Shown here: one piece after another, positions 1 to 64,000 of the stretch
Numbering within the stretch: position 1 is the first letter of the stretch
Layout of the letters: each line of letters begins with the position of its first letter
Assembly: GCA_965243025.1 (NCBI GenBank)
Contig: CBDETY010000003.1
Location: forward strand, 3,936,001 to 4,000,000
Length of the DNA: 64,000 nt
Direction: 5' to 3'
Source of the DNA: Candidatus Latescibacterota bacterium
GTDB taxonomy: Bacteria; Latescibacterota; UBA2968; UBA8231
Notes under the pieces: generated by a model
Seen by the model: the letters and a program-made list of their open reading frames with translations, nothing else
Told to the model about the DNA's origin: nothing
The model's database searches: none
Made by a program: the position numbers and the translations under genes

Positions 1-12
1 GAACCGGAACCG

Positions 13-1143
13 GTGGAGGTCGTTCCCTGCACCGACATCCCCGGAAGCATCTGCACCTGGGCCGGCACCGGCCGGACCGGCTTCAACGGCGACGGCAACG
101 AGCGCCTGCAGACCGATCTCTACTGGCCCTTCGACGTCGAGTTCACCCCGAGCGGCCGCCGCATCCTGCTCGACTGGAACAACCACGCCGTCCGCGAGAT
201 CCTGCCGGACGGGACCCTGAACACGATCATGGGGACCTACTTCGTCGGCGACGGCCCGGAGGACCTGAGCGACCTCGCCGAGCCTGGTGCGGACCCGCTC
301 CTCGTCAACCTCAACCACCCGACCGACGTCATGGAGCTCGCCAACGGCGACCTGCTGCTGATGGCCTGGCACAACCACAAGATCCGGCTGCTCACCGCCG
401 ACAGCCGCCGCGTGCTCGTGCTCGTCGGCAGGCATGCCGATTACGCCGGCGACGGCGGTCCGGCGCGGGACGCCCTGGTCAACCAGCCGCCGCACGCGGT
501 GATCGACGGCGGCGGCAACCTGGTCTTCATCGACCAGCGCAACCAGCGCATCCGCGCCATCGCCGATTTCCTCGGGCAGCGGGAAGACGGCATCATCGCC
601 ACCATCGCCGGCACCGGCGTGAAGGGGTTCAACGGCGACGGTCCGGGGCTCTCGACCCAGGTGGCCTTTCCCGACGGAGGCAACCCGGAACCGAGCGGCG
701 GCATGGCCCTCGGCGCCGACGGCAGCCTCTACTTCGCCGATACCCACAACCACCGGATACGCCGGATCGAGTTCGGCGGCGCGACGCTTTCCGACAACCT
801 GGTCACCACCGTTGCCGGCACCGGCGAGCCCGGATTCAGCGGCGACGGCGGCCCCGCCTCCGCCGCGGCGATCAATTTCCCCCAGGACATGGAGATCGGC
901 CCGGACGGCCGCCTCTATTTCGCCGACACCGACAACCACCGGGTGCGCCGCATCGACCTCGCCGACGGCACCATCGAGACCGTGGCCGGCAGCGGCGGGA
1001 AAGGGTACTTCGGGGACGGCGGGCAGGCCCGCGACGCCGCCTTCAACCGCCCCTTCGGAATCGCCTTCGACGCCGAGGGGGCCCTCTACGTTTCCGATAC
1101 CTTCAACGGACGCATCCGCAAGGTGATCCTGGAGAGCCGATGA
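13..1143 (+). CDS. NHL-repeat (beta-propeller) protein, probably 5'-truncated by the window edge
   Basis: Repeated 'LYFADTxNHRIRRI...TVAGTGxxGFxGDGG' NHL units; the frame is open to the window start. Confidence 0.85.
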   Translation: MEVVPCTDIPGSICTWAGTGRTGFNGDGNERLQTDLYWPFDVEFTPSGRRILLDWNNHAVREILPDGTLNTIMGTYFVGDGPEDLSDLAEPGADPLLVNLNHPTDVMELANGDLLLMAWHNHKIRLLTADSRRVLVLVGRHADYAGDGGPARDALVNQPPHAVIDGGGNLVFIDQRNQRIRAIADFLGQREDGIIATIAGTGVKGFNGDGPGLSTQVAFPDGGNPEPSGGMALGADGSLYFADTHNHRIRRIEFGGATLSDNLVTTVAGTGEPGFSGDGGPASAAAINFPQDMEIGPDGRLYFADTDNHRVRRIDLADGTIETVAGSGGKGYFGDGGQARDAAFNRPFGIAFDAEGALYVSDTFNGRIRKVILESR

Positions 1144-1646
1144 TCCCGCGGAAGTTCCCCCGCCGGGCCGCTGTTCTCGCCGCGGCCGCCGCCGCCGCCC
1201 TCGCCCTCGCCCTGGCCCTGGCCGCCTGCGGCAAGGGTCCCACGAAGGGGGAGAACGGCGCCGATCCGGTGTTTCCCGACGACTACCTCGAGACCTTCAC
1301 CGAAGTCCGCGACTGCCGCTTCAGCAGCTCCCACCCGGGGATGGTCCGGGTGCTTGTTAACGACGCCGGGGCCGACGCCTACCTCGCCGGGGAGAACCCC
1401 CTGCCGACGGGGACCATCGTGGTCAAGGAGGTGTTCGACGGCACCGACTGCGACGATTACAGCGAGCTGGGAACATGGGCGGCGATGCGCAAGGAGGCGG
1501 CCGGCTTCGACCCGGAGGACGGCGACTGGCACTGGCAGGAGGTGCGGCCGGACCGCTCGGTGGAGACCGACACCAAGACGAGCTGCATCGCCTGCCACAG
1601 CAGGGACGAGTGCGCCGGCAGGGATTTCATGTGCACCGAGGAGTAG
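1140..1646 (+). CDS. Cytochrome P460-family lipoprotein
   Basis: Lipobox LAAC; GTIVVKE motif with the Lys, 'MRK..GFDPEDGDWHW', C-terminal CIACH heme motif; ATGA overlap with upstream gene. Confidence 0.8.
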   Translation: MIPRKFPRRAAVLAAAAAAALALALALAACGKGPTKGENGADPVFPDDYLETFTEVRDCRFSSSHPGMVRVLVNDAGADAYLAGENPLPTGTIVVKEVFDGTDCDDYSELGTWAAMRKEAAGFDPEDGDWHWQEVRPDRSVETDTKTSCIACHSRDECAGRDFMCTEE

Positions 1647-1720
1647 CGGAAATCCCGCCGTTTCGCGGCCGCTTCCGGCCGGGGCCGCCACGGTTTCCTG
1701 ACGGCGGCTCTTCCGACCGG

Positions 1721-2857
1721 CTGAACCCCCTCCTTACAATTCCCCTTGCCCTCGCGGCCCTGCTTTCCGGCGCCGGCTGCGGCGGCGGCTCCCCCACATC
1801 GGGCCGACTCCCGGCGGTGTGCGACGAGCCGGGGGTTATCTGCACCGTCGCCGGCACCGGGCTGCGCCAGTTCGACGGCGACGGCCGGCAGGCGCGGGAG
1901 ACCTCCCTCTACAACCCCCTCGACGTCGAGTTCGACCGCCGCGGCCGCCCCCTCATCCTCGACTGGAACAACCTGCGGGTCCGGAGGATAAACGGGGACG
2001 GCACGGTCGAGACCGTCATCGGCCAGGATTTCGAGGGAGCCGCCGAGGACGGCGCCCTGGCGGTCGACACGCCGCTGCACCACCCCGGGGATCTCGAGAT
2101 CGACGCGGCCGGCAACATCTACATCGCCTCCAACCACATCTCCAACGTCATCCGCCTCGGCGTCGACGACCGGGTGTCCGTGGTGGCCGGAACCGACCAG
2201 TACGGGTACGAGGGGGACGGCGGTCCCGCCCTGGAAGCGGTCCTCGCCGCCCCCTTCGGGGTGCTGCCGGCAGGGGACGGCGGCTTCTACATCAGCGACA
2301 CCGAAGCGCACGTGGTCCGGCGCGTCGACGCCGCCGGGATCATCACCACCGTCGCCGGCGACGGCAGCCGCGGCTTCTCCGGCGACGGCGGTCCGGGCTC
2401 CGAAGCGCAGCTCGACGGCCCCACGCGCCTCCGCCTCGACGGGGAGGGCCGCCTGTACATCTGCGACACCCGCAACCACCGCATCCGCCGGCTCGACGCC
2501 GACGGCAGCATCTCCACGGTCGCCGGCACCGGGGATCCCGGCTTCGCCGGCGACGGGGGGCGGGCGCTCGAGGCGCAGCTTGACTCCCCCTTCGACCTGC
2601 GCTTCGCCGGGGGCGGCCTGTACATCGCCGACTCGGGCAACAACGCCGTCCGCAGGATCGGGGCCGACGGCGCCATCGCCACCGTGGTCGGCACCGGGGA
2701 GGCCGGTTTCTCCGGCGACGAGGGGGAGGCCCGCCTCTGCATGCTCAACCGGCCCTCGGCCATCGCCTTCGCCAGCGACGGTTCGCTCTGGATCGCCGAC
2801 ACCTTCAACCAGCGGATCCGCCGGGTCGCCGGCTTTCTCGAGGACCGGGGGGGATGA
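1721..2857 (+). CDS. NHL-repeat lipoprotein (start uncertain: GTG ~1631 or CTG 1721)
   Basis: Hydrophobic signal ending GAGC, then multiple NHL repeats; N-terminal 'ICTVAGTG' as in the first paralog. Confidence 0.8.
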   Translation: MNPLLTIPLALAALLSGAGCGGGSPTSGRLPAVCDEPGVICTVAGTGLRQFDGDGRQARETSLYNPLDVEFDRRGRPLILDWNNLRVRRINGDGTVETVIGQDFEGAAEDGALAVDTPLHHPGDLEIDAAGNIYIASNHISNVIRLGVDDRVSVVAGTDQYGYEGDGGPALEAVLAAPFGVLPAGDGGFYISDTEAHVVRRVDAAGIITTVAGDGSRGFSGDGGPGSEAQLDGPTRLRLDGEGRLYICDTRNHRIRRLDADGSISTVAGTGDPGFAGDGGRALEAQLDSPFDLRFAGGGLYIADSGNNAVRRIGADGAIATVVGTGEAGFSGDEGEARLCMLNRPSAIAFASDGSLWIADTFNQRIRRVAGFLEDRGG

Positions 2858-3969
2858 CCCGGATCCCGGCATGGCTGCCGGTGCTCCTGCTGCTGGGCGG
2901 CTGCGGAGACCGCGCCACCGACGGCAACGGCGCGCCCGAGGAAGGCGGGATCGGTACGTACGCCGGCACCGGAGAGGCGGGGTTTTCAGGAGACGGCGGT
3001 CCCGCGGGCAGGGCGCAGCTCCACACCCCCCTCGACGTCGTCCCGGGACCCGGGGGGGACCTCGTCGTCGTCGACTTCGGCAATCACCGCCTCCGCGCCA
3101 TCGCCGCCGACGCGGAGGTCGTGACCACCCTGGCCGGCGGGGACGGCGGCGTTCTGCGGTTTCCCACGGATGTCGCCTTTGCCGGCCGGGATTTCTACGT
3201 GACGAGCTGGGGCTCCCACCGGGTATTCGGTTACCGCGGAGGGGAGCCGTTCGCCGTGGCCGGCAGCGGCGAACAGGGATGCGCCGACAGCGGGCCCGCC
3301 GATGCGGCGGCGATCGACCGGCCTCGGGCAATCGGACTGCTCGCCGACGGCATCCTCCTGATCGCCGGGCAGGGATGCCGGCGCATTCTCGCCCTCTCCC
3401 CTTCCGGGGAGCTGAGCCCCTGGGCGGGCACCGGGGCGGCGGGATACGGAGGGGACGACGGACCGGCCGCGGAGGCGGTCTTCGGCGCCGCGGATCCGGA
3501 AGGAAACGGCCCGGTCCCCGGTTTCGGTTTCGCCCTCAGCCCGGAGGACCCCCCCGACGAACTCTACATCGCCGACACCGGCAACCACGTGATCCGGGAG
3601 ATCAACCTCTTCAGCGGCACCGTCAGGACCTTCGCCGGCACCGGCGAACCAGGTTTCGCGGACGGTTCCCCGAGGTCGGCGACCTTCAACCGGCCTGCCG
3701 CCGTCTTCGTCTCGGAAGACCACACGGTCTGGGTCGCCGACACCGGCAACCACGCCATCCGCCGCATCGATCCGCTGCAGATCGAGGTGGCGACGGTTGC
3801 CGGGACTGGCCGGGCCGGGTTCAACGGGGACGGGATCCCGGCGCTCGAGGCCCGGCTCGACCATCCGGCGGGGGTATACGTCACCGGGGACGGCGTGATG
3901 TATATTGCCGACAGCGGCAATCACCGCATCCGCAGGGTGATCCTGCCGGGATACGGGCCGCTGCCGTAA
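2854..3969 (+). CDS. NHL-repeat lipoprotein
   Basis: Lipobox LLGGC; NHL repeats; ATGA overlap. Confidence 0.85.
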   Translation: MTRIPAWLPVLLLLGGCGDRATDGNGAPEEGGIGTYAGTGEAGFSGDGGPAGRAQLHTPLDVVPGPGGDLVVVDFGNHRLRAIAADAEVVTTLAGGDGGVLRFPTDVAFAGRDFYVTSWGSHRVFGYRGGEPFAVAGSGEQGCADSGPADAAAIDRPRAIGLLADGILLIAGQGCRRILALSPSGELSPWAGTGAAGYGGDDGPAAEAVFGAADPEGNGPVPGFGFALSPEDPPDELYIADTGNHVIREINLFSGTVRTFAGTGEPGFADGSPRSATFNRPAAVFVSEDHTVWVADTGNHAIRRIDPLQIEVATVAGTGRAGFNGDGIPALEARLDHPAGVYVTGDGVMYIADSGNHRIRRVILPGYGPLP

Positions 3970-4032
3970 ACGGCTCGGGGCTCCGAAGGCGGAGGCTCCA
4001 CCGGCGTTCCGCACGCACCGACGGATAATCGC

Positions 4033-5103
4033 ATGAACACCGACAACAGACGCACCGCCATCGTTTCGGCGGTCTCCCTGGTCCTGGCGGCCGCGCTTGG
4101 CTGCTCGTCGCCGACCTCCGAAAACGGCAACGGCGGACCCGCGGGCCCGCCCTCGTGGAAGCTCGTGCAGCAGGAGCTGCCCTCCGCCCTGATGTCCGTA
4201 CAGGTCGTCTCCAACGGCGACGTCTACGCCGTCGGCGCCGACGTCGAAGACGGCAGGGGGCCGTACGTGCTGCGCTTCGACGGCAAAAGCTGGACCCGCC
4301 TGGAAACCGGCGCGTCCGGCGACCTGTGGTGGGTGCACGAAGTCGGCCCGGACGAGATCTGGATGAGCGGGGCCGACCGCCTCGTGCTGCGGCACCAGCC
4401 CTCGACAGGGACTTTCACCCGGTCCGACGCGGGGGAGGGGGAGGAAATCCTCTACGGGATCTGGGGATTGGACGGAGGCGACATCTGGGCGGTCGGCGGC
4501 AGGAAATGCGGGGTCGCCCTGCGCTACGACGGCAGCAGCTGGCGCGAGCTCGAGCTGCCTGAATTCGAGGGGGCGGTCTGCATGCCGAACCTGTTCAAGG
4601 TCTGGGGCCCGGCGGCCGACGAGGTCTGGATGGTGGGAGAGCGGGGCGTCACCATCGCCTTCGACGGCACCGGACTCGACCTGCAGCAGACCGAATCGGG
4701 GCGCACCCTGTTCACCGTGCACGGGGACCCCGAGGGGGAGCTGATCGCGGCGGTCGGCGGGCAGCTTTCGGGCGAGGCCTGGGAGCTGGTCGACGGAGTC
4801 TGGCTCGAAACGACCCCGGAACGACCGCCGCAGTTGCTCGGGGTCAACGTCGGGCCGGATGGAGAGGCGGTAGCGGTCGGCGACGCCGCTTCGAGCCTCC
4901 GCCGGGGCAGCGAAGGCTGGTCGGTCGAGGAGAACGGCCTTTTCGACACGGTCGGCGACCTCACGTTTCACGCGGTCTGGAGCGACCCGGACGGCAATTC
5001 CTGGGCGGTCGGAGGCCAGCTGCTGATCGGGCCCTTCGACCGCGGCATGGTCGCCTACTTCGGCCCCGGCACCCCTTCCTCGGAGATCGTCAACGGCCGC
5101 TGA
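4033..5103 (+). CDS. Beta-propeller lipoprotein (WD40/YVTN/BNR-like repeats)
   Basis: Lipobox ALGC; repeats of 'L.xVW...DxWAVG..G..LRFDG..W'. Confidence 0.75.
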   Translation: MNTDNRRTAIVSAVSLVLAAALGCSSPTSENGNGGPAGPPSWKLVQQELPSALMSVQVVSNGDVYAVGADVEDGRGPYVLRFDGKSWTRLETGASGDLWWVHEVGPDEIWMSGADRLVLRHQPSTGTFTRSDAGEGEEILYGIWGLDGGDIWAVGGRKCGVALRYDGSSWRELELPEFEGAVCMPNLFKVWGPAADEVWMVGERGVTIAFDGTGLDLQQTESGRTLFTVHGDPEGELIAAVGGQLSGEAWELVDGVWLETTPERPPQLLGVNVGPDGEAVAVGDAASSLRRGSEGWSVEENGLFDTVGDLTFHAVWSDPDGNSWAVGGQLLIGPFDRGMVAYFGPGTPSSEIVNGR

Positions 5104-5221
5104 GCCGGCTTGCGGGAGCGCTGAAATTATCCGCAGGCGCGAGCGAACCCGGCGGGACTTCCCCCCCTCGGGTTGACCGCCGGGGTTTGCCAATCCCGCT
5201 CAACCTTCGGAGAATCCCCGC

Positions 5222-6046
5222 ATGCGAAAGTCCTTCCACGCGCTGCTGCGCCCGGTCGCGGCAGCCGCCTGCGCCGTTGCCGCCTCCGGATGCGGCGATG
5301 AGGGCGCGGATGAAATGGGACGGGTCACCATCCGCTTCGAGCACGAGGTCGACGGCGCCGTCCTAGAGTTGGAGACCGGCAGCTACACCAACGCCGCCGG
5401 CAACCGGTACTCCGTGACCCACCTCGAGTACATCCTCACCGAAATCTCCCTGGCCGATGCCGGCGGCGGCAGCGTCGACCTCGCCGGCCACCACTACCTC
5501 AACGAGTCCTGCGGCGGATCAAGGCGGCTTTCGGCCGATGTTCCCGGCGGCTCCTACAGCGCCCTGCGTTTCCGTTTCGGGATCGGCGGGGAGGCCAACG
5601 TCACCGGCGGGCTGCCGAACCGGACGGCGTACAACAACATGGCCTGGCCCGACAACATGGGCGGAGGCTACCACTACATGCGCCTCGAAGGCATTTACGA
5701 CGACGGCGGGGAGGTGGCGAGCTTCCTGTCGCACACCGGCCCGGCCGGCGGCGGGGACTTCTCGTTCCCGGTCGAGCTGCCGATCGCCCTCGAGGTCGAC
5801 GCCGGCCACTGGGAGATCGCCGTCGCCATGGACGTCAACAGCTGGTTCGACGAGCCGGTGTACGACTTTACCGGCGCCGGCGCGATCATGGGGAACGCCG
5901 ACGCCCAGGTCCTCCACCGCGACAACGGAGCCGACGTGTTCACGGTCTACGGGGTTTCGCGCGGCGGCATGGAGGGGGAAGGCAACGACATGGACGGTAT
6001 GGATACGGAGTGCGCGCCCGGGGGGGCGATGCAGCACGACGGTTAG
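5222..6046 (+). CDS. MbnP-family copper-binding lipoprotein
   Basis: Lipobox ASGC; 'YTNAAGNRYSVTHLEYILTEI' and 'MAWPDNMGGGYHYMRLEG' segments typical of the MbnP family; directly upstream of a di-heme peroxidase. Confidence 0.75.
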   Translation: MRKSFHALLRPVAAAACAVAASGCGDEGADEMGRVTIRFEHEVDGAVLELETGSYTNAAGNRYSVTHLEYILTEISLADAGGGSVDLAGHHYLNESCGGSRRLSADVPGGSYSALRFRFGIGGEANVTGGLPNRTAYNNMAWPDNMGGGYHYMRLEGIYDDGGEVASFLSHTGPAGGGDFSFPVELPIALEVDAGHWEIAVAMDVNSWFDEPVYDFTGAGAIMGNADAQVLHRDNGADVFTVYGVSRGGMEGEGNDMDGMDTECAPGGAMQHDG

Positions 6047-6059
6047 CCCCGGGGGCGTT

Positions 6060-7094
6060 GTGCGAAACCTTTTGAAAATCGCCGCGGCCGCGGCGCTCGC
6101 CGGCTGCGGCGGGGAATCCGTCCCGGGGCCGGCCAGCGTTCCCACACCGTACGAGCTCGCAATCCCCGACCGTTTCCCGCCGATGGCGATCCCCCCGGAC
6201 AACCCGATGACGGAGGAGGGGGTGGCTCTCGGCCGGCGCCTGTTCTTCGACCCGATCCTGTCGGCCGACGGCACCACCTCCTGCGCCAGCTGCCACCGGC
6301 CTGAGTTCGCCTTCAGCGATCCGGAAGCGGTCAGCCGCGGCGCCGGCGGCGGCACGAGGCGAAACTCCATGACGCTGGCCAACGCCGGCTGGTCGCTGTC
6401 GCTGTTCTGGGACGGGCGCGCCGCCAGCCTGGAGGACCAGGCCCTGCAGGTGGTGGAGAGCCCCGTCGAGATGGGGGAGTCCTGGGAGAACGTCGAGCGC
6501 AAGCTGCGGGCGCACCCGGAGTATCCCGGGGAGTTCCGGCGCGCCTTCGGGGACGTCCCGGTCACGCGGGACAACGCCGTCAGGGCGATCGCCCAGTTCG
6601 AGCGCACCCTGATTTCCGGGGGGGCCAAGTTCGACCGCGTCCTCGCCGGGCAGGAGCAGTTCACCGAGGTCGAGGAGCTCGGCCTCGAGCTGTTCTTCTC
6701 CGAGCGCGGCGACTGCTTCCACTGCCACGGCACGCTGCTGTTCACCGACGGCGACTTCCACAACACCGGCCTCGACGAGGCCCCGGCCGACTCGGGTCGC
6801 GTCGCCGTCACCGGCAGGCGCCTCGACTACGGCAAGTTCAAGTCGCCGACCCTGCGCAACGTCGAGTTCACCGCGCCGTACATGCACGACGGCCGTTTCC
6901 CGACCCTCGAGGAGGTGCTCGACCACTACGACTCGGGACTGCACCTGAACGAGTTCCTCGACCCCCTGCTGCTGCGCTTCCGCGAGCCGCGCAACTTCAC
7001 CCGGGAGGAGCGCGAGGCCCTGGTCGCCTTCATGCTGACCCTCTCCGACCCGGGGTTCGTCAGCCCCGGCCTGTTGCCACTTCCCGGGGAATAG
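6060..7094 (+). CDS. Di-heme cytochrome c peroxidase, MbnH/MauG-like lipoprotein
   Basis: GTG start, lipobox LAGC; PPDNP, LGRRLFFDPILS, CASCH and CFHCH heme motifs, FWDGRA, FKSPTLRN, PYMHDG. Confidence 0.9.
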   Translation: MRNLLKIAAAAALAGCGGESVPGPASVPTPYELAIPDRFPPMAIPPDNPMTEEGVALGRRLFFDPILSADGTTSCASCHRPEFAFSDPEAVSRGAGGGTRRNSMTLANAGWSLSLFWDGRAASLEDQALQVVESPVEMGESWENVERKLRAHPEYPGEFRRAFGDVPVTRDNAVRAIAQFERTLISGGAKFDRVLAGQEQFTEVEELGLELFFSERGDCFHCHGTLLFTDGDFHNTGLDEAPADSGRVAVTGRRLDYGKFKSPTLRNVEFTAPYMHDGRFPTLEEVLDHYDSGLHLNEFLDPLLLRFREPRNFTREEREALVAFMLTLSDPGFVSPGLLPLPGE

Positions 7095-7128
7095 GGCCAA
7101 ATTTTACCCGGTACAAGGAACCTGCTTC

Positions 7129-9420
7129 ATGTCGAGACTTCCCCCACCGGCGATCCGGGCGGCAGCGCTGCGGCCGCTGGTCCTGGCGGCCCTGATCCTG
7201 CCGGCCGCCGCGGATGCCCAGCACTCCGTCGCCCGCCTGTGGAACGAGGCGGCTCTGCACGCGGTCCGCAACGACTTCCCGAGACCGGCGGTGCATGCGC
7301 GCAACCTCTTTCACCTCTCCGTCGCCATGTACGACGCCTGGGCGGCGTACGGCACCTCTCCAACCTGGCTGCTGGGAAACGAGGTCGACGGTTTCCGCTG
7401 CGATTTCGAAGGGGTCGAGCCCCCAGCCGACCTGCGGGCGGCGCGCGAGGAGGCGATCAGCTTCGCCGCCTACCGCCTGCTCAGGCACCGCTACAGGAAT
7501 TCCCCCCGCGCCGACGTCGCCCTGCCGCGGTTCAACACCGTCTTCGCCAGCTACGGGCACGACCCGTCGTTCACCTCGACCGACTACGCCGAGGGCCCAC
7601 CTGCCGCCCTGGGGAACTACATCGCCCGCTGCGTCATCGACTTCGGCCTGCAGGACGGGGCAAACGAAGAGAACGGGTACGCCAACCGCTTCTACGAGCC
7701 GGTCAATCCTCCCCTGTACGCCGCCCTGCGCGGCAACCGCCAGATACTGGACCCGAACCGCTGGCAGCCGCTGGTGGTCAAGGAGTTCATCGATCAGACC
7801 GACGCGGTGTACAACGGGGAACAGCCGGACTTCGACAGCCCCGAGTGGGGCCGGGTGACCCCCTTCTCTCTCGATGCCCGAGACCTGACCATCAAGGAGA
7901 GGGACGGAAACCAGTACAACGTCTACCACGATCCGGGGCCGCCGGTTCACGCCGACACCGACGGAGAAGCCCCGCTCGAAGAGGTGTACAAGTGGTCGCA
8001 CACCCTGCCGTTGATCTGGTCGTCCCACCTCGATCCGGCCGACGGGGTCGAAGTCGACATTTCCCCGGCCAGCCTCGGCAACTTCGACCTCGACGAGTTC
8101 GGGACGATCGAGGATTTCCCCCGCACCATCGAGGGGCTCGGCGCCTTCTACGACCGCTTCGACGGCCGCGGGCAGGGCCGGGGCCGGGATCTCAACCCGC
8201 ACACCGGGGAGTCGTACCGGCCGGTGAAGGTCCCGAGGGGGGATTTCGCCCGCGTCGCCGCCGAGTTCTGGCCTGACGGCCCGGGGGACGAATCCGTTCC
8301 GGGGTTCTGGTTCGTCATCCTCAACAACGTCGGCGACCACCCGCTGTTCGAGAAGCGGTTCGCCGGGCAGGGGCCGGTCCTCGACGACCTCGAGTGGGAC
8401 GTGAAGGCCTACCTCACCCTCGGCGGAGCCCTGCACGACGCGGCGATCGCCACTTGGTCGATCAAGGGGTGGTACGACTACATCCGGCCGATAGGGGCGA
8501 TCCGGTGGATGGCGGAGAAGGGACAGAGCAGCGACCCCGAGCTGCCGCGCTACTCCCCCGACGGCCTGCCCCTCGTCGACGGTTTCATCGAGACCATAAG
8601 GGAGGGGGACCCGGTAGCCGAGGTCGCCGGCGACCCGGACTTCCACGTCGGCCGGGTCAAGGTGTACACCTGGAAGGGGCCCGACTTCATCGTCGACCCC
8701 GAGACCGATGCCGCGGGGGTGACCTGGATCCTCGCCGTAGCCTGGTGGACCTACCAGGCGGCGAACTTCGTCACCCCGCCCAACGCCGGGTACGTCTCCG
8801 CGCCGGCGGCCTTCTCGCGCGCCGCCGCCGAGACCGTGACCCTGCTGACCGGGGACGAGTTCTTTCCCGGAGGCCTGGGGGAGTTCCGCGCCGAGGCGGA
8901 CGAGTTCCTGCAGCTCGAGAACGGCCCGAGTGTCGACGTGAACCTGCAGTGGGCCACCTACCGCGACGCCGCCGACCAGGCGAGCCTGGCGACCTTCTGG
9001 GCCGGCATCCAGTCGCCGATAGAAGACATCCCGGGCCGGCTGATCGGCCGCAGGGTCGGCATCGACGCCTTCCACCGCGCCGGGGAGCTGTTCTCCGGAT
9101 CGCAGACCGCGGTCGAGGAAAGGGGCCAGGCGGCCTTGCCCGGGGCCCTGGCGCTGGACCAGAACTTCCCAAACCCCTTCAACTCCGGCACGGCGATCCG
9201 TTTCGATCTCGACCGGCCTGGAGAGATCGAGCTGTCCCTGTACGACCTCGGCGGGCGCAAGGTGGCAACCCTGGCCAGGGGGCCGCGCCCCGCGGGCAGG
9301 TACGAAGTCCGCTGGGACGGCCGGGGTCCGGCCGGGTCGCGGCTGGCCAGCGGCGTCTACCTCTACCGCCTGGAGTCCGGGGAGCGCTCGCAGAGCCGCA
9401 AGCTGCTGCTGCTGCGCTGA
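7129..9420 (+). CDS. Secreted vanadium-haloperoxidase/PAP2-like (DUF6851-type) protein with C-terminal FlgD-Ig sorting domain; catalytic motifs degenerate
   Basis: Signal peptide; HSVARLWNE, KGWYDYIRP, TPPNAGYVS; C-terminal 'QNFPNPFN...LYDLGGRKV..L...WDG...ASGVYLYRL'. Confidence 0.8.
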   Translation: MSRLPPPAIRAAALRPLVLAALILPAAADAQHSVARLWNEAALHAVRNDFPRPAVHARNLFHLSVAMYDAWAAYGTSPTWLLGNEVDGFRCDFEGVEPPADLRAAREEAISFAAYRLLRHRYRNSPRADVALPRFNTVFASYGHDPSFTSTDYAEGPPAALGNYIARCVIDFGLQDGANEENGYANRFYEPVNPPLYAALRGNRQILDPNRWQPLVVKEFIDQTDAVYNGEQPDFDSPEWGRVTPFSLDARDLTIKERDGNQYNVYHDPGPPVHADTDGEAPLEEVYKWSHTLPLIWSSHLDPADGVEVDISPASLGNFDLDEFGTIEDFPRTIEGLGAFYDRFDGRGQGRGRDLNPHTGESYRPVKVPRGDFARVAAEFWPDGPGDESVPGFWFVILNNVGDHPLFEKRFAGQGPVLDDLEWDVKAYLTLGGALHDAAIATWSIKGWYDYIRPIGAIRWMAEKGQSSDPELPRYSPDGLPLVDGFIETIREGDPVAEVAGDPDFHVGRVKVYTWKGPDFIVDPETDAAGVTWILAVAWWTYQAANFVTPPNAGYVSAPAAFSRAAAETVTLLTGDEFFPGGLGEFRAEADEFLQLENGPSVDVNLQWATYRDAADQASLATFWAGIQSPIEDIPGRLIGRRVGIDAFHRAGELFSGSQTAVEERGQAALPGALALDQNFPNPFNSGTAIRFDLDRPGEIELSLYDLGGRKVATLARGPRPAGRYEVRWDGRGPAGSRLASGVYLYRLESGERSQSRKLLLLR

Positions 9421-9707
9421 GGTGAGATCGACCGCGACCCTTGGGGGCCGCGACGTGAGCCCCGGGGAGGTGCGCCGCATGCAGGCCGGCGGCTGCATCC
9501 TGCACGTGCGCGGCGGCGAGTTGCGGAAAAATCCCGGTCCGGAAGACGCGCGACCCGGACCGTCGGAGGATCACCGCACCGGACGCCGCACCGGGTCGCT
9601 GGATTTAACTTCGACGCTTGGCTTCATTGGTTTCGGGAACAGGCTTGCCCCGGCTCGGGTTGTACTGAGTACACCGCATCCGAAATCCCTGCGGAAAGGA
9701 GAAGCGG

Positions 9708-10142
9708 ATGAATCCTTTGAGATCGTTCACCGTCCCCGATCACTCCCCCTTTGCCAATGCCGCCCTGCTTCTTCTGCGGGTGGTGGCCGGCCTCGCCTTC
9801 GTCTTTCACGGCTGGCCGAAGATCCAGAACCCCTTCGGCTGGATGGGTCCCGACGCCTTCGCCCCCGGCCTGCTCCAGGCCCTGGCCGCCCTCTCCGAGT
9901 TCGGCGGCGGCATCGCCTGGATAATCGGTCTGCTCGTGCCTCTCGCCTCGCTGGGGATCGCCTGCACCATGGCGGTCGCCGTCTGCATGCACGCCTTCAT
10001 GCGCGGGGACCCGTTCGTCTCGGTGGGGGGTTCTTCCTACGAGCTGGCCGCGGTCTACTTCTGCGTCTCCATCCTGCTGCTTGCGGCCGGACCGGGACGG
10101 TTCTCGCTGGACGGGAAGATCTTCGGTCCGCGCCTGCCGTAG
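9708..10142 (+). CDS. DoxX-family membrane protein
   Basis: LLLRVVAGLAFVFHGWPKI, EFGGG, YELA, GPGRFSLD; SD AAAGGAG. Confidence 0.9.
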   Translation: MNPLRSFTVPDHSPFANAALLLLRVVAGLAFVFHGWPKIQNPFGWMGPDAFAPGLLQALAALSEFGGGIAWIIGLLVPLASLGIACTMAVAVCMHAFMRGDPFVSVGGSSYELAAVYFCVSILLLAAGPGRFSLDGKIFGPRLP

Positions 10143-10176
10143 CGGGCAGCGGGTCAGCGAAGACACCACCTTCGAA

Positions 10177-10215
10177 CTACCCGAGAAGGCTTACCTCGTC
10201 ATCACGCCTGCTCAT
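10177..10215 (-). pseudogene. Truncated HEPN/DUF86 toxin remnant (MSRRDDEVSLLG*)
   Basis: ATG overlaps the 3' end of the MNT gene as in MNT-HEPN pairs; N-terminus resembles DUF86 starts; stops after 12 codons. Confidence 0.5.
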
Positions 10216-10513
10216 ACTGAATCTCCGCCGAATTGAGGATTTCCTTTCGGAGCACCCAATTGCGGCTTCTTTCGACTCCACGGAAGGTGTGCATATCCAC
10301 TCGCTGCCCGAATATCTCAGACAGCTCGTCCTGCATGGTGATGAACGCCAGTCCCGGCGTCTTCCCAGGTGCGAATTCGACCAGCACGTCGATGTCGCTC
10401 TCGGGGGTGAAGTCGTCGCGCAGCACCGAGCCGAACAGGGCCATGCGCTGGATGTGATGGCGCCGGCAAAAGGCGGCGATCTCTTCTTTGGGCATGTCGA
10501 TTCTCGCGCTCAT
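10202..10513 (-). CDS. Minimal nucleotidyltransferase (MNT) antitoxin
   Basis: LFGSVLRDDFTPESDIDVLVEF motif, ~100 aa. Confidence 0.9.
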   Translation of the reverse strand: MSARIDMPKEEIAAFCRRHHIQRMALFGSVLRDDFTPESDIDVLVEFAPGKTPGLAFITMQDELSEIFGQRVDMHTFRGVERSRNWVLRKEILNSAEIQYEQA

Positions 10514-10556
10514 GTGGACCTGGAAACTACTAGCTCCATAGGTTGACCTTGTTTTT

Positions 10557-11894
10557 TCAGAGTTCCGAGAGCTTTACCATCATGACCCGAATCATTTCGT
10601 TGAAAATCCCCTTGAGATTCTGCAGATCACCCCCCATGGATTTTCTTTTGAAAATGCTAGTTAGATATGTTTCTCCACTTGTCATGATCTCCGCCGAAAA
10701 ATCCCAGACATTCCCATCAGAGTCCGTTTTATTTTCAATTCGCAAGAAAATTTTTTCGCCAAACTTTCCCTGGTAGTTATTCAACTCGAAAGTAACCTGG
10801 GTTGAAATCGCAAGTGCCTTTTCTGGCCAAGATGCATCCTGCTTCTTCAGGGAAAATCTATGGTTCTTACTATCCGGGTCACTAACCGTTGAACTACCCC
10901 CGAAACTCATTCCCTCAAACGCTCTGGAAAACAATTTGACCTTCTCTTCGCAAAATAAGTAGAAGGGATTCAGCACCTGCTCCCAATACGCCCTTGCATC
11001 GATTGTGCCGCTCATGACCTTCTGCAAGAAGAGTGCGATCTCCTTGTCAATATCCTCTACGTCTTCAATACTTTCTCCACGTGCCGCCTTCAGGTGGAGA
11101 TTCAGGGCGTACCTGCAACAGCCCGCGAGAAATGCGATGAATTCCCCGAGATCTTCGCTCCTGTCGGCCTGCTCAAGCATTTCGATGTACCGGCTTTTCT
11201 CGCCCCTGGGTACGATCGCAACGGTGTACCCGTGCCTGATCAGAATCATGTTCATCAGAAGCCTTGCCATGCGACCGTTCCCGTCGTCAAAGGGATGGAT
11301 GCGCACAAAGCGGTAGTGAAATGTCGCCGCAATGACTATGGGATGCTCGCCCTCCTTCTCCCTGGTTCTGTACCAGTCCAACAGGTCGCTCATCGCCGGC
11401 TTCACCTGTTCCGGCGGAGTATAGTGGTATATCTCGCCGGTTGAAGTCAGCACGTTGTTCGGCTGCGTTTTGTATTCTCCGATCGCGACCCACCGCTTCG
11501 CAGGATGTCCTTCGGGGGTCACTGCATCGACTTCGTAAGGCTCCTTCAGTAGTACTTTGTGAAGATTCCGGATGAAGACCTCGCTGAGCCCCTCATCCTT
11601 CCTCACCGCTTCCTCTATCGCCTTTACCGCCTCGTTGTGCCCTTCGATGTCGAGATGATCCCGCATCGGCTTGCCGCGTGCAGTCAGTCCGTGAAGGATC
11701 AGGCTTCTCGTTTCTCCGAGAGTCAGGCTGTTGCCCTCCAAGGCATTGGAATGAAAGTTGGAATCGATCCTGAGCTTTTGCCCGACCCGGTCCACCACAT
11801 CGGATGACAGCGGCCGCAGCTCGTCCAGCTCCCTCTTCAGGCGGTCGATCTCTTCGATGATCGCCGCGCCAGCAGGTCGGTCGTTATCAGTCAT
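10557..11894 (-). CDS. Fic-domain protein (class II, with N-terminal inhibitory helix)
   Basis: HPFDDGNGRMAR Fic motif; SNALEGN inhibitory motif; SD before ATG 11894. Confidence 0.9.
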   Translation of the reverse strand: MTDNDRPAGAAIIEEIDRLKRELDELRPLSSDVVDRVGQKLRIDSNFHSNALEGNSLTLGETRSLILHGLTARGKPMRDHLDIEGHNEAVKAIEEAVRKDEGLSEVFIRNLHKVLLKEPYEVDAVTPEGHPAKRWVAIGEYKTQPNNVLTSTGEIYHYTPPEQVKPAMSDLLDWYRTREKEGEHPIVIAATFHYRFVRIHPFDDGNGRMARLLMNMILIRHGYTVAIVPRGEKSRYIEMLEQADRSEDLGEFIAFLAGCCRYALNLHLKAARGESIEDVEDIDKEIALFLQKVMSGTIDARAYWEQVLNPFYLFCEEKVKLFSRAFEGMSFGGSSTVSDPDSKNHRFSLKKQDASWPEKALAISTQVTFELNNYQGKFGEKIFLRIENKTDSDGNVWDFSAEIMTSGETYLTSIFKRKSMGGDLQNLKGIFNEMIRVMMVKLSEL

Positions 11895-11943
11895 GGTTCC
11901 CTCGTGCGGCTTGGGCGCATCCCGGGTATGAACCACCCTACGG

Positions 11944-12918
11944 TCACAGCGGCAGCCGGGTTCCGATTCCGAGCTCGACCGCGGCGCGGTACACGCGGAT
12001 GGCGGTCGCCATGTCCTCGAGGGCGATGCCGAGGTTCATGGCGATGATTCGCTCCTCCTCCCGCTCACGGCCCGGCTTGAGGCCGGCGGCGAGCTCCCCC
12101 ATGTCGGCGTAGGCCGCCGGCGTCTGCCCGAAGTACCCTTCCCCCCGGTAGTACTCCATCTGGGCCAGGTCGTCGGTGGCGATCTTGTCCGCCTGTTCCA
12201 GGGCCGCCCCCTGCCAGTAGGAATCGAAGTCGACGGCGCTGGCGAAGCCTCCCGGCTCGAGCCAGTCCGCGGCGATGGCGGGGTCGGGGTTTTTCGACAT
12301 CGGTCCCGCGGTGACGACCAGGTCCGCGCCCCGCATGGCAGCGCGGGGATCCGCGGCCCCCTCGACCTCCAGGCCGAGCTGGTCCCGTATGTCGCGGGCG
12401 TACGCCCCTGTCCGCTCCGGGCGGGGGTCGAAGGCGCGCACCTTCTTAAGGTCGAACAGGGCGGCGAGGGCGTGGATGTTGCTGCGGCCCTGGACGCCGC
12501 AGCCGAGGACCGCCAAGGTCGAGCTGTCCTGGCGCGCCAGGTAGCGGGCGGCGAGGGCGGTCGCGGCGCCGGTGCGCATCGCCGTGATCCAGGTGGCGTC
12601 CATGACGGCGAGGGGAATCCCGGTCAGGGGGTCGTTGAGCACCAGCAGGCCGGTGATGTAAGGCAGGCCGCGCGCCTGGTTTCCCGGGTACCCGGAGACC
12701 CACTTCATGCCGGCCGCCTCGAGGCTGGGGATGTACGCCGGCATGGCGTGGATGAAGGCGTCGGGCCGGGTGTGGATGCCGGGCTTCGGGGGCATCTCCA
12801 CCTCGCCCTGCCCCTTCTCTTTGAACATCTCGTCCAGGGCGGCGATGATGTCGGCCATCGACAGGTCGACGGCCTCGACCTCCTCGCGCGACAGGTACAG
12901 CAGGGTTTGTTCCGTCAT
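11944..12918 (-). CDS. Ornithine cyclodeaminase/mu-crystallin family protein
   Basis: HAMPA, KWVSGYPGN, ITAMRTGAA, GCGVQG, GIALED. Confidence 0.9.
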   Translation of the reverse strand: MTEQTLLYLSREEVEAVDLSMADIIAALDEMFKEKGQGEVEMPPKPGIHTRPDAFIHAMPAYIPSLEAAGMKWVSGYPGNQARGLPYITGLLVLNDPLTGIPLAVMDATWITAMRTGAATALAARYLARQDSSTLAVLGCGVQGRSNIHALAALFDLKKVRAFDPRPERTGAYARDIRDQLGLEVEGAADPRAAMRGADLVVTAGPMSKNPDPAIAADWLEPGGFASAVDFDSYWQGAALEQADKIATDDLAQMEYYRGEGYFGQTPAAYADMGELAAGLKPGREREEERIIAMNLGIALEDMATAIRVYRAAVELGIGTRLPL

Positions 12919-12925
12919 TCTGTTC

Positions 12926-13477
12926 TCACTTCTTCGGCCAGCCGCTGAAGTTGTCCATGTCCGGCTCGATCGACTGGCCGCGCTCGAGGTCGAAGTCGAT
13001 CTCCACCGAGTGCTCCAGGTAGTCCTGGTCCCCCCGGGTCGTCTGGTAGACGTCGCGGCCGCTGACGCAGACCGGCATGGTGTGCCAGACCTTCAGGTGC
13101 AGGCAGACCCCGGTATCGCCGTCGCTGTAGAAGGCGCGCAGCTCCTCGGCGCGGATGTCGTCCTGCACTGGGCCGACCAGGAACACCGACGGGGAGTGGA
13201 GCCTGGGGTAGAAGGACTGCCCGGCGTCGGTGTGGAAGGCGAAGTGGGCCCGCTGCAGGCCCTCGGATATCGGCACCCTGTCCTGGTGCGCCTGGTACCA
13301 CGCGGGGCCGTCCTTCGGCTCGGCTCCCGGCTCGGCGATGACGGGGTACTCGTTCGATCTGTGGCCGCCCTTGGCCACGTCGGGCTTGCGCTCCTCGAAG
13401 GTCCGGATCACGTGTCCGAACGGGGCGAAGGCCTCCGGCTCGAGGCGCTCGACCGGGATTTTCACCACTTCCCACAT
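12926..13477 (-). CDS. Ureidoglycolate lyase-like cupin protein
   Basis: L.PEAFAPFGHVI N-terminus, QSFYP, LRAFYSDG..GV.L...VWH. Confidence 0.7.
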   Translation of the reverse strand: MWEVVKIPVERLEPEAFAPFGHVIRTFEERKPDVAKGGHRSNEYPVIAEPGAEPKDGPAWYQAHQDRVPISEGLQRAHFAFHTDAGQSFYPRLHSPSVFLVGPVQDDIRAEELRAFYSDGDTGVCLHLKVWHTMPVCVSGRDVYQTTRGDQDYLEHSVEIDFDLERGQSIEPDMDNFSGWPKK

Positions 13478-13511
13478 GTTCTGTTCTCCCTGAATCTGGT
13501 GTCCGTTTCCA

Positions 13512-13775
13512 TCAAATGTCCCCGGTGTTTCTCTCTCCTGTCCCTTCCACCCCCGGGGCAGATTCCTGTTCGCCGGCGACGAGGTCGGAGCGTTCGCAGC
13601 CCAGGCCCGAGCACAGCCGGGCGACCTCCTCCTCCTCGACCTCGTCCTCGCCGTTGACGATGATGGCGGTGAGGCGTTCGTAGCTCATGCCGACGGCGTT
13701 GGCGAGCTGAAACTTGAACAGGAAGTTCCGCCCCATCATGATGCGGTGAAGAGCTTTTACGTCGATTCGCGGCAT
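13512..13775 (-). CDS. Small XRE/Cro-like helix-turn-helix protein (87 aa)
   Basis: 3' part of ORF 13512-14831 from ATG 13775: 'QLANAVGMSYERLTAII...VARLCSGLGCERSDL'. Confidence 0.6.
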   Translation of the reverse strand: MPRIDVKALHRIMMGRNFLFKFQLANAVGMSYERLTAIIVNGEDEVEEEEVARLCSGLGCERSDLVAGEQESAPGVEGTGERNTGDI

Positions 13776-14051
13776 GGTATCCGGGGACCGGTGGTGAAAG
13801 GGGACTGCATCGTCCGGCAGTCGCGCCTGGTTGAGATACCCTGCGGGTAAAGGTAGCTTTGCGGGCCCCGAAGTGGAATCGCCCCGCGCCGGAAAAAGCC
13901 AGGCCAATCCCCCAGGCCAACCACAGCGCCGCAGCCGTGGTCCTGGACCTCGCGGGCTCGCCCCCGGGGCAACCTGGCCTTGCAGGAAACCTCGGGCCCG
14001 CGGCGCGGTACGGGTGGTAACCTGAACGCCAAGGGAAGGGACTAAACACGG

Positions 14052-14858
14052 ATGAAAGTCGGAGTGTACGCCTCGATGTTCGGCAAGGACGATCCCCCGA
14101 CGCTGGAGACGGTCGAGAGCTACATCTCCCTCTGCGCCGAGCTGAAGGTCGAATCGATAGACTTTCTCGCGGGGCGCGGATGGGCCTCCCACGAGCCGGA
14201 CTATCTGCTCGAGATCAAGATGAAGTGCCTGCGGGCCGGGCTGTCGATCGGCTACCTCGCCTCGGGGGGCCATTTCGTCGGCAGCGACGAGGAGCTCGAG
14301 GGCAAGGTCGAGGTTACGCGGGAACACGCGCGCATCGCCTCCTTCCTCGGGGCGCCGATGATCCGCGTGTTCTGCGGGGAAGCCCCCGAGGCGGAAGAGG
14401 ACAGGCGGCGGGAGATCCGCTGTTTCCAGCAGTCGTGCGATCACGCCGCCGAGGTCGGGGTCGCCGTCGGCCTGCAGAACCACCCCTGCACCGGGGACGA
14501 CGTGCTGCGCATCCACGAGGGGGTCGGCCGGCCGAACTTCACGGTGATCATGGACACCGGCCAGTGGCTGGGATCGCCGGGCAGGAACAAGGGGGTGGGC
14601 GATCCCGCCCACGACATCTACCGCTACATGGAGCAGGTCGCCCCCCTGACCTCGCACGTGCGCGCCAAGTTCTACAAGATCGACAGCGGCAGGGAGGAGT
14701 GGCTCGACTACGGACGCATCGCCGGGATCCTCGAGGCGGCCGGGTACAACGGCACCGTCGGGGTGGTGTTCGAGGGGCAGGACGTCAACAGCTGCGGCGA
14801 CCGGGAGGTGATCCGTCTTGCCGTGGCCCACCTTCGCGACACGATCGGGCAGCCGTGA
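14052..14858 (+). CDS. Sugar-phosphate isomerase/epimerase (xylose isomerase-like TIM barrel)
   Basis: LGAPMIRVF, LQNH, DTGQW, HVRAK, LDYGRI, GYNG..VFE. Confidence 0.85.
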   Translation: MKVGVYASMFGKDDPPTLETVESYISLCAELKVESIDFLAGRGWASHEPDYLLEIKMKCLRAGLSIGYLASGGHFVGSDEELEGKVEVTREHARIASFLGAPMIRVFCGEAPEAEEDRRREIRCFQQSCDHAAEVGVAVGLQNHPCTGDDVLRIHEGVGRPNFTVIMDTGQWLGSPGRNKGVGDPAHDIYRYMEQVAPLTSHVRAKFYKIDSGREEWLDYGRIAGILEAAGYNGTVGVVFEGQDVNSCGDREVIRLAVAHLRDTIGQP

Positions 14859-15652
14859 TCAGGGAGATTCTCGGGGTGCGGCTGTTCGGCTACGGGGTGC
14901 CGTACCGGGCGAGGGTCCGCGGGAGAGTCGTCGAGCCGCTCGAGACCGGTCCGGAGACCGAGGCGGCGGACCTGGCGCAGGCACTCGCCCGGCTGCGCGG
15001 AGCGCCGGGAACCGGCGAGAGCGACGATGCCTGGGCGGTGTCGATGCCGTTCGGGCGCTGCGGGCTGAACGGGCTGCCGCGCGAGCACATCCAGGTGTTC
15101 GCCGCCCGTGAGGCCTGGCTTGATCTGCTGACCCGGGAAGGGCCGCAGGTGGTTGCCGTGAAGCCGGGACAGCCGGTCGCCATCGAACCGCAAAGGGTCG
15201 TGCGCCTGCGCGCCCGGCCGCAACCGGGGGGGCGGGTGCTGGTGGCGTTCCAGACGCAGGACCGCACCCCCCTGATGGGGAACGCCGCTCCCTTCACCCT
15301 CGACGGCGAGGTTCCCGAGGGCTGGGACGAGCGCCTTCGCAAGGGGCACGAGGCTTTCACGAAGGTGGCCGGGCTCCGGGCCGGGGACCGGCCGGGGTAC
15401 GAGGCGGCCCTGGAGCGGTTCTTCGGCTCGATGGCGGAGAAGCTGGAAGGGGATGCGGAGGTTGCCGCGGTCTGCGAGGAAGCCAGGGGTGCGGGTTCCT
15501 ACGACGCCGCGGACGAGGGGGCTTTCTTCGACTGCCAGGAAGGGATGATCGACGAGCCGCTGCTGGCGCGCATCCGTTCCCGGGATCCGGAGCTGTTCCG
15601 CTTTCCCGGGATGTTCGGCGGCATCGCGACGCTGTTCAACTGCCTGGAGTGA
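14855..15652 (+). CDS. Hypothetical protein
   Basis: GTGA overlap with upstream stop; coding-like composition; no motif recognised. Confidence 0.6.
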   Translation: MIREILGVRLFGYGVPYRARVRGRVVEPLETGPETEAADLAQALARLRGAPGTGESDDAWAVSMPFGRCGLNGLPREHIQVFAAREAWLDLLTREGPQVVAVKPGQPVAIEPQRVVRLRARPQPGGRVLVAFQTQDRTPLMGNAAPFTLDGEVPEGWDERLRKGHEAFTKVAGLRAGDRPGYEAALERFFGSMAEKLEGDAEVAAVCEEARGAGSYDAADEGAFFDCQEGMIDEPLLARIRSRDPELFRFPGMFGGIATLFNCLE

Positions 15653-15828
15653 GGGTGGCCTGATTCGACAGGCTGCAGCAGGTTCCCGCTTCGGCTTTCC
15701 GGGTTCTGTGTCCCAAGTGGGAACTCAACCGTGCGGTTCGCCCCAGGCGAGTGGCCGGGGCCCCGGGTCCCTTTCTCGTCCACGATTCCGGGCGACCACC
15801 GGCAGGCCGCAGGCTCCCGGCACCTGCC

Positions 15829-17382
15829 CTACAACAATGAATTACACAATGCCGGGCGCGGCGCCATGTAGGGCCCGCCGCTGCTGACGCCGGCGATCTC
15901 GTCGCCGCGCCAGCGGAAGGTCACCGTCTCTTCTTCGGCGGACTCGTCCCGCGACAGCTCCTCCTCCTCGTACTCGGGAAGTTCGAAGCGCAGCTCGCTG
16001 GTCGTGGCCCCTTCTCCCTGCGCCACCGCCACGAACCCGTTCTCCACCGATACCTCGACCGGCCGGCCGTCCACCTTCAGCGAGCAACTCCCCTCATCGG
16101 CCCAGCCCGGGAGCCGCAACCGCAGCTCCTTTCCGGTTCGGTTGACCACCGTGACCCGGGCCCCGCTCTCGCCGCGCTCGGCCTTCACCTCCACCTCCGG
16201 CAGCTGGCGGTCGAAGTGGAAGTTGACGCGGACGATCTCCGCCTCGACGTCGACGGTGCGGGTCCAGAGCTCGATCAGGCTGTGCAGGGCGGCGGCGGTG
16301 AAGTCGGTGACGCAGGTCTGGCCGCTGACGTGGCCTACCGAGCCGCCGATGGCGCCGAGGAAACGGTCGGCGAGGTCGCGGTAGCAGTCGCGGGAGTCCG
16401 CTGCCTTGGCAGGGCGGATCGCCACCGGTTCCCGCACCTGCGCCGGGAACAGCCGGGCCCGCGCGATGCGCTCGGCGTCGTCGAGCAGCCCGGGGTCGGC
16501 GAACAGGTCCCACAGCAGCAGCGCGATGTGGGCGATGTCCCCGGCCGAGGCGATGTCGCCGGCGTAGCGGTCGCCGATGTCGTGGGTGACGAACCCGGAG
16601 CGGGTGATCATCCCGGAGACCGCGTCCCGGTAAGTCCGGTAGATCAGCTCCTGGCGTTCGCGCGACCCCTGGAGCACGGCCAGCATCAGCAGGCCGCGGA
16701 GGGTGTTGAGGTACGAGTGGGTGTGGTGGCCGCAGCCCTCGGCGAGACTGCCGTCCTCGTTCAGCAGGTATACGAAGTGGAAGTCCGCCAGGCGCTCCGC
16801 CTCCTCGAGGGCGGCCGGCTCCCCGGTGGCGGCGTGGAAACAGAGCAGCCCCTCGATGGCTCGGCCGTGGGTGTAGGCCGGGGCGGCGCTGTTTCCGTGC
16901 TTTGCCCGCGGCGGGCCCCCGTCGAACGAGAACCTCCACTCCTTCAGGTCCCGGCTGGCGCGGCTCATCCTCTCGATCGCCCGCTTTCCGCACTCGGCGG
17001 CGCGGCCGCTGCCGCGGCACTCGACCAGCAGTCCGAACGACAGCATGGTCTCGCGGTAGGAGTGGATGTACCAGGTGGCCGGGTCCCGGGGGTCGACGTC
17101 CTCGAGGAAGATGCCGCTGGCGTTGTCGGCAAGGCGCCAGCTGTTCTCCAGCATCGCCGCCTCCATCTCGGCGGGGATCTCGAAGCCGGCGGCGCGCTCG
17201 AGCCGCAGCATGGTGTTCCACCAGCGTCCGACGTTGTGGCCGGTGCTGTAGCGCCGGAACTGATACATGGCGCGCAGCTCCTCGTCGACCGCCATGTGCC
17301 AGTACGGAAGGCAGCCGTCGTCGCGCGACAGGCAGCCGAGGAGGTTGCGGCCGGTAAGCAGCAGTCGGTCTTCGACGTTCAC
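15829..17382 (-). CDS. Hypothetical protein, GH127-like (alpha/alpha barrel plus C-terminal beta-sandwich)
   Basis: GTG start overlapping upstream TGA; HTHSYL, 'LLDDAERIAR', 'LRLRLPGWA' typical of GH127-like proteins. Confidence 0.6.
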   Translation of the reverse strand: MNVEDRLLLTGRNLLGCLSRDDGCLPYWHMAVDEELRAMYQFRRYSTGHNVGRWWNTMLRLERAAGFEIPAEMEAAMLENSWRLADNASGIFLEDVDPRDPATWYIHSYRETMLSFGLLVECRGSGRAAECGKRAIERMSRASRDLKEWRFSFDGGPPRAKHGNSAAPAYTHGRAIEGLLCFHAATGEPAALEEAERLADFHFVYLLNEDGSLAEGCGHHTHSYLNTLRGLLMLAVLQGSRERQELIYRTYRDAVSGMITRSGFVTHDIGDRYAGDIASAGDIAHIALLLWDLFADPGLLDDAERIARARLFPAQVREPVAIRPAKAADSRDCYRDLADRFLGAIGGSVGHVSGQTCVTDFTAAALHSLIELWTRTVDVEAEIVRVNFHFDRQLPEVEVKAERGESGARVTVVNRTGKELRLRLPGWADEGSCSLKVDGRPVEVSVENGFVAVAQGEGATTSELRFELPEYEEEELSRDESAEEETVTFRWRGDEIAGVSSGGPYMAPRPALCNSLL

Positions 17383-18410
17383 AAGGTGTGGTCTACTCCG
17401 AGCTTGATGGACCGTTCCGGGTGCTCGCAGATCTCGTGATACGCCTCGGCGGCCCGGGCGAAGGGGACGACCGGCGCCACCAGGCCGTCCGCCTTCAGCC
17501 GGCCCTCCCGCAGCAGCGCCAGGGACTCGGAGCGGACGCGGGGCACGTCCCATCCTGAGTGGAGATGGGGGGTGCTGACGGCGCGGCTCGATACGATCTC
17601 GATGCGGTTGCGGTGCCACTCTCCGGCCAGGGACAGGCCCTTTGCCCCGTGGTAGTAGGCGGTCGAGACCACGGTGCCGGCGTACTTCACCGCGCGCAGG
17701 GCGTCCTCCAGGGCGGCGTAGGAACCGCTGGTCTCGAAGACGACGTCGGCGCCCACCTTTCCCGTCGCCTCCTTGACCGCTACCCCGAAGTCGGATTCGG
17801 TCGGATCGTACACGGCATCTGCCCCGTGGCGGGCAGCCCCCTCGCGGCGCATGGCGATCGGGTCGGAGACGGCCACCCAGCGCGCCCCGCAGACCCGAGC
17901 CAGCTGCGCCACCATCTGGCCGATGGCCCCGAGCCCGGTGACGGCGACCCGGTCCCCGAGCCGCACCGGGGCGTCGCGCACCGCTCCCACGGCGAAGTCG
18001 GCCGGGTCCCAGTAGACGAGAGCCTGCTCCGACATTCCGTCCGGCGCGGGGTGCAGCCTCGCCGCCGGCACCGTGTGGGTCTCGCGGATCGGCAGGTGGC
18101 CGAAGACGCGGTCCCCCGGTTGGAGGCTGCCGGCGTCCGTGCCCACCTCCTCGACGGTCCCGACACACATGTTCCCCAGGGACATCGGGAACCGCGGGGG
18201 CGCCGGCTCGCCGCGGCGGTGCAGGCGCAGCCCGGAATCGAAGCGGTCGCTTGCGTCGGGGGTGTCGGCGCGGAAATCCCGCAGCTCGGTGCCGTGCTTG
18301 ACCGAGCTGAACCGGGCGCGCACGCACACCTCCCCCGGTTCAAGCGGCGGTTCTTCGTACTCCCGGAGCAGGGCGTGTCCGGGGCGGTCGGCGATCAGTT
18401 CGAGGGGCAT
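17379..18410 (-). CDS. Zinc-binding (MDR) alcohol dehydrogenase family protein
   Basis: SSVKHGTE, GDRV, GLGAIG, GADVVFETSG. Confidence 0.85.
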   Translation of the reverse strand: MPLELIADRPGHALLREYEEPPLEPGEVCVRARFSSVKHGTELRDFRADTPDASDRFDSGLRLHRRGEPAPPRFPMSLGNMCVGTVEEVGTDAGSLQPGDRVFGHLPIRETHTVPAARLHPAPDGMSEQALVYWDPADFAVGAVRDAPVRLGDRVAVTGLGAIGQMVAQLARVCGARWVAVSDPIAMRREGAARHGADAVYDPTESDFGVAVKEATGKVGADVVFETSGSYAALEDALRAVKYAGTVVSTAYYHGAKGLSLAGEWHRNRIEIVSSRAVSTPHLHSGWDVPRVRSESLALLREGRLKADGLVAPVVPFARAAEAYHEICEHPERSIKLGVDHTL

Positions 18411-18638
18411 TGTCGGTTCCCTTTCGGCATATTGGGCTTGTCGGGCCGGCTTGTCCGGGGCATGAGCAGGATCAGGCGCCCCGAATCATCGACCAGGGGC
18501 GTGCAGCTTGACGCCGGCCTTCCCGGGGCAACCACTCGAGGCTGGTGCGCGTGCGGCTGGCCCGGCGCAGTCCGACCGTCGAACGTACATTGAAAACTGA
18601 TGAAACAGAACACTGAGGTCACCCCCTTTGGGAAGGCG

Positions 18639-19055
18639 ATGGCAGCGCCCCTCCTGCTCTTTCTGCTCTTCTTCGCCGCCCTGGCCTGTTCCGACCTGAC
18701 CACGAGCACGGAGATGGTTTTCGATCCCGTTTCGGAGGGGCCGGCAACCTTCGAGCGGGTCCAGGGTCTGTTCGACGTTTCCTGCGCTTCGAGCGGCTGC
18801 CACGGCGGCCAGGAGTGGAGCGCCTGGCCCGACCTGAGGGCCGGCATGGCGTACGACAACATCGTCGGCGTCGAGAGCACCCGGGGCATTCCCCTGGTGG
18901 CACCGGGCCAGCCGGACAGCAGCTACCTGTATCTCAAACTGTTGCCGGACGCCGCGATCTCCGGGGACCGCATGCCCCTCGGCGGGCCGTACCTGGAACC
19001 CTCCACGCTGGAAACGGTTTACATGTGGATAGAACGGGGCGCGCCGAGGGACTGA
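18639..19055 (+). CDS. Lipoprotein with c-type heme-like CxxxxCH motif (planctomycete cytochrome c-like)
   Basis: Lipobox ALAC; CASSGCH; 'VAPGQPDSSYLYLKL...RMPLGG...WIERGA'. Confidence 0.75.
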   Translation: MAAPLLLFLLFFAALACSDLTTSTEMVFDPVSEGPATFERVQGLFDVSCASSGCHGGQEWSAWPDLRAGMAYDNIVGVESTRGIPLVAPGQPDSSYLYLKLLPDAAISGDRMPLGGPYLEPSTLETVYMWIERGAPRD

Positions 19056-19095
19056 CCCCGGGTACGCCGCCGGCAAACCAATCCGGGACGACCTG

Positions 19096-19707
19096 ATGCG
19101 CTGGATCCTCACCCTCCTGATCTGCCTCCCCCTCGCGGTCCGGGCCGGCGAATGGCAGGTCGACAAGAAGGCCCTGGACAACCAGGTCAAGTTCACCTCG
19201 AGGGTGACGGCCTTCACCTTTTCCGGCGTCACCGATCAGGTCGACGGCTTCGTCTATTGGGAGGGGGACTCCCTGTTCGCCCAGAAAGCCCAGTTCCATT
19301 TCGAGGTGAACCTCGCCGGCTTCGACACCGGCATCGGCAAGCGGGACCGCGACATGCGCGAGGTGCTCGACACGGAGAAGTGGCCCAGGGCCGTTTACAA
19401 AGGGGTGATCGCAGAACACGCCGCGGTCGATTCCACCGGAGCCGCCTATCGCGTCGGGACGAAGGGGACGCTGTCGCTGCACGGGACCGACCGCGCCATC
19501 GAGGTGCCCGGGACGGTGGTGGTCGAAGAGGGGCGCTTTAGGATCGAGGCCGCTTTCACCCTGAAGCTGGCCGACTACGAGATCGAGGCCCCCTCCCTGG
19601 CCGTCTTCGTCAAGGTGAGCCAGGAGATCGCCCTCGAAATCTCGGTTTACATGAAGCACCTGACCCCGGCGGAAGACCCGCAGGGGACGGAAGGAGCTGA
19701 TCGATGA
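19096..19707 (+). CDS. YceI-family periplasmic protein
   Basis: Signal peptide; FDTGIGKRDRDM, GTLSLHG, ADYEI. Confidence 0.85.
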   Translation: MRWILTLLICLPLAVRAGEWQVDKKALDNQVKFTSRVTAFTFSGVTDQVDGFVYWEGDSLFAQKAQFHFEVNLAGFDTGIGKRDRDMREVLDTEKWPRAVYKGVIAEHAAVDSTGAAYRVGTKGTLSLHGTDRAIEVPGTVVVEEGRFRIEAAFTLKLADYEIEAPSLAVFVKVSQEIALEISVYMKHLTPAEDPQGTEGADR

Positions 19708-20573
19708 GAATTCGCGCCTCACTGGCGGCGGCCGTTCTCGGACTGCTGCCGGCCCTCGCCGGGGCCCAGCCGTCGTGGCAGGCGATCGCGCCCCCGGAGA
19801 CCCGGCTGGAGCTGTTCACCGCCCTGAGGACGGCCAACTACCCGACCGCCGAATCCCTCTACCGGGGGGACTTCCACTACGAGATATCGCACCGCTTCCT
19901 GCCGACCATCGACCAGGGGTACGAGGCCGGCTTCGGGCTCGACGGGCCGGCCAACATCCGCACCACGGTCAGCTACGGGCTGCACGACCGGCTGATGGTT
20001 ACCCTGGGGCGCAGCAGCCTGCAGGACAATCTCGACCTGCAGCTGCGGTACCGCTGGCTGCAGTTCCGCCACATGCGCTTCCCGTCGGTCCTCGCCCTCA
20101 ACGCCGGCGCCGCCTGGAACACCGACATCCCCGCCGGCATCGACCGGGGGGCGGCCGCGGCCGAGAACTTCCAGTACTTCGGGCAGCTGGTTTTCAACAC
20201 GATGATGGACGACAAGCTGGGTTTGGGCCTGGTGCCTTCGTTCCTCTACAACAGCGCCATCTTCAGCGTCGACCCGCAGTACACCGCCACCCTGGGGACC
20301 TACGTCCACTACTTCATCAACCACACCTGGGGGATCTGGGTGGAGTACAGCCCGGCGCTGACGGGCTACCAGGGCATCCTGTCGCCAGGCGAGAGCGGGC
20401 GCTCGCACAACTCCCTGGCCTGGGGCCTGTCCATCGACACGGGGGGGCACACCTTCTACCTGTTCGCCACCAACAACACGCGCCTCAGTCCGTCCCAGTA
20501 CCTCGTGGGGGCGCCCTACGAAGCGGCCCCGGAGAACTGGCGCTCCGGCTTCGGGATCACGCGGTTCCTGTAG
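19704..20573 (+). CDS. DUF5777-family outer-membrane beta-barrel
   Basis: ISHRF, FGLDGPANIR, IDTGGHTF.LFATN, GFGITR C-terminus. Confidence 0.8.
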   Translation: MRIRASLAAAVLGLLPALAGAQPSWQAIAPPETRLELFTALRTANYPTAESLYRGDFHYEISHRFLPTIDQGYEAGFGLDGPANIRTTVSYGLHDRLMVTLGRSSLQDNLDLQLRYRWLQFRHMRFPSVLALNAGAAWNTDIPAGIDRGAAAAENFQYFGQLVFNTMMDDKLGLGLVPSFLYNSAIFSVDPQYTATLGTYVHYFINHTWGIWVEYSPALTGYQGILSPGESGRSHNSLAWGLSIDTGGHTFYLFATNNTRLSPSQYLVGAPYEAAPENWRSGFGITRFL

Positions 20574-20722
20574 GGAGAGGAAGGGGGAGCGTCCACCGCG
20601 GCGGCTGTCCGTCGCCGCCGCTGACTGCCCGACCAGGAGGCAGGGGCGCGGCACCGGCCCGGCGGGTGTGGGGCGGTGGTGTGCAGCTCTCCGAGGCGGC
20701 CGTTGAGCGCCTTCCGGGTCTC

Positions 20723-20890
20723 GAGGGCAGCAGCTTCCTGGATGAGCCCGTCGTAGTATCCAAGCTGGGGGCGCATGAGAGCCGCGGCGATAGCGCCTTC
20801 ATCGCGGATTCCTGGTGAGCCGCCAAAGGCACCAATCAGAGCGTCGTGCATGGCGACGACTTCCTCGATGGTTGGGAAGTCATGGGTCAT
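20723..20890 (-). pseudogene. Truncated Doc (death-on-curing) toxin
   Basis: Doc N-terminus 'EEVVAMHDALI..FGGSPGIRDEG.I.AAL.RP..GYY..LIQEAAAL'; similarity then stops before any HPFxDGNKR motif. Confidence 0.75.
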
Positions 20891-21114
20891 CTGGCCAGCA
20901 TTTCACCCAGGCGGCGGTTTTTCTCGACACTGGCCTGAAAATGGGCCATGACCGAGGCCCGGAGCTTTTCTTTAGAGCGGTTCTCAATGTATTCCCGCAT
21001 GGCTTCTTCCAGTACTGCCTGGAAATGACGGCCTTCCTCGCGGGCGATTTCTCGCACTGCGGCCAGCAACTCCGGCGAAGCCTGGCTGGAGAATTTCTCT
21101 CGTGGAACATCCAT
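20887..21114 (-). CDS. Ribbon-helix-helix antitoxin
   Basis: 'REKFSSQASPELLAAVREIAREEGR..QAVLEEAMREYIE'; ATGA overlap with the doc remnant. Confidence 0.75.
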   Translation of the reverse strand: MDVPREKFSSQASPELLAAVREIAREEGRHFQAVLEEAMREYIENRSKEKLRASVMAHFQASVEKNRRLGEMLAR

Positions 21115-21473
21115 CACCAATTCCCCCTTCGTATTCGTTCTGTACAAGCTGTAAGGTCGTGAAGAAAGGCGTCAAGAAACATCTTGATCGAAATGGGCGG
21201 AAGCGTTGCAGATCACCGGGCGGAAGCAAGGCCGCCGCCGGTCTCGACGGGCGTCTCGTCGAGCCGGGTGCGGCAATCGTCGCTGGGAAGCTCGTTACCG
21301 GGATGATGGCGCCCGTCCGAAATTAACTACATACACTCGAATACCCCTTGCCTTGCAACGAGTTAGGCCAGGGAAGCCGAATTAGATCAGTCCATTGACT
21401 CTATCTGTGCCGCCGCATGGTTGAAGAGTCCTTGCGGAAGCCTGATCTTCCCGATTCCTCCCCCTTGGAGATC

Positions 21474-22658
21474 ATGCTGACCACCGAACAATTACAGGCG
21501 TTGATGGCAGACGGTGAATCGGACCGCGTGGCGCTGACGACGTCCACCAGGGACACCGATAAATTCGCGCAGGCCATCTGTGCCTTTGCCAACGACTTCC
21601 CCGATCACCGGCAGCCGGGCTATCTCCTTGTAGGCGTGCACGACGACGGCAGAGCCAGCGGTCTGTCCGTCGATGATCGACTGTTGCGGGACCTGGGGGA
21701 ACTGCGCTCAAACGTCAACCTAGAGCCGCTCCCGGTGATGACCGTGCAGAAGTGCACGTTGCCCCAAGGGGAAGTGGCCGTGGTGGAGGTGCTTCCATCC
21801 GAGCTGCCTCCCGTCCGCTACAAAGGCAGGGTCTGGATACGGGTCGGACCTTCCCGGCGCGGGGCGAACCAGCAGGAAGAGCGCATTCTCACGGAGAAGC
21901 GGACCGTTTTCCAAAGGCCCTTCGATGCCCGGCCCTGCCAAGGCTGCACGCTTGACGAACTGGTCCTGGATCTGTTCCAGGTAAGCTACCTTCCGGCGGC
22001 GGTGGCTCGTGACGTAATCGACGAGAACGAGCGAAACACCCCTGAACAGATGGCATCCCTGCGCTTTTACGACCTTACCGCCGACTGTCCGACGAACGCC
22101 GCCGCCTTGCTGTTCGCCAAGAGGCCCCTGCACTGGATTCCTGGAGCCTGGGTTCAATTCGTCCGTTGGGCAGGAACGACGATGGCCGACGAACCGGTCG
22201 GCGAGAAGAGATTCAGCGGGGACTTGCTCACCCTTCTGCGCGAGCTCGAAGCGTTCATCACGGTTCCTGCACAGTCCCGTCCGGTGGCAGAATCGGCTCT
22301 GCGGGACCGGGCTGAGAGCGACTACCCGCAGGTGGCCATCCGAGAGTTGCTGTTGAACGCAATCATGCACCGTTCCTACGAGTCAAACGCACCCGTACGG
22401 TTTTACTGGTACGATGACCGCATGGAAATCCAGAATCCAGGGGGGCTGTACGGGATGGCCTCTCCGGAGAACTTCCCGAGGCAGACGGATTATCGAAATC
22501 CGGTCATAGCGGAGGCCATGGCGACGTTGGGCTATGTCAACCACTTCGGTCGAGGCGTCATCAGAGCGCAGGATGCCTTGCTGAAAAACGGGAACCCGGA
22601 AGCGGAATTCACCTTCGAGCCCGCCAACGTGCTGGCCACCATTCGAAGAAAGCCATGA
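21474..22658 (+). CDS. AlbA_2 (Schlafen-like) domain plus HATPase_c_4 ('RecG-like') protein
   Basis: ESDRV, ICAFAND, LLVGVHDDG, ELLLNAIMHRSY, EIQNPGGL, RNPVIAEAM, GRGV. Confidence 0.85.
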   Translation: MLTTEQLQALMADGESDRVALTTSTRDTDKFAQAICAFANDFPDHRQPGYLLVGVHDDGRASGLSVDDRLLRDLGELRSNVNLEPLPVMTVQKCTLPQGEVAVVEVLPSELPPVRYKGRVWIRVGPSRRGANQQEERILTEKRTVFQRPFDARPCQGCTLDELVLDLFQVSYLPAAVARDVIDENERNTPEQMASLRFYDLTADCPTNAAALLFAKRPLHWIPGAWVQFVRWAGTTMADEPVGEKRFSGDLLTLLRELEAFITVPAQSRPVAESALRDRAESDYPQVAIRELLLNAIMHRSYESNAPVRFYWYDDRMEIQNPGGLYGMASPENFPRQTDYRNPVIAEAMATLGYVNHFGRGVIRAQDALLKNGNPEAEFTFEPANVLATIRRKP

Positions 22659-23644
22659 AAACCGTCGCTTTCTTCAACAACAAGGGAGGAGTCGGCAAGA
22701 CGACTCTGGTCTACCACCTCGCCTGGATGTACGCCGACCTCGGCATGTCGGTTGTCGCGGCTGACCTCGATCCGCAGGCGAATCTGAGCACCATGTTCCT
22801 GAGTGACGACCGGCTCGAGGAGTTGTGGCCGGATGGAGATCATCCGGAAAGTATCTACGGATCGGTCTCCCCGATCCTTCGCGGTCTTGGTGACATCGAC
22901 GACCCGCACGTAGAGGTAATCCTTGAAAACCTCGGCCTTCTGGTGGGCGACCTTGGTTTAGCTCGGTTCGAAGCCAGGCTCTCCTCCGCATGGCCCGACT
23001 GCATGAACCGCGACGAGGCGGCTTTCCGCACCGAGTCCTCCTTCCATCGAGCAATTCTGAAAGCGGTAGAGATACGGGAAGCCGATCTGGTATTGATCGA
23101 TGTCGGCCCCAACCTGGGAGCGATCAACCGCGCGGCGATCATTGCAGCCAATTTCGTCGTTTTCCCGCTCGCCCCGGACCTGTTCTCGCTGCAGGGACTT
23201 CGCAACCTCGGGCCGACTCTGCGCGATTGGCGCAGCCAGTGGCAGGATCGCATGGATCGACGTCCCGACGACCCGAACCTGCCCCTGCCTTCAGCCGACA
23301 TGAAGCCGGCAGGCTATACAGTCATGCAGCACGCCGTGCGGTCGGGGAGTCCCGTTCAATCATACCAGAGATGGATGACCCGCATTCCCGGTGTCTATCA
23401 CAAGGAGGCCCTCGGGGAAGATGCCCCAACGGCCTCCTCGACGGATGACGACCCCGAATGCCTCGCTACGCTGAAGCACTACCGCAGCCTGATGCCGATG
23501 GCCCAGGAAGCGCGGAAGCCGATGTTCCAGCTCAAGGCCGCGGATGGGGCTCTCGGTGGTCATATCCACGCCGTGCAGGACTGCTACGCCGATTTCAAGG
23601 CACTGGCGGAATCGATAGCTGACAAGTGCGGAATCGAGCGGTAA
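22655..23644 (+). CDS. ParA/Soj-family ATPase
   Basis: FNNKGGVGKTT deviant Walker A, DLDPQANL, IDVGPNLGAINR; ATGA overlap with upstream gene. Confidence 0.9.
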   Translation: MKTVAFFNNKGGVGKTTLVYHLAWMYADLGMSVVAADLDPQANLSTMFLSDDRLEELWPDGDHPESIYGSVSPILRGLGDIDDPHVEVILENLGLLVGDLGLARFEARLSSAWPDCMNRDEAAFRTESSFHRAILKAVEIREADLVLIDVGPNLGAINRAAIIAANFVVFPLAPDLFSLQGLRNLGPTLRDWRSQWQDRMDRRPDDPNLPLPSADMKPAGYTVMQHAVRSGSPVQSYQRWMTRIPGVYHKEALGEDAPTASSTDDDPECLATLKHYRSLMPMAQEARKPMFQLKAADGALGGHIHAVQDCYADFKALAESIADKCGIER

Positions 23645-23857
23645 GGGATCCCATGCCGCTCGCGTTGCCGCGCAGGCGCCAGCGGATCGCCTCGAAGCGG
23701 CGCTCAAAGCCCTGGTAGTAGCCATTTCGTTCAGTTATCCATATCAAAAGTCGGAGTGAAACCGGGATGATGTTGCCGCCGGCACCCCGGCTCTCCGCCA
23801 TTTCGTTTCCGGTTCGAGTGACATGCGGGTCCCCGAACCTGAACCGCGCTGTTGGCT

Positions 23858-25618
23858 TTACTCCCGGATCCCTATGTGGAGTTCCCGCAACTGCTCAGGC
23901 GAGACCTCGCCCGGTGCGCCCATGAGCGGATCCTGCGCATTCTGGTTCATCGGGAAGGCGATGACCTCCCGGATGTTCGGTTCGTCCGCCAGCAGCATGA
24001 CGATGCGGTCGATGCCGGGGGCGATGCCGCCGTGGGGCGGAGCGCCGTAACGAAAGGCGCGGATCATTCCCCCGAACCTGCGATCCACTTCCCGCCGCGC
24101 ATGTCCGGCAATCTCGAACGCCTTGTACATGATGTCCGGCCTGTGGTTGCGGATGGCACCGCTCGACAGTTCGAGGCCGTTGCAGACGATGTCGTACTGA
24201 TACGCCTTGACCTCCAGCGGCGGTTGCGTCTCCAGCGCAGCCATGCCGCCCTGCGGCATGGAGAACGGGTTGTGCGAAAAGGCCACGCAAGCGCGTTCCT
24301 CGTCCCATTCGTACATGGGAAAATCGACGACCCAGCAGAATTCATAACAACCCTCCCGCCGCAGGTCGAGCCGGTCTGCCAGATGCAGGCGCAACCGTCC
24401 CGCCAGGGCCGCTGCCTCGGATGGCGCGCCGGCGATGAAGAAAACGGCTGACCCCGGAGCGGCTGCGCAGTGCTCGAAAATGCGGCTGCGCACGCTCTGT
24501 TCCAGGGCGGCGGCAAATGATCCTGTGGCCTGCGCTCCGTTGATTAGGTAGGCCAGCCCCTTGCCGCCCGCCTCTTTGACGAATGCTTCGAGGCCGTCGA
24601 AAAACGAGCGCGGCTGCCCTTCCATCTCAGGAACGCACAGGGCGCGGACGACCCCGCCTGCTGCGACGATGTCCCCGAACAGCCTGAACGAGGAGTCCGC
24701 GAAGATCCCGGTGAGGTCCTGGATTTCGAGACCGAAGCGCAGGTCTGGTTTGTCCGTGCCGAACCGCAGCATGGCGTCGGCATGGGAAAGACGCGGGAAC
24801 GGCGGCGCGGTCACTGCCCAATCGGTGAACTCGCGGAAGAGACCGGAAAAGAGTTCCTCGACCACGGCGAAGACGTCCTCCTGTTCGACGAAGGCCATCT
24901 CGAGATCGAGCTGGTAGAATTCGCCGGGGGAGCGGTCGGCGCGGGCGTCTTCGTCGCGGAAGCAGGGCGCGATCTGGAAGTAGCGGTCGAAGCCGGACAC
25001 CATCAGCAACTGCTTGAACTGCTGCGGCGCCTGCGGCAGCGCGTAGAAGCGGCCGGGATACAGCCGGCTCGGCACGAGGTAATCGCGCGCGCCCTCGGGC
25101 GAACTGCTGGTGAGAATGGGCGTCTGGAACTCGGCAAAGCCCATCTCCGTCATGCGCCGCCTGATGCTGGCGATCACTTCCGAGCGGAGCTGAATGCGGC
25201 GGTGCAGCCCTGCCCGGCGCAGGTCCAGGAAGCGATAGGACAAGCGGGTGCTCTCCCCCACTTCGGGATCTTCGGCCACGGAAAAGGGGAGCGGCTCCGC
25301 CGGCGAGAGCACTTCCAGCTCGCGAACGGCGATTTCCACTTCTCCCGTCTCCATCGCGCTGTTGACGGTCTCAAACGACCGTTCGCGCACGTCGCCTGCG
25401 ACGCTGATTACGGATTCGCGGGGGACCTTTGACGCGATTGCCGCAGCGTCATTGTCCGGCAAGATCACGAGCTGGGTGATACCGTAGTGGTCGCGCAGAT
25501 CCAGGAACAGTATGCCTCCGTGGTCCCTTTTGCGATGCAGCCAACCGCTCAGGCGAACGGTCTGGCCGGCGTGGCGCTTGCGAAGTTCGCCGCAGGTGTG
25601 GGTGCGATAGCGGTGCAT
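23858..25618 (-). CDS. aspS: Aspartate--tRNA(Asp/Asn) ligase
   Basis: [45 protein letters not shown]; SD GGAGGT before ATG 25618. Confidence 0.97.
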
Positions 25619-25646
25619 GGCCACCTCCAGTTTTTGGATGTACATG

Positions 25647-25680
25647 AAAAACCGCCGTCGGCGCGAGGCTCAACGGCGGG
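25647..25680 (-). terminator. Attenuator terminator 2 directly upstream of aspS
   Basis: Minus strand CCGCCGTTG-loop-CGACGGCGG followed by TTTTT. Confidence 0.8.
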
Positions 25681-25702
25681 TTGGGGTGAGAGTGTAATCC
25701 GA

Positions 25703-25795
25703 TCACGGCCAACGCCATCGAGCCCGAATGGCGGGATTATTGTCGTCGTTGTCATGCGAAATAGCGCGTGCCGTGTGCTTGTAGCGAAATGTCAT
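25703..25795 (-). CDS. aspS leader peptide 2 (MTFRYKHTARAISHDNDDNNPAIRARWRWP*)
   Basis: SD TAAGGAG 8 nt upstream; six consecutive Asp/Asn codons; followed by a terminator. Confidence 0.8.
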   Translation of the reverse strand: MTFRYKHTARAISHDNDDNNPAIRARWRWP

Positions 25796-25809
25796 CTCGT
25801 AAACTCCTT

Positions 25810-25850
25810 AAAACAGAAAACCCGCCGCGATGCGTGTTCGCGACGGGTTT
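25810..25850 (-). terminator. Attenuator terminator 1 in the aspS leader
   Basis: Minus strand AAACCCGTCGCGA-loop-TCGCGGCGGGTTT followed by TCTGTTTT. Confidence 0.8.
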
Positions 25851-25879
25851 GGGATTCTCGGATTCGGTTGGAGCAGTCG

Positions 25880-25966
25880 TCAGAACACGCGTAATGGGGC
25901 GATCGGATTATTGACGCCGGCGTTGGCTGGATAATTCTGCCTGCGGTCTTTCTGACGGGCCATCAT
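25880..25966 (-). CDS. aspS leader peptide 1 (MMARQKDRRQNYPANAGVNNPIAPLRVF*)
   Basis: Starts 8 nt after a -10 box; 4 Asn + 1 Asp; NNP at residues 19-21 exactly as in leader 2; followed by a terminator. Confidence 0.65.
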   Translation of the reverse strand: MMARQKDRRQNYPANAGVNNPIAPLRVF

Positions 25967-25974
25967 GCTCTTGC

Positions 25975-26003
25975 AACGTATGAGGAGGGCCGCACTCCGT
26001 CAA
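25975..26003 (-). promoter_or_regulatory. Sigma70-type promoter of the aspS leader
   Basis: TTGACG-17 nt-TACGTT on the minus strand. Confidence 0.7.
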
Positions 26004-26014
26004 ACCCGCTTCCT

Positions 26015-26485
26015 TCAACCGCCGGATGCGCCCACTTTCCCGGAACCTCCCATCAGGGAACTGCCGTCGACGCGGGATGCCATCTCGTCATCCCGGTTGA
26101 AGAGCGAGCACGACCGCAGGGACAGGCAGCCGCAGCCTATGCATCCCGTGAGGTTCTCTTTCAACCGCTCGAGCGTCTCAATCCGCTCTTCCAGCTGATC
26201 CCTCCAGCCCCTCGACAGGCGTGCCCAGTCCGCCTTGTTCGGTGTGCGCCCGTCCGGAAGCGTGTCCAGCGCTGACCGGATTTCCCGGAGCGGCACTCCG
26301 ATTCTCTGGGCGGCCCGAATGACGGCGACGCGGCGCAATACCGCCTGTCGATACCGGCGCTGGTTCCCGCCGGTCCGCTCCGAGGCGATCAGGCCCTCGG
26401 CTTCGTAAAACCGCAACGCAGAGGTCGCGACTCCGCTTCGCGCCGCTACGTCCCCGATGGTCAAAGTGGGTGAAAGTGGTGCCAC
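26015..26485 (-). CDS. soxR: Redox-sensitive transcriptional activator SoxR
   Basis: MerR HTH 'IGDVAARSGVATSALRFYE', GNQRRY, CIGCGCLSLRSC [2Fe-2S] motif. Confidence 0.95.
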   Translation of the reverse strand: MAPLSPTLTIGDVAARSGVATSALRFYEAEGLIASERTGGNQRRYRQAVLRRVAVIRAAQRIGVPLREIRSALDTLPDGRTPNKADWARLSRGWRDQLEERIETLERLKENLTGCIGCGCLSLRSCSLFNRDDEMASRVDGSSLMGGSGKVGASGG

Positions 26486-26495
26486 AAGGTTTTCC

Positions 26496-26526
26496 TTGAC
26501 TTCAAGTATACTTGAAGTTGCAGATT
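26496..26526 (+). promoter_or_regulatory. SoxR operator within a long-spacer promoter
   Basis: Perfect palindrome ACTTCAAGTATACTTGAAGT (26499-26518) resembling the sox box CCTCAAGTTAACTTGAGG; TTGACT-19 nt-CAGATT. Confidence 0.85.
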
Positions 26527-26617
26527 CGATCCAGGCTCATCCGAAGAGCCTGCCTTACCGGCTTCGGTGACCTGGAACCAGGGAAGCGGATGCCGGAAAC
26601 ACCGAAAGGAGAAAACC

Positions 26618-28369
26618 ATGGGAAAACCGGCAAGGGAACGGCTGAACGCGGGATCGATCGATGAGATAAAACACAAGGGAAGAATCCTGGTTCGGGGAGG
26701 GCCTGTCCCGATCGTCCTCTTCTGCTCGGAGGGGGAATTTCACGCGGTCGACAACCGCTGTCCCCACATGGGGTTCCCCTTGCATCGCGGAACCATCGAG
26801 GACGGTATCCTGACCTGTCACTGGCACCACGCCCGTTTCGATCTGCGGAGCGGCTGCACCTTCGATCTCTTTGCCGACGACGCGGCGACATATCCGGTCG
26901 AAGTCGAGGACGGTCGCGTCTTCATCGATGTTTCCGCAAACACCCGCAATCCGGTGGAGCATGGTCTGCGGAGGCTCGAGGAAGGCATGGACCAGAACAT
27001 CAGGCTCGTGATCGCCAAAGCCGTTGTCGCCCTCCTGCACGCCGGGGCGAATGCCGACGACATTTCCCGGGCGAGCGGCCTGTACGGGGTACGGCGCCGG
27101 CGTTCGGGATGGGGGAACGGGTTGACGATCCTGACGGCGATGGCAAACGTGAGCGACCATCTCCGCGGTGACGAACGCATCGCCCCGCTTTATCAGGGGG
27201 CTGCGCAAATCGCATCCGACACGAGCGGTCAGCCGCCCAGGATTCCGCTGCGGCCGCTCGAAAGCCGGGAAATCCCGCGGGGCTCCCTGAGACGGTGGTT
27301 CCGCTACCTGGTCGAGGTGCGCAACGCGGACGGGGCCGAACGCACCCTGCTCACCGCCGTCGAGGGCCCTCTGAGCCAGGCCGATCTGGCGGAAATGATG
27401 GTGACTGCGGCGACCGACCACTTCTACCTCGACGGCGGCCACGTCGTCGACTTCATCAACAAGGCCTTCGAGCTGCTCGACCGCATCGGCTGGGAGTACG
27501 CGGCAGACGTCCTGCCCTCCTTGATCCCCCAACTCAGCAGGGCGCAGCGCAGCGAAGAACAGAACAGCTGGCGCTCTCCCGTCGACCTCGTGGCGCTCCT
27601 GAGCGAGGCGTTCGACTCGCTGGATCAGCTGCTGGAAGAAGGGCAGGGAGCAGAGTGGAAACGGGACGGTGAGTTCACGGAGAAGCTACTGCAGGACGAT
27701 CCCGGAACGATTGTAGCGGCCCTGAACGAAGCGCTGAAGCAGGGCGCGCGCCCGGTACAGCTGGCGGAGGCAGTAGCCCAGGCAGCGGCGCTCCGGGTAG
27801 CCCGGTTTCACGTGCAGAACGAGTTCTCGGACTGGATCTCGGTGCTGCACACCTTCTCGTACGCCAACGCGCTGCACCAGATGCTGAAAAGGGCGGAGTC
27901 GGCCGAAATGCTGCGCGGCGTCTACCATGGGGCCATGCGCGTCTACCTCGACCGCTTTCTCAATGTTCCGGCTGCGCGCCTGCCCGGCGGAAGCGCGAGG
28001 AGGGCGCCGGGCAATGAGCATCGCGAGGCAATGGAGGGATTCCTGCTTCTGCTCAACCAGCAGCAGAAGGTCGATGAAGCCGGGGAACTCGTTCACGGCT
28101 ACCTGGCATCGGGGGGTGAACCGGGGCTCCTGTTCCGCACGCTGGCGGAATCCCTGGTGAGGGAAGACGCCGAGTTCCACAGCTTCCAGATGCTCGAGGC
28201 GGCCATCCGCCAGCACGGAGAGCGCACCGATATCGAGGAGCAACGGATCCTGATGGTGGCAGCGGCCCGTTTTCTGGCGGCCAAGGCGCCGACTCAGCGG
28301 GAGCTGTTCCAGACACTTCGAATCGCCCGGCGGCTGCACCGCGGGGAGGCTGTCTACGAGGAGAGTTGA
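26618..28369 (+). CDS. Rieske [2Fe-2S] domain protein with large helical C-terminal region
   Basis: CPHMGFPL...CHWHHARFD Rieske motif; SD AAAGGAG. Confidence 0.85.
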   Translation: MGKPARERLNAGSIDEIKHKGRILVRGGPVPIVLFCSEGEFHAVDNRCPHMGFPLHRGTIEDGILTCHWHHARFDLRSGCTFDLFADDAATYPVEVEDGRVFIDVSANTRNPVEHGLRRLEEGMDQNIRLVIAKAVVALLHAGANADDISRASGLYGVRRRRSGWGNGLTILTAMANVSDHLRGDERIAPLYQGAAQIASDTSGQPPRIPLRPLESREIPRGSLRRWFRYLVEVRNADGAERTLLTAVEGPLSQADLAEMMVTAATDHFYLDGGHVVDFINKAFELLDRIGWEYAADVLPSLIPQLSRAQRSEEQNSWRSPVDLVALLSEAFDSLDQLLEEGQGAEWKRDGEFTEKLLQDDPGTIVAALNEALKQGARPVQLAEAVAQAAALRVARFHVQNEFSDWISVLHTFSYANALHQMLKRAESAEMLRGVYHGAMRVYLDRFLNVPAARLPGGSARRAPGNEHREAMEGFLLLLNQQQKVDEAGELVHGYLASGGEPGLLFRTLAESLVREDAEFHSFQMLEAAIRQHGERTDIEEQRILMVAAARFLAAKAPTQRELFQTLRIARRLHRGEAVYEES

Positions 28370-28453
28370 CCGGCTTCGCGGGCGCTGTTTGCAGGTATGG
28401 CCCGTCAATTCGGGCCTGGCCGTGCTCCGGGGGGAAGCCCGGGCACCAAGCCC

Positions 28454-29260
28454 CTACTCCGGCTCGACCCCTATCGATTTCAGGAAATCCAGGATCGGGC
28501 GCTCTTCCTCCTGCGTATGGAAACCGTGAGCCGCCCAGTACAGCCCGGTCCACGGGCCGCCGAGAATCCGGGTCCGCGAGTTGACGTCCACGCCCTGCTC
28601 GATCAGGAAGCGGATCACGTCCAACCTCAGGTGGTAGCAGGCCAGACCGAACGCCTGCTCGACCAGTTCCTTCTCGTCCCTGGCGATGGGAAAATGCGGC
28701 CCGTCGTAAACCGCGGCGGGATCGAGCCGGCCGTCGGAGCCGAACCAAGACCGCATCCTGTCGAGGTCTCCGGCGCCGGCGGCGAACAGCAGGTTGTCGA
28801 TGCGCGCCCCGCACCGCACCAGCATGTCGACTGATTGCGTGTAGCTGAACATCAGGGCGGTCGCCAGCGGCGCGCCGTCGTCGGCCACGCCGTTCACGGC
28901 GGCTCCGGCATCGCACAGGACCTTCACCAGGTCCGGCTGCAGTCCCGCTTCGGCAGGATGGCAGCTCGAAACGAGCAGGCAGAGGGTCGTCTGGTTCGTG
29001 CCGCCGCCATAGGTCTCCGCGAGGGCGTCGACTTCAGCCCCGGCCTCGAGCAGGATCCGGGCTATCTCCACGGCGTTCGGCGGCGTCTTCTGCAGCTCGT
29101 CCTCGATGCCATTGGCCCCCACGTAGTGCAGGAGGGTCGACCGGTGTTTGGACCGGGCACGGGCTTGGATCAGGCCGGGGTCTTCCTGCAGCAGTTTCTT
29201 CAGTGCGGCCGCGTCCCCGGTGATGACGGCGGTTACCGCTTCGTCGAATCGCGTGCTCAT
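28454..29260 (-). CDS. Ankyrin-repeat protein
   Basis: 'TLLHY..ANG', 'ILLEAGAEVDA', 'LCDAGAAVN', 'FLIEQGVDVN'. Confidence 0.8.
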   Translation of the reverse strand: MSTRFDEAVTAVITGDAAALKKLLQEDPGLIQARARSKHRSTLLHYVGANGIEDELQKTPPNAVEIARILLEAGAEVDALAETYGGGTNQTTLCLLVSSCHPAEAGLQPDLVKVLCDAGAAVNGVADDGAPLATALMFSYTQSVDMLVRCGARIDNLLFAAGAGDLDRMRSWFGSDGRLDPAAVYDGPHFPIARDEKELVEQAFGLACYHLRLDVIRFLIEQGVDVNSRTRILGGPWTGLYWAAHGFHTQEEERPILDFLKSIGVEPE

Positions 29261-29301
29261 TCTATGGCCTTTCTCCCGGGCTGGTTCGTCCGTGCCTGTG
29301 T

Positions 29302-29396
29302 ATTGATATTGTATATACAGTGCTGGGGACAGATTTCGGCTGATCTCCGCGCGGACAGCGACGCCAGCCGAAAGGAAACAGTATGAAGACCAGTGA
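29302..29396 (+). pseudogene. Internally deleted BrnT toxin remnant
   Basis: C-terminal 'RLISARTATPAERKQYEDQ*' overlapping the antitoxin start matches BrnT C-termini; only ~95 nt remain. Confidence 0.6.
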
Positions 29397-29673
29397 TTTG
29401 AAAAAAAGACTGACGAGGAATCGGACGATGGTACCTGTGAGCATTCGAATGCCGGAAGACGTTATCGACGATCTCAAGCGCATCGCCCCTCAATTGGGAT
29501 TTTCCGGATACCAACCGCTCATTCGAGCCTACATCGGGCAAGGTCTTCGTCAGGATCTCCTGCGTCTGGAAAACAACCCCGGGCTTGAATTTTTCGTAAA
29601 AAGCCTGCTTCAACACGGGGTAGATTCGAAAACCATCGAACAGGCAATGGCCGACGTGAAGCAGCCTGCCTGA
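29383..29673 (+). CDS. CopG/BrnA-like ribbon-helix-helix antitoxin
   Basis: 'VSIRMPEDVIDDLKRIAP.LGFSGYQPLIRAYIGQGLR'. Confidence 0.8.
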   Translation: MKTSDLKKRLTRNRTMVPVSIRMPEDVIDDLKRIAPQLGFSGYQPLIRAYIGQGLRQDLLRLENNPGLEFFVKSLLQHGVDSKTIEQAMADVKQPA

Positions 29674-29770
29674 CGGATGTTTCAGACCCCAACCGGATTG
29701 CCGCCCCTTGGTGTCCGAAGGGGTATCGAGGTTTCAAAGAGTTGGAAAAATGGGCCTCCGTCCTCAGGGG

Positions 29771-31552
29771 TCACCGTTTCTTCCCACGGCCAGGCCGATC
29801 ACTCCTTCCGCGGCCCTTGCCGGCACCCTTGGTCCGGGCCGTTTTCCGCCGGCCGGCTCCTTTCCCGGCTGCCGCTGGCTTCCCCCGGCTTTGCGGTTCC
29901 GGCGCAGCCGCCTCGAAGTTGATGCGCCGCTCCTCCAGGTCGACCTCCACAAGGCGCACGGTCAGCCTGTCGCCGAGGGTATAGGCAACTCGCGTGCGGC
30001 GGCCGACCAGGGCATGCGCCTCCTCCCAGACCTCGAAGTAGTCGCCGCTGCGCTCGCCGAGAGTGCGGACCGGCACCAGGCCTTCGGCGAACAGCTCTTC
30101 GGGACGGACGAACAGTCCCGCGGCATGAACGCCGGTTACCCGGGCCGGCATCACCTCTCCCAACCGCCTGCGGGCGACGAGGCAGGCGGCGACCTGAACG
30201 ATCTCCCGCTCCGCTTCGATGGCGCGCCGCTCCGTCTCGGAGGAGCTCTCCGCCGCGGCTTCTAGACGGCGCAGCTCGGGCTTCTTCAGCCAGTGGTTCC
30301 AGAGGGCGCGGTGGACGAGCAGGTCGGGGTAGCGCCGAATCGGCGAGGTGAAGTGGGCGTAGGCTTCCGAGGCCAGCCCGAAGTGGAGGTCGACCTCGGC
30401 CGAGTAGAAGGCCTGGCTCAGGGAGCGCAGCAGCAGCATCTGCCCGCTCTCGGACTGGCGCGACTGCTTGAGCCTGGCGAGCAGCCCGGCGACCGCTTTC
30501 GGGGTGTTCTCCTTGCCGGTCCTCACCGGGTGTCCGAAGCGCTTTGCCCAGGCGGCCATCAGCTGCCACTTCTCCCGCGGCGGCGGCGGATGCACCCGGT
30601 AGACCCCCTCGAGACCGCGGTCGAGCAGGTGCTCGGCGACCGACTCGTTGGCGGCGACCATCAGGTCCTCGATGACCCGGTGAGCCGGCAGCGGGTTGCG
30701 GGCCACGACGTCGGCGGGGCCGCCCCCCTTGTCGAACAGGACCTCCGGCTCGGGGATCTCGAGATCGAGGGAGCCTTTCTCCAGGCGCCGGCGGCGCAGC
30801 AGCCGCGAGGCCTCGATGCAGTCCCGGACAACCGCTGCCGCCGCCTCGGGAACGGCGTCCGGGGCGCCGTCGATCTGCGCCTGCACCTGGGTGTAGGTGA
30901 GGCGGGCGGCGCTCTGGATCAGGGAAGGGTAGATCTCGATGCTGCCGCGCCCGCCGTCGCCGTCGACCACCATTTCGCAGGTCACGGTCAGCCGCGGTTC
31001 CCCGGGAACGAGCGAGCACAGCCCGTTCGACAGCCGTTCGGGAAGCATAGGCAGGACGCGCCCCGGCAGGTAGACGCTGGTGCCGCGCAGCAGGGCCTCC
31101 CGGTCGAGGGAGCTGCGCGCCGTGACGTACCGGGCGACGTCGGCGATCGACACCCAAACCCGGTAGCCCTCCCCCTGCTTCCCGGCCGACACCGCATCGT
31201 CGAAGTCCCTGGCGTCCTCCCCGTCGATGGTGACGTGGATGCGCGAGCGCAGGTCGCGGCGCCTTCCCCGGGCCAGCGCCTTTTCCGGGTCGACCTCGGG
31301 GAAGGCGCCGGCCTGTGCGAGCGCCTCTTCCGGGAAGGCGGCGGGCAGGTCGAGATCATCGATGGCATTTGCGAGATACGCGGCCGCCGGGGCGGACCTG
31401 GCGGGGGCCTTCCTGCGGCCGGCTGATTGCGCTGATTGCTTCTGACGCTTGCCCCTTGCCGCGGCAGGTCTGCCCCCGCTCTTCCGCCGGGGAACGGAAC
31501 GCCGCGGGGTTTTGCCGCCTTTTCCTTTTCGAGATTCTGCCAAATTCTTCAC
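29771..31552 (-). CDS. RNase II/R (RNB + S1) family exoribonuclease
   Basis: TIDGEDARDFDDA catalytic motif, RGTSVY, LSNGLCSL, HFGLA..Y.HFTSPIRRYPDL, C-terminal S1. Confidence 0.92.
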   Translation of the reverse strand: MKNLAESRKGKGGKTPRRSVPRRKSGGRPAAARGKRQKQSAQSAGRRKAPARSAPAAAYLANAIDDLDLPAAFPEEALAQAGAFPEVDPEKALARGRRRDLRSRIHVTIDGEDARDFDDAVSAGKQGEGYRVWVSIADVARYVTARSSLDREALLRGTSVYLPGRVLPMLPERLSNGLCSLVPGEPRLTVTCEMVVDGDGGRGSIEIYPSLIQSAARLTYTQVQAQIDGAPDAVPEAAAAVVRDCIEASRLLRRRRLEKGSLDLEIPEPEVLFDKGGGPADVVARNPLPAHRVIEDLMVAANESVAEHLLDRGLEGVYRVHPPPPREKWQLMAAWAKRFGHPVRTGKENTPKAVAGLLARLKQSRQSESGQMLLLRSLSQAFYSAEVDLHFGLASEAYAHFTSPIRRYPDLLVHRALWNHWLKKPELRRLEAAAESSSETERRAIEAEREIVQVAACLVARRRLGEVMPARVTGVHAAGLFVRPEELFAEGLVPVRTLGERSGDYFEVWEEAHALVGRRTRVAYTLGDRLTVRLVEVDLEERRINFEAAAPEPQSRGKPAAAGKGAGRRKTARTKGAGKGRGRSDRPGRGKKR

Positions 31553-31738
31553 TCAGTCCTGTTGGTCCGGGGTGTTACCGGGGGTCCCTGACAACTCGGG
31601 CTGTCCGTTGGTTGGCCACTGCGAAGGTCCCTTGCCGCACAGGTTCCCGAAAGAAACGGAGGCCGGATTCACGCCGAGTTGCACCTGCTGTCACTTCAGA
31701 GGAGGAACACTCTCCCCTCCCACGGGGAAGCGGTGGTC

Positions 31739-31768
31739 TTGACATTGTTCCTGAGCAAAAGGTACTCT
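31739..31768 (+). promoter_or_regulatory. Sigma70-type promoter upstream of the ABC-F leader
   Basis: TTGACA-18 nt-TACTCT. Confidence 0.55.
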
Positions 31769-31778
31769 CGGCGGCAGA

Positions 31779-31913
31779 ATGAAGGACGCGATCAGACATT
31801 ACTTGAACGAGGCGGACCGGATTGCTTTCGAGATAAGCCGGTCCGCAGCGTATTACCTGCCCCGAGGGGGATATCCATGCCCGGTTCGGAACTGGGATCG
31901 TCTGCCACCGTAA
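31779..31913 (+). CDS. Putative leader peptide of the ABC-F gene (44 aa, ends RLPP*)
   Basis: ATG 10 nt after the -10 box; MKDAIRHYLNEADRIAFEISRSAAYYLPRGGYPCPVRNWDRLPP*; terminator follows. Confidence 0.5.
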   Translation: MKDAIRHYLNEADRIAFEISRSAAYYLPRGGYPCPVRNWDRLPP

Positions 31914-31944
31914 CATTCGCGTAACTGAGGTGCGAATCGAATTC

Positions 31945-31984
31945 AGGCCGTGGGGGGTTCCTCCGCGGCCTTTTTCATTTTTTT
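31945..31984 (+). terminator. Intrinsic terminator (attenuator) just before the ABC-F start
   Basis: AGGCCGTGGGG-loop-CTCCGCGGCCT followed by TTTTCATTTTTTT, 13 nt before the ATG. Confidence 0.75.
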
Positions 31985-31997
31985 ACGGATACGAAAG

Positions 31998-33890
31998 ATG
32001 ACAGTCCTGGATGTAAACAATGTCTGCAAGCGCTTCGATATCGAGCTGTTGCTCGATGGAGTGAGCTTCAAGCTGAGCCGGGGTGAGAAGGTCGGCCTGA
32101 TCGGGGGGAACGGGTGCGGGAAGACGACGCTGCTGAAGATGATCGCCGGCAGCGAAGATCCTTCATCCGGAGTGATCACCAGACCCGGGGGAAGCCGTGT
32201 CGGGTACCTGGCGCAGGAGCCGGGGTACGACGAGGGGCGAACGGTGGACGAGGAGCTTCTCGAAGCCTTTTCCGAGATCTCGGGGATATCGCGGCAGCTG
32301 AAATCCCTGGAACAGCGCCTGGAATCCGCACCGGCCGACGAAGAAGAAGGGGTGCTGGCGGAGTACAGCCGCGTCTCTGCCCGGTTGGAGCAGCTTGGCG
32401 GCTACAGTTTCGAGCACAAGGTCGACGCCGTTCTCGAGGGATTGCAGATGACTTCGATGCGGCAGCGGTCGTTGAATTCGCTCAGCGGCGGTGAGAAGAA
32501 CGCCGTCGCCCTGGCGAGAATCCTGCTGGAGGAGCCGGACATCCTGCTTCTCGACGAACCGGGGAATCACCTCGACTTCGAGGGGCTGGAGTGGCTGGAA
32601 GGGTTTCTCCGGACGTACGAAAAAACCGTGCTCCTCGTCTCCCACAACAGATACCTCCTCGACCGCGTCGTCGACCGCATCCTCGAAATCGAGAACGGGA
32701 GGGTTGCCCGGTACAAGGGGAACTACTCCGCCTACCGCGTGGAAAAGCTCAGGGAATCGCTCAAGCAGAAGGCGGCTTTCGACGACCAGCAGAAGGAAAT
32801 CCGCCGGCTCGAGGCGATGATCAGGAGGTTCGCCCTGTGGGCGAAGATGACGGAGGACGTGCGGCACGCCAGGCAGGCGCGGAGCCGGCAGAAGATGCTC
32901 GACCGCATGGAGAGGATCGAGCGGCCGAACCTCGGGGAGGGAAGAATTCAACCCCGCCTCGGGGCAGCGGAGCGGGCGGGGAAAATCGCCCTCGAGCTGC
33001 GGGGGTATTCGAAGGCATTTGGCGAAAAGGTGCTGTTCGATTCGGTCGACCTGCACCTGTCATCGGGCGAACGGGTCGGGCTGCTCGGCCCGAACGGCTC
33101 GGGGAAAACGACGATTTTCCGCGACATCGTCGAATGCGGATCCTGGGAAAATCCCGTCGTACGGATCGGACCGCGGATCGAGGTCGGGTACTATTCGCAG
33201 GAGCACGAAACCCTGAACCCCGCCAACAGCCTGGTCGAGGAGATCAGGGAGGCGGCGCCGATGACGGAGGACCAGGCATTTCACATCCTGCTGAAATACC
33301 TGTTCCGCCGCGAGGATATCCATCGCGCTGTCTCGACCCTGAGCGGCGGCGAAAAGAGCCGCATCCAGCTGGCCAAGCTCAAGGTGTCGGACGTCAACCT
33401 CCTGCTGCTCGACGAGCCGACCAATCACCTCGACATCCATTCCCGCGAGCAGGTGGAGGAGGCCCTCGAAGAGTTCGACGGCACCATCCTGGCAATTTCG
33501 CACGACCGCTATTTCCTCGACCGCATCGTCGACCGCATCGTGGAAGTGCGGAATCCGACGCTGGTGGAATACGCGGGAAGCTTCTCGGAGTTCTGGGCGA
33601 AAAGGAGAAGGGACCGGGTGGCCTTGCCTGAGAAGGTCCGCAGGGGAAAGGTTGCCGGGGCGGGGAAGAAGGCGGCGCCCCGGACGGAGACCCGGAAATC
33701 AAGCGCCGCGGCAACCGGAATCGAGCAGAAGATCGACGGCCTCGAGGGGGACAAGCTCAAGCTGGAAGAGGAGATCGTCCAGGCGTACCAGAACCGCAGG
33801 TACGACAGGGGCGAAAAACTGAGCCGGGAGCTGCAGCGACTGGAAAAGGAGATCGAGCGGCTCTACGCCGAGTGGGAAACCGCTACCTGA
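31998..33890 (+). CDS. ABC-F family ribosome-associated ATPase
   Basis: Two ABC domains (GGNGCGKTT, LSGGE, LLLDEP; GPNGSGKTT, LSGGE, LLLDEPTNHLD), interdomain linker, C-terminal coiled coil, no TM helices. Confidence 0.93.
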   Translation: MTVLDVNNVCKRFDIELLLDGVSFKLSRGEKVGLIGGNGCGKTTLLKMIAGSEDPSSGVITRPGGSRVGYLAQEPGYDEGRTVDEELLEAFSEISGISRQLKSLEQRLESAPADEEEGVLAEYSRVSARLEQLGGYSFEHKVDAVLEGLQMTSMRQRSLNSLSGGEKNAVALARILLEEPDILLLDEPGNHLDFEGLEWLEGFLRTYEKTVLLVSHNRYLLDRVVDRILEIENGRVARYKGNYSAYRVEKLRESLKQKAAFDDQQKEIRRLEAMIRRFALWAKMTEDVRHARQARSRQKMLDRMERIERPNLGEGRIQPRLGAAERAGKIALELRGYSKAFGEKVLFDSVDLHLSSGERVGLLGPNGSGKTTIFRDIVECGSWENPVVRIGPRIEVGYYSQEHETLNPANSLVEEIREAAPMTEDQAFHILLKYLFRREDIHRAVSTLSGGEKSRIQLAKLKVSDVNLLLLDEPTNHLDIHSREQVEEALEEFDGTILAISHDRYFLDRIVDRIVEVRNPTLVEYAGSFSEFWAKRRRDRVALPEKVRRGKVAGAGKKAAPRTETRKSSAAATGIEQKIDGLEGDKLKLEEEIVQAYQNRRYDRGEKLSRELQRLEKEIERLYAEWETAT

Positions 33891-33934
33891 CCCGGCCTCT
33901 TCGGTAGGCGCCGGGGATCGAGCCGGGAAAGCGG

Positions 33935-35332
33935 CTACCCGCCGAACAGAGGACCCTCGCCCCTCTCCCGCCGCTGCATCCGCCGCACCCGGCTCTGCAG
34001 CATCCCGGCGGGACCGTAGTCGGGATACCGCAGCAGCAGCTCCTCGAGCGCGGCGGCCGCCTCGTCGTACTCCCGCAGCTGGTAGCGGGCGGTGGCGAGC
34101 CAGTAGTAGACCCGCGGCGGCACGTTGGGATCGCGGCGGATCGCCTCGGCCAACGGGGGGACCGCTGCGGCCGGGTTCTCCCTGTACATCAGGTACTTCC
34201 CCGTGTCGTAGTACTGGACCGCCTGCAGCTTCTCCATGGTGCCGGCGTTCACCCGGAGGCCGGCGGCGAGCAGAAGCCCCAGGCAGACACGCGCAACCCA
34301 TTTTCCGGACGCCCGTTCCAGGCGAGCGGCGGCATACAGGATTCCCATTGCCATCAGGACCGCGCTGCCTGCCGCGGGAAAGTAGAAGTACCGGGAGAAA
34401 ACCTGCCCCCTGTCCCACAAGCAGAACGGCAGCGCCGCGCACAGGACCCACAGGGCCCAGAAGCGGGTCGACCGTCCCCGGATCAACAGCAGCAGCACCA
34501 GGGCCCCCAGGGAGCCGGCGGCGAGGGCGGCTTCGACCGGCGGATCAGGCTCGACGAAACCGCCGGTGTACCCCCCCGCGAACAGCCCGAAGAGATAAAA
34601 GGCGAAGTTGGTGGCGACGTGGAGGCCGAAGGAGTAGGTCGCGTCGCCGGTGAAGGCGCTTCCGTAGACCAGGCGCTCCGCCCCGAGCAGGGCGCCTCCC
34701 GGCAGCAGGAAGGCGAGCAGCAGCCGCAGCTGTTGCCGCCGGGGCCGGCGCTCCGCGGCGGCCAGCAGCGCCGGGAAGAGGGCGGCGATCCCCATCGCCT
34801 GGTGGCAGAGCACCGCGGCGGCGTAACTGCACACCCCCCCGGCGAGCCAGGCTTTACCGCCCCGTTCCAGGTACCGGCACACGAGAAGCAGGCTCCCCAG
34901 CACGAACCCCAGCCCGAACACAAGAGATACCGCCGAAATCCAGTAGACCGCCCGGAAATGGCTGGTGTTGGCCAGGAACAGCAGGGCGGACAGGAACGCC
35001 AGCGGCGCCGGGGAACCGCGCCGGTGCACGAGGCAGAGCAGCAGCAGGGCGTTGACGAGGTGGCCGGCGGCGTTGACGAGGTGGTAGGGCCCCGGGGAGG
35101 GGCCGAAGAAGGGGTGGGCGAGCCAGGCGTAGACGCGGACGCCGATCCGGCTCGCCCAGGGCTTTTCCATCTCCGGAGAAACCAGGTGGCCCAGGTCCGC
35201 CCGGGCCTTGCGGGCGTTGTCGAGGTAGTCCTCGTCGTCGAAGGCGAAGCCGTGGTGGCGGACGTCGCCGAACAGGAGCCAGGCGACCGCGGCCAGAGCG
35301 GCGAACGAGGCGGCCAGATGAAGGGGTTTCAT
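33935..35332 (-). CDS. Polytopic GT-C-like membrane protein with C-terminal TPR
   Basis: N-terminal 'F.FDD..Y', 'YHLVN...H..N', about 10 TM helices, TPR-like tail. Confidence 0.7.
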   Translation of the reverse strand: MKPLHLAASFAALAAVAWLLFGDVRHHGFAFDDEDYLDNARKARADLGHLVSPEMEKPWASRIGVRVYAWLAHPFFGPSPGPYHLVNAAGHLVNALLLLCLVHRRGSPAPLAFLSALLFLANTSHFRAVYWISAVSLVFGLGFVLGSLLLVCRYLERGGKAWLAGGVCSYAAAVLCHQAMGIAALFPALLAAAERRPRRQQLRLLLAFLLPGGALLGAERLVYGSAFTGDATYSFGLHVATNFAFYLFGLFAGGYTGGFVEPDPPVEAALAAGSLGALVLLLLIRGRSTRFWALWVLCAALPFCLWDRGQVFSRYFYFPAAGSAVLMAMGILYAAARLERASGKWVARVCLGLLLAAGLRVNAGTMEKLQAVQYYDTGKYLMYRENPAAAVPPLAEAIRRDPNVPPRVYYWLATARYQLREYDEAAAALEELLLRYPDYGPAGMLQSRVRRMQRRERGEGPLFGG

Positions 35333-35350
35333 CTCAGGCCGGTCCCCGCG

Positions 35351-36544
35351 CTAATCGTAGGTCTGGGTCTTGCCCCCGGTCAGCTCGCGGTCGTGGCTGG
35401 GGCGTAGCAGCTCCGACAGCACGGGGGGCAGCTCCCCGCGGCTGGCCTTGACCGCCCACACCGGGGGCACCTCCCAGGGAGGCTGGGCGCGGCCGTCGGC
35501 CCACGGCTTGCGGTAGCAGAAAAGGGAGCAGAGGCGGCTCTGTTTGCCGGCGGCCTTGGGGGCGACCCCGTGGGCGGCGTGCGAAAGGCAGCAGACCACG
35601 GAGCCGGCAGGCACCGCCAGATGCTCCATCTCGAGGGGCCTCCCGGTGACCGGATGGGTGCGGCCCTCGAGCCAGCCGCCCGCCATATCCTCGTCCGTGG
35701 CCGCGTTGCACCCGGCCGGGTCGCGGAACAGGTGGCTGCCGCGGATGATCTTGAGGCCGCCGTCGTTGTCCGCTTCGAAGCCGTTGAGATAGCAGAGGGT
35801 GAGCAGGAAGTTCGCCTGGCGGTCGTACTCGTCGGGCAGGACGGTGCCGCTGTCGCAGCCGGCGCCGATCTTGTGGCTGTGCCAATGGCCGCCGGGGTAC
35901 CCGCCCGGCCGCGACAGCAGCTGGTTGTGGTCGAAGTAGATGGCGTCGCTGCCGAGACAGAGGCGCTGCAGGGCGAGCATGTCCGGGTGCGTGAGCACGT
36001 CGGCGAGGAACGGCAGATGCCCGGAGGGGAAGTACTCGGAGAAGACGGAGTGCAGCCTCAGGGTGCGGACCCCGGCCGTGTCGGTCCCCTGCGGCACCTG
36101 CTGGCTGCCGCCGAGAGCCTTCGCCAGGTCTCCGCCAGCGACCTCCTCCTCCGGAGGCCGGCGGCCGAGTCCGCGCCAGTCGATGGCGGACCAGTCGGCC
36201 CGGAGCAGGGTGTCGTTGAGCTGCTGTCCCCGTTCCAGGGCGGCCTGCCATTTCTCGCGGGCCCGCGGCCTGATGACGCCCTCGAAGACGGCGTACCCGT
36301 CCCGAAGGAATTCCCCGCGGTCGAACTGCTCCTCGATCGCCGCGAGGTCGAGCAGGTCGTCCCGCGCCGCCTCCATGTCGCTCCAGTCTCCCGCCGACCA
36401 CTCGACCGGAGAACGGCGGTTGCCGAGGAAGTCGGGGCGGGTCGCCCTGGCCAGCCCGGCGGAGGGACCGTCGAGGACGCGCTGCGCGTCCGGGTCCGTC
36501 ACCCCGGAAAGGAGGGGGTTTCTCGGCATCGTGTCGGTGGACAT
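35351..36544 (-). CDS. Phytanoyl-CoA dioxygenase-like Fe(II)/2OG protein
   Basis: 'FLRDGYAV', 'DNDGGLKIIRGSH', 'AGSVV....AAHGV', distal Arg; WHSH in place of WHxD. Confidence 0.75.
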   Translation of the reverse strand: MSTDTMPRNPLLSGVTDPDAQRVLDGPSAGLARATRPDFLGNRRSPVEWSAGDWSDMEAARDDLLDLAAIEEQFDRGEFLRDGYAVFEGVIRPRAREKWQAALERGQQLNDTLLRADWSAIDWRGLGRRPPEEEVAGGDLAKALGGSQQVPQGTDTAGVRTLRLHSVFSEYFPSGHLPFLADVLTHPDMLALQRLCLGSDAIYFDHNQLLSRPGGYPGGHWHSHKIGAGCDSGTVLPDEYDRQANFLLTLCYLNGFEADNDGGLKIIRGSHLFRDPAGCNAATDEDMAGGWLEGRTHPVTGRPLEMEHLAVPAGSVVCCLSHAAHGVAPKAAGKQSRLCSLFCYRKPWADGRAQPPWEVPPVWAVKASRGELPPVLSELLRPSHDRELTGGKTQTYD

Positions 36545-36710
36545 GGTGGTTACCTGTTCCGGGATATCTGGATTTTTCCTGTTCGACTGCCAGTCGCGAG
36601 CCCGTCGGGAATTGCCCGCCCGCGGCCGTCACCCAGGTCGAGAATTGCGGTTTTCCGTTTCAGCGCTGCCACGGGCTTTCCGCCTGCGACCGTCTGCCGG
36701 CCCATGCCCC

Positions 36711-37559
36711 TCAGCCCAACCCGGGGAAGAAGAAGCTTTCCGCGGTACCCCAGAGAATCGCCTCCTTCTCGGCCTTGCTGAGAAAGTCCGCGTGATCGCG
36801 AATCAGGGCGACCGCCGCCGGGTAATCGGTCACCGGATCCTGCATGGTGATCGGCCCCCCGCTGTCGCTCTCCCACATGCAGCGGTCCGCCCCGTAGGCC
36901 TCGACGACGCGCTGAATCAGCGGCAGCACGTCGAAGTAGGGGGCGGCCCGCGAGCACAGCGCCTGCAGCGGCCCGATCTTGACCATGACCTGCCTGTGCC
37001 TGGCGAAGCGGAGCAGGGCCTCGAGGTCCTCCTCGCTGTAGTCCGCCTCCCTGATGCCGACGTGGCAGACGTGGTCGAGGATCACCGGGGTTTCCGGGTA
37101 GCGGGTGCAGAGGCGGTCGAGGGCCGGCAGCCGGTCGACCCCCATGTTGAAGCTGAGGGCGAGCCCGTGGTCGGCGCCGGTGGAGAACAGCTTTTCGAAA
37201 GCCGGGTGCTCGAACTCCGAGGGGGGCTCGCGAAAGGCACGGCATCCCTTCTTCGACAGCTCGATCATGGTCCTGTCCGGCGCGGGGTCGTCGAGGTCGA
37301 CGACGCCGGTGCCGGCGAAGGTCTCCGGGTCGGCGGCGATCAGGTCGAGGATGTAGCTGTGGTCGGTCTTGTACCAGATCATCTGGACGAGGTTGATGCG
37401 CACGTCGCCGACGGCGCGGCTGTACCGGAAGTACTCCTCGGGCGTGAAAGTCGGGAGCCAGAGGTCCTCCTCCTTCACCCCGGGGGCCAGCGGATAGCGG
37501 GCGAAGTCGTTGGTCCAGACGTGGATGTGGGCATCGACGATTCGGTGCGGTGATGTCAT
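36711..37559 (-). CDS. Amidohydrolase_2 family protein
   Basis: DAHIHVW, ILDHV, YGADRCMWESD. Confidence 0.85.
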   Translation of the reverse strand: MTSPHRIVDAHIHVWTNDFARYPLAPGVKEEDLWLPTFTPEEYFRYSRAVGDVRINLVQMIWYKTDHSYILDLIAADPETFAGTGVVDLDDPAPDRTMIELSKKGCRAFREPPSEFEHPAFEKLFSTGADHGLALSFNMGVDRLPALDRLCTRYPETPVILDHVCHVGIREADYSEEDLEALLRFARHRQVMVKIGPLQALCSRAAPYFDVLPLIQRVVEAYGADRCMWESDSGGPITMQDPVTDYPAAVALIRDHADFLSKAEKEAILWGTAESFFFPGLG

Positions 37560-37584
37560 CGGTTTTCTCCCGGCAGGTGCATGG

Positions 37585-38586
37585 CTATTCGATTTTCAAA
37601 AACTCCCCGCCCCGGCGCGCCGACTCCTCCGCCATGATGGTCGCCTTCGAGACCGCCAGGACATCCTCCGTGGTAATGAAGTTCTCCTCCCCCTTCTCGA
37701 AGGCGGAGACCATGTTCTCGACGAAGTTCCCGTGCGACCTGGCGGAGAAGTCCGGTTCATAGGCCCCCTTACCGTCGGCGACGACGAGCAGCCCGTCGCC
37801 GGCGTAGGCGCGCAGGTGGGCCGAGCCGCGGGTGCCCATGATGATGAAGCGGGTGTCGCCGAAGGACGGGGAGTCCTCCGGGGTGAGCCAGTCGGCGGTA
37901 ATCACGGCGCCGGCTCCCGAGCTGAGCTGGTACGAGGCCTGGACATGGTCCATCTCGATGCGGCGGGGAGGCCGGTGTTTTGCGCTTCTGGTCCCGTAGG
38001 CGTGCACCCCTACGCACTCGGCTCCGGTCAGCCAGCGCACCTGGTCGACCCCGTGGCAGGCGACGTCGCTGAAGGTGCCGACGTAGCGCTGCGGATCGAA
38101 GTAGAAGTCCGGAGCGCCGCCGTAAAGCCGGTGCGGGTGCGTCGAGATGAGGCTGACGATCTCGCCGAGCTCCCCTGCCAGCACCGCCTCGCGGAGGGCG
38201 ATGAAGGGGGGGTGGCTCCGCGACGTGTAGTACATGGTCAGGCGGATGCCGCCCGCCTCGACGGCGCGCCGGATGCGGTGCCACTCCTCCAGGGTGCGGC
38301 AGAGGGGCTTGTCGAGGAACACGTGAACCCCTGCCGCGGCGCAGGCTTCTATCGCCGGCACCTTCTCGTGGTGGCCGAGCCCCTCCAGGACGACGTCGGG
38401 TGCCGCTTCGGAGAGCATCTCCTCCAGCGTGCCGAAGCGGGGTATCGGCGACTCCCCCGTGTACTGCTCGTAAAGGGCGTCGTCGGCCTCGACCAGGCCG
38501 ACGATCCCGGCGTTGGCGGCGTCGCGCGCCGAACGCACCATGCCGCCGATGTGTCCGTAATGCACGCCGGCGATTCCCAGCCTCAT
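37585..38586 (-). CDS. Gfo/Idh/MocA oxidoreductase
   Basis: GVHVFLDKP, GELGEI, DVACHGVD. Confidence 0.85.
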   Translation of the reverse strand: MRLGIAGVHYGHIGGMVRSARDAANAGIVGLVEADDALYEQYTGESPIPRFGTLEEMLSEAAPDVVLEGLGHHEKVPAIEACAAAGVHVFLDKPLCRTLEEWHRIRRAVEAGGIRLTMYYTSRSHPPFIALREAVLAGELGEIVSLISTHPHRLYGGAPDFYFDPQRYVGTFSDVACHGVDQVRWLTGAECVGVHAYGTRSAKHRPPRRIEMDHVQASYQLSSGAGAVITADWLTPEDSPSFGDTRFIIMGTRGSAHLRAYAGDGLLVVADGKGAYEPDFSARSHGNFVENMVSAFEKGEENFITTEDVLAVSKATIMAEESARRGGEFLKIE

Positions 38587-38753
38587 GCTCGCAATCTCCC
38601 GTGTGAAGGGCGCCCCCGCCGGAGGCTGCCGGTTTTCAGATTCGTTTTCCACGCCCCCGACGCTTTCGAGGGGATCCCGCCGCCGGAAGTTGATGGCCCC
38701 TCCGGGCTCACCAATCTTTACGGCCGAACCTGACCTTGGCAAGGAAAGAACAA

Positions 38754-39638
38754 ATGGACGATCTGACCAAACGACTGCTTGGACGCACCGGCCTCGAGGT
38801 CACCCAGCTCGGCTTCGGAGCGGGCGAACGCGGCCTGCCGGACTCGGCCGACTACGACGACCAGGCCGGCGCCGTGCTGAACGCCGCCCTCGACGCCGGC
38901 ATCAACCTCGTCGACACCGCCCCGGACTACGGGGCCAGCGAGGAGCGGATCGGCAGGTACGCAGGCCACCGCCGCGACGAGTTCTTCCTCGCCACCAAGT
39001 GCGGGTGCAACATCGACCTCGACGGAAACCGCCTGCAGCCGGGGCACCTGTGGACCGCCGACCGCCTGCGCGCCAACATCGACCAGAGCCTGCGCCGGCT
39101 GAGGACCGACCGCGTCGATCTGCTGCAGATGCACAACCCCACCGTGGAAGAGGTCGAGAAAGGGGGGCTTGCCGAGGCCCTCGAGGAGATCCGCCGGGCC
39201 GGGAAGACCCGCTTCATCGGGGTCTCTTCCACGGCGCCGGATCTACAGGAATTCGCAGCGACGGGGGTCTTCGACACGTTCCAGATTCCGTATTCCGCTG
39301 TCGAGCGCCGGCACGAGCGGATGATTCAGGACGCCGCCGATGCCGGGGCCGGCATTCTCATCCGCGGCGGCATCGGCCTGGGACACCGGGCCCACGCGGA
39401 CCGCGATGCGACATGGGAGAAGGCCGGCCTCGAGGAGCTCGCCGAAGGGATGGGCCGGCACGCGTTCGTCCTGCGGTTCACCCTGGCGCACCCGGCCTGT
39501 CACACGACCATCGTCGGCACCACCAGCCTCGACCACATGAAGGCCAACGTCGCCGCGGCCCTGGAAGGTCCGCTGCCCGCCGACGTCTGCTCCGAGGCCA
39601 AGGCCAGGCTGACGGGCATCGGGGAAGTCCCGGAGTAG
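38754..39638 (+). CDS. Aldo/keto reductase
   Basis: LGRTGLEV, DTAPDYG.SE, ATKCG, SLRRLRTD.VDLLQMH, GKTRFIGVS. Confidence 0.92.
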   Translation: MDDLTKRLLGRTGLEVTQLGFGAGERGLPDSADYDDQAGAVLNAALDAGINLVDTAPDYGASEERIGRYAGHRRDEFFLATKCGCNIDLDGNRLQPGHLWTADRLRANIDQSLRRLRTDRVDLLQMHNPTVEEVEKGGLAEALEEIRRAGKTRFIGVSSTAPDLQEFAATGVFDTFQIPYSAVERRHERMIQDAADAGAGILIRGGIGLGHRAHADRDATWEKAGLEELAEGMGRHAFVLRFTLAHPACHTTIVGTTSLDHMKANVAAALEGPLPADVCSEAKARLTGIGEVPE

Positions 39639-39785
39639 CCGGGCGGCCACCCGCCCGGGGAACCGGGCGAAGGGACAGCGGGAAGGGCCGCGCTGTGGGC
39701 GGGTTGTTGACCGGGGCAAGGGACTGCAAGTGTGGCGAGGGGGCTGGATGTGCCGGCCCCTGTGGAAAGGTGTACGGGGATTATC

Positions 39786-40706
39786 CTACTCTTCATTCAG
39801 CGAGGCCTTGATCCGTCCCCAGGTACTTCCCTGGACCGCGGTTACGTCCGGCTCGACGGGCAGCAGGATCCCGTCGAGAAGGCCACCCGAAAGTACTTCC
39901 TCCACCCCCACTCCCACCGGCCTCAAGGACCTTATCTCGTGATGCCTTTGGGGCGGGTCGTAGTCCCAAACCACGATTTCAAAGCCGATGATTTTCCCCG
40001 CTACCAGCTCGCTGACCACGTTGTCCGCGGAGACATCAAACCCATTCCCCCACCAATCGAACGGCGTTACGTAGAACTCGATGACGCTGATGACCGGCGC
40101 TTCTCCTGCAACGCTTCCGCCCGCTTCCCCGTAGGGAGGCAGTACCGTCCAGGCGAACTCACCCGTGAAGTATCTGGTGTCAGAATCATCCAGGGTCGGA
40201 CCTTCCGGGGTGCGGGCAATCGCATCGTAACCCTGAATCTGCCCGCGAGCCTCTGCATAATCTTCCTCCTCTATGCAGGAACGACATCTCTCACCCCCGC
40301 TGTGGTCTCCGTCGATGGACAGCTGGATGCTGTCATTGTTGCTCATGGAAGATTCTAAAAACACACTATAGTCGTGGGTGTTCTTGTACACGTCGTCGGC
40401 GGCGACGAAGGCCACGTAGAAACGGGCCGGCTCGTCGTGCCAGGCCAGCCAGATCCGGAAGTCAAGGGTGGCCGGATCGGGCGGGATTTCCTCACCGATT
40501 TTCCGGAAATCCAGGGAGGTCATGGCCGGGTCCCCATGCAGCTCGTACCACTCGTCTATGCGGCCGTCCAACTGGACCTCGGCCAGCATATCGTCGCTGA
40601 GCCAGGAAACCGGAAACAGACGGTCTCCCACGTGGGCGCCGGCAGACCCCGGCAGCCACAGCAGCATGCCCAATGCGAGGACCCATTGCTTCCTGATCCG
40701 GTTCAT
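39786..40706 (-). CDS. Secreted CBM9/DOMON-like protein with TWGRIK C-terminal tail (paralog 2)
   Basis: Signal peptide; 'LDG..DEW', 'IWLAWHD', 'IDGDHSGG', 'VIEF', 'IGF...DYD', ends TAVQGSTWGRIKASLNEE. Confidence 0.75.
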   Translation of the reverse strand: MNRIRKQWVLALGMLLWLPGSAGAHVGDRLFPVSWLSDDMLAEVQLDGRIDEWYELHGDPAMTSLDFRKIGEEIPPDPATLDFRIWLAWHDEPARFYVAFVAADDVYKNTHDYSVFLESSMSNNDSIQLSIDGDHSGGERCRSCIEEEDYAEARGQIQGYDAIARTPEGPTLDDSDTRYFTGEFAWTVLPPYGEAGGSVAGEAPVISVIEFYVTPFDWWGNGFDVSADNVVSELVAGKIIGFEIVVWDYDPPQRHHEIRSLRPVGVGVEEVLSGGLLDGILLPVEPDVTAVQGSTWGRIKASLNEE

Positions 40707-40762
40707 CCCGGTCTTTCCCCTTCCCCGGGGGATTTCGCCCGAACCATGCGGAAGAGTACTGC

Positions 40763-41686
40763 CTACTCCACCTTCAACGAGGCCTTGATCCGTCCCCAGG
40801 TACTGCCCTCGACAGCGGTGACCTCCGGCTCGACGGGCAGCAGGATCCCGTCGAGAAGGCCATCCCCCCGCACAAACAGAAGGTCTAACCAATCCACTCC
40901 TTCCGGCACCCAATACTCCACCTCGTAATACTCTTGAGGCGGATCATGGTCATACACGACCATCGCAAAACCGATGACCTGTCCCGGGGTCAAGTCGCTG
41001 ATCACGTTATTTGCGGCGCTGTCCCATCCATTCTCCCACGAGTCGAACGGCGCAACGAACAGCTCGATGACGCTGACGACCGGCGCCTCTCCGACTACGC
41101 CTCCGCCCCCTTCACCATGGGGAGGCAGTCCCTGCCAGTTGACCATCCCGGCCAGGGTCGGTCCGCTGGCAGTTCGGGCAATCGCCCGGTAATACTGAGT
41201 TTGCCCGTGGGCTTCCGCATAGTCCGCCCACCCGTCCTCCGTCGAACAGTTCGAGAAACGACAGCCCACACCCCCGCTGTGATCTCCGTCGATGGCCAGC
41301 TCAATCCTGTCATTGTCTTCAAAAAATTGCAGCGAATCCACACTAGGGTCGTGGGTGTTTTTGTACACGTCGTCCGCCGCAAGGAAGGCCACGTAGAAAC
41401 GGGCGGGGTCGTCGTGCCAGGCCAGCCAGATCCGCAGTTCCAGCGACGCCCGATCCGGGGTCCCTCCCTCGACACTTTCCCGGAAATCCAGCGAGGTCAT
41501 GGCCGGCTCGCCGAGCAGCTCGTACCACTCCTGTATGCTGCCGTCCTGAAGCTGGACTTCGGCCAGCATCTCATCGCTGAGAAAGGGAATCGGGTACAGG
41601 CGTTCTCCCACGTGGCCGGCGGCCGACGCCGGCAGCCACAGCAGCAGGCCAAATGCCGCGTGCCAACAGTTTCCGATCCGGTTCAT
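40763..41686 (-). CDS. Secreted CBM9/DOMON-like protein with TWGRIK C-terminal tail (paralog 1)
   Basis: Clear tandem paralog of 39786-40706; ends TAVEGSTWGRIKASLKVE. Confidence 0.75.
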   Translation of the reverse strand: MNRIGNCWHAAFGLLLWLPASAAGHVGERLYPIPFLSDEMLAEVQLQDGSIQEWYELLGEPAMTSLDFRESVEGGTPDRASLELRIWLAWHDDPARFYVAFLAADDVYKNTHDPSVDSLQFFEDNDRIELAIDGDHSGGVGCRFSNCSTEDGWADYAEAHGQTQYYRAIARTASGPTLAGMVNWQGLPPHGEGGGGVVGEAPVVSVIELFVAPFDSWENGWDSAANNVISDLTPGQVIGFAMVVYDHDPPQEYYEVEYWVPEGVDWLDLLFVRGDGLLDGILLPVEPEVTAVEGSTWGRIKASLKVE

Positions 41687-41898
41687 CGGTCTGTCTCCTT
41701 TCCCCCGGGCGATATCGCCCAGACGATACTACCCATTGCCCGAGCCGGCTTGCCGCCCCGGGTCAGTGACTTCACTCATTCCGCCACCCCGCGACACCTG
41801 TTGCGGGAACGGGCGCCCGGTACAGGGAATCCTCCTGCCCAACCCCGGCCGACACCCGCAGCCACTGACCCTGGCTCGGACCCTGACCCCCAATTACC

Positions 41899-43023
41899 CT
41901 ACGCCGCCCGGATCCCGCGCACCTCCTCCGACCAGTCCCGCCAGATGTCGCCGCCGGCGTTGTCGACCACGAGCGCGTCCGGAACCGACTCGGCGGTCTT
42001 GAGGTAACCGTAGATCGTCGCCTGGCGGATGACGTCGGCGGACCGGTTCTGTCCGGCGATGTGCAGGATCTTGGTGTGCCACAGCACCGCGGTGCCGGCC
42101 GGCCCGTGACAGTCGACGGGATCCGTGTCGGCCTTGATCTCCCCGATGACGGGGTCGTTGTAGCCTCCCGCCTTGCGCACCGGCAGGTGCTTGTCGGTGT
42201 GCTTCTCCCCCTCGTGGAAGGCCTTCCACTGCTCCGGCCAGATCCTCGCGTGGCTCCCGGGCCACACGGTGAAGCCGCCGCAGCCAGGGGGCAGGTCGTC
42301 GATGTAGGCGGAAACCTGCAGTCGATAGCGGCTGTAGCAGGCGCCGTCGGAATGGGCGCCGCGGTAGTCGGCGGTGTGCGCAGGGCTGCCGGGCAGGGTG
42401 CAGTACAGGCCGCGCGTCCCCTGGCCGTTGAGCCACACCGGTCCGGTCGCCGGCAGGCGCAGCTCTTCGGTGGTGAAGGTCCCCTGCCGCGGCCAGCCCA
42501 TGTCGCCGCCGGTGTGGCTGACCAGCCCGCCCACCGCGTCGTCGCACATGAAGCAGGGACCGGTCGCGGTCCCGGACTCGTCGAGCCCTTGCGGCCACAC
42601 CACGGTGCCCTCCCCGAGGAGCTGGCCGGCGACCTGCCACAGCGCCCGCGGCACGAGGTCGAGGAGGGTTTCCCCGGTGCCGTTGCGGACCGTATAGCGG
42701 TGGTTCCTGCCGCTGAACAGGGGTTCGCCGCCGGCCGGGGGCCGGTTGGCCGCCAGCCTTTCGTGCTCCTCCATGGTCACCGGTCCCCAGGTTGAGGAGT
42801 CGCCCCGCTTCATGCGCGGCAGCGCCTCGCCGACCGCCTCCCACATCTCGTCCCGGGCCCGGCGGCACAGCTCCGGGTCGAGGACCCCCGGGAGAACGAG
42901 GTACCCGTCCCGCTTGAAGTCGGCGATCTGGCTCTCCCTCAGGCGCTCGACCTGCCTGACGTCCGGGGTTTTTCGGGGCTCGACCATTTCAGTCCTTCCC
43001 TGGTGTTTGGCGTTCGCGGTCAT
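41899..43023 (-). CDS. Phytanoyl-CoA dioxygenase family protein
   Basis: QIADFKRDGYLVL, HSD, GGFTVWPGSH, WHTKILH, R. Confidence 0.8.
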   Translation of the reverse strand: MTANAKHQGRTEMVEPRKTPDVRQVERLRESQIADFKRDGYLVLPGVLDPELCRRARDEMWEAVGEALPRMKRGDSSTWGPVTMEEHERLAANRPPAGGEPLFSGRNHRYTVRNGTGETLLDLVPRALWQVAGQLLGEGTVVWPQGLDESGTATGPCFMCDDAVGGLVSHTGGDMGWPRQGTFTTEELRLPATGPVWLNGQGTRGLYCTLPGSPAHTADYRGAHSDGACYSRYRLQVSAYIDDLPPGCGGFTVWPGSHARIWPEQWKAFHEGEKHTDKHLPVRKAGGYNDPVIGEIKADTDPVDCHGPAGTAVLWHTKILHIAGQNRSADVIRQATIYGYLKTAESVPDALVVDNAGGDIWRDWSEEVRGIRAA

Positions 43024-44054
43024 TCGATATCGACCCTTTGCTGCGCCTCGGCACTGTCATACAGGGCATCGAGGATCTTCATGAACACGTATGCCTCCGC
43101 GGCGCCGACATCCGGTTCGACCTCTCCGGCGGCGGCCATCGCAAAGTGCTCTATCTCGTAGAAGAAGACAGGCGGATTCTCCGGTAGCTCGCTGTGGGGG
43201 ATCTCCACCGCTTCATCGATCTCCTCGCGGATGAACCCCGACTCCCGATGCCGGCAGATGGCCCCTCCCGTGATCGCGCCCGTGCTGCCGTAGAGCTCGA
43301 CGGTGGTCGGCGAATCGGTGTGCACCATGCGGGAGCAATCGATCTGAATCGTCTTGCCGCCTTCGAAACCCACCAGCCCGGTGAAATAGTCCTCGGCAGG
43401 GCCCTCGGGTCCATCGTAGACCGGGTATACGGCGTGTGCCGCACCGAACGCCCACTCGGGCCGGGGACAACCCATCCACCACCAGGCCAGATCCAGTTCA
43501 TGCGAGTAGTGCTGCGCCAGTGATCCTCCCTTGCGGCCGTAGGCGTGCAACCAGCGCGTGCCGTCGGTCAGCGGGGGAATCGAATTGTATTTACCGAAGA
43601 TGCGGGCATGATAGGCGCCGCCGATTTTTCCGCGCTGCACAGCCCGGCGAATCCTGCGGTTGCCGGGGTAGTGACGCATGAAGTAACAGAACTGGAGCGT
43701 CTTGTCCGCCTTCCTGGAGGCGGCCTCCATCTCCAGGATTTCGGGAGCCCTGATCGCGTGCGGCTTCTGTACCAGGGCGTGCTTGCCGGCGTCGAGGATA
43801 TCGACAACCATCTGCAGCCGGCCTTCGGGAGTGGTGGCGAGGTAGACGGCCTCGACAGTGGGGTCATCGAGCAGGTCGCGGTAATCGCCGTATGATCCGG
43901 GTACGGAGAATTCCTCAACGACATGGCCGCGCCGCGTCAGGTCGAGATCCGCCACGGCAACGACCGAGGTGCGGGGGACCGCGGTTGCCGCCAGTACGGC
44001 TTGCTCTCCTGCCCAGCCGCAGCCAACGACTCCAAGCTTTATCGGCTCTGTCAT
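43020..44054 (-). CDS. Gfo/Idh/MocA oxidoreductase
   Basis: GVVGCGWAG, GKHALVQKP, HELDLA. Confidence 0.88.
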   Translation of the reverse strand: MTEPIKLGVVGCGWAGEQAVLAATAVPRTSVVAVADLDLTRRGHVVEEFSVPGSYGDYRDLLDDPTVEAVYLATTPEGRLQMVVDILDAGKHALVQKPHAIRAPEILEMEAASRKADKTLQFCYFMRHYPGNRRIRRAVQRGKIGGAYHARIFGKYNSIPPLTDGTRWLHAYGRKGGSLAQHYSHELDLAWWWMGCPRPEWAFGAAHAVYPVYDGPEGPAEDYFTGLVGFEGGKTIQIDCSRMVHTDSPTTVELYGSTGAITGGAICRHRESGFIREEIDEAVEIPHSELPENPPVFFYEIEHFAMAAAGEVEPDVGAAEAYVFMKILDALYDSAEAQQRVDIE

Positions 44055-44141
44055 GTTCGAAACCCTTCGTATCCCGGAGTAACGCGGGGCGAATGAAGAA
44101 ATGGGCTCCAGAATGTGATTGTGCTAAAATTCCCCACAAAA

Positions 44142-44184
44142 AAACAGGCACTTACTTTTGACTGCGGTAAGTGCCTGTTTATTT
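44142..44184 (-). terminator. Intrinsic terminator after tRNA-Phe
   Basis: AAACAGGCACTTAC...GTAAGTGCCTGTTT inverted repeat flanked by A/T runs. Confidence 0.75.
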
Positions 44185-44194
44185 TAAAGAAAAA

Positions 44195-44270
44195 TGGTGG
44201 CTCCTCGCGGAATCGAACCGCGGACACAGGGATTTTCAGTCCCCTGCTCTACCTACTGAGCTAAAGAGCC
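44195..44270 (-). tRNA. tRNA-Phe(GAA)
   Basis: GGCTCTTTAGCTCAGTAGGTAGAGCAGGGGACTGAAAATCCCTGTGTCCGCGGTTCGATTCCGCGAGGAGCCACCA: 76 nt cloverleaf, GAA anticodon, encoded CCA. Confidence 0.97.
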
Positions 44271-44409
44271 ACCAAAAAAGGCTTTGAAAAAGCGAGGGCC
44301 GGCTGTCCGACCTGCCGGCCATTCAGACAACCCCGATCAGCCTGCTCCGCAACGGGTTGCCGGAGCGGAAAACCTCAGGGTTGCCCCCCCACTCTGTCAA
44401 GGAGGACCG

Positions 44410-45000
44410 ATGGCCGTCAACGTGATCCCGTTCAGCATGCCGGCGCCGATGGAGATCCCGTCTCACATCGTCGAAATGCTCTCCGGAATGGAGCCCGGCG
44501 AAGCGGTCTGCAAGGGGATGGAGCTTCTGATGGGAATCGACGCGGCGGACGCGATGGTGTACGAACGGATCGCCGGCGACGGAACCCTGCACCTGCATGC
44601 GGTGCGCTCGGGCGACGGCCGTTCCGGAGAGCTGGAGCGTACCCTCGGCCAGGAGAGTTTCTACGGCAGGCCGCTCGGCGAAGATTCCCGCTCGACGGCC
44701 GCGGCGGCCTTCGAAAAGAACAGCCCCCTGCTGATCATGGGAGAAAGCAGCGGGGACGGCGACGGACCGCTGCCGCCCGGTCTCGGAAAGGTGATCCTCG
44801 GCGGAAGCGACAGCGGCAACGTCGGCTTCGTCTACGTCCTTCCCCTGTCAGGGGCCGGCGACCGGCCCCTCGGCGCCCTGACGCTGATCCGCGCACAAAA
44901 AAACGGGCCGCTCAATCACGAGCAGCCCAATATCGCCGAGGCAATGCGGCAGCTTCTCGGCCGGCTGCTCGATCGCCAGCCGCCGGCCGGAAGCGGATGA
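44410..45000 (+). CDS. Stand-alone GAF-like domain protein
   Basis: SD GGAGG; 'YVLPL....RPLGALTL' GAF-like C-terminal strands. Confidence 0.6.
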   Translation: MAVNVIPFSMPAPMEIPSHIVEMLSGMEPGEAVCKGMELLMGIDAADAMVYERIAGDGTLHLHAVRSGDGRSGELERTLGQESFYGRPLGEDSRSTAAAAFEKNSPLLIMGESSGDGDGPLPPGLGKVILGGSDSGNVGFVYVLPLSGAGDRPLGALTLIRAQKNGPLNHEQPNIAEAMRQLLGRLLDRQPPAGSG

Positions 45001-45017
45001 GAAACCGGGTATTCGCC

Positions 45018-45287
45018 TCAGGCGCCTGCCGGCTCGACGACTCCTTTCTGCAGCATCCAGGCCTCGACCTCTTCGCCGCTGACGTCGGCGAGCATCTCGC
45101 TGCCGACCACGACGCAGGGGGACAGCGGCTGGCCGCTTTTCTGCACCATCTCGGCGTAGTTTCCGGGATCGTTGATGATGTCCTTGTCCTCGTACTGCAG
45201 GCCGTACTTCGCGAAAACTTCCCGCACTCCGGCGCTCCAGCCGCACACCGGCTTGAGGTATGCCGTGATCTCAGGTTGGTCTGCCAT
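45018..45287 (-). CDS. Monothiol glutaredoxin-like protein
   Basis: KPVCGWS active site, 'SGQPLSPCV', 89 aa. Confidence 0.8.
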   Translation of the reverse strand: MADQPEITAYLKPVCGWSAGVREVFAKYGLQYEDKDIINDPGNYAEMVQKSGQPLSPCVVVGSEMLADVSGEEVEAWMLQKGVVEPAGA

Positions 45288-45537
45288 CTGCCAGTCCTCC
45301 GATAATTGGCGTCCAAAGGGAGTATCCGGCCTCGAAAGAGTTGCCCTCCGAGGCTGGAAGTGCTGAAATATACCCTCGCCTATCTACCTGTCAACCCAAT
45401 GTGTTACGTCGACTTTTAGCGATTGACTCCAGGGCTTTTGAAATGGTATCTTGGGAAATGCTTTCCCCCACCATCCCTCCCCGCAACCGGCAGGAACGCT
45501 TCCCCGGTCCCCCGTCCCTGCAAGATTACGAGGGCTG

Positions 45538-46806
45538 ATGGCTACCGAATCCCTGTATATCGAAGGTGGAACCCCCCTGGCCGGGGAGGCCGTGGTTCAG
45601 GGTTCCAAGAACGCCGCTCTACCGATGATCGCCGCGTCGATTCTCGCCGAAAGCGGACAGACCGTCCTGCACCGGGTCCCGCCGGTGAAGGACGTGCTTC
45701 TGGCAATGGAGATCCTGCGCCGCCTCGGGGCGCGGGTCGACTACGACCCCGACGAGGGGGTCGCCGTGATCGACGCGACCGCGCTTTCTTCCACCGAGCT
45801 GCCCGGGGAGCTTTCTCACCGGCTGCGCGCATCGCTGCTGTTCGTCGGACCCCTTCTCAGCCGCTTCGGGGAAGTGACGATCGAAGAGGTCGGAGGCTGC
45901 TCGATCGGGGCGAGGCCGACCGACTACCACTACCGCGGGTTCGCCCGCATGGGGGCAACTGTTTCCGGCACCGGCTCGGACGGCTACGACGTCCGGGCGG
46001 ACGACCTTCGCGGCGCAAAGATGTACCTCGACCTGCCGAGCCACACCGGGGTCGAGAACCTGGTCATGGCCGCCAGTCTGGCCAAGGGGGATTCGGTCAT
46101 CGTCAACGCCGCGTCCGATCCCGACATCTCCGACTTCGCGGAGCTGCTGATCAAGATGGGGGCCAAGGTGCAGGGCGTAGGCTCGCGCACCGTGCACATC
46201 ACCGGCGTCGACAAGCTTCACGGCGCCGAGCACACGGTCATGTACGACCGCCTCGACGCCGGCATACTGATGATGGCGGCCGCAATCACCGGGGGCGACG
46301 CAGCCCTGCGCGGCGTCGTCAGGCATCACCTCGACATCTTCGAAGCCAAGCTGGTGCAGATGGGGGTCGAGGTGAGCGGCGAGGGGGAGCTCGTTCGCGT
46401 CACCGGTCCGGACCGCCTGCAGCCGATCAACGTCGTGTCGACGTTCTACCCGGGATTTCCGACCGACCTGCAGCCGAGCATCACCGCTCTCGCCTGCGTC
46501 GCCGACGGCGACAGCTACATCCGCGAGACCGTGTTCGAGGACCGCTTCGGGCACGTCAAGAACCTGCGCGCCTTCGGCGCCAGCCTGTCCCCGGAAAAGG
46601 ACCGCGTCGTCATCGTCCACGGGCCTGCGAAGCTGCGGGGGACGCGGGTGCGGGCCCAGGACATCCGCGCCGGCGGCGCCTGCCTGCTGGCCGGGCTCGC
46701 CGCCGAGGGCCGCACCTGCATCACCAACCTCTACCAGCTCGACCGCGGCCACGCCGATCTCGCTGAGCGGCTGCGGGGGCTCGGAGCCGCGATCGAGCGC
46801 ATATAA
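45538..46806 (+). CDS. murA: UDP-N-acetylglucosamine 1-carboxyvinyltransferase
   Basis: GSKNAALP, RAS, GGCSIGARP (active-site Cys), YPGFPTDLQ, DIRAG, LDRG. Confidence 0.93.
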   Translation: MATESLYIEGGTPLAGEAVVQGSKNAALPMIAASILAESGQTVLHRVPPVKDVLLAMEILRRLGARVDYDPDEGVAVIDATALSSTELPGELSHRLRASLLFVGPLLSRFGEVTIEEVGGCSIGARPTDYHYRGFARMGATVSGTGSDGYDVRADDLRGAKMYLDLPSHTGVENLVMAASLAKGDSVIVNAASDPDISDFAELLIKMGAKVQGVGSRTVHITGVDKLHGAEHTVMYDRLDAGILMMAAAITGGDAALRGVVRHHLDIFEAKLVQMGVEVSGEGELVRVTGPDRLQPINVVSTFYPGFPTDLQPSITALACVADGDSYIRETVFEDRFGHVKNLRAFGASLSPEKDRVVIVHGPAKLRGTRVRAQDIRAGGACLLAGLAAEGRTCITNLYQLDRGHADLAERLRGLGAAIERI

Positions 46807-46827
46807 CTGAGGCTCCAAAGCACCGCG

Positions 46828-46863
46828 AAAAAGGCAGTCAGGGGTTTCCTTGACTGCCTTTTT
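46828..46863 (+). terminator. Bidirectional intrinsic terminator after murA
   Basis: AAAAAGGCAGTCAGG...CCTTGACTGCCTTTTT. Confidence 0.75.
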
Positions 46864-46883
46864 GTTTCTGCTACGTTGCGGTC

Positions 46884-47993
46884 ATGGCCCCCCTGCACGA
46901 AGAAAAGGTCTATCTCCTGCGCACCGGGATCGAAGGGGACACCGCCCCCTTCGCCGCCTACCGGGATCTCTCCCGCGCCGCCCTGGACGCTCTCGAACCG
47001 GCGATCCCCCCTTCCGGCCAGATCACCATCAAGCCGAACGCCACGGTGCTCTACCCCGCCGACGTCCGGGTAGTCACCCACCCCGGGTTCCTCGCCGGGA
47101 TCGCCGACTACCTGCTCGGCCGCGGAGCGGCCCCCGGCCGCCTGCTGGTCGCCGACGGACAGTCCGGGGAAAACCCGGACGAGGGGTTCACCTGGAAGGG
47201 CGCGGGGTACGCGGCCATGGCGGAGGAGCGCGGGATCCGGTTGAAGTGCCTGAACGACGAACCGACCCGGCCCGTCGCCGTGGACCATGGGGCGGTCTAC
47301 GACAGCTACCCGATCTACTCCGACGTGACCGACTGCAGCCTGCTTATCAACGCTCCCCTGGCCAAGTGCCACAACCTCGGCTGCACGACCCTCGCCATAA
47401 AGAACCTGATGGGGGTGATCGGCAGGCCGGAGCGGCACCTGTGCGCCACCCAGGCCGTCGACGAGCCGCTGGGAGAGGACCTGTGGCGCCTGACCGGGAG
47501 CGGACTCAGCCTCTTCGAGGACCGCTTCTACGACAAGCTCTGCGACCTCGTCGCCGCCGTGCGCAGCCTCGGGATGCCGCGGCTGAGCATCGTCGACGGT
47601 CTCATCGGACGGGACGGCACCGCCTTCCACGAAGGGGAGAACCACCCGCTGGGCTGGACCGTGGCCGGGGTCAACGAGGTGCACGTCGACGCGGTGGCGA
47701 CCTGGCTCATGGGGCTCGACCCCACGGTCACCCCCTACCTGCGGGCAGCCTCCGAACGGGGCCTCGGGACCGCCGACGTCAAGGAGATCGAGGTCGTCGA
47801 CCTCGCCAGCGGCGAAAGCCTCGACCGGGCGCAGCTCGCCGCGGCCCGCAGGCGGCCACCGCTGATGCCGGTCTGCCGCGGCGAAGCCGGCTACTACGAC
47901 CGCTTCCGGTCCGACGGCTCGGTGGTCCCCTGGCAGATCGACCGGATCAACGCCCGGCGCCGCGCCGACGGAGAGAGCGAAATTGCCGCCTGA
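46884..47993 (+). CDS. DUF362 domain protein
   Basis: IKPN, THP, INAPLAKCH, TLAIKNLMG, IVDG, VDAVA..LMG. Confidence 0.85.
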   Translation: MAPLHEEKVYLLRTGIEGDTAPFAAYRDLSRAALDALEPAIPPSGQITIKPNATVLYPADVRVVTHPGFLAGIADYLLGRGAAPGRLLVADGQSGENPDEGFTWKGAGYAAMAEERGIRLKCLNDEPTRPVAVDHGAVYDSYPIYSDVTDCSLLINAPLAKCHNLGCTTLAIKNLMGVIGRPERHLCATQAVDEPLGEDLWRLTGSGLSLFEDRFYDKLCDLVAAVRSLGMPRLSIVDGLIGRDGTAFHEGENHPLGWTVAGVNEVHVDAVATWLMGLDPTVTPYLRAASERGLGTADVKEIEVVDLASGESLDRAQLAAARRRPPLMPVCRGEAGYYDRFRSDGSVVPWQIDRINARRRADGESEIAA

Positions 47994-48339
47994 TGACGGC
48001 AGCGGTCCGACTCTCCCGCAGCTGCAGCGACAGGTCGACCAGTGGATTCGCACCGTCGGGATCCGCTACTACTCCGAACTGACGAACACCGCCATACTGG
48101 CGGAGGAGGTCGGGGAAGTGAGCAGGCTGATGGCCCGCCTCTACGGGGACCAGAGTTTCAAGGCGGGGGAAGAGGCGGGGTTGGCCGAGCTGGGCGCGGA
48201 AATGGCGGACGTGCTGTTCGTGCTGATCTGCCTCGCCAACCAGACCGGCGTCGATCTTCAGGAAGCCTTCGACCGGACCATGCACAAAAAGACCATCCGC
48301 GACCGCGACCGTCACGCCGGCAATCCCGGACTGCGATGA
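47983..48339 (+). CDS. MazG-like nucleotide pyrophosphohydrolase (YpjD-like)
   Basis: ILAEEVGEV, EMADVLFVLICLANQTGVDL, RDRDRH. Confidence 0.9.
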   Translation: MPPDDGSGPTLPQLQRQVDQWIRTVGIRYYSELTNTAILAEEVGEVSRLMARLYGDQSFKAGEEAGLAELGAEMADVLFVLICLANQTGVDLQEAFDRTMHKKTIRDRDRHAGNPGLR

Positions 48340-49688
48340 GGTGCGGCCTGCTCGCGGCCGTCCTGCTCGCCGGTTGCCAGTTGACCAATCCCGCCGTGAG
48401 CCGCTACGAGCCGAGCCGGCTGCCGGTGGGGGACCTGACCCTTTCGACCTGGCTTCCGGCCGGCCTCGACAGCTTCCGCTTCGACGCCGGGGACCGGCAG
48501 CTGCTCTCCGAGATCGGTTTCAATCACATCGAGTGGCTGCAGGAAGTCCGGGTCGGCGATTCGACCGCCGAGGAGGTCGCCATGTCGTTCGCCGGCGACG
48601 CCGGCCTCGGCATGCCCGTCTACTACCCGCCCCCCGGGTTCACCCGTGAGGACAAGCTGCGCGACTTCGCCGTCATGGACGGCGTCGAACCCGGTTTCGA
48701 CGCCGCCGTCCGCGAACGGGTGACGGCGCTGCGGCAGCACTGGGGCGCGGCTCCCGGTTTCACCGGCTACCTGATCGGACACGAGGATTACCGCGCCCGC
48801 TACTACGAGGCCCTGGGAGACATGGTGCGGATCCTGGGGCAGGAAGACCCCCGGCGCCCGGCGATCAGCGTCGGCAACATCGACCACTTCCCCGAGGTCG
48901 GCCGCTTCCTCGACGCCCTGTTCGCCGAGGGCGGGGCCCCCAACATCTTCCAGCACGAGCACTACATCTTCCGCGACGAGGTGCCCACCTCGGGAAGGAA
49001 GCTGCAGAAACGGCTCGACGCCCTGGTGGCGGGGTACGGGCGCCTGGCCCGTTACCTGCAGGACCGGCACGGACGCTGGCACGCCATCGTCCAGGTGCAC
49101 AGCGAAACCCGCGGGCTCGGCTCCGGCGCCTTCTACTACCGCAAGCCGACCGCCGGAGAGATCTCCGTGCAGGTCGGCCTGGCCCTGTCCCGGGGGGCTT
49201 CGGGCATCGTCTACTTCCTCTACAGCTCCGGCTGGGAGTGGATCCGCGACGACGACGGCCACCTGGTGCAGGAGCGCTTCTACGAGGGGATCGTCGACCG
49301 CGACGGCGCGCCGACGCCGACCTACGGCGCCGTCAAGAAGCTGAACGGGCAGCTCGCCGGCCTCGGCCCGCACCTGCGCGACCTGCACTTCCACGGCGGC
49401 TGGGAGGCCGGGGACCTGCCGGACAACGACCTCGTCAGCGCCAGCGATCCCGACCTCGAGCTCGGCCTCTTCGGCGACGGGACCACCGCCACCCACCTGC
49501 TGGTCGTCAACAGGCGCAGCCACCGCGGCCGGCAGGTCGGGCTGAAGCTGACGGGGCCGGCGCGCGACGCGGTGGCCGGGACCTCCCTGCCGCAAGTCCG
49601 CGGCCGCACCCTGCTCGACCTGGAACCCGGGGGGTTCAGGCTCCTCGAGGTGCAGCGAGAAAGTCCGGCGGCCGAGGCAAGTCAATAG
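48336..49688 (+). CDS. Lipoprotein with glycoside-hydrolase-like TIM barrel
   Basis: Lipobox LAGC; 'GYLIGHE', 'DPRRP', 'ALSRGASGIVYF'. Confidence 0.6.
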   Translation: MRCGLLAAVLLAGCQLTNPAVSRYEPSRLPVGDLTLSTWLPAGLDSFRFDAGDRQLLSEIGFNHIEWLQEVRVGDSTAEEVAMSFAGDAGLGMPVYYPPPGFTREDKLRDFAVMDGVEPGFDAAVRERVTALRQHWGAAPGFTGYLIGHEDYRARYYEALGDMVRILGQEDPRRPAISVGNIDHFPEVGRFLDALFAEGGAPNIFQHEHYIFRDEVPTSGRKLQKRLDALVAGYGRLARYLQDRHGRWHAIVQVHSETRGLGSGAFYYRKPTAGEISVQVGLALSRGASGIVYFLYSSGWEWIRDDDGHLVQERFYEGIVDRDGAPTPTYGAVKKLNGQLAGLGPHLRDLHFHGGWEAGDLPDNDLVSASDPDLELGLFGDGTTATHLLVVNRRSHRGRQVGLKLTGPARDAVAGTSLPQVRGRTLLDLEPGGFRLLEVQRESPAAEASQ

Positions 49689-49800
49689 TTCCCCATCGGT
49701 CTCGATCCCGGTCGATGAAGCCGGGGCAGCGTGAAAGCTTCCTTATGACACCCTCCCGAAAAACATGCTTTCCGTTGCAACCATCGCCGGGGAGGATTCC

Positions 49801-52752
49801 ATGCCGCCCGCGAGCCTGCTGACCACAGTCGTCCTGGCGGCCCTGATCGCCGCCCCGGCGTTCGCTCAGCAAAGCCCCCCCGGCCTGGACTGGCGGCGCA
49901 TCCGGACGGAGCGGTTCAACGTCATTTTCCCCGCGGCGATCACCGAAGATGCCCAGCGCGCAGCCAATACGCTCGAGCACATCTACGGCCCGGTCTCCAA
50001 GACCCTGAAGGGTCCCCGGAAGCGGCTGGACGTGGTGCTGGCCAACCAGTCGGCTCAGGCCAACGGCTTCGTCGCCCTGGCGCCGCGCCGCAGCGTCTGG
50101 TTCAGCACCCCGCCCCAGGACGCGGGGCGGCTCAGCGGCGATTGGTACCAGCTGCTGGCCGTCCACGAGATGCGCCACGTGGTGCAGTTCGACCGCATGC
50201 GCCGGGGCCTGGTCCGCCTGGCCTGGCTCTTCTTCGGCGAACAGGGCCACTCCATTGCGGGATTGCTGGTGCCGCCGTGGTTCTGGGAAGGGGATGCGGT
50301 GGGAATCGAGACGGCATTGAGCCGGACCGGTCGCGGGCGCATACCCCGGTTCGGACTGCACATCCGCGCCCTGCTTCTGGAGGGACGGCGCTACTCCTAC
50401 TACAAGGCCCACCACCGCTCGTACCGCGACTGGTACCCCGGTCACTATCCGCTGGGGTATTTCCTGACGACCTACGTCAAGCGCCGCCATGGCGCCGGGA
50501 CCTGGGACAAGGTGCTGGGCCGCACCGCCCGTTGGGGGTTCCATCCCTTTGCCTTCAGCCGCGCCCTCGGGAAGTACACCGGGGCCAGCGCCGCCCGCAC
50601 CTACGAGCGCACCATGGACGAGCTGGCCGGGCTGTGGCGGACCCGGCAGGAAGGCCTTCCCACGACGCCGTTGCGATTGCTCGCCGGGCAGAGCAGGCCG
50701 GGGGTCTGGACAAACTACGAGTACCCGCAACCCCTGGCCGACGGCAGCGTGCTGGCGAGCAAGAGCGGCCTCGCCGACCCGTGGACGCTGGTTCGCCTGC
50801 ACCCCGGCGGCCGCGAGGAACGCCTGCGCTTCTACCAGTCCCTCGGCGGCATCCGCGCCGGCGGCGGCCTGGCGGCCTGGAACCGCTCCACCCCGGACCG
50901 GCGCTGGGGCTTCCGCGACTTCTCCGACGTGGTGGTGCTGGACATCGACAGCGGCCGCATGCGCCAAATCACCCGGAAGGCCAGGCTGTTCGCGCCTGCT
51001 CCTTCTCCCGACGGCGCACGCGTTGCGGCCGTCGAGTTCGGACCGGACCGGCGCTGCCACCTCGTGCTGCTGGAGACTGCCAGCGGCGCCGGGCAGGCCC
51101 GTTTCCCGGCGCCCGACGGGGTCTTCTGGCGCACTCCGGCATGGTCGCCGGACGGGCGCCATATCGCCGTGGTGCGGCAGGACGAACAGGGCAACGCCCT
51201 GGAGCTCATCGACCTTGCCGACGGCCGGGGACGGATCGTGCTGCCGCACACCCACGCCGACATCGGCTGGCCGGTTTTCTGGGGTTCCTACCTGCTGTTC
51301 GACTCACCCCAAGGGGGCATCGACAACATCCACGCCGTCCACATGCCGGACGGGGCCCGCTACCGGGTGACCTCCCGGCCGCTGGCGGCCACCCACGCGG
51401 CGGTTGCCGGCGATTCGCTCCTGTTCCAGGAGTACACCGTCGACGGCTACCGCGTCGCCGCAATGCTCCTGGACCCGGCGGCCTGGACGCCGGCCGGGCA
51501 GGCCCCCGACCGCCAGTTGCGGTATTTCGAACCGCTGATCGACCAGGAGCAGGGCGGCCCCGTGCTGGCGGACATTCCGCAGCGGGTCTATCCGGTGAGC
51601 CGCTACCGGCCGCTGGGCAATCTGCTCAACGTCCACAGTTGGTCCTTCAGTCCCTTGCCGCCGTCTTATGCCCTGAGTCTCACCTCCAACGATCTTCTCG
51701 ACCTCAGCAGCATGCGAGGCGGGGTCGAATACAACAGCAACGAGAGCGCTTTCAGCGTCCTGGGGGATTTCAGCCTGGCGGCGTGGTATCCCGTTTTCAG
51801 CTTCGGCGGGCGCTGGGGCGAGCGGGCAGGAGAGTACGTGCTCAAAACGCGAGAGGTGGAAGACGGCAGCCTCGAGGTCACCGAGACAGAAGAGACGGAC
51901 AGGTGGAGCGAGAAGAGCCTGAGCGCCGGCGTCGACCTGCCCCTGAATCTGTCCCGCGGCCCCTGGCAGTCTTCCATCCAGTTGAGCGCCCGGGCGGAAT
52001 GGACCGATATCGCCGGCAGGGACGACCTCAACCGGCCCGGGGACGACCTCTACTGGCCGGACCCGGGCAGCCTGGAACAGGCAGTCCGGGACACCCTCAC
52101 CAAAAACCACAACGGGCGTTTCGCCCCGCTGACCTGGCGGCTGGTCTTCGCGCGGTCGCGCCACTCCGCGCCGCGCGACCTGGCCCCGGCCCGGGGGCAG
52201 GGCCTGATGCTGACCTGGCGCCACACCCCCTTTGCGGGGGACTTCGCCGGCACCTTGCTGTCGGGGCGGCTGCGACTGCTCTTCCCCGGCATGGCGGCTC
52301 ATCACAGCCTGCGGGTGGCCGGCGGTTACGAATGGCAGGATCCGGGCGCGGCCGATGCCCTCCCCTACCGCTTTGCCAGCGAACAGACCTTTGTCCGCGG
52401 CTACGGCTACCGCTTCCACCGCCGCTTTCTCCGGGGCACGGCCGACTATGGGCTGCCGCTGTTCTACCCGGACTGGAACCTGGGGGCGCTGGCGTTCTTC
52501 CAGCGGGTCAAGGTCAGCTTCTTTTACGATTACGGACGCGGCGAGGGGGGCTTCCGGCCTCCCAGGACCTACCAGACCGCCGGCGCCGAGCTGACCGCCG
52601 ATTTCAACCTCTTCTCGCTGCCGGTTCCCCTGGATATGGGCCTGCGCTGCACCCGCCGTTTCGAAGAGGGGGACTGGCACTTCGGAGCTGTGGTGAATCT
52701 TCCCGGCTCTTCCGGTTTCGCCGGCAGTGTTCTCTCTGGATTCACCCCCTGA
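49801..52752 (+). CDS. Outer-membrane protein: N-terminal HExxH peptidase-like domain, TolB-like propeller, C-terminal beta-barrel
   Basis: Signal peptide; HEMRH + PWFWEGDA; 'P.WSPDG' PD40 repeats; VRGY motif and amphipathic C-terminal strands. Confidence 0.75.
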   Translation: MPPASLLTTVVLAALIAAPAFAQQSPPGLDWRRIRTERFNVIFPAAITEDAQRAANTLEHIYGPVSKTLKGPRKRLDVVLANQSAQANGFVALAPRRSVWFSTPPQDAGRLSGDWYQLLAVHEMRHVVQFDRMRRGLVRLAWLFFGEQGHSIAGLLVPPWFWEGDAVGIETALSRTGRGRIPRFGLHIRALLLEGRRYSYYKAHHRSYRDWYPGHYPLGYFLTTYVKRRHGAGTWDKVLGRTARWGFHPFAFSRALGKYTGASAARTYERTMDELAGLWRTRQEGLPTTPLRLLAGQSRPGVWTNYEYPQPLADGSVLASKSGLADPWTLVRLHPGGREERLRFYQSLGGIRAGGGLAAWNRSTPDRRWGFRDFSDVVVLDIDSGRMRQITRKARLFAPAPSPDGARVAAVEFGPDRRCHLVLLETASGAGQARFPAPDGVFWRTPAWSPDGRHIAVVRQDEQGNALELIDLADGRGRIVLPHTHADIGWPVFWGSYLLFDSPQGGIDNIHAVHMPDGARYRVTSRPLAATHAAVAGDSLLFQEYTVDGYRVAAMLLDPAAWTPAGQAPDRQLRYFEPLIDQEQGGPVLADIPQRVYPVSRYRPLGNLLNVHSWSFSPLPPSYALSLTSNDLLDLSSMRGGVEYNSNESAFSVLGDFSLAAWYPVFSFGGRWGERAGEYVLKTREVEDGSLEVTETEETDRWSEKSLSAGVDLPLNLSRGPWQSSIQLSARAEWTDIAGRDDLNRPGDDLYWPDPGSLEQAVRDTLTKNHNGRFAPLTWRLVFARSRHSAPRDLAPARGQGLMLTWRHTPFAGDFAGTLLSGRLRLLFPGMAAHHSLRVAGGYEWQDPGAADALPYRFASEQTFVRGYGYRFHRRFLRGTADYGLPLFYPDWNLGALAFFQRVKVSFFYDYGRGEGGFRPPRTYQTAGAELTADFNLFSLPVPLDMGLRCTRRFEEGDWHFGAVVNLPGSSGFAGSVLSGFTP

Positions 52753-52838
52753 CCGGTGATCCGGCGCTTTCGGGCTCCGAGCCGACCGGACCGGCTCGAC
52801 CAGGTATCGGGCGGAGCCGCGCCGGAAACCGTTCTCCC

Positions 52839-54224
52839 ATGAACCCATCGCAGCCCGAACACCACACGGCCATCATCGTCGGCGGCGGACCCGCCGGCCT
52901 GGCGCTGGCTGTCGTGCTCGGGGGCTGGCACCCGCACTTTCGGGAAAGCCCGATCCTGCGGCAGCGGTACCCGCAGCTGGCAGATTTCCTGGCCCGGACC
53001 AGGGGAACCCTGCTGGGAATGGACTTCCGCAGCCTCGCCCCGCAGCTGGCCCCCGTCGACCTGTTCCGCATCCTCCACCACCCGAGGCAGCTGTTCGAGA
53101 ACCTCGCCCAGATCGCCATGGAGTTCCGCTCCGGCCCCGCCCTCGACTACCTGCTGATAACCCAGGAGGAGGTTGGCGGGGTGTGGAACAAGGTCCCGCA
53201 GAACCTGCTGACCCTGTCGCCGGGGCAGTGGATGGAGCTCGCCTTCCATCCCCTGGCGCAGCACGTCGAGGAGCGGTCCGTCGACCTCGACGACGTCAAC
53301 GACCTTATCCTCAAGCGCCACCTCGTCGACTACTACCGGGCGATTCCCGAACGCTTCGGACAGGAGTCCCGCATGCGCACCAACGAGCGCGTCGAGCGCA
53401 TCGAGCCCCACGAGGAGGGGTTCATGCTGACGACGCGGGACGTCTCCGGCTGGCACCGCCGGCGGCAGGCCCTGGGCACGAGGTCGGCCCCGGTGCCGCA
53501 GCCGTTCGAGAATCCTGGGGGCGGCCAGCTGCGCCGCTACACCTGCCGCTACCTCGTCTACGCCGCCGGGCAGCGCTGCATCCTGCGGCGGCTCGGGATC
53601 CCGGGGGAAGAGCTGCCCGGCGTGCACTGCTATTTCGACAAGGCGGAGGATTTCCCCGGGGAGCGGGTGCTCGTGATCGGCGGCGGCCGCTCCGCCGACT
53701 GGGCGGCCACCGAGCTCCACGACGCCGGCAGAAAGGTCTGCTACGCGATGCGTCAGCCCCGGGAGCGGCATTGGCGCCTCATCGGCGACAGCCGCGGGGG
53801 CCTTCCCTACTACGCCCGCATCGCCGAAATCATGGAGGGGGACCGGAGGCGGTTCGAAGCGCTCTACGAAACGCGGGCGGCGAAATTCGCTCCGTCGGGC
53901 GATGCGATCCTGGCGACCCTGGCGGGCAACGGCTCCGAGCGCCGCCTCGAGGTCGATCACGTCGTCAAGGAGATCGGCGGCTGGCCGGACTACTCGGTTT
54001 TCCAGGGATTCCCGCCGCTGCGCCTGTTCGAGAAGCACGACCCGTACCGGTTCCAGGTGCACCAGATGCGCACGCACCCCCACAACTACGAGTCGATCGA
54101 CGTCCCCGACCTGTACGCCGGGGGCTACCTCGCCCAGGACATCGGGCTGGTGGTGATCGCCATGCACGGAACGACCTACGCCATAGCGGGAGACATCCTG
54201 CAGAAGGAGAGGATGATACCATGA
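52839..54224 (+). CDS. FAD/NAD(P)-dependent oxidoreductase, OSGIN-like
   Basis: IVGGGPAG, GGVW....LTLSPGQWMEL, RRLGIPGE, VLVIGGGRSAD. Confidence 0.75.
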   Translation: MNPSQPEHHTAIIVGGGPAGLALAVVLGGWHPHFRESPILRQRYPQLADFLARTRGTLLGMDFRSLAPQLAPVDLFRILHHPRQLFENLAQIAMEFRSGPALDYLLITQEEVGGVWNKVPQNLLTLSPGQWMELAFHPLAQHVEERSVDLDDVNDLILKRHLVDYYRAIPERFGQESRMRTNERVERIEPHEEGFMLTTRDVSGWHRRRQALGTRSAPVPQPFENPGGGQLRRYTCRYLVYAAGQRCILRRLGIPGEELPGVHCYFDKAEDFPGERVLVIGGGRSADWAATELHDAGRKVCYAMRQPRERHWRLIGDSRGGLPYYARIAEIMEGDRRRFEALYETRAAKFAPSGDAILATLAGNGSERRLEVDHVVKEIGGWPDYSVFQGFPPLRLFEKHDPYRFQVHQMRTHPHNYESIDVPDLYAGGYLAQDIGLVVIAMHGTTYAIAGDILQKERMIP

Positions 54225-55117
54225 TCGTCGACGTCCACACCCATCCGCCGCTCTACAAGGACCCCCTCACCGGTGCGCCGGACCAGTACAACCACGTCTG
54301 GCGCCCCGACCGGGCGGTCAAGGTGACCACCTGCTGGGACGACTACCTCGAAGCCCAGGAGCCGGCGGAGAAGTCGATCGTCTTCAGCATCGCCACCAAC
54401 CCGGGAGGAGAGCAGCCGAAGCTGCCCGGACTGGATGTGCCGGAGCAGGAGCCCTGGTACCGGGGCAACCTCAACGACGGCATCGCCGCCTTCGTCGCCG
54501 CCCACCCGGAGCGCCTGATCGGCTTCATGACCCTGCACCCGTACGACCCGGGCGCGCTCGAGGAGCTGGAGCGCTGCCACGGCGACCTCGGCCTCGCCGG
54601 CGTCAAGCAGGGGGCCAACTACCAGAACTTCGACCCGTTCGACCCCCGCGCCCTGGCGATCTACGCCGAGGCGGAGAGACGGGGCCTGCCGCTGATGCTG
54701 CACCAGGGGACCTCGCCCATCCGCGACGCCCCGATCCGCTACGCCCACCCGCTGCTCATCGACGAGCTTGCCACCCGCTACCCGGAGCTGAAGATCATCA
54801 TGGCCCACCTCGGCCATCCCTGGCAGACCGAGACCTGCGTCGTGGTGCGCAAGCACCCCAACGTCTACACCGACCTGTCGGGGAACTTCTACCGCCCGTT
54901 CTCGTTCTGGGAGCAGATGATCAAGGCGACGGAGTGGAACGTGCTCGACAAGATCCTTTTCGGGTCCGACTACCCGATCGCCACGGCGCGGGAGACCGTC
55001 GACCACATCCGCCGGGTCAACGACATCGTCGAGGGGACGAAGCTGCCCCGGGTGCCGGAGGACAGGCTCGAGGAGATCATCCACCGTGACAGCCTGGGAA
55101 TTCTGGGGCTCGGCTGA
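54221..55117 (+). CDS. Amidohydrolase_2 family protein
   Basis: DVHTH, HQG, IIMAHLGHP, ILFGSDYP. Confidence 0.88.
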   Translation: MIVDVHTHPPLYKDPLTGAPDQYNHVWRPDRAVKVTTCWDDYLEAQEPAEKSIVFSIATNPGGEQPKLPGLDVPEQEPWYRGNLNDGIAAFVAAHPERLIGFMTLHPYDPGALEELERCHGDLGLAGVKQGANYQNFDPFDPRALAIYAEAERRGLPLMLHQGTSPIRDAPIRYAHPLLIDELATRYPELKIIMAHLGHPWQTETCVVVRKHPNVYTDLSGNFYRPFSFWEQMIKATEWNVLDKILFGSDYPIATARETVDHIRRVNDIVEGTKLPRVPEDRLEEIIHRDSLGILGLG

Positions 55118-55229
55118 TTGCAGGGGAAGGTGGTGTTGCGACTGGGTGCCTGGCGCGGAAGGTTGGCTGCACCATTGTTGTCCCAAGGCACCGCACGGTG
55201 TCGCCGGGCGTTGCCCGGTCCATTGCAAT

Positions 55230-55448
55230 CCGGACCCGAGCTCCCTTGAGGCTGTTGATGTTCCTGCCGACAGCACCTTGTCCACGATCCTGCTGGTTCG
55301 CCCGTCTCGCAGCCGCTCTGTCCGGCTCAACCTCGTGGTCGATGCCGGCGTGGCCACTGTAATCAACTCGGAAGCCAGGCGCCGCGGCATGACCCGCAAG
55401 AGCTACGTGGAGTGGATGGTCAGGCGCACCGCTCAGATGGGCGGATAA
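55230..55448 (+). pseudogene. Probable C-terminal fragment of a HicB-like antitoxin (RHH)
   Basis: 'PDPSSLE...LVRP...VRLNLVVD.G....I..EARRRGMTR' resembles HicB C-termini; no credible N-terminus or HicA gene. Confidence 0.4.
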
Positions 55449-55488
55449 GTCGACTGCATTCAGGGGGTCAACGGCATCGTCGAGGGGA

Positions 55489-55767
55489 TTACGCTCCGGA
55501 GTGGCCGAGGTCCTTGTCCGGGCTGACGCGGTCCCGCACCAGTTGCTTGAGCTCCTTCATCTCCGGGAAGCGGCCGCGTTCCTCACGCGACCAGACCAGC
55601 TCCCCGCCGACGCGCACCTCGAAGACGCCGGGGTCGCCCGGCACCAGCGCCACCTCGCCGAGCTCTTCGGCGAACGTGGTCAGCAGCTCCTGGGCGGTCC
55701 AGGCGGCCCGCAGCAGCCACCGGCACTTGACGCAGTACCTGATTTCGACGCGGGGCGTGTGAATCAT
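55489..55767 (-). CDS. SelW/Rdx family thioredoxin-like protein
   Basis: IRYCVKCRWLLRAAW.AQELL, G.FEV, FPE.KELKQLVRD. Confidence 0.9.
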   Translation of the reverse strand: MIHTPRVEIRYCVKCRWLLRAAWTAQELLTTFAEELGEVALVPGDPGVFEVRVGGELVWSREERGRFPEMKELKQLVRDRVSPDKDLGHSGA

Positions 55768-56420
55768 GCCTGAAGGGTCTCCAGCCAGGTACGCATCCGC
55801 GCCGGATCCTCGCCGAACATCAGCGACCCCGGGACGATGAAGTCGGCGCCGGCCGCGGCGATCTGCGGCACGGTGTGGCGGCGGATTCCCCCGTCCGCCT
55901 CGACCAGGGTACGGTGGCCGCCGCCGTCGATGGCGGCGCGGCAGCGGCGGATGCGCCCGGGGACCGCCGGGTCCATGTCCGCTCCCTTGATGCCGATCTC
56001 GGTGCCGACGACGGTGACGGTGTCGAGCTGCGGCCAGAACGGGTCCACTACACCGGGGTCGTCGCCGAGGGCCAGGGAGATTCCCGGAAGGGCCCCGGCC
56101 TCGCGCACCGCGGCGATCGTTTCGGGGATGCCGCTGCCGGTTCCGGGGTAGAAGATGACGACGTCAGCCCCGGCGGAGACGAACGGCTCCACCCAGATCA
56201 GCGGGTCGCGGGTGATCAGGTGAACCTCGAACGGCAGCCGGGTGTGCGGCCGCAGCGCGGCCACGAGATCGGGGAAGAACAGCATGGTGTCGACGAGGCG
56301 GCCGTCGGCGGCGTCGAGGTGGAAGCGCTCGCAGTACGGCTCGACGCGGCGGATCTCTTCGGCAAGCCGCGACAGGTCCGCGGACCAGAGGGAAGCCGAG
56401 CAGCGAAGCCTGCGCGCCAT
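55764..56420 (-). CDS. Ribulose-phosphate 3-epimerase family protein
   Basis: SLWSAD, HLD..DG, EVHL, EADGGI, GAD.IVPGS. Confidence 0.85.
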   Translation of the reverse strand: MARRLRCSASLWSADLSRLAEEIRRVEPYCERFHLDAADGRLVDTMLFFPDLVAALRPHTRLPFEVHLITRDPLIWVEPFVSAGADVVIFYPGTGSGIPETIAAVREAGALPGISLALGDDPGVVDPFWPQLDTVTVVGTEIGIKGADMDPAVPGRIRRCRAAIDGGGHRTLVEADGGIRRHTVPQIAAAGADFIVPGSLMFGEDPARMRTWLETLQA

Positions 56421-56426
56421 CGCCGC

Positions 56427-57257
56427 TCAGGCCGGCAGCCGGGAGCGCAGGAAGGCGACGCTGTCGGCGACCTGGTCCTCGTCGAGGCCGTGCAGGATCA
56501 GCGGGACCGGCTCTGCGAGCTGCCCCAGCAGGGAGAGGTAGAGGTCGTAGTCGAGCAGCCCGGTGCCGGCGGCGAGGTTGCCGGCCTCGCCGTCCCGGTC
56601 GAGGTCCTTGGCGTGGGCCAGGGCGATGTCGCCGGCGAGGAGGTCGAACGCCTCCTTCAGAATCTCCCCCATGCGCGGCAGCTCCCCCTCGTGGTAGATG
56701 TTGGCGCCGTCGATGACGACCCCGAGCCGGGGCGAGGCGACCTCGTCGAGGAGGCGGCGCGCCTTGCGGCTCGAATCGACGACGTTGGCGACCTCCGGCT
56801 CGAAGCCCAGGGTGACCCCGGTCTCCTCGGCCAGCGGCAGCACCGAGGCGAGCGACTCGACCAGGTCGTTCCAGGCCTCCGGGGTGCCGTTGTCCGGGTG
56901 AGGGTCCCACATGCGCCCGGGGTTGCGGGTGCCGGTGCAGAGGGTGATCACCGGCGCCCCGAGCCGCGGGCAGGCGGCGATCAGCCGGCGCAGGCGCTCC
57001 AGGCCCTGCCGCCGCTGCTCGAGGTCGGGGTGGATCATGTTGAAGGTCCCCGAGACCGCCGCCATCGACACCCCGCGCAGGGCCATCTGACCGCTGACGT
57101 GGCCGCAGAGCGAATCGTCGATGCTCTCGGGCAGGGTCTCCATGCCGGCGGTCTCGAAGTTGAACTGGACGCAGGTGAGACCGTGAAAACGGACGGCGTC
57201 GAACACCTCCTCCATGAGGGGGCGCTCGAAGTGCTTCGAGAAGATTCCCAGTTCCAT
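56427..57257 (-). CDS. Sugar-phosphate isomerase/epimerase
   Basis: SGTFNMIHP, LCTGT, GFEPE.ANVV, AHAKD, AGTG.LDY. Confidence 0.85.
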   Translation of the reverse strand: MELGIFSKHFERPLMEEVFDAVRFHGLTCVQFNFETAGMETLPESIDDSLCGHVSGQMALRGVSMAAVSGTFNMIHPDLEQRRQGLERLRRLIAACPRLGAPVITLCTGTRNPGRMWDPHPDNGTPEAWNDLVESLASVLPLAEETGVTLGFEPEVANVVDSSRKARRLLDEVASPRLGVVIDGANIYHEGELPRMGEILKEAFDLLAGDIALAHAKDLDRDGEAGNLAAGTGLLDYDLYLSLLGQLAEPVPLILHGLDEDQVADSVAFLRSRLPA

Positions 57258-58348
57258 CAGACGCCTCCTTCGACGTCGGCGACCGCGACCCTGGCTCCAC
57301 CCCTTCGGGACGATTGGGAAACCGCCACGAGGGCGCGCACCGCGGCGGTGCCGTCGTCGGCGTCGGCCCCGTGCTGCGGCTCCCCCCTGAGAACGGCGTC
57401 GGCGAACCCTTCGAGCTGCAGCCGGTAGGTGTAGGCGTCCTCCCCGAGGGGGCGGCGGTACACCCCGTCCTTCTGCGAGAAGCACTCGACGTAGCTCGAC
57501 TTGTGATACCAGATCAGCCCGCCCCTTGCCAGGACGCTGCCGTGCTCGCCGATGGCGCGGAAGCCGAACTCGACGTCCCCGCGCTGCGGTACGCAGAGGT
57601 CGAGGTGGCCGAGGCAGCCGTCGGCGTACTCGACGGCGACGAACCAGCAATGGGAGCCGGCGCGCTGGAGGTGGCGGGCGCTGACCGCGGCGATCGGCCC
57701 CCCGGCGAAGCGGGCGGCGTCGAAGGCATGGGCGCCGTGCGTCATCAACAGGTAGCGTTGGCGGTCCGCTTTGGGATCGGCCTCGGGCCGCTTCGAGCCT
57801 TCGCTGGCGGCGATCACCGGCAGCAGGTTGTCCGTCATCGTGTAGCGGTCGGCCGAGTCGTAGTACCACACCTTGATGGCGACGCGCTCCCCCATCTCGG
57901 CGGCGATGAAGTCGCCGGCGAAGCGGAAGCCGGGGTCGAAGCGCCAGTTGTTGCCGACCTGAAGCGTCACCCCGGCCTCGCGGACCCTGGCGCGCAGCTC
58001 CTCGCACTCCTCGACGGAGGTGCCGAGCGGCTTCTCGACGAGGACGTGCTTGCCGGCCGCGACCGCCTCCAGGCTCAGCGGCACGTGGAAGGGGTCGCTG
58101 GTGGCGACGACGACGGCCTCCACCCGGGGGTCGGCGAGCATGGCGGCGTAGTCGCGGTAGGCAACCGCCGGCTCGTGCACGGCGGCCATCTTCTCGACCA
58201 GGTCCGCGGCGGCGTCGCAGATGGCGTAGAGCTCGGTGTTGCGCCCCTTGCGGCAGGCGTCGAGGTGAGCCATCTGGGCGATCGGCCCGCAGCCGAGAAC
58301 GCCTACCCGAAGGAGGCGGTCCTCCCTGGGGACTGGATTGCTTGACAT
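57257..58348 (-). CDS. Gfo/Idh/MocA oxidoreductase
   Basis: GVLGCGPIA, GKHVLVEKP, HGAHAFD. Confidence 0.88.
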   Translation of the reverse strand: MSSNPVPREDRLLRVGVLGCGPIAQMAHLDACRKGRNTELYAICDAAADLVEKMAAVHEPAVAYRDYAAMLADPRVEAVVVATSDPFHVPLSLEAVAAGKHVLVEKPLGTSVEECEELRARVREAGVTLQVGNNWRFDPGFRFAGDFIAAEMGERVAIKVWYYDSADRYTMTDNLLPVIAASEGSKRPEADPKADRQRYLLMTHGAHAFDAARFAGGPIAAVSARHLQRAGSHCWFVAVEYADGCLGHLDLCVPQRGDVEFGFRAIGEHGSVLARGGLIWYHKSSYVECFSQKDGVYRRPLGEDAYTYRLQLEGFADAVLRGEPQHGADADDGTAAVRALVAVSQSSRRGGARVAVADVEGGV

Positions 58349-58374
58349 GGCCGGGGCGGTTGCGGGGCGGGCCC

Positions 58375-59211
58375 TTACCCGGTCCTGGGGGCGGGAATCC
58401 CGTTCCCTTCCGGGCGTTCCCGGTGCCGCCAGTACCCGGACGGGTCGCTGCCCCTGACGATGATGCCGACAGGGGCGAGGTTCTCCTCGAAGCGCACGTC
58501 CGGGGGGTTGTAGCGCAGGGTCAGGCCGCAGCGCCTGCGCGCCGAGCTGTTCGGCACCGAGCCGTGCAGCAGCAGGTCGCTGTGCAGGGAAACCTGGCCC
58601 GCCCTCATCACGAACGGGACCGGCTCGTCCCCCCAGTCGAGCGGGTTCGGCACCGACTGGCTGAGCACGTTGGCAGACATGTCCCCCAGCTTCTCGTACG
58701 GGATCTGGCCGTGCAGGTGGGAGCCGGGGATCACCGTCATCGGCCCGTTGTCCATGCCGACGTCGTCGATCGCCAGCCACACGGTCACGATCCTGCTCGG
58801 GGTGATCGCCCAGTAGGAAGCGTCCTGGTGCCAGGCGACCTGCTTGGTCTCCCCCGGTTCCTTGCAGAAGAAATGGGTCATGGTGCAGACGAGGTCCGGT
58901 CCGAGCAGGTCCTCGACGTAATCGACGATGCGGGGCTCGACCGCGAGATCGTAGATGCGGGAACAGTACTTGTCCCAGCCGTTGATCGAATAGCTGTTGT
59001 GGCCGGCGGCGGCGGCCCGCTGCATCAGGTCGTCGAACCAGGCGCGGTTCGCCCCGGCCTCGGACTCGTCGAAGACGTCGAGGGGAAAGACGAACCCCTT
59101 CTCGTTGAACTGGTCGACCTGGGCGCGGGTGAGGGTTTTCGGGTTGCTGTTCTCCGCGGGGAAGAAGCGCAGGTCCCGCTCCATCCGGGGGTGGGCGTCG
59201 GTCAGCAGCAT
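58375..59211 (-). CDS. Phytanoyl-CoA dioxygenase family protein
   Basis: WHQD, VWLAIDD, NGPM.VIPGSH, LLHGS.PN.S.RRR. Confidence 0.9.
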   Translation of the reverse strand: MLLTDAHPRMERDLRFFPAENSNPKTLTRAQVDQFNEKGFVFPLDVFDESEAGANRAWFDDLMQRAAAAGHNSYSINGWDKYCSRIYDLAVEPRIVDYVEDLLGPDLVCTMTHFFCKEPGETKQVAWHQDASYWAITPSRIVTVWLAIDDVGMDNGPMTVIPGSHLHGQIPYEKLGDMSANVLSQSVPNPLDWGDEPVPFVMRAGQVSLHSDLLLHGSVPNSSARRRCGLTLRYNPPDVRFEENLAPVGIIVRGSDPSGYWRHRERPEGNGIPAPRTG

Positions 59212-59706
59212 GGGCGAATGGTAACCACGGGTTCCTGTTTCCGGGGGGAAGAAGCGCAAGTCCGCTCCACATGGGAATGGGGCGGCGGTCGGCCCGGCGA
59301 ATAGTAACGAGGGCACATGGGGGCGGCAACGGACCGGGAAGCCGGGAACCCTGTCACAACCCGGGGGAGCGCAGGTCTCCTGCCATTCCCCGTGCACCGG
59401 CGCGACAGGGGAAATGTGACCCCGACTCCCGAATTATCAATACAACTGTGGAGTTGTATCCCAAAAAATCGCAGGTGAACTGACCGGCTTGCGCGGCCCG
59501 GTGGCGACGGCTATTCGGGTCCGGTAATCCGGTTTGTTTCAAATAGGGCGGTTGTCGGAGGTCCGGTCGAGCGCAAGATTACTCCGGTAAAATCCGCTGC
59601 AGTCGGCAGTACCACCCACCCCGGCGCCTTTCCAATGAACTGCCTCCCGACCATCGCGACGCTGTTACCCCGGCAATCTTCAACCAGGTCTTCCCGGCCA
59701 GCCATC

Positions 59707-60930
59707 ATGGCCCCCTGCTTCCTCCGGCATGCCGTGGCGGCGGCGTTAATGCCCATTCTCCTTGTCCCGACCCCCGCGCTCGGGGACCCGGAGGGAGCCG
59801 GCGGCGCCGGAGTTTCCGGGGAAACAGAAGCCCGGGAGCTGTACGAGAGCGCGTTCCGGGCCCTCGCCGACGGGCGGTATGGAACGGCTTACGGCTACCT
59901 GAACGACCTGACCGCGAGGTATCCCCGAACCCTGTTCGCCCCCATCGCCGCCGAGCGCAAGAGACGCCTGGAAGAGCTGGGGCTGCATCTGGCCGGCCGC
60001 GGACCCGGCGACCGGGAGGGCCGCACCGGCGCGCTCGTGTACGGAACCCTCTACTCCACCTGGCTGGGGGTGGGCACCGCCATCGTCGCCGGTGCCGACT
60101 CCGACCGGGCCCTGGCTGCGGGCATGATGACCGGGGCCCCCGCCGGCCTGGCCGCCACCCATCTCCTGACCCGGGGCCGGGCCCTGAGTCCGGGGCAGGG
60201 AGCCCTCGTCCGGCTCGGGGGTCTCTGGGGCACCTGGCAGGGGTTCGGATGGACCGCCGCTTCCGCAGACGAACCCTCCGAGCGGCGGCTGACCGCGTTT
60301 TCGATGGCCGGTGGACTGGCCGGCATCGCCGGCAGTGCGGCGATCACACGCGTTTTCGACCTCAGCACGGGCGACGCCAGTCTTCTCGACTTCGGGGGTA
60401 TCTGGGGAACGTGGTTCGGTTTCTGCCTCTCGGTCATGGCCGAAGCGGACGACAACGCGGTTTTGAAGAGTTCCCTGACAGGTGGGAACCTCGGCCTCGC
60501 CGCCGTGGCGATGCTGGTCCCCCGGGTCGGGCTGACCCGGGAGCAGGCCCGCCTGATCAACCTCGGGGGAGTGGCGGGCACTTTCATGGCCACCGGCATC
60601 GTCGGCCTGCTCGCCCTGGGAGGCAGCTTCGAAAACGCCACGGTGCCCATGGGCATCATAACGGCGGGAGGAATCGCCGGTCTCTGGTCCGGTTTCGCGA
60701 TCAGGCAGCGGGAGCTCCCATCCGGAGCCTTCTCCCGGGGCAGGGCTCGATTGTTGTCGAAATGGGGCGGGCCGGCCCCTGGCCGGCAAAGCTCACCGAT
60801 GGCAGTGGAATGGGGTGGGGGTGTACATGCCCCTCGGTTCCCTGCCCCCGCTGACGGCAGGTTGGCAGGGGGACCCCGGTCGCATCCCCAGGCGGCCCTT
60901 CGCGCGGTTCTGCTGACAGTCAGGTTCTGA
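59707..60930 (+). CDS. Exported/membrane protein with TPR-like hairpin and Gly-rich GGxWGxW repeats (paralog 1)
   Basis: Signal peptide; BamD-like helical N-terminus; repeated 'G.A.L..(L/F)GG.WGTW'. Confidence 0.65.
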   Translation: MAPCFLRHAVAAALMPILLVPTPALGDPEGAGGAGVSGETEARELYESAFRALADGRYGTAYGYLNDLTARYPRTLFAPIAAERKRRLEELGLHLAGRGPGDREGRTGALVYGTLYSTWLGVGTAIVAGADSDRALAAGMMTGAPAGLAATHLLTRGRALSPGQGALVRLGGLWGTWQGFGWTAASADEPSERRLTAFSMAGGLAGIAGSAAITRVFDLSTGDASLLDFGGIWGTWFGFCLSVMAEADDNAVLKSSLTGGNLGLAAVAMLVPRVGLTREQARLINLGGVAGTFMATGIVGLLALGGSFENATVPMGIITAGGIAGLWSGFAIRQRELPSGAFSRGRARLLSKWGGPAPGRQSSPMAVEWGGGVHAPRFPAPADGRLAGGPRSHPQAALRAVLLTVRF

Positions 60931-60939
60931 ACGGAAGCC

Positions 60940-62082
60940 ATGCTCTCGAAAGGGTGGGCGATCCCGGTACTGTGGGCGGTCTTCTGGCTGCCGTGCCAGC
61001 TCTGCGCTCAGCGGGATGGGGAGCAGCCCGAGGTTCTGGAAGCCAGGATCCTGTACGAGGCCGCGGCCGGACTGACGGACCGGGGGGAGTACGACAAGGC
61101 CCTGCGGCGCCTCGACTGGATCTCCGCGGAGTACGGAGAAAGTGCGTACGCCGCCCTGGCCCTCCAGAAGCAGAAGGAGATCCGCCGCATGGAGAGCGTC
61201 GAGATCGCCATCAGCCCCCCCGCCAGGGTGGGGCTGACCGTCTTCGGAACCGTGTACGCGACCTGGGTCGGCATCGGCGCCGGCATCCTGGTCGAGTCGG
61301 AGGAGCTGGTCTACCTGGGGATGATCGGCGGACCCGTCGTCGGCATGATGACCTCTCTCGACCGGACCCGGGAAGCACCGGTCGGCAACGGGCAGGCTTC
61401 CCTGCTCGCCCTCGGCGGAGCCTGGGGGACCTGGCAGGGTATCGGAGCGGCGGTCCTGGCCGGCAGCGGCTACAAGACCGTGGTCGGGGCGAGCATGGGC
61501 GGGGGCGCCCTCGGGTTCGCGGCCGCCTCTTCCATCGTGCGCCGGACCTGGGTGACCGCCGGCGAGGCGACCCTGGTCAACTTCGGGGGGATATGGGGCG
61601 CGTGGTTCGCCCTGTGCGCCGCAAGGAGCCTGGGGGTTACGGACAGCGACGCGCTCCTCGCCAGCGCCATGGCCGGGGGGAACTTGGGTCTGCTGAAAAT
61701 GGGAGCCCTCGCTCCCCGTCTCGGGATGAGCGGAGAACGGGCGCGGCTGATCAATCTCGGCGGCATCGTCGGCTCCCTGTACGGACTGGGAACCGCGGTC
61801 CTGGCCGACCTCCACAACCGGGAGCCTCCCACCTACGGCATGATGCTGGCAGGGGGGATCCTCGGGCTCGGAGCCGGGACCTGGTTCACCCGGAACCACG
61901 AGGCGACGCAGGAGTTTTTCGCCTCGAGGGACCCGGGCGGTTCTTCGAGACCCGGACCGGACTTTTCGGGCCCGGGCCTGCCCGTGCCGGGGTTGCTTCC
62001 TTCCCCGGGGGCAGTTGGCGGGGACGGGATGGGGACGCCGGCTCTTGAAGTCAGGATGGAACTGGCGAGCCTCCGCTTCTGA
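60940..62082 (+). CDS. Exported/membrane protein with TPR-like hairpin and Gly-rich GGxWGxW repeats (paralog 2)
   Basis: Collinear similarity to 59707-60930 (GT.Y.TW.G.G, LGG.WGTWQG.G, FGGIWG.WF, ARLINLGG). Confidence 0.7.
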   Translation: MLSKGWAIPVLWAVFWLPCQLCAQRDGEQPEVLEARILYEAAAGLTDRGEYDKALRRLDWISAEYGESAYAALALQKQKEIRRMESVEIAISPPARVGLTVFGTVYATWVGIGAGILVESEELVYLGMIGGPVVGMMTSLDRTREAPVGNGQASLLALGGAWGTWQGIGAAVLAGSGYKTVVGASMGGGALGFAAASSIVRRTWVTAGEATLVNFGGIWGAWFALCAARSLGVTDSDALLASAMAGGNLGLLKMGALAPRLGMSGERARLINLGGIVGSLYGLGTAVLADLHNREPPTYGMMLAGGILGLGAGTWFTRNHEATQEFFASRDPGGSSRPGPDFSGPGLPVPGLLPSPGAVGGDGMGTPALEVRMELASLRF

Positions 62083-62340
62083 GAGCCAGGATCCCGAGCC
62101 GTATTCGCGGCCGTAACCGGACAGCGAGCCAAGGGGGCAGGCAGGATCGCCGGGCGGCCCTCGCTGAACCCCCAAAGATCGCAGCCGTGAGAGGGAGCAC
62201 CGAAGTAGCCCGGACCCGGGCCTCGGTCCCGGGCCGTAACGCCAGCGGAACCGAAGGAACTGCGGACCGGCGTATCGAATCGGCGCTTCCGGCCCCGCTT
62301 GCTCCGGGTCCGTGTCAGGCGCCGTACAAATCGAATAAAA

Positions 62341-63201
62341 TCAGCCGCTGACCGGGCCGGCGGCCATGATCCCGTCCCACTGCTCGACGCCGGTGCAGAC
62401 CGTGTCCGGGTCGGCGGCGCTGCGGGCGATGAAGCCGGGGACGCTGTCGCGCCCGGTCGGCATGGCCGGGTCGCTGTAGCGCAGGTCGAGGCTCCAGCGG
62501 ATGTGGTCGGAGCGGTTGGGGATGGAGCGGTGCAGGGTCTTGTGCATGATCAGCAGCACGCCGCCGACGGCGATCTCGCACGGGACCTGCTCCCCCGGGG
62601 GCAGGTGCTCGTCGGGGATCCCCTTGAAGTTGCCCGCCGGCCCCATGCCGTGCTCGTGCGGGATCAGGGGGGCCCTGTGGCTGCCGGCGATCACCTCCAT
62701 GCAGCCGTTCTCGCGGGTCGCGTCGACCATCGGGATCCAGAAGTTCACCATGAAGGTGTCCGAGGCGTCGGGCTGCAGGTAGCCGAGATCCTGGTGCCAG
62801 GGCACGACCCCCTCGTCCTGGCCGGGGAGCTTGGCGCGCAGGTTGAACTGGGGGTGGGCGAGGATTTCCGGGCCGATGACGGACTCGACGATGTCGAGGA
62901 TGGCCGGGGCGGTGACGATCTCGAACATGCCCGGGGTGCGCAGCTTGCCGTGAAACGGCCGCAGCAGTTCCTCGGGGTGGCCGAGCGCCTCGGCGACGCG
63001 GGCGAGACGGCGGGAGAACGGCTCGTTCTCGAACAGGTCGTCGAGGCGACCCTCCGCCCGGGCACCCTCCGCTCCCGCCGATACCATCCCGTCGAGCTCC
63101 CCTTTCAGGGCGTCGAACAGGGAGGGGTCGAACACCTCCTCGATCAGCAGGTAGCCCTGCTGTTTGTAAAGGTCGAGCTGTCGTTCGGTCAGTCCCGGCA
63201 T
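62341..63201 (-). CDS. Phytanoyl-CoA dioxygenase family protein
   Basis: YKQQGYL, PWHQD, NFWIP, NGCMEVIAGSH, LHRS.PN.S...RWS. Confidence 0.9.
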   Translation of the reverse strand: MPGLTERQLDLYKQQGYLLIEEVFDPSLFDALKGELDGMVSAGAEGARAEGRLDDLFENEPFSRRLARVAEALGHPEELLRPFHGKLRTPGMFEIVTAPAILDIVESVIGPEILAHPQFNLRAKLPGQDEGVVPWHQDLGYLQPDASDTFMVNFWIPMVDATRENGCMEVIAGSHRAPLIPHEHGMGPAGNFKGIPDEHLPPGEQVPCEIAVGGVLLIMHKTLHRSIPNRSDHIRWSLDLRYSDPAMPTGRDSVPGFIARSAADPDTVCTGVEQWDGIMAAGPVSG

Positions 63202-63269
63202 GTTGTCGTCTCCTCGAGCTCTGGGTCCGCGCGCCAAAGTAACCGCGGAACGGGGCGCGCGGGAACCGG

Positions 63270-64000
63270 TCAGGGCAGCGGTCCCTCGATCCGGTCGACG
63301 AGCTCTATGGTGTGGATCACGTCGCGCAGATCGGTCAGGGGCACGCTGCCGTTTTCGATGCAGTCGATGAAGTGCTCGTGCAGGGTGAGGGTGCCCTCGT
63401 AGGCCCGCACGTCCTCTTCGGGGACGCCGTCGACCTCCCAGCCCCCCATGACGGTGGTCTCGCCGTCCTCGACGATCTCGATCTCCCCGGGGATCTTCAT
63501 GTAGCAGCCGATGCCGACGCCGTGCAGCTCGGAGCGCAGCACGCGGCCGCCCGAGGCGCGGTTGCCGAAGACCACCCCGGTGGCGCCGCTGTCGAAGCGG
63601 ATCATCGAAGTGTAGCAGTTGCGGCTGCGGCTGCCGAAAGAATCGCGGTAGGCCTTGACCTCGAGCGGCTCGCCGCCGGCCATGTGGCGCAGCAGGTCGA
63701 CGACGTGGACGACGTCGTCCCACAGGGTGGTGCTGAACTCGCGGCCGTCGCCGTCGAGGATCTGCTTGTTGAAGGTGACGCTGGCGACCGACACCGGCCC
63801 CTTCGCGGCGACGCGGCGCACGGCCTCGCGGTTGACCGCGGCGTAGCGGCGCTGCAGGCCGACGGTGCAGAAGACGTCGTTGGCGACCGCGGCGTCGAGC
63901 ATCTGCCGGGTCTCGGCGCTGTTGGCCCCCGGGGGCTTTTCGATGAACAGGTGCTTGCCGGCGTTGAGGCAGTCGAGGGCCGGGCGCAGCAGCCACCTCT
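63270..64000 (-). CDS. Gfo/Idh/MocA oxidoreductase (5'-truncated by the window end)
   Basis: Frame extends upstream through 'GKHLFIEKPPG'; DVVHVVD. Confidence 0.85.
   Translation of the reverse strand, partial: RWLLRPALDCLNAGKHLFIEKPPGANSAETRQMLDAAVANDVFCTVGLQRRYAAVNREAVRRVAAKGPVSVASVTFNKQILDGDGREFSTTLWDDVVHVVDLLRHMAGGEPLEVKAYRDSFGSRSRNCYTSMIRFDSGATGVVFGNRASGGRVLRSELHGVGIGCYMKIPGEIEIVEDGETTVMGGWEVDGVPEEDVRAYEGTLTLHEHFIDCIENGSVPLTDLRDVIHTIELVDRIEGPLP

Follow-up and report, generated by a model that had tools for sequence, protein, structure and literature searches.

The minus strand of the window (the whole stretch of DNA that was analyzed, 64,000 nucleotides from a Candidatus Latescibacterota bacterium) carries a gene for an aspartyl-tRNA synthetase, aspS2, with a MerR/SoxR-like gene upstream of it. 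This aspS2 is a second paralog and not the housekeeping aspS. Two putative attenuators lie in tandem before it: the first is Asn-rich and occupies positions 25966-25818, and the second, the proximal element, is our main subject. A first-pass annotation of this DNA had described the latter as the proximal attenuator of aspS. Our analysis supports the attenuator, but it is an accessory paralog that is controlled, and another attenuator precedes this one in tandem. We compared it with related loci in two alignments, A1 (16 orthologous proximal elements) and A2 (28 orthologous distal, or type A, elements). The gene and the proximal leader comprise the following features.

25618..23858, minus strand: aspS2, accessory bacterial-type aspartyl-tRNA synthetase (Pfam tRNA_anti-codon, tRNA-synt_2 and GAD)
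25628-25624, minus strand: Shine-Dalgarno sequence of aspS2, GGAGG (sequence; conserved in A1)
25795..25703, minus strand: proximal (type B) leader open reading frame, MTFRYKHTARAISHDNDDNNPAIRARWRWP and stop, 30 codons (sequence and open reading frame list)
25809-25804, minus strand: Shine-Dalgarno sequence of the proximal leader, AAGGAG (sequence; conserved in A1)
25753-25736, minus strand: regulatory codon run GAC AAC GAC GAC AAU AAU, encoding DNDDNN (sequence)

We took ATG 25618 as the start of aspS2; another in-frame ATG lies upstream, at 25645, but close orthologs do not keep it in frame. In the window sequence the AAGGAG of the proximal leader is followed after 8 nt by its ATG, and the stop codon is a UGA at 25705-25703 of the minus strand. 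The open reading frame, its Asp and Asn codons, its Shine-Dalgarno sequence, and the four segments and U-run considered below had all been reported in the first-pass annotation, and they match the minus strand letter for letter. Among the 16 proximal elements, a run of 4-7 Asn or Asp codons is kept through synonymous changes and exchanges between Asn and Asp, with 3-5 Asn codons in every run.

This leader signature occurs with aspS2 only, compared with 101 other aspS loci. At eight of the nine aspS2-clade loci first examined, a leader rich in Asn and Asp codons ends 72-104 nt 5′ of the start codon (at the ninth, L007, the leader was flagged at -9 because of a mis-estimated start), and the same kind of open reading frame was flagged at 6 of the 101 other aspS loci, all six ending more than 150 nt upstream. 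A search of both strands of the 6.8-Mb genome for a small open reading frame with an Asn/Asp codon run and then a terminator gave one match, the proximal leader itself, and nhmmer searches of the whole genome with A1 and A2 found no further copy. A loose-pattern metagenome scan for divergent proximal elements returned at least 121 stretches; among the 80 loci listed, two had a terminator downstream and one was a true element, identical to that of the ortholog L006.

The RNA of the proximal element can be divided into segments with several alternative partners.

25733-25727, minus strand: segment 1, CGCCAUU, which supplies the 5′ side of the small 1:2 hairpin (folding)
25719-25713, minus strand: core of segment 2, GATGGCG (sequence)
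25725-25709, minus strand: extended segment 2, GGGCUCGAUGGCGUUGG, 5′ strand of the antiterminator, including GAUGGCG (folding, shuffles, orthologs)
25678-25672, minus strand: core of segment 3, CGCCGTT (sequence)
25684-25666, minus strand: extended segment 3, CCAA-CC-CGCCGUUGAGCCU, 3′ strand of the antiterminator, overlapping the 5′ arm and loop of the terminator (folding, shuffles, orthologs)
25659-25653, minus strand: segment 4, GACGGCG (sequence)
25679-25647, minus strand: proximal intrinsic terminator, a 9-bp stem of 25679-25671 with 25660-25652 plus two inner pairs, and UUUUU at 25651-25647 (folding)
25775-25758, minus strand: upstream segment 1′, the partner of segment 2 in ribosome-free RNA and a candidate anti-antiterminator (MFE folds)

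The terminator that had been proposed from segments 3 and 4 is borne out: its hairpin has a predicted energy of -19.0 kcal/mol, together with its UUUUU it precedes the ATG of aspS2 by 28 nt, and 100% of cells are paired in the 16 orthologs. The antiterminator had been drawn as 7 bp between segments 2 and 3. That pairing exists, but its length is 17 bp with a 2-nt bulge (25725-25709 with 25684-25666); as originally drawn it would contribute only -8.6 kcal/mol. The full helix extends into the terminator loop (GGCUC:GAGCC) and 5′ of segment 3 (UUGG:CCAA), and at -30.1 kcal/mol as a hairpin, or -27.9 kcal/mol as a duplex, it is stronger than the terminator. None of 2000 dinucleotide shuffles equaled the duplex (mean -16.3, standard deviation 2.8). 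The helix is far longer than described, so the possibility that 2:3 might fail to compete can be dismissed in silico. In the orthologs 97.8% of cells are paired, with two compensatory pairs, and 6 of 500 shuffles scored as high; the compensatory evidence comes from one divergent ortholog (L006), the remaining 15 being too alike for such a test, and the L006 duplex is only marginally above its shuffles (92 of 2000).

All three of the alternative pairings that had been proposed can form, but 1:2 is the weak member. It consists of 7 bp, its hairpin energy of -10.2 kcal/mol is about 20 kcal/mol weaker than that of 2:3, and although it is kept in 15 of 16 elements (96% of cells paired), one pair is altered on one side only and no compensatory change is seen. 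Without a ribosome, the MFE structure pairs segment 2 with 25775-25758 (duplex -22.7 kcal/mol). By these predicted energies the 1:2 hairpin is too weak to serve as the main anti-antiterminator, and segment 1′ pairs with segment 2 more strongly. Across orthologs the 1′:2 helix has only 88% of cells paired and no covariation, and we regard this long-range helix as a plausible candidate in the window.

We modeled the effect of a ribosome by folding only the RNA downstream of its footprint, with no pairing across the ribosome. With the A site at any codon up to N20, the probability of the proximal terminator in the window is at most 0.004; it is 0.8 at P21 and 1.0 thereafter. With leading-edge offsets from 10 to 16 nt, the antiterminator always gives way to the terminator no more than one codon away from the end of the Asp/Asn run. 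The geometry is thus, in silico, that of a leader-peptide attenuator, since the footprint scan switches where the Asp/Asn run ends. Among the 16 proximal elements, 12 switch directly after the last Asn codon, two are intermediate, and two do not switch. For L006 and for a decayed locus, L128, the equilibrium model gives the terminator at every ribosome position, and it does so throughout for the distal element of the window, where a kinetic argument is needed. A version of the model that permitted pairing across the ribosome placed the terminator at A-site codons 18-20; we rejected it as sterically implausible. The proposal that a stalled ribosome frees segment 2 for segment 3 and so blocks 3:4 agrees with the folding, the shuffles, the footprint model and the 16 orthologs, and in these models it appears sound. 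The open reading frame, the helices, their strength relative to shuffles, their conservation and their geometry are all in silico observations.

Stalling might alternatively be due to the nascent peptide itself or to an inhibitor of translation, as with ErmL or TnaC, and not to tRNA charging, with the RARWRWP-stop tail of the leader as the responsible element. Fourteen of the 16 proximal leaders share this tail exactly, and it ends in Pro-UGA, which favors such an arrest, but we consider it quite unlikely. The nucleotides that encode the tail are those of segment 2, and they are invariant, third codon positions included, in 15 of the 16 elements; invariance of this sort at the DNA level points to a constraint on RNA pairing. 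A divergent ortholog has instead the tail TRTRFRVP-stop and yet keeps its Asn/Asp run. In the footprint model, moreover, a ribosome at the stop codon covers segment 2 and favors termination, so arrest there could not induce aspS2.

The distal element and the proposed promoter lie further upstream.

25966..25880, minus strand: distal (type A) leader open reading frame, MMARQKDRRQNYPANAGVNNPIAPLRVF and stop, Asn-rich (open reading frame list; orthologs)
25890-25876, minus strand: 5′ strand of the distal antiterminator, GCGUGUUCUGACGAC, containing the stop codon of the leader and pairing with 25846-25834 (folding, shuffles)
25850-25810, minus strand: distal terminator, hairpin 25850-25818 and U-rich tail (13 pairs, 8 of them GC)
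25998..26003, minus strand: proposed -35 box TTGACG, promoter of the whole leader-aspS2 transcript (suggested by the ortholog alignment)
25975..25980, minus strand: proposed weak -10 box TACGTT (suggested by sequence and orthologs)

Nearly the whole codon run of the distal leader is Asn, and it reads QNNNN in most of the 28 type A elements. Its antiterminator duplex (-21.2 kcal/mol, against -11.5 ± 2.4 for shuffles) was matched in strength by 1 of 2000 shuffles, and on A2 it has 95.5% of cells paired and three compensatory pairs, a result that 0 of 500 shuffles reached. The distal terminator has 94.7% of cells paired on the same alignment, with two compensatory pairs. The distal element, a paralogous one, thereby offers independent support for the same attenuator design. 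The two attenuators look like diverged duplicates, a relationship that we can only suggest; nhmmer found no similarity between type A and type B elements.

A promoter scan of the window itself returned no promoter-like site, and a scan of the ortholog L117 found TTGACG-16 nt-TATCTT just 5′ of the distal leader ATG. The proposed -10 box is 8 nt before the distal ATG, so the distal leader is probably translated from a leaderless mRNA. Two RNA-library runs from relatives contain contigs about 90% alike to this region, spanning 25201-25839 and 25602-25773. Both bridge the proximal terminator; such contigs show no ends, strand or level, and DNA was possibly present in the libraries, so they speak neither for nor against attenuation, and gaps in their coverage carry no information.

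Could the hairpins do no more than terminate the MerR/SoxR-like gene upstream, and could the small open reading frames be the product of chance? One would then expect no regulation at all, and several null results fit: the region matches no Rfam family, its overall MFE is not unusual relative to shuffles (z -0.69), and the promoter scan of the window came up empty. However, leaders and terminators accompany aspS2 behind differing upstream genes in about 30 genomes. The Asn/Asp run and the helices are kept in 16 proximal and 28 distal elements, with a few compensatory changes, and the Shine-Dalgarno sequence is conserved with them; the genome has no second copy of the signature, and the antiterminator is not reproduced by shuffling. 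Given these comparative data an absence of regulation appears very unlikely, and we assign it hardly any weight.

We consider it highly probable that the proximal element is a ribosome-mediated attenuator that reads Asp-tRNA(Asp) and Asn-tRNA(Asn), the second of two in the leader of a monocistronic aspS2; translation of the leader, stalling and read-through are the steps that we infer. Transcription would begin just 5′ of the distal, Asn-rich leader, and polymerase that passed the distal terminator would go on to transcribe the proximal leader, with its own Shine-Dalgarno sequence. When charged tRNA is plentiful, the ribosome would reach the UGA at 25705-25703 and cover segment 2 (25725-25709), whereupon segment 3 would pair with segment 4 and transcription would end at the U-run, 25651-25647. 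When Asn-tRNA or Asp-tRNA is short, the ribosome would stall in DNDDNN (25753-25736) with its leading edge short of segment 2. The 17-bp 2:3 helix would then form first and sequester the 5′ arm of the terminator, permitting read-through into aspS2. If the leader were not translated, segment 2 would presumably be held by segment 1′, by the 1:2 hairpin or by both, and transcription would terminate.

Leader-peptide attenuation is a textbook mechanism, and trpL, hisL, pheL, leuL and thrL of Escherichia coli and Salmonella are its classical examples, all in amino-acid operons. For pheL, the account that we cite is PMC3082878. The aspS2 element shares with these a short open reading frame, a run of cognate codons, a terminator, an antiterminator that excludes it, and a ribosome whose position decides between the two. 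It differs in that its codons are Asp and Asn, a specificity that we found for leader-peptide attenuators in no paper of the literature searched and that corresponds to no Rfam family. A cmscan of 25000-26600 at E values up to 10 gave no match to a T-box or to a His, Trp, Thr, Leu or Phe leader; the only two matches, both at chance level, were to Collinsella-1 and, at the distal terminator, to CrfA (E 0.68). The target, too, is a tRNA synthetase paralog and not a biosynthetic operon, and 2:3 is far stronger than the terminator, with a weak 1:2 that is possibly replaced by an upstream partner.

Synthetase genes are reportedly subject to such control as well: E. coli pheST is said to have an attenuator with the pheM leader, and the auxiliary trpRS1 of Streptomyces coelicolor a Trp-codon attenuator. 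Both resemble aspS2 in having leader-peptide attenuation before an aminoacyl-tRNA synthetase gene, and trpRS1 is likewise an accessory second copy. They differ from it in the amino acid, and aspS2 has two attenuators in tandem with two kinds of sensed codons. In Clostridium acetobutylicum an Asn T-box is said, in work attributed to Saad et al. 2012, to control extra AspRS and GatCAB genes. There too uncharged tRNA(Asn) would switch on an extra AspRS and the tRNA-dependent route to Asn, but a T-box RNA binds tRNA directly, whereas the sensor proposed here is the translating ribosome, and no T-box match was found. The Salmonella mgtCBR leader contains the tandem attenuators mgtM and mgtP, which sense ATP and proline (PMC3641672). 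It resembles the aspS2 leader in having two short-open-reading-frame attenuators in series, one of which senses charged tRNA through Pro codons. Its two units respond to different signals, whereas both aspS2 attenuators would read Asn codons, and the second Asp codons also.

The distribution of aspS2 bears on its control by Asn codons. The gene occurs in 33 genomes, all from a single family, among 76 of the order and 168 of the phylum; a phylum-wide protein search found it in 0 of 92 genomes of 13 other families. Its nearest relatives outside the family, about 60% identical, belong to other phyla. We conclude that aspS2 is accessory, patchy and apparently acquired horizontally. In genome G000, which is 96% complete, asnS is present and gatB scores above its cut-off, while the best asnB match reaches 101.9 bits against a cut-off of 267 and asnA has no match. 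The tRNA(Asn) has U1-A72, so that GatCAB and a U1-A72 tRNA(Asn) are found together where AsnA and AsnB are missing. Among the 76 genomes, 25 have aspS2 only, 30 have asnB only, 8 have both and 13 have neither, and the contrast between aspS2 and asnB recurs within the genera g1, g14 and g18. That the two genes are largely complementary across relatives suggests that aspS2 raises the tRNA-dependent supply of Asn.

If AspRS2 aspartylates tRNA(Asn), the switch would increase the GatCAB-dependent formation of Asn-tRNA(Asn), and this lineage lacks an asparagine synthetase. Whether AspRS2 acts on tRNA(Asn) besides tRNA(Asp) is, in our estimate, an evenly balanced question. The anticodon-domain residues associated with nondiscriminating (ND) enzymes are, we assume, the His and Gly of the Pseudomonas aeruginosa enzyme. 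The housekeeping AspRS1 has both; AspRS2 has the His (in RKRDHGG) and a Glu at the second site. In the aspS2 clade, 32 of 34 loci could be read, with His in 32 of 32; at the second site 25 have E and 5 have A, while D and G occur once each. Outside sequences 50-62% identical, largely labeled Alphaproteobacteria, mostly have His and E or D, and the top PDB matches do not separate ND from discriminating AspRS. An ND role for AspRS2 is thus uncertain, given the second-site Glu and the genomes with neither gene (13 of 76) or both (8 of 76).

Acquisition of an additional AspRS by bacteria is called rare in the cited source, where the passage on genera with AsnRS, GlnRS and GatCAB and no Asn synthetase places a second AspRS in 5 of 18, all of them Deinococcus-Thermus (PMC4206432). 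The AspRS2 of Deinococcus radiodurans and Thermus thermophilus is there assigned to tRNA-dependent Asn synthesis, without AsnA or AsnB (PMC4206432). As described there, these bacteria resemble the present lineage in having a second AspRS beside AsnRS and GatCAB and no AsnA or AsnB; their AspRS2 is archaeal-type, whereas aspS2 encodes a bacterial-type enzyme with a GAD domain.

The attenuator might be real and aspS2 nonetheless encode a back-up, or an inhibitor-resistant, discriminating AspRS that plays no particular part in Asn synthesis. Starvation of AspRS1, or its poisoning by a compound such as a natural mimic of aspartyl-adenylate, would then induce the gene, much as other bacteria have auxiliary synthetase paralogs that resist antibiotics. 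The patchy and apparently horizontal distribution described above is in keeping with such an enzyme, as are its relatives in other phyla, the Asp codons of the proximal leader and the fact that AspRS1 already has both ND-associated residues. We nevertheless find a back-up AspRS rather improbable. Asn codons dominate both leaders (QNNNN in the distal, 3-5 Asn in the proximal), which would make no sense for an enzyme that charged only tRNA(Asp); the complementarity of aspS2 and asnB would be unexplained; and no inhibitor-biosynthesis or immunity genes adjoin aspS2.

To our knowledge, regulation of bacterial tRNA-dependent asparagine formation is known only for the clostridial T-box case. We tentatively propose, at somewhat less than even confidence, that the aspS2 leader represents an undescribed class of attenuator, in which two units in series gate a horizontally acquired, tRNA(Asn)-aspartylating AspRS2 that replaces AsnB family-wide, so that the charging of Asn-tRNA switches the sole route to Asn, AspRS2 with GatCAB. 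The aspS2 leader would be a second natural example of tandem attenuators based on open reading frames, and the variants without the proximal unit that exist in nature offer a ready-made comparison. If the proposal is true, the element would be a simple sensor of Asn-tRNA and Asp-tRNA charging, and it would account both for the retention of a second AspRS gene in this poorly studied lineage and for the largely exclusive occurrence of aspS2 and asnB.

The proximal leader and its hairpins, which the first-pass annotation had read as a trp/his-like attenuator ahead of aspS, are present on the minus strand as it described them: the four pairing heptamers (segments 1 to 4) lie where it had placed them, and sequence check and folding show that the pairings it named, 1:2, 2:3 (antiterminator) and 3:4 (terminator), are all possible. 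Reading this element as an attenuator is supported, except that the 2:3 helix is far larger than drawn and 1:2 has a doubtful role. The gene downstream does encode an AspRS, as had been said; its context differs, since aspS2 is an accessory second AspRS gene that stands behind tandem attenuators.

Features of the aspS2 leader region (all on the minus strand)
26003-25998 and 25980-25975, minus: candidate promoter hexamers TTGACG and TACGTT (alignment with orthologs)
25966-25818, minus: distal (type A) element, leader MMARQKDRRQNYPANAGVNNPIAPLRVF* (sequence, upstream-region comparison)
25809-25804, minus: proximal Shine-Dalgarno AAGGAG, 8 nt spacer before the leader ORF (sequence)
25795-25703, minus: proximal (type B) leader ORF, 30 codons, MTFRYKHTARAISHDNDDNNPAIRARWRWP* (sequence, ORF call)
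25753-25736, minus: run of six Asp/Asn codons (sequence)
25679-25652, minus: GC-rich terminator hairpin, followed by UUUUU at 25651-25647 (sequence)
25628-25624, minus: GGAGG before aspS2 (sequence)
25618, minus: aspS2 start ATG (sequence); a second in-frame ATG lies 5′ of it at 25645, but close orthologs have that one out of frame

The proximal terminator folds at -19.0 kcal/mol and the 1:2 hairpin, as originally drawn, at -10.2 kcal/mol. Instead of the 7 bp first proposed, the 2:3 antiterminator spans 17 bp, pairing GGGCUCGAUGGCGUUGG (25725-25709) with CCAA-CC-CGCCGUUGAGCCU (25684-25666); its hairpin energy is -30.1 kcal/mol and its duplex energy -27.9. Because dinucleotide shuffles of the leader 3′ half averaged -16.3 ± 2.8 for this duplex and none of 2,000 reached the observed value, 2:3 is well able to compete, and it is the strongest element at equilibrium. 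Compared with shuffles, the overall minimum free energy of the region does not stand out (z -0.69); a switch whose folds compete would be expected to behave this way, but the result is not positive evidence.

Simulated ribosome footprints, in which all RNA as far as 13 nt beyond the A-site codon's first base was removed and the remainder folded, turn the terminator off at the Asp/Asn codons, where stalling had been proposed, and on just past the run. Its probability is at most 0.004 at all A-site codons through N20, the end of the run, rises to 0.8 at P21, and is 1.0 at A22 and every later position through the stop codon; with leading-edge offsets of 10-16 nt, the switch point stays within one codon of the run's end. 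A variant that permitted pairing across the ribosome gave terminator states at codons 18-20 via an upstream segment and was judged sterically implausible. In the ribosome-free minimum free energy structure, segment 2 lies in a long-range helix with an upstream segment, 1′ (25775-25758; duplex -22.7), and the terminator is formed. Since folding of the growing transcript places the 1′:2 helix before segment 3 exists, leader RNA should, on this model, terminate without translation.

Sixteen proximal elements were collected for comparison, with the leader consensus MTF(R/Q)(H/Y)KHTA(R/Y)AF(S/A)(H/N)NN(D/N)DNNPAIRARWRWP*. Every one carries an N/D run (DNDDNN, NNDDNN, NNNDNN, NDNDNN, NSDSNNN or DDNN), and synonymous changes occur too. 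The terminator is paired in 100% of cells, with one-sided change at three pairs; the antiterminator is paired in 97.8%, with both-sided change at two pairs, a level reached by 6 of 500 shuffles, and both compensatory pairs are due to a single divergent ortholog, L006 (genome G021). The 1:2 hairpin is paired in 96% of cells and shows no compensatory change; the 1′:2 helix is 88% paired, also with none. In the footprint test, 12 elements switch directly after the last N codon, two (L114 and L118) are intermediate, and two never switch. One of these last is L128, whose aspS2 has an in-frame TAG and whose distal leader is broken. The other is L006, in which the terminator is very strong (-26.8) and the antiterminator ranks only 92nd of 2,000 against shuffles, although it does fold in a transcript cut off ahead of the terminator 3′ arm.

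Upstream of the proximal element is a distal Asn-rich leader (25966-25810, minus strand) that has an antiterminator and a terminator of its own. It is independent support for the same design. Its final codons and stop (GCGUGUUCUGACGAC, 25890-25876) pair with the 5′ arm and loop of the distal terminator, a duplex of -21.2 kcal/mol against -11.5 ± 2.4 in shuffles (1 in 2,000 as strong). For the comparison, 28 type A elements were collected; 95.5% of antiterminator cells are paired, with three compensatory pairs, matched by none of 500 shuffles. Equilibrium folding of the 28 shows a switch past the Asn run in about half, and none in the window's own copy. Orthologs have a promoter-like TTGACG-16 nt-TATCTT directly 5′ of the type A ATG. 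By alignment, the TTGACG/TACGTT pair in the window, which a promoter scan of the window did not call, would be the promoter of the leader-aspS2 transcript. As the ATG is only ~8 nt past the proposed -10 box, translation of the distal leader probably begins on a leaderless mRNA. A MerR/SoxR-like regulator (26485-26015, minus strand; C-terminal CIGCGCLSLRSC) stops 12 nt short of the proposed -35 box, a neighborhood that is not conserved among relatives.

The leaders travel with one type of synthetase gene. A blind scan covering 110 aspS loci flagged a small N/D-rich ORF in the aspS2 clade: in 8 of its 9 loci the ORF stops 72-104 nt ahead of the start codon, and in the ninth, where the start was mis-estimated, the flag falls at -9; among the other 101 loci, 6 had a flagged ORF, each ending more than 150 nt upstream. 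Genes 5′ of leader-aspS2 vary among genomes. The tandem arrangement is found in the window, in two relatives (G004 and G021) and across most of genus g14; other loci have type A only. Six g14 loci lack the proximal unit (L112, L123, L125, L126, L129 and, differently, L127), and five of the six read ...TAGGAG-(G)CTACC-ATG; it looks as if the unit was lost by deletion between two GGAG Shine-Dalgarno motifs. A contig from a public RNA-library run (X1), aligned to the window, skips from 25804 to 25620, the same kind of joint. In genus g13 (the 300 nt upstream of aspS2 in L135 and L136; L007), the N-rich tract (…VDNNGDNNNQGNNN…) extends the C terminus of a LysRS-like class II synthetase whose full-length ORF stops directly 5′ of a terminator and aspS2. 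What passes for a "leader peptide" in this genus seems to be that protein's tail.

Literature searches found no published leader-peptide attenuator with Asn codons at aspS or gatCAB. A Shewanella aspS 5′-UTR motif is listed merely as a "tRNA synthetase leader," the listing giving no mechanism. The Salmonella mgtCBR leader, like that of aspS2, has tandem ORF-based attenuators, and is termed there a "singular example" (PMC3641672).

AspRS2 (P0001), an AspRS of the bacterial type, has OB-fold, class II core and GAD domains and is 43% identical to the product of the other aspS in the same genome (contig C3:1603930-1605678). The housekeeping type was found in 41 of the 41 genomes first searched; for aspS2 the count is 33 of 76 genomes and 8 of 18 genera of the order and, phylum-wide, 33 of 168 genomes, all of one family, with none in 92 genomes of the other 13 families. 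Its nearest outside relatives (50-62% identical) are labeled largely Alphaproteobacteria (including Sphingomonadales), with some Victivallaceae, Planctomycetota and others. Being convergent with its downstream neighbor, aspS2 is monocistronic; a scan 3′ of the gene found no terminator. The convergent genes (21417-23644, plus strand) have no relation to the finding; they encode a Schlafen/AlbA_2 plus HATPase_c_4 protein and a ParA/AAA_31-type ATPase. Decay of aspS2 is seen as an in-frame TAG in G062 (L128) and G081 and as fragments only in G019, G006 and G016; L128 also has a premature TAG in the distal leader and two mismatches in the proximal antiterminator.

In the window's genome asnS passes the cut-off with 472 bits, and gatB is present, as is a single tRNA-Asn with a U1-A72 pair, described as required by bacterial GatCAB (PMC4206432). 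It has no match to asnA and no asnB over the cut-off. The best asnB match, a 617-aa open frame at C3:4816941-4818026 (101.9 bits versus 267; model positions 114-502), probably represents an AsnB-like paralog that serves a different function, and could qualify the absence of asparagine synthetase. Across the 76 genomes, among which kin are non-independent and some are incomplete, 25 have aspS2 only, 30 asnB only, 8 both and 13 neither. Within g14, aspS2 occurs in 1 of 5 asnB-positive genomes versus 20 of 26 asnB-negative ones; within g18, all three aspS2-positive genomes are without asnB and all four asnB-positive genomes without aspS2; and in g1 the window's genome has aspS2 only, G002 asnB only, and G001 neither.

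At two sites that we take to be important in non-discriminating AspRSs, the non-discriminating enzymes of P. aeruginosa and M. tuberculosis have His and Gly, and that of E. coli has Leu and Lys; AspRS2 aligns with a His at the first site and a Glu at the second. Its outside relatives (50-62% identical) mostly combine His with E or D as well. AspRS1, the housekeeping product (L139 514-2346, minus strand), has both His and Gly in the PDB alignment, and may itself charge tRNA(Asn). AspRS2, too, may charge tRNA(Asn), a possibility drawn mainly from the Asn codons that dominate both leaders and from the complementarity with asnB.
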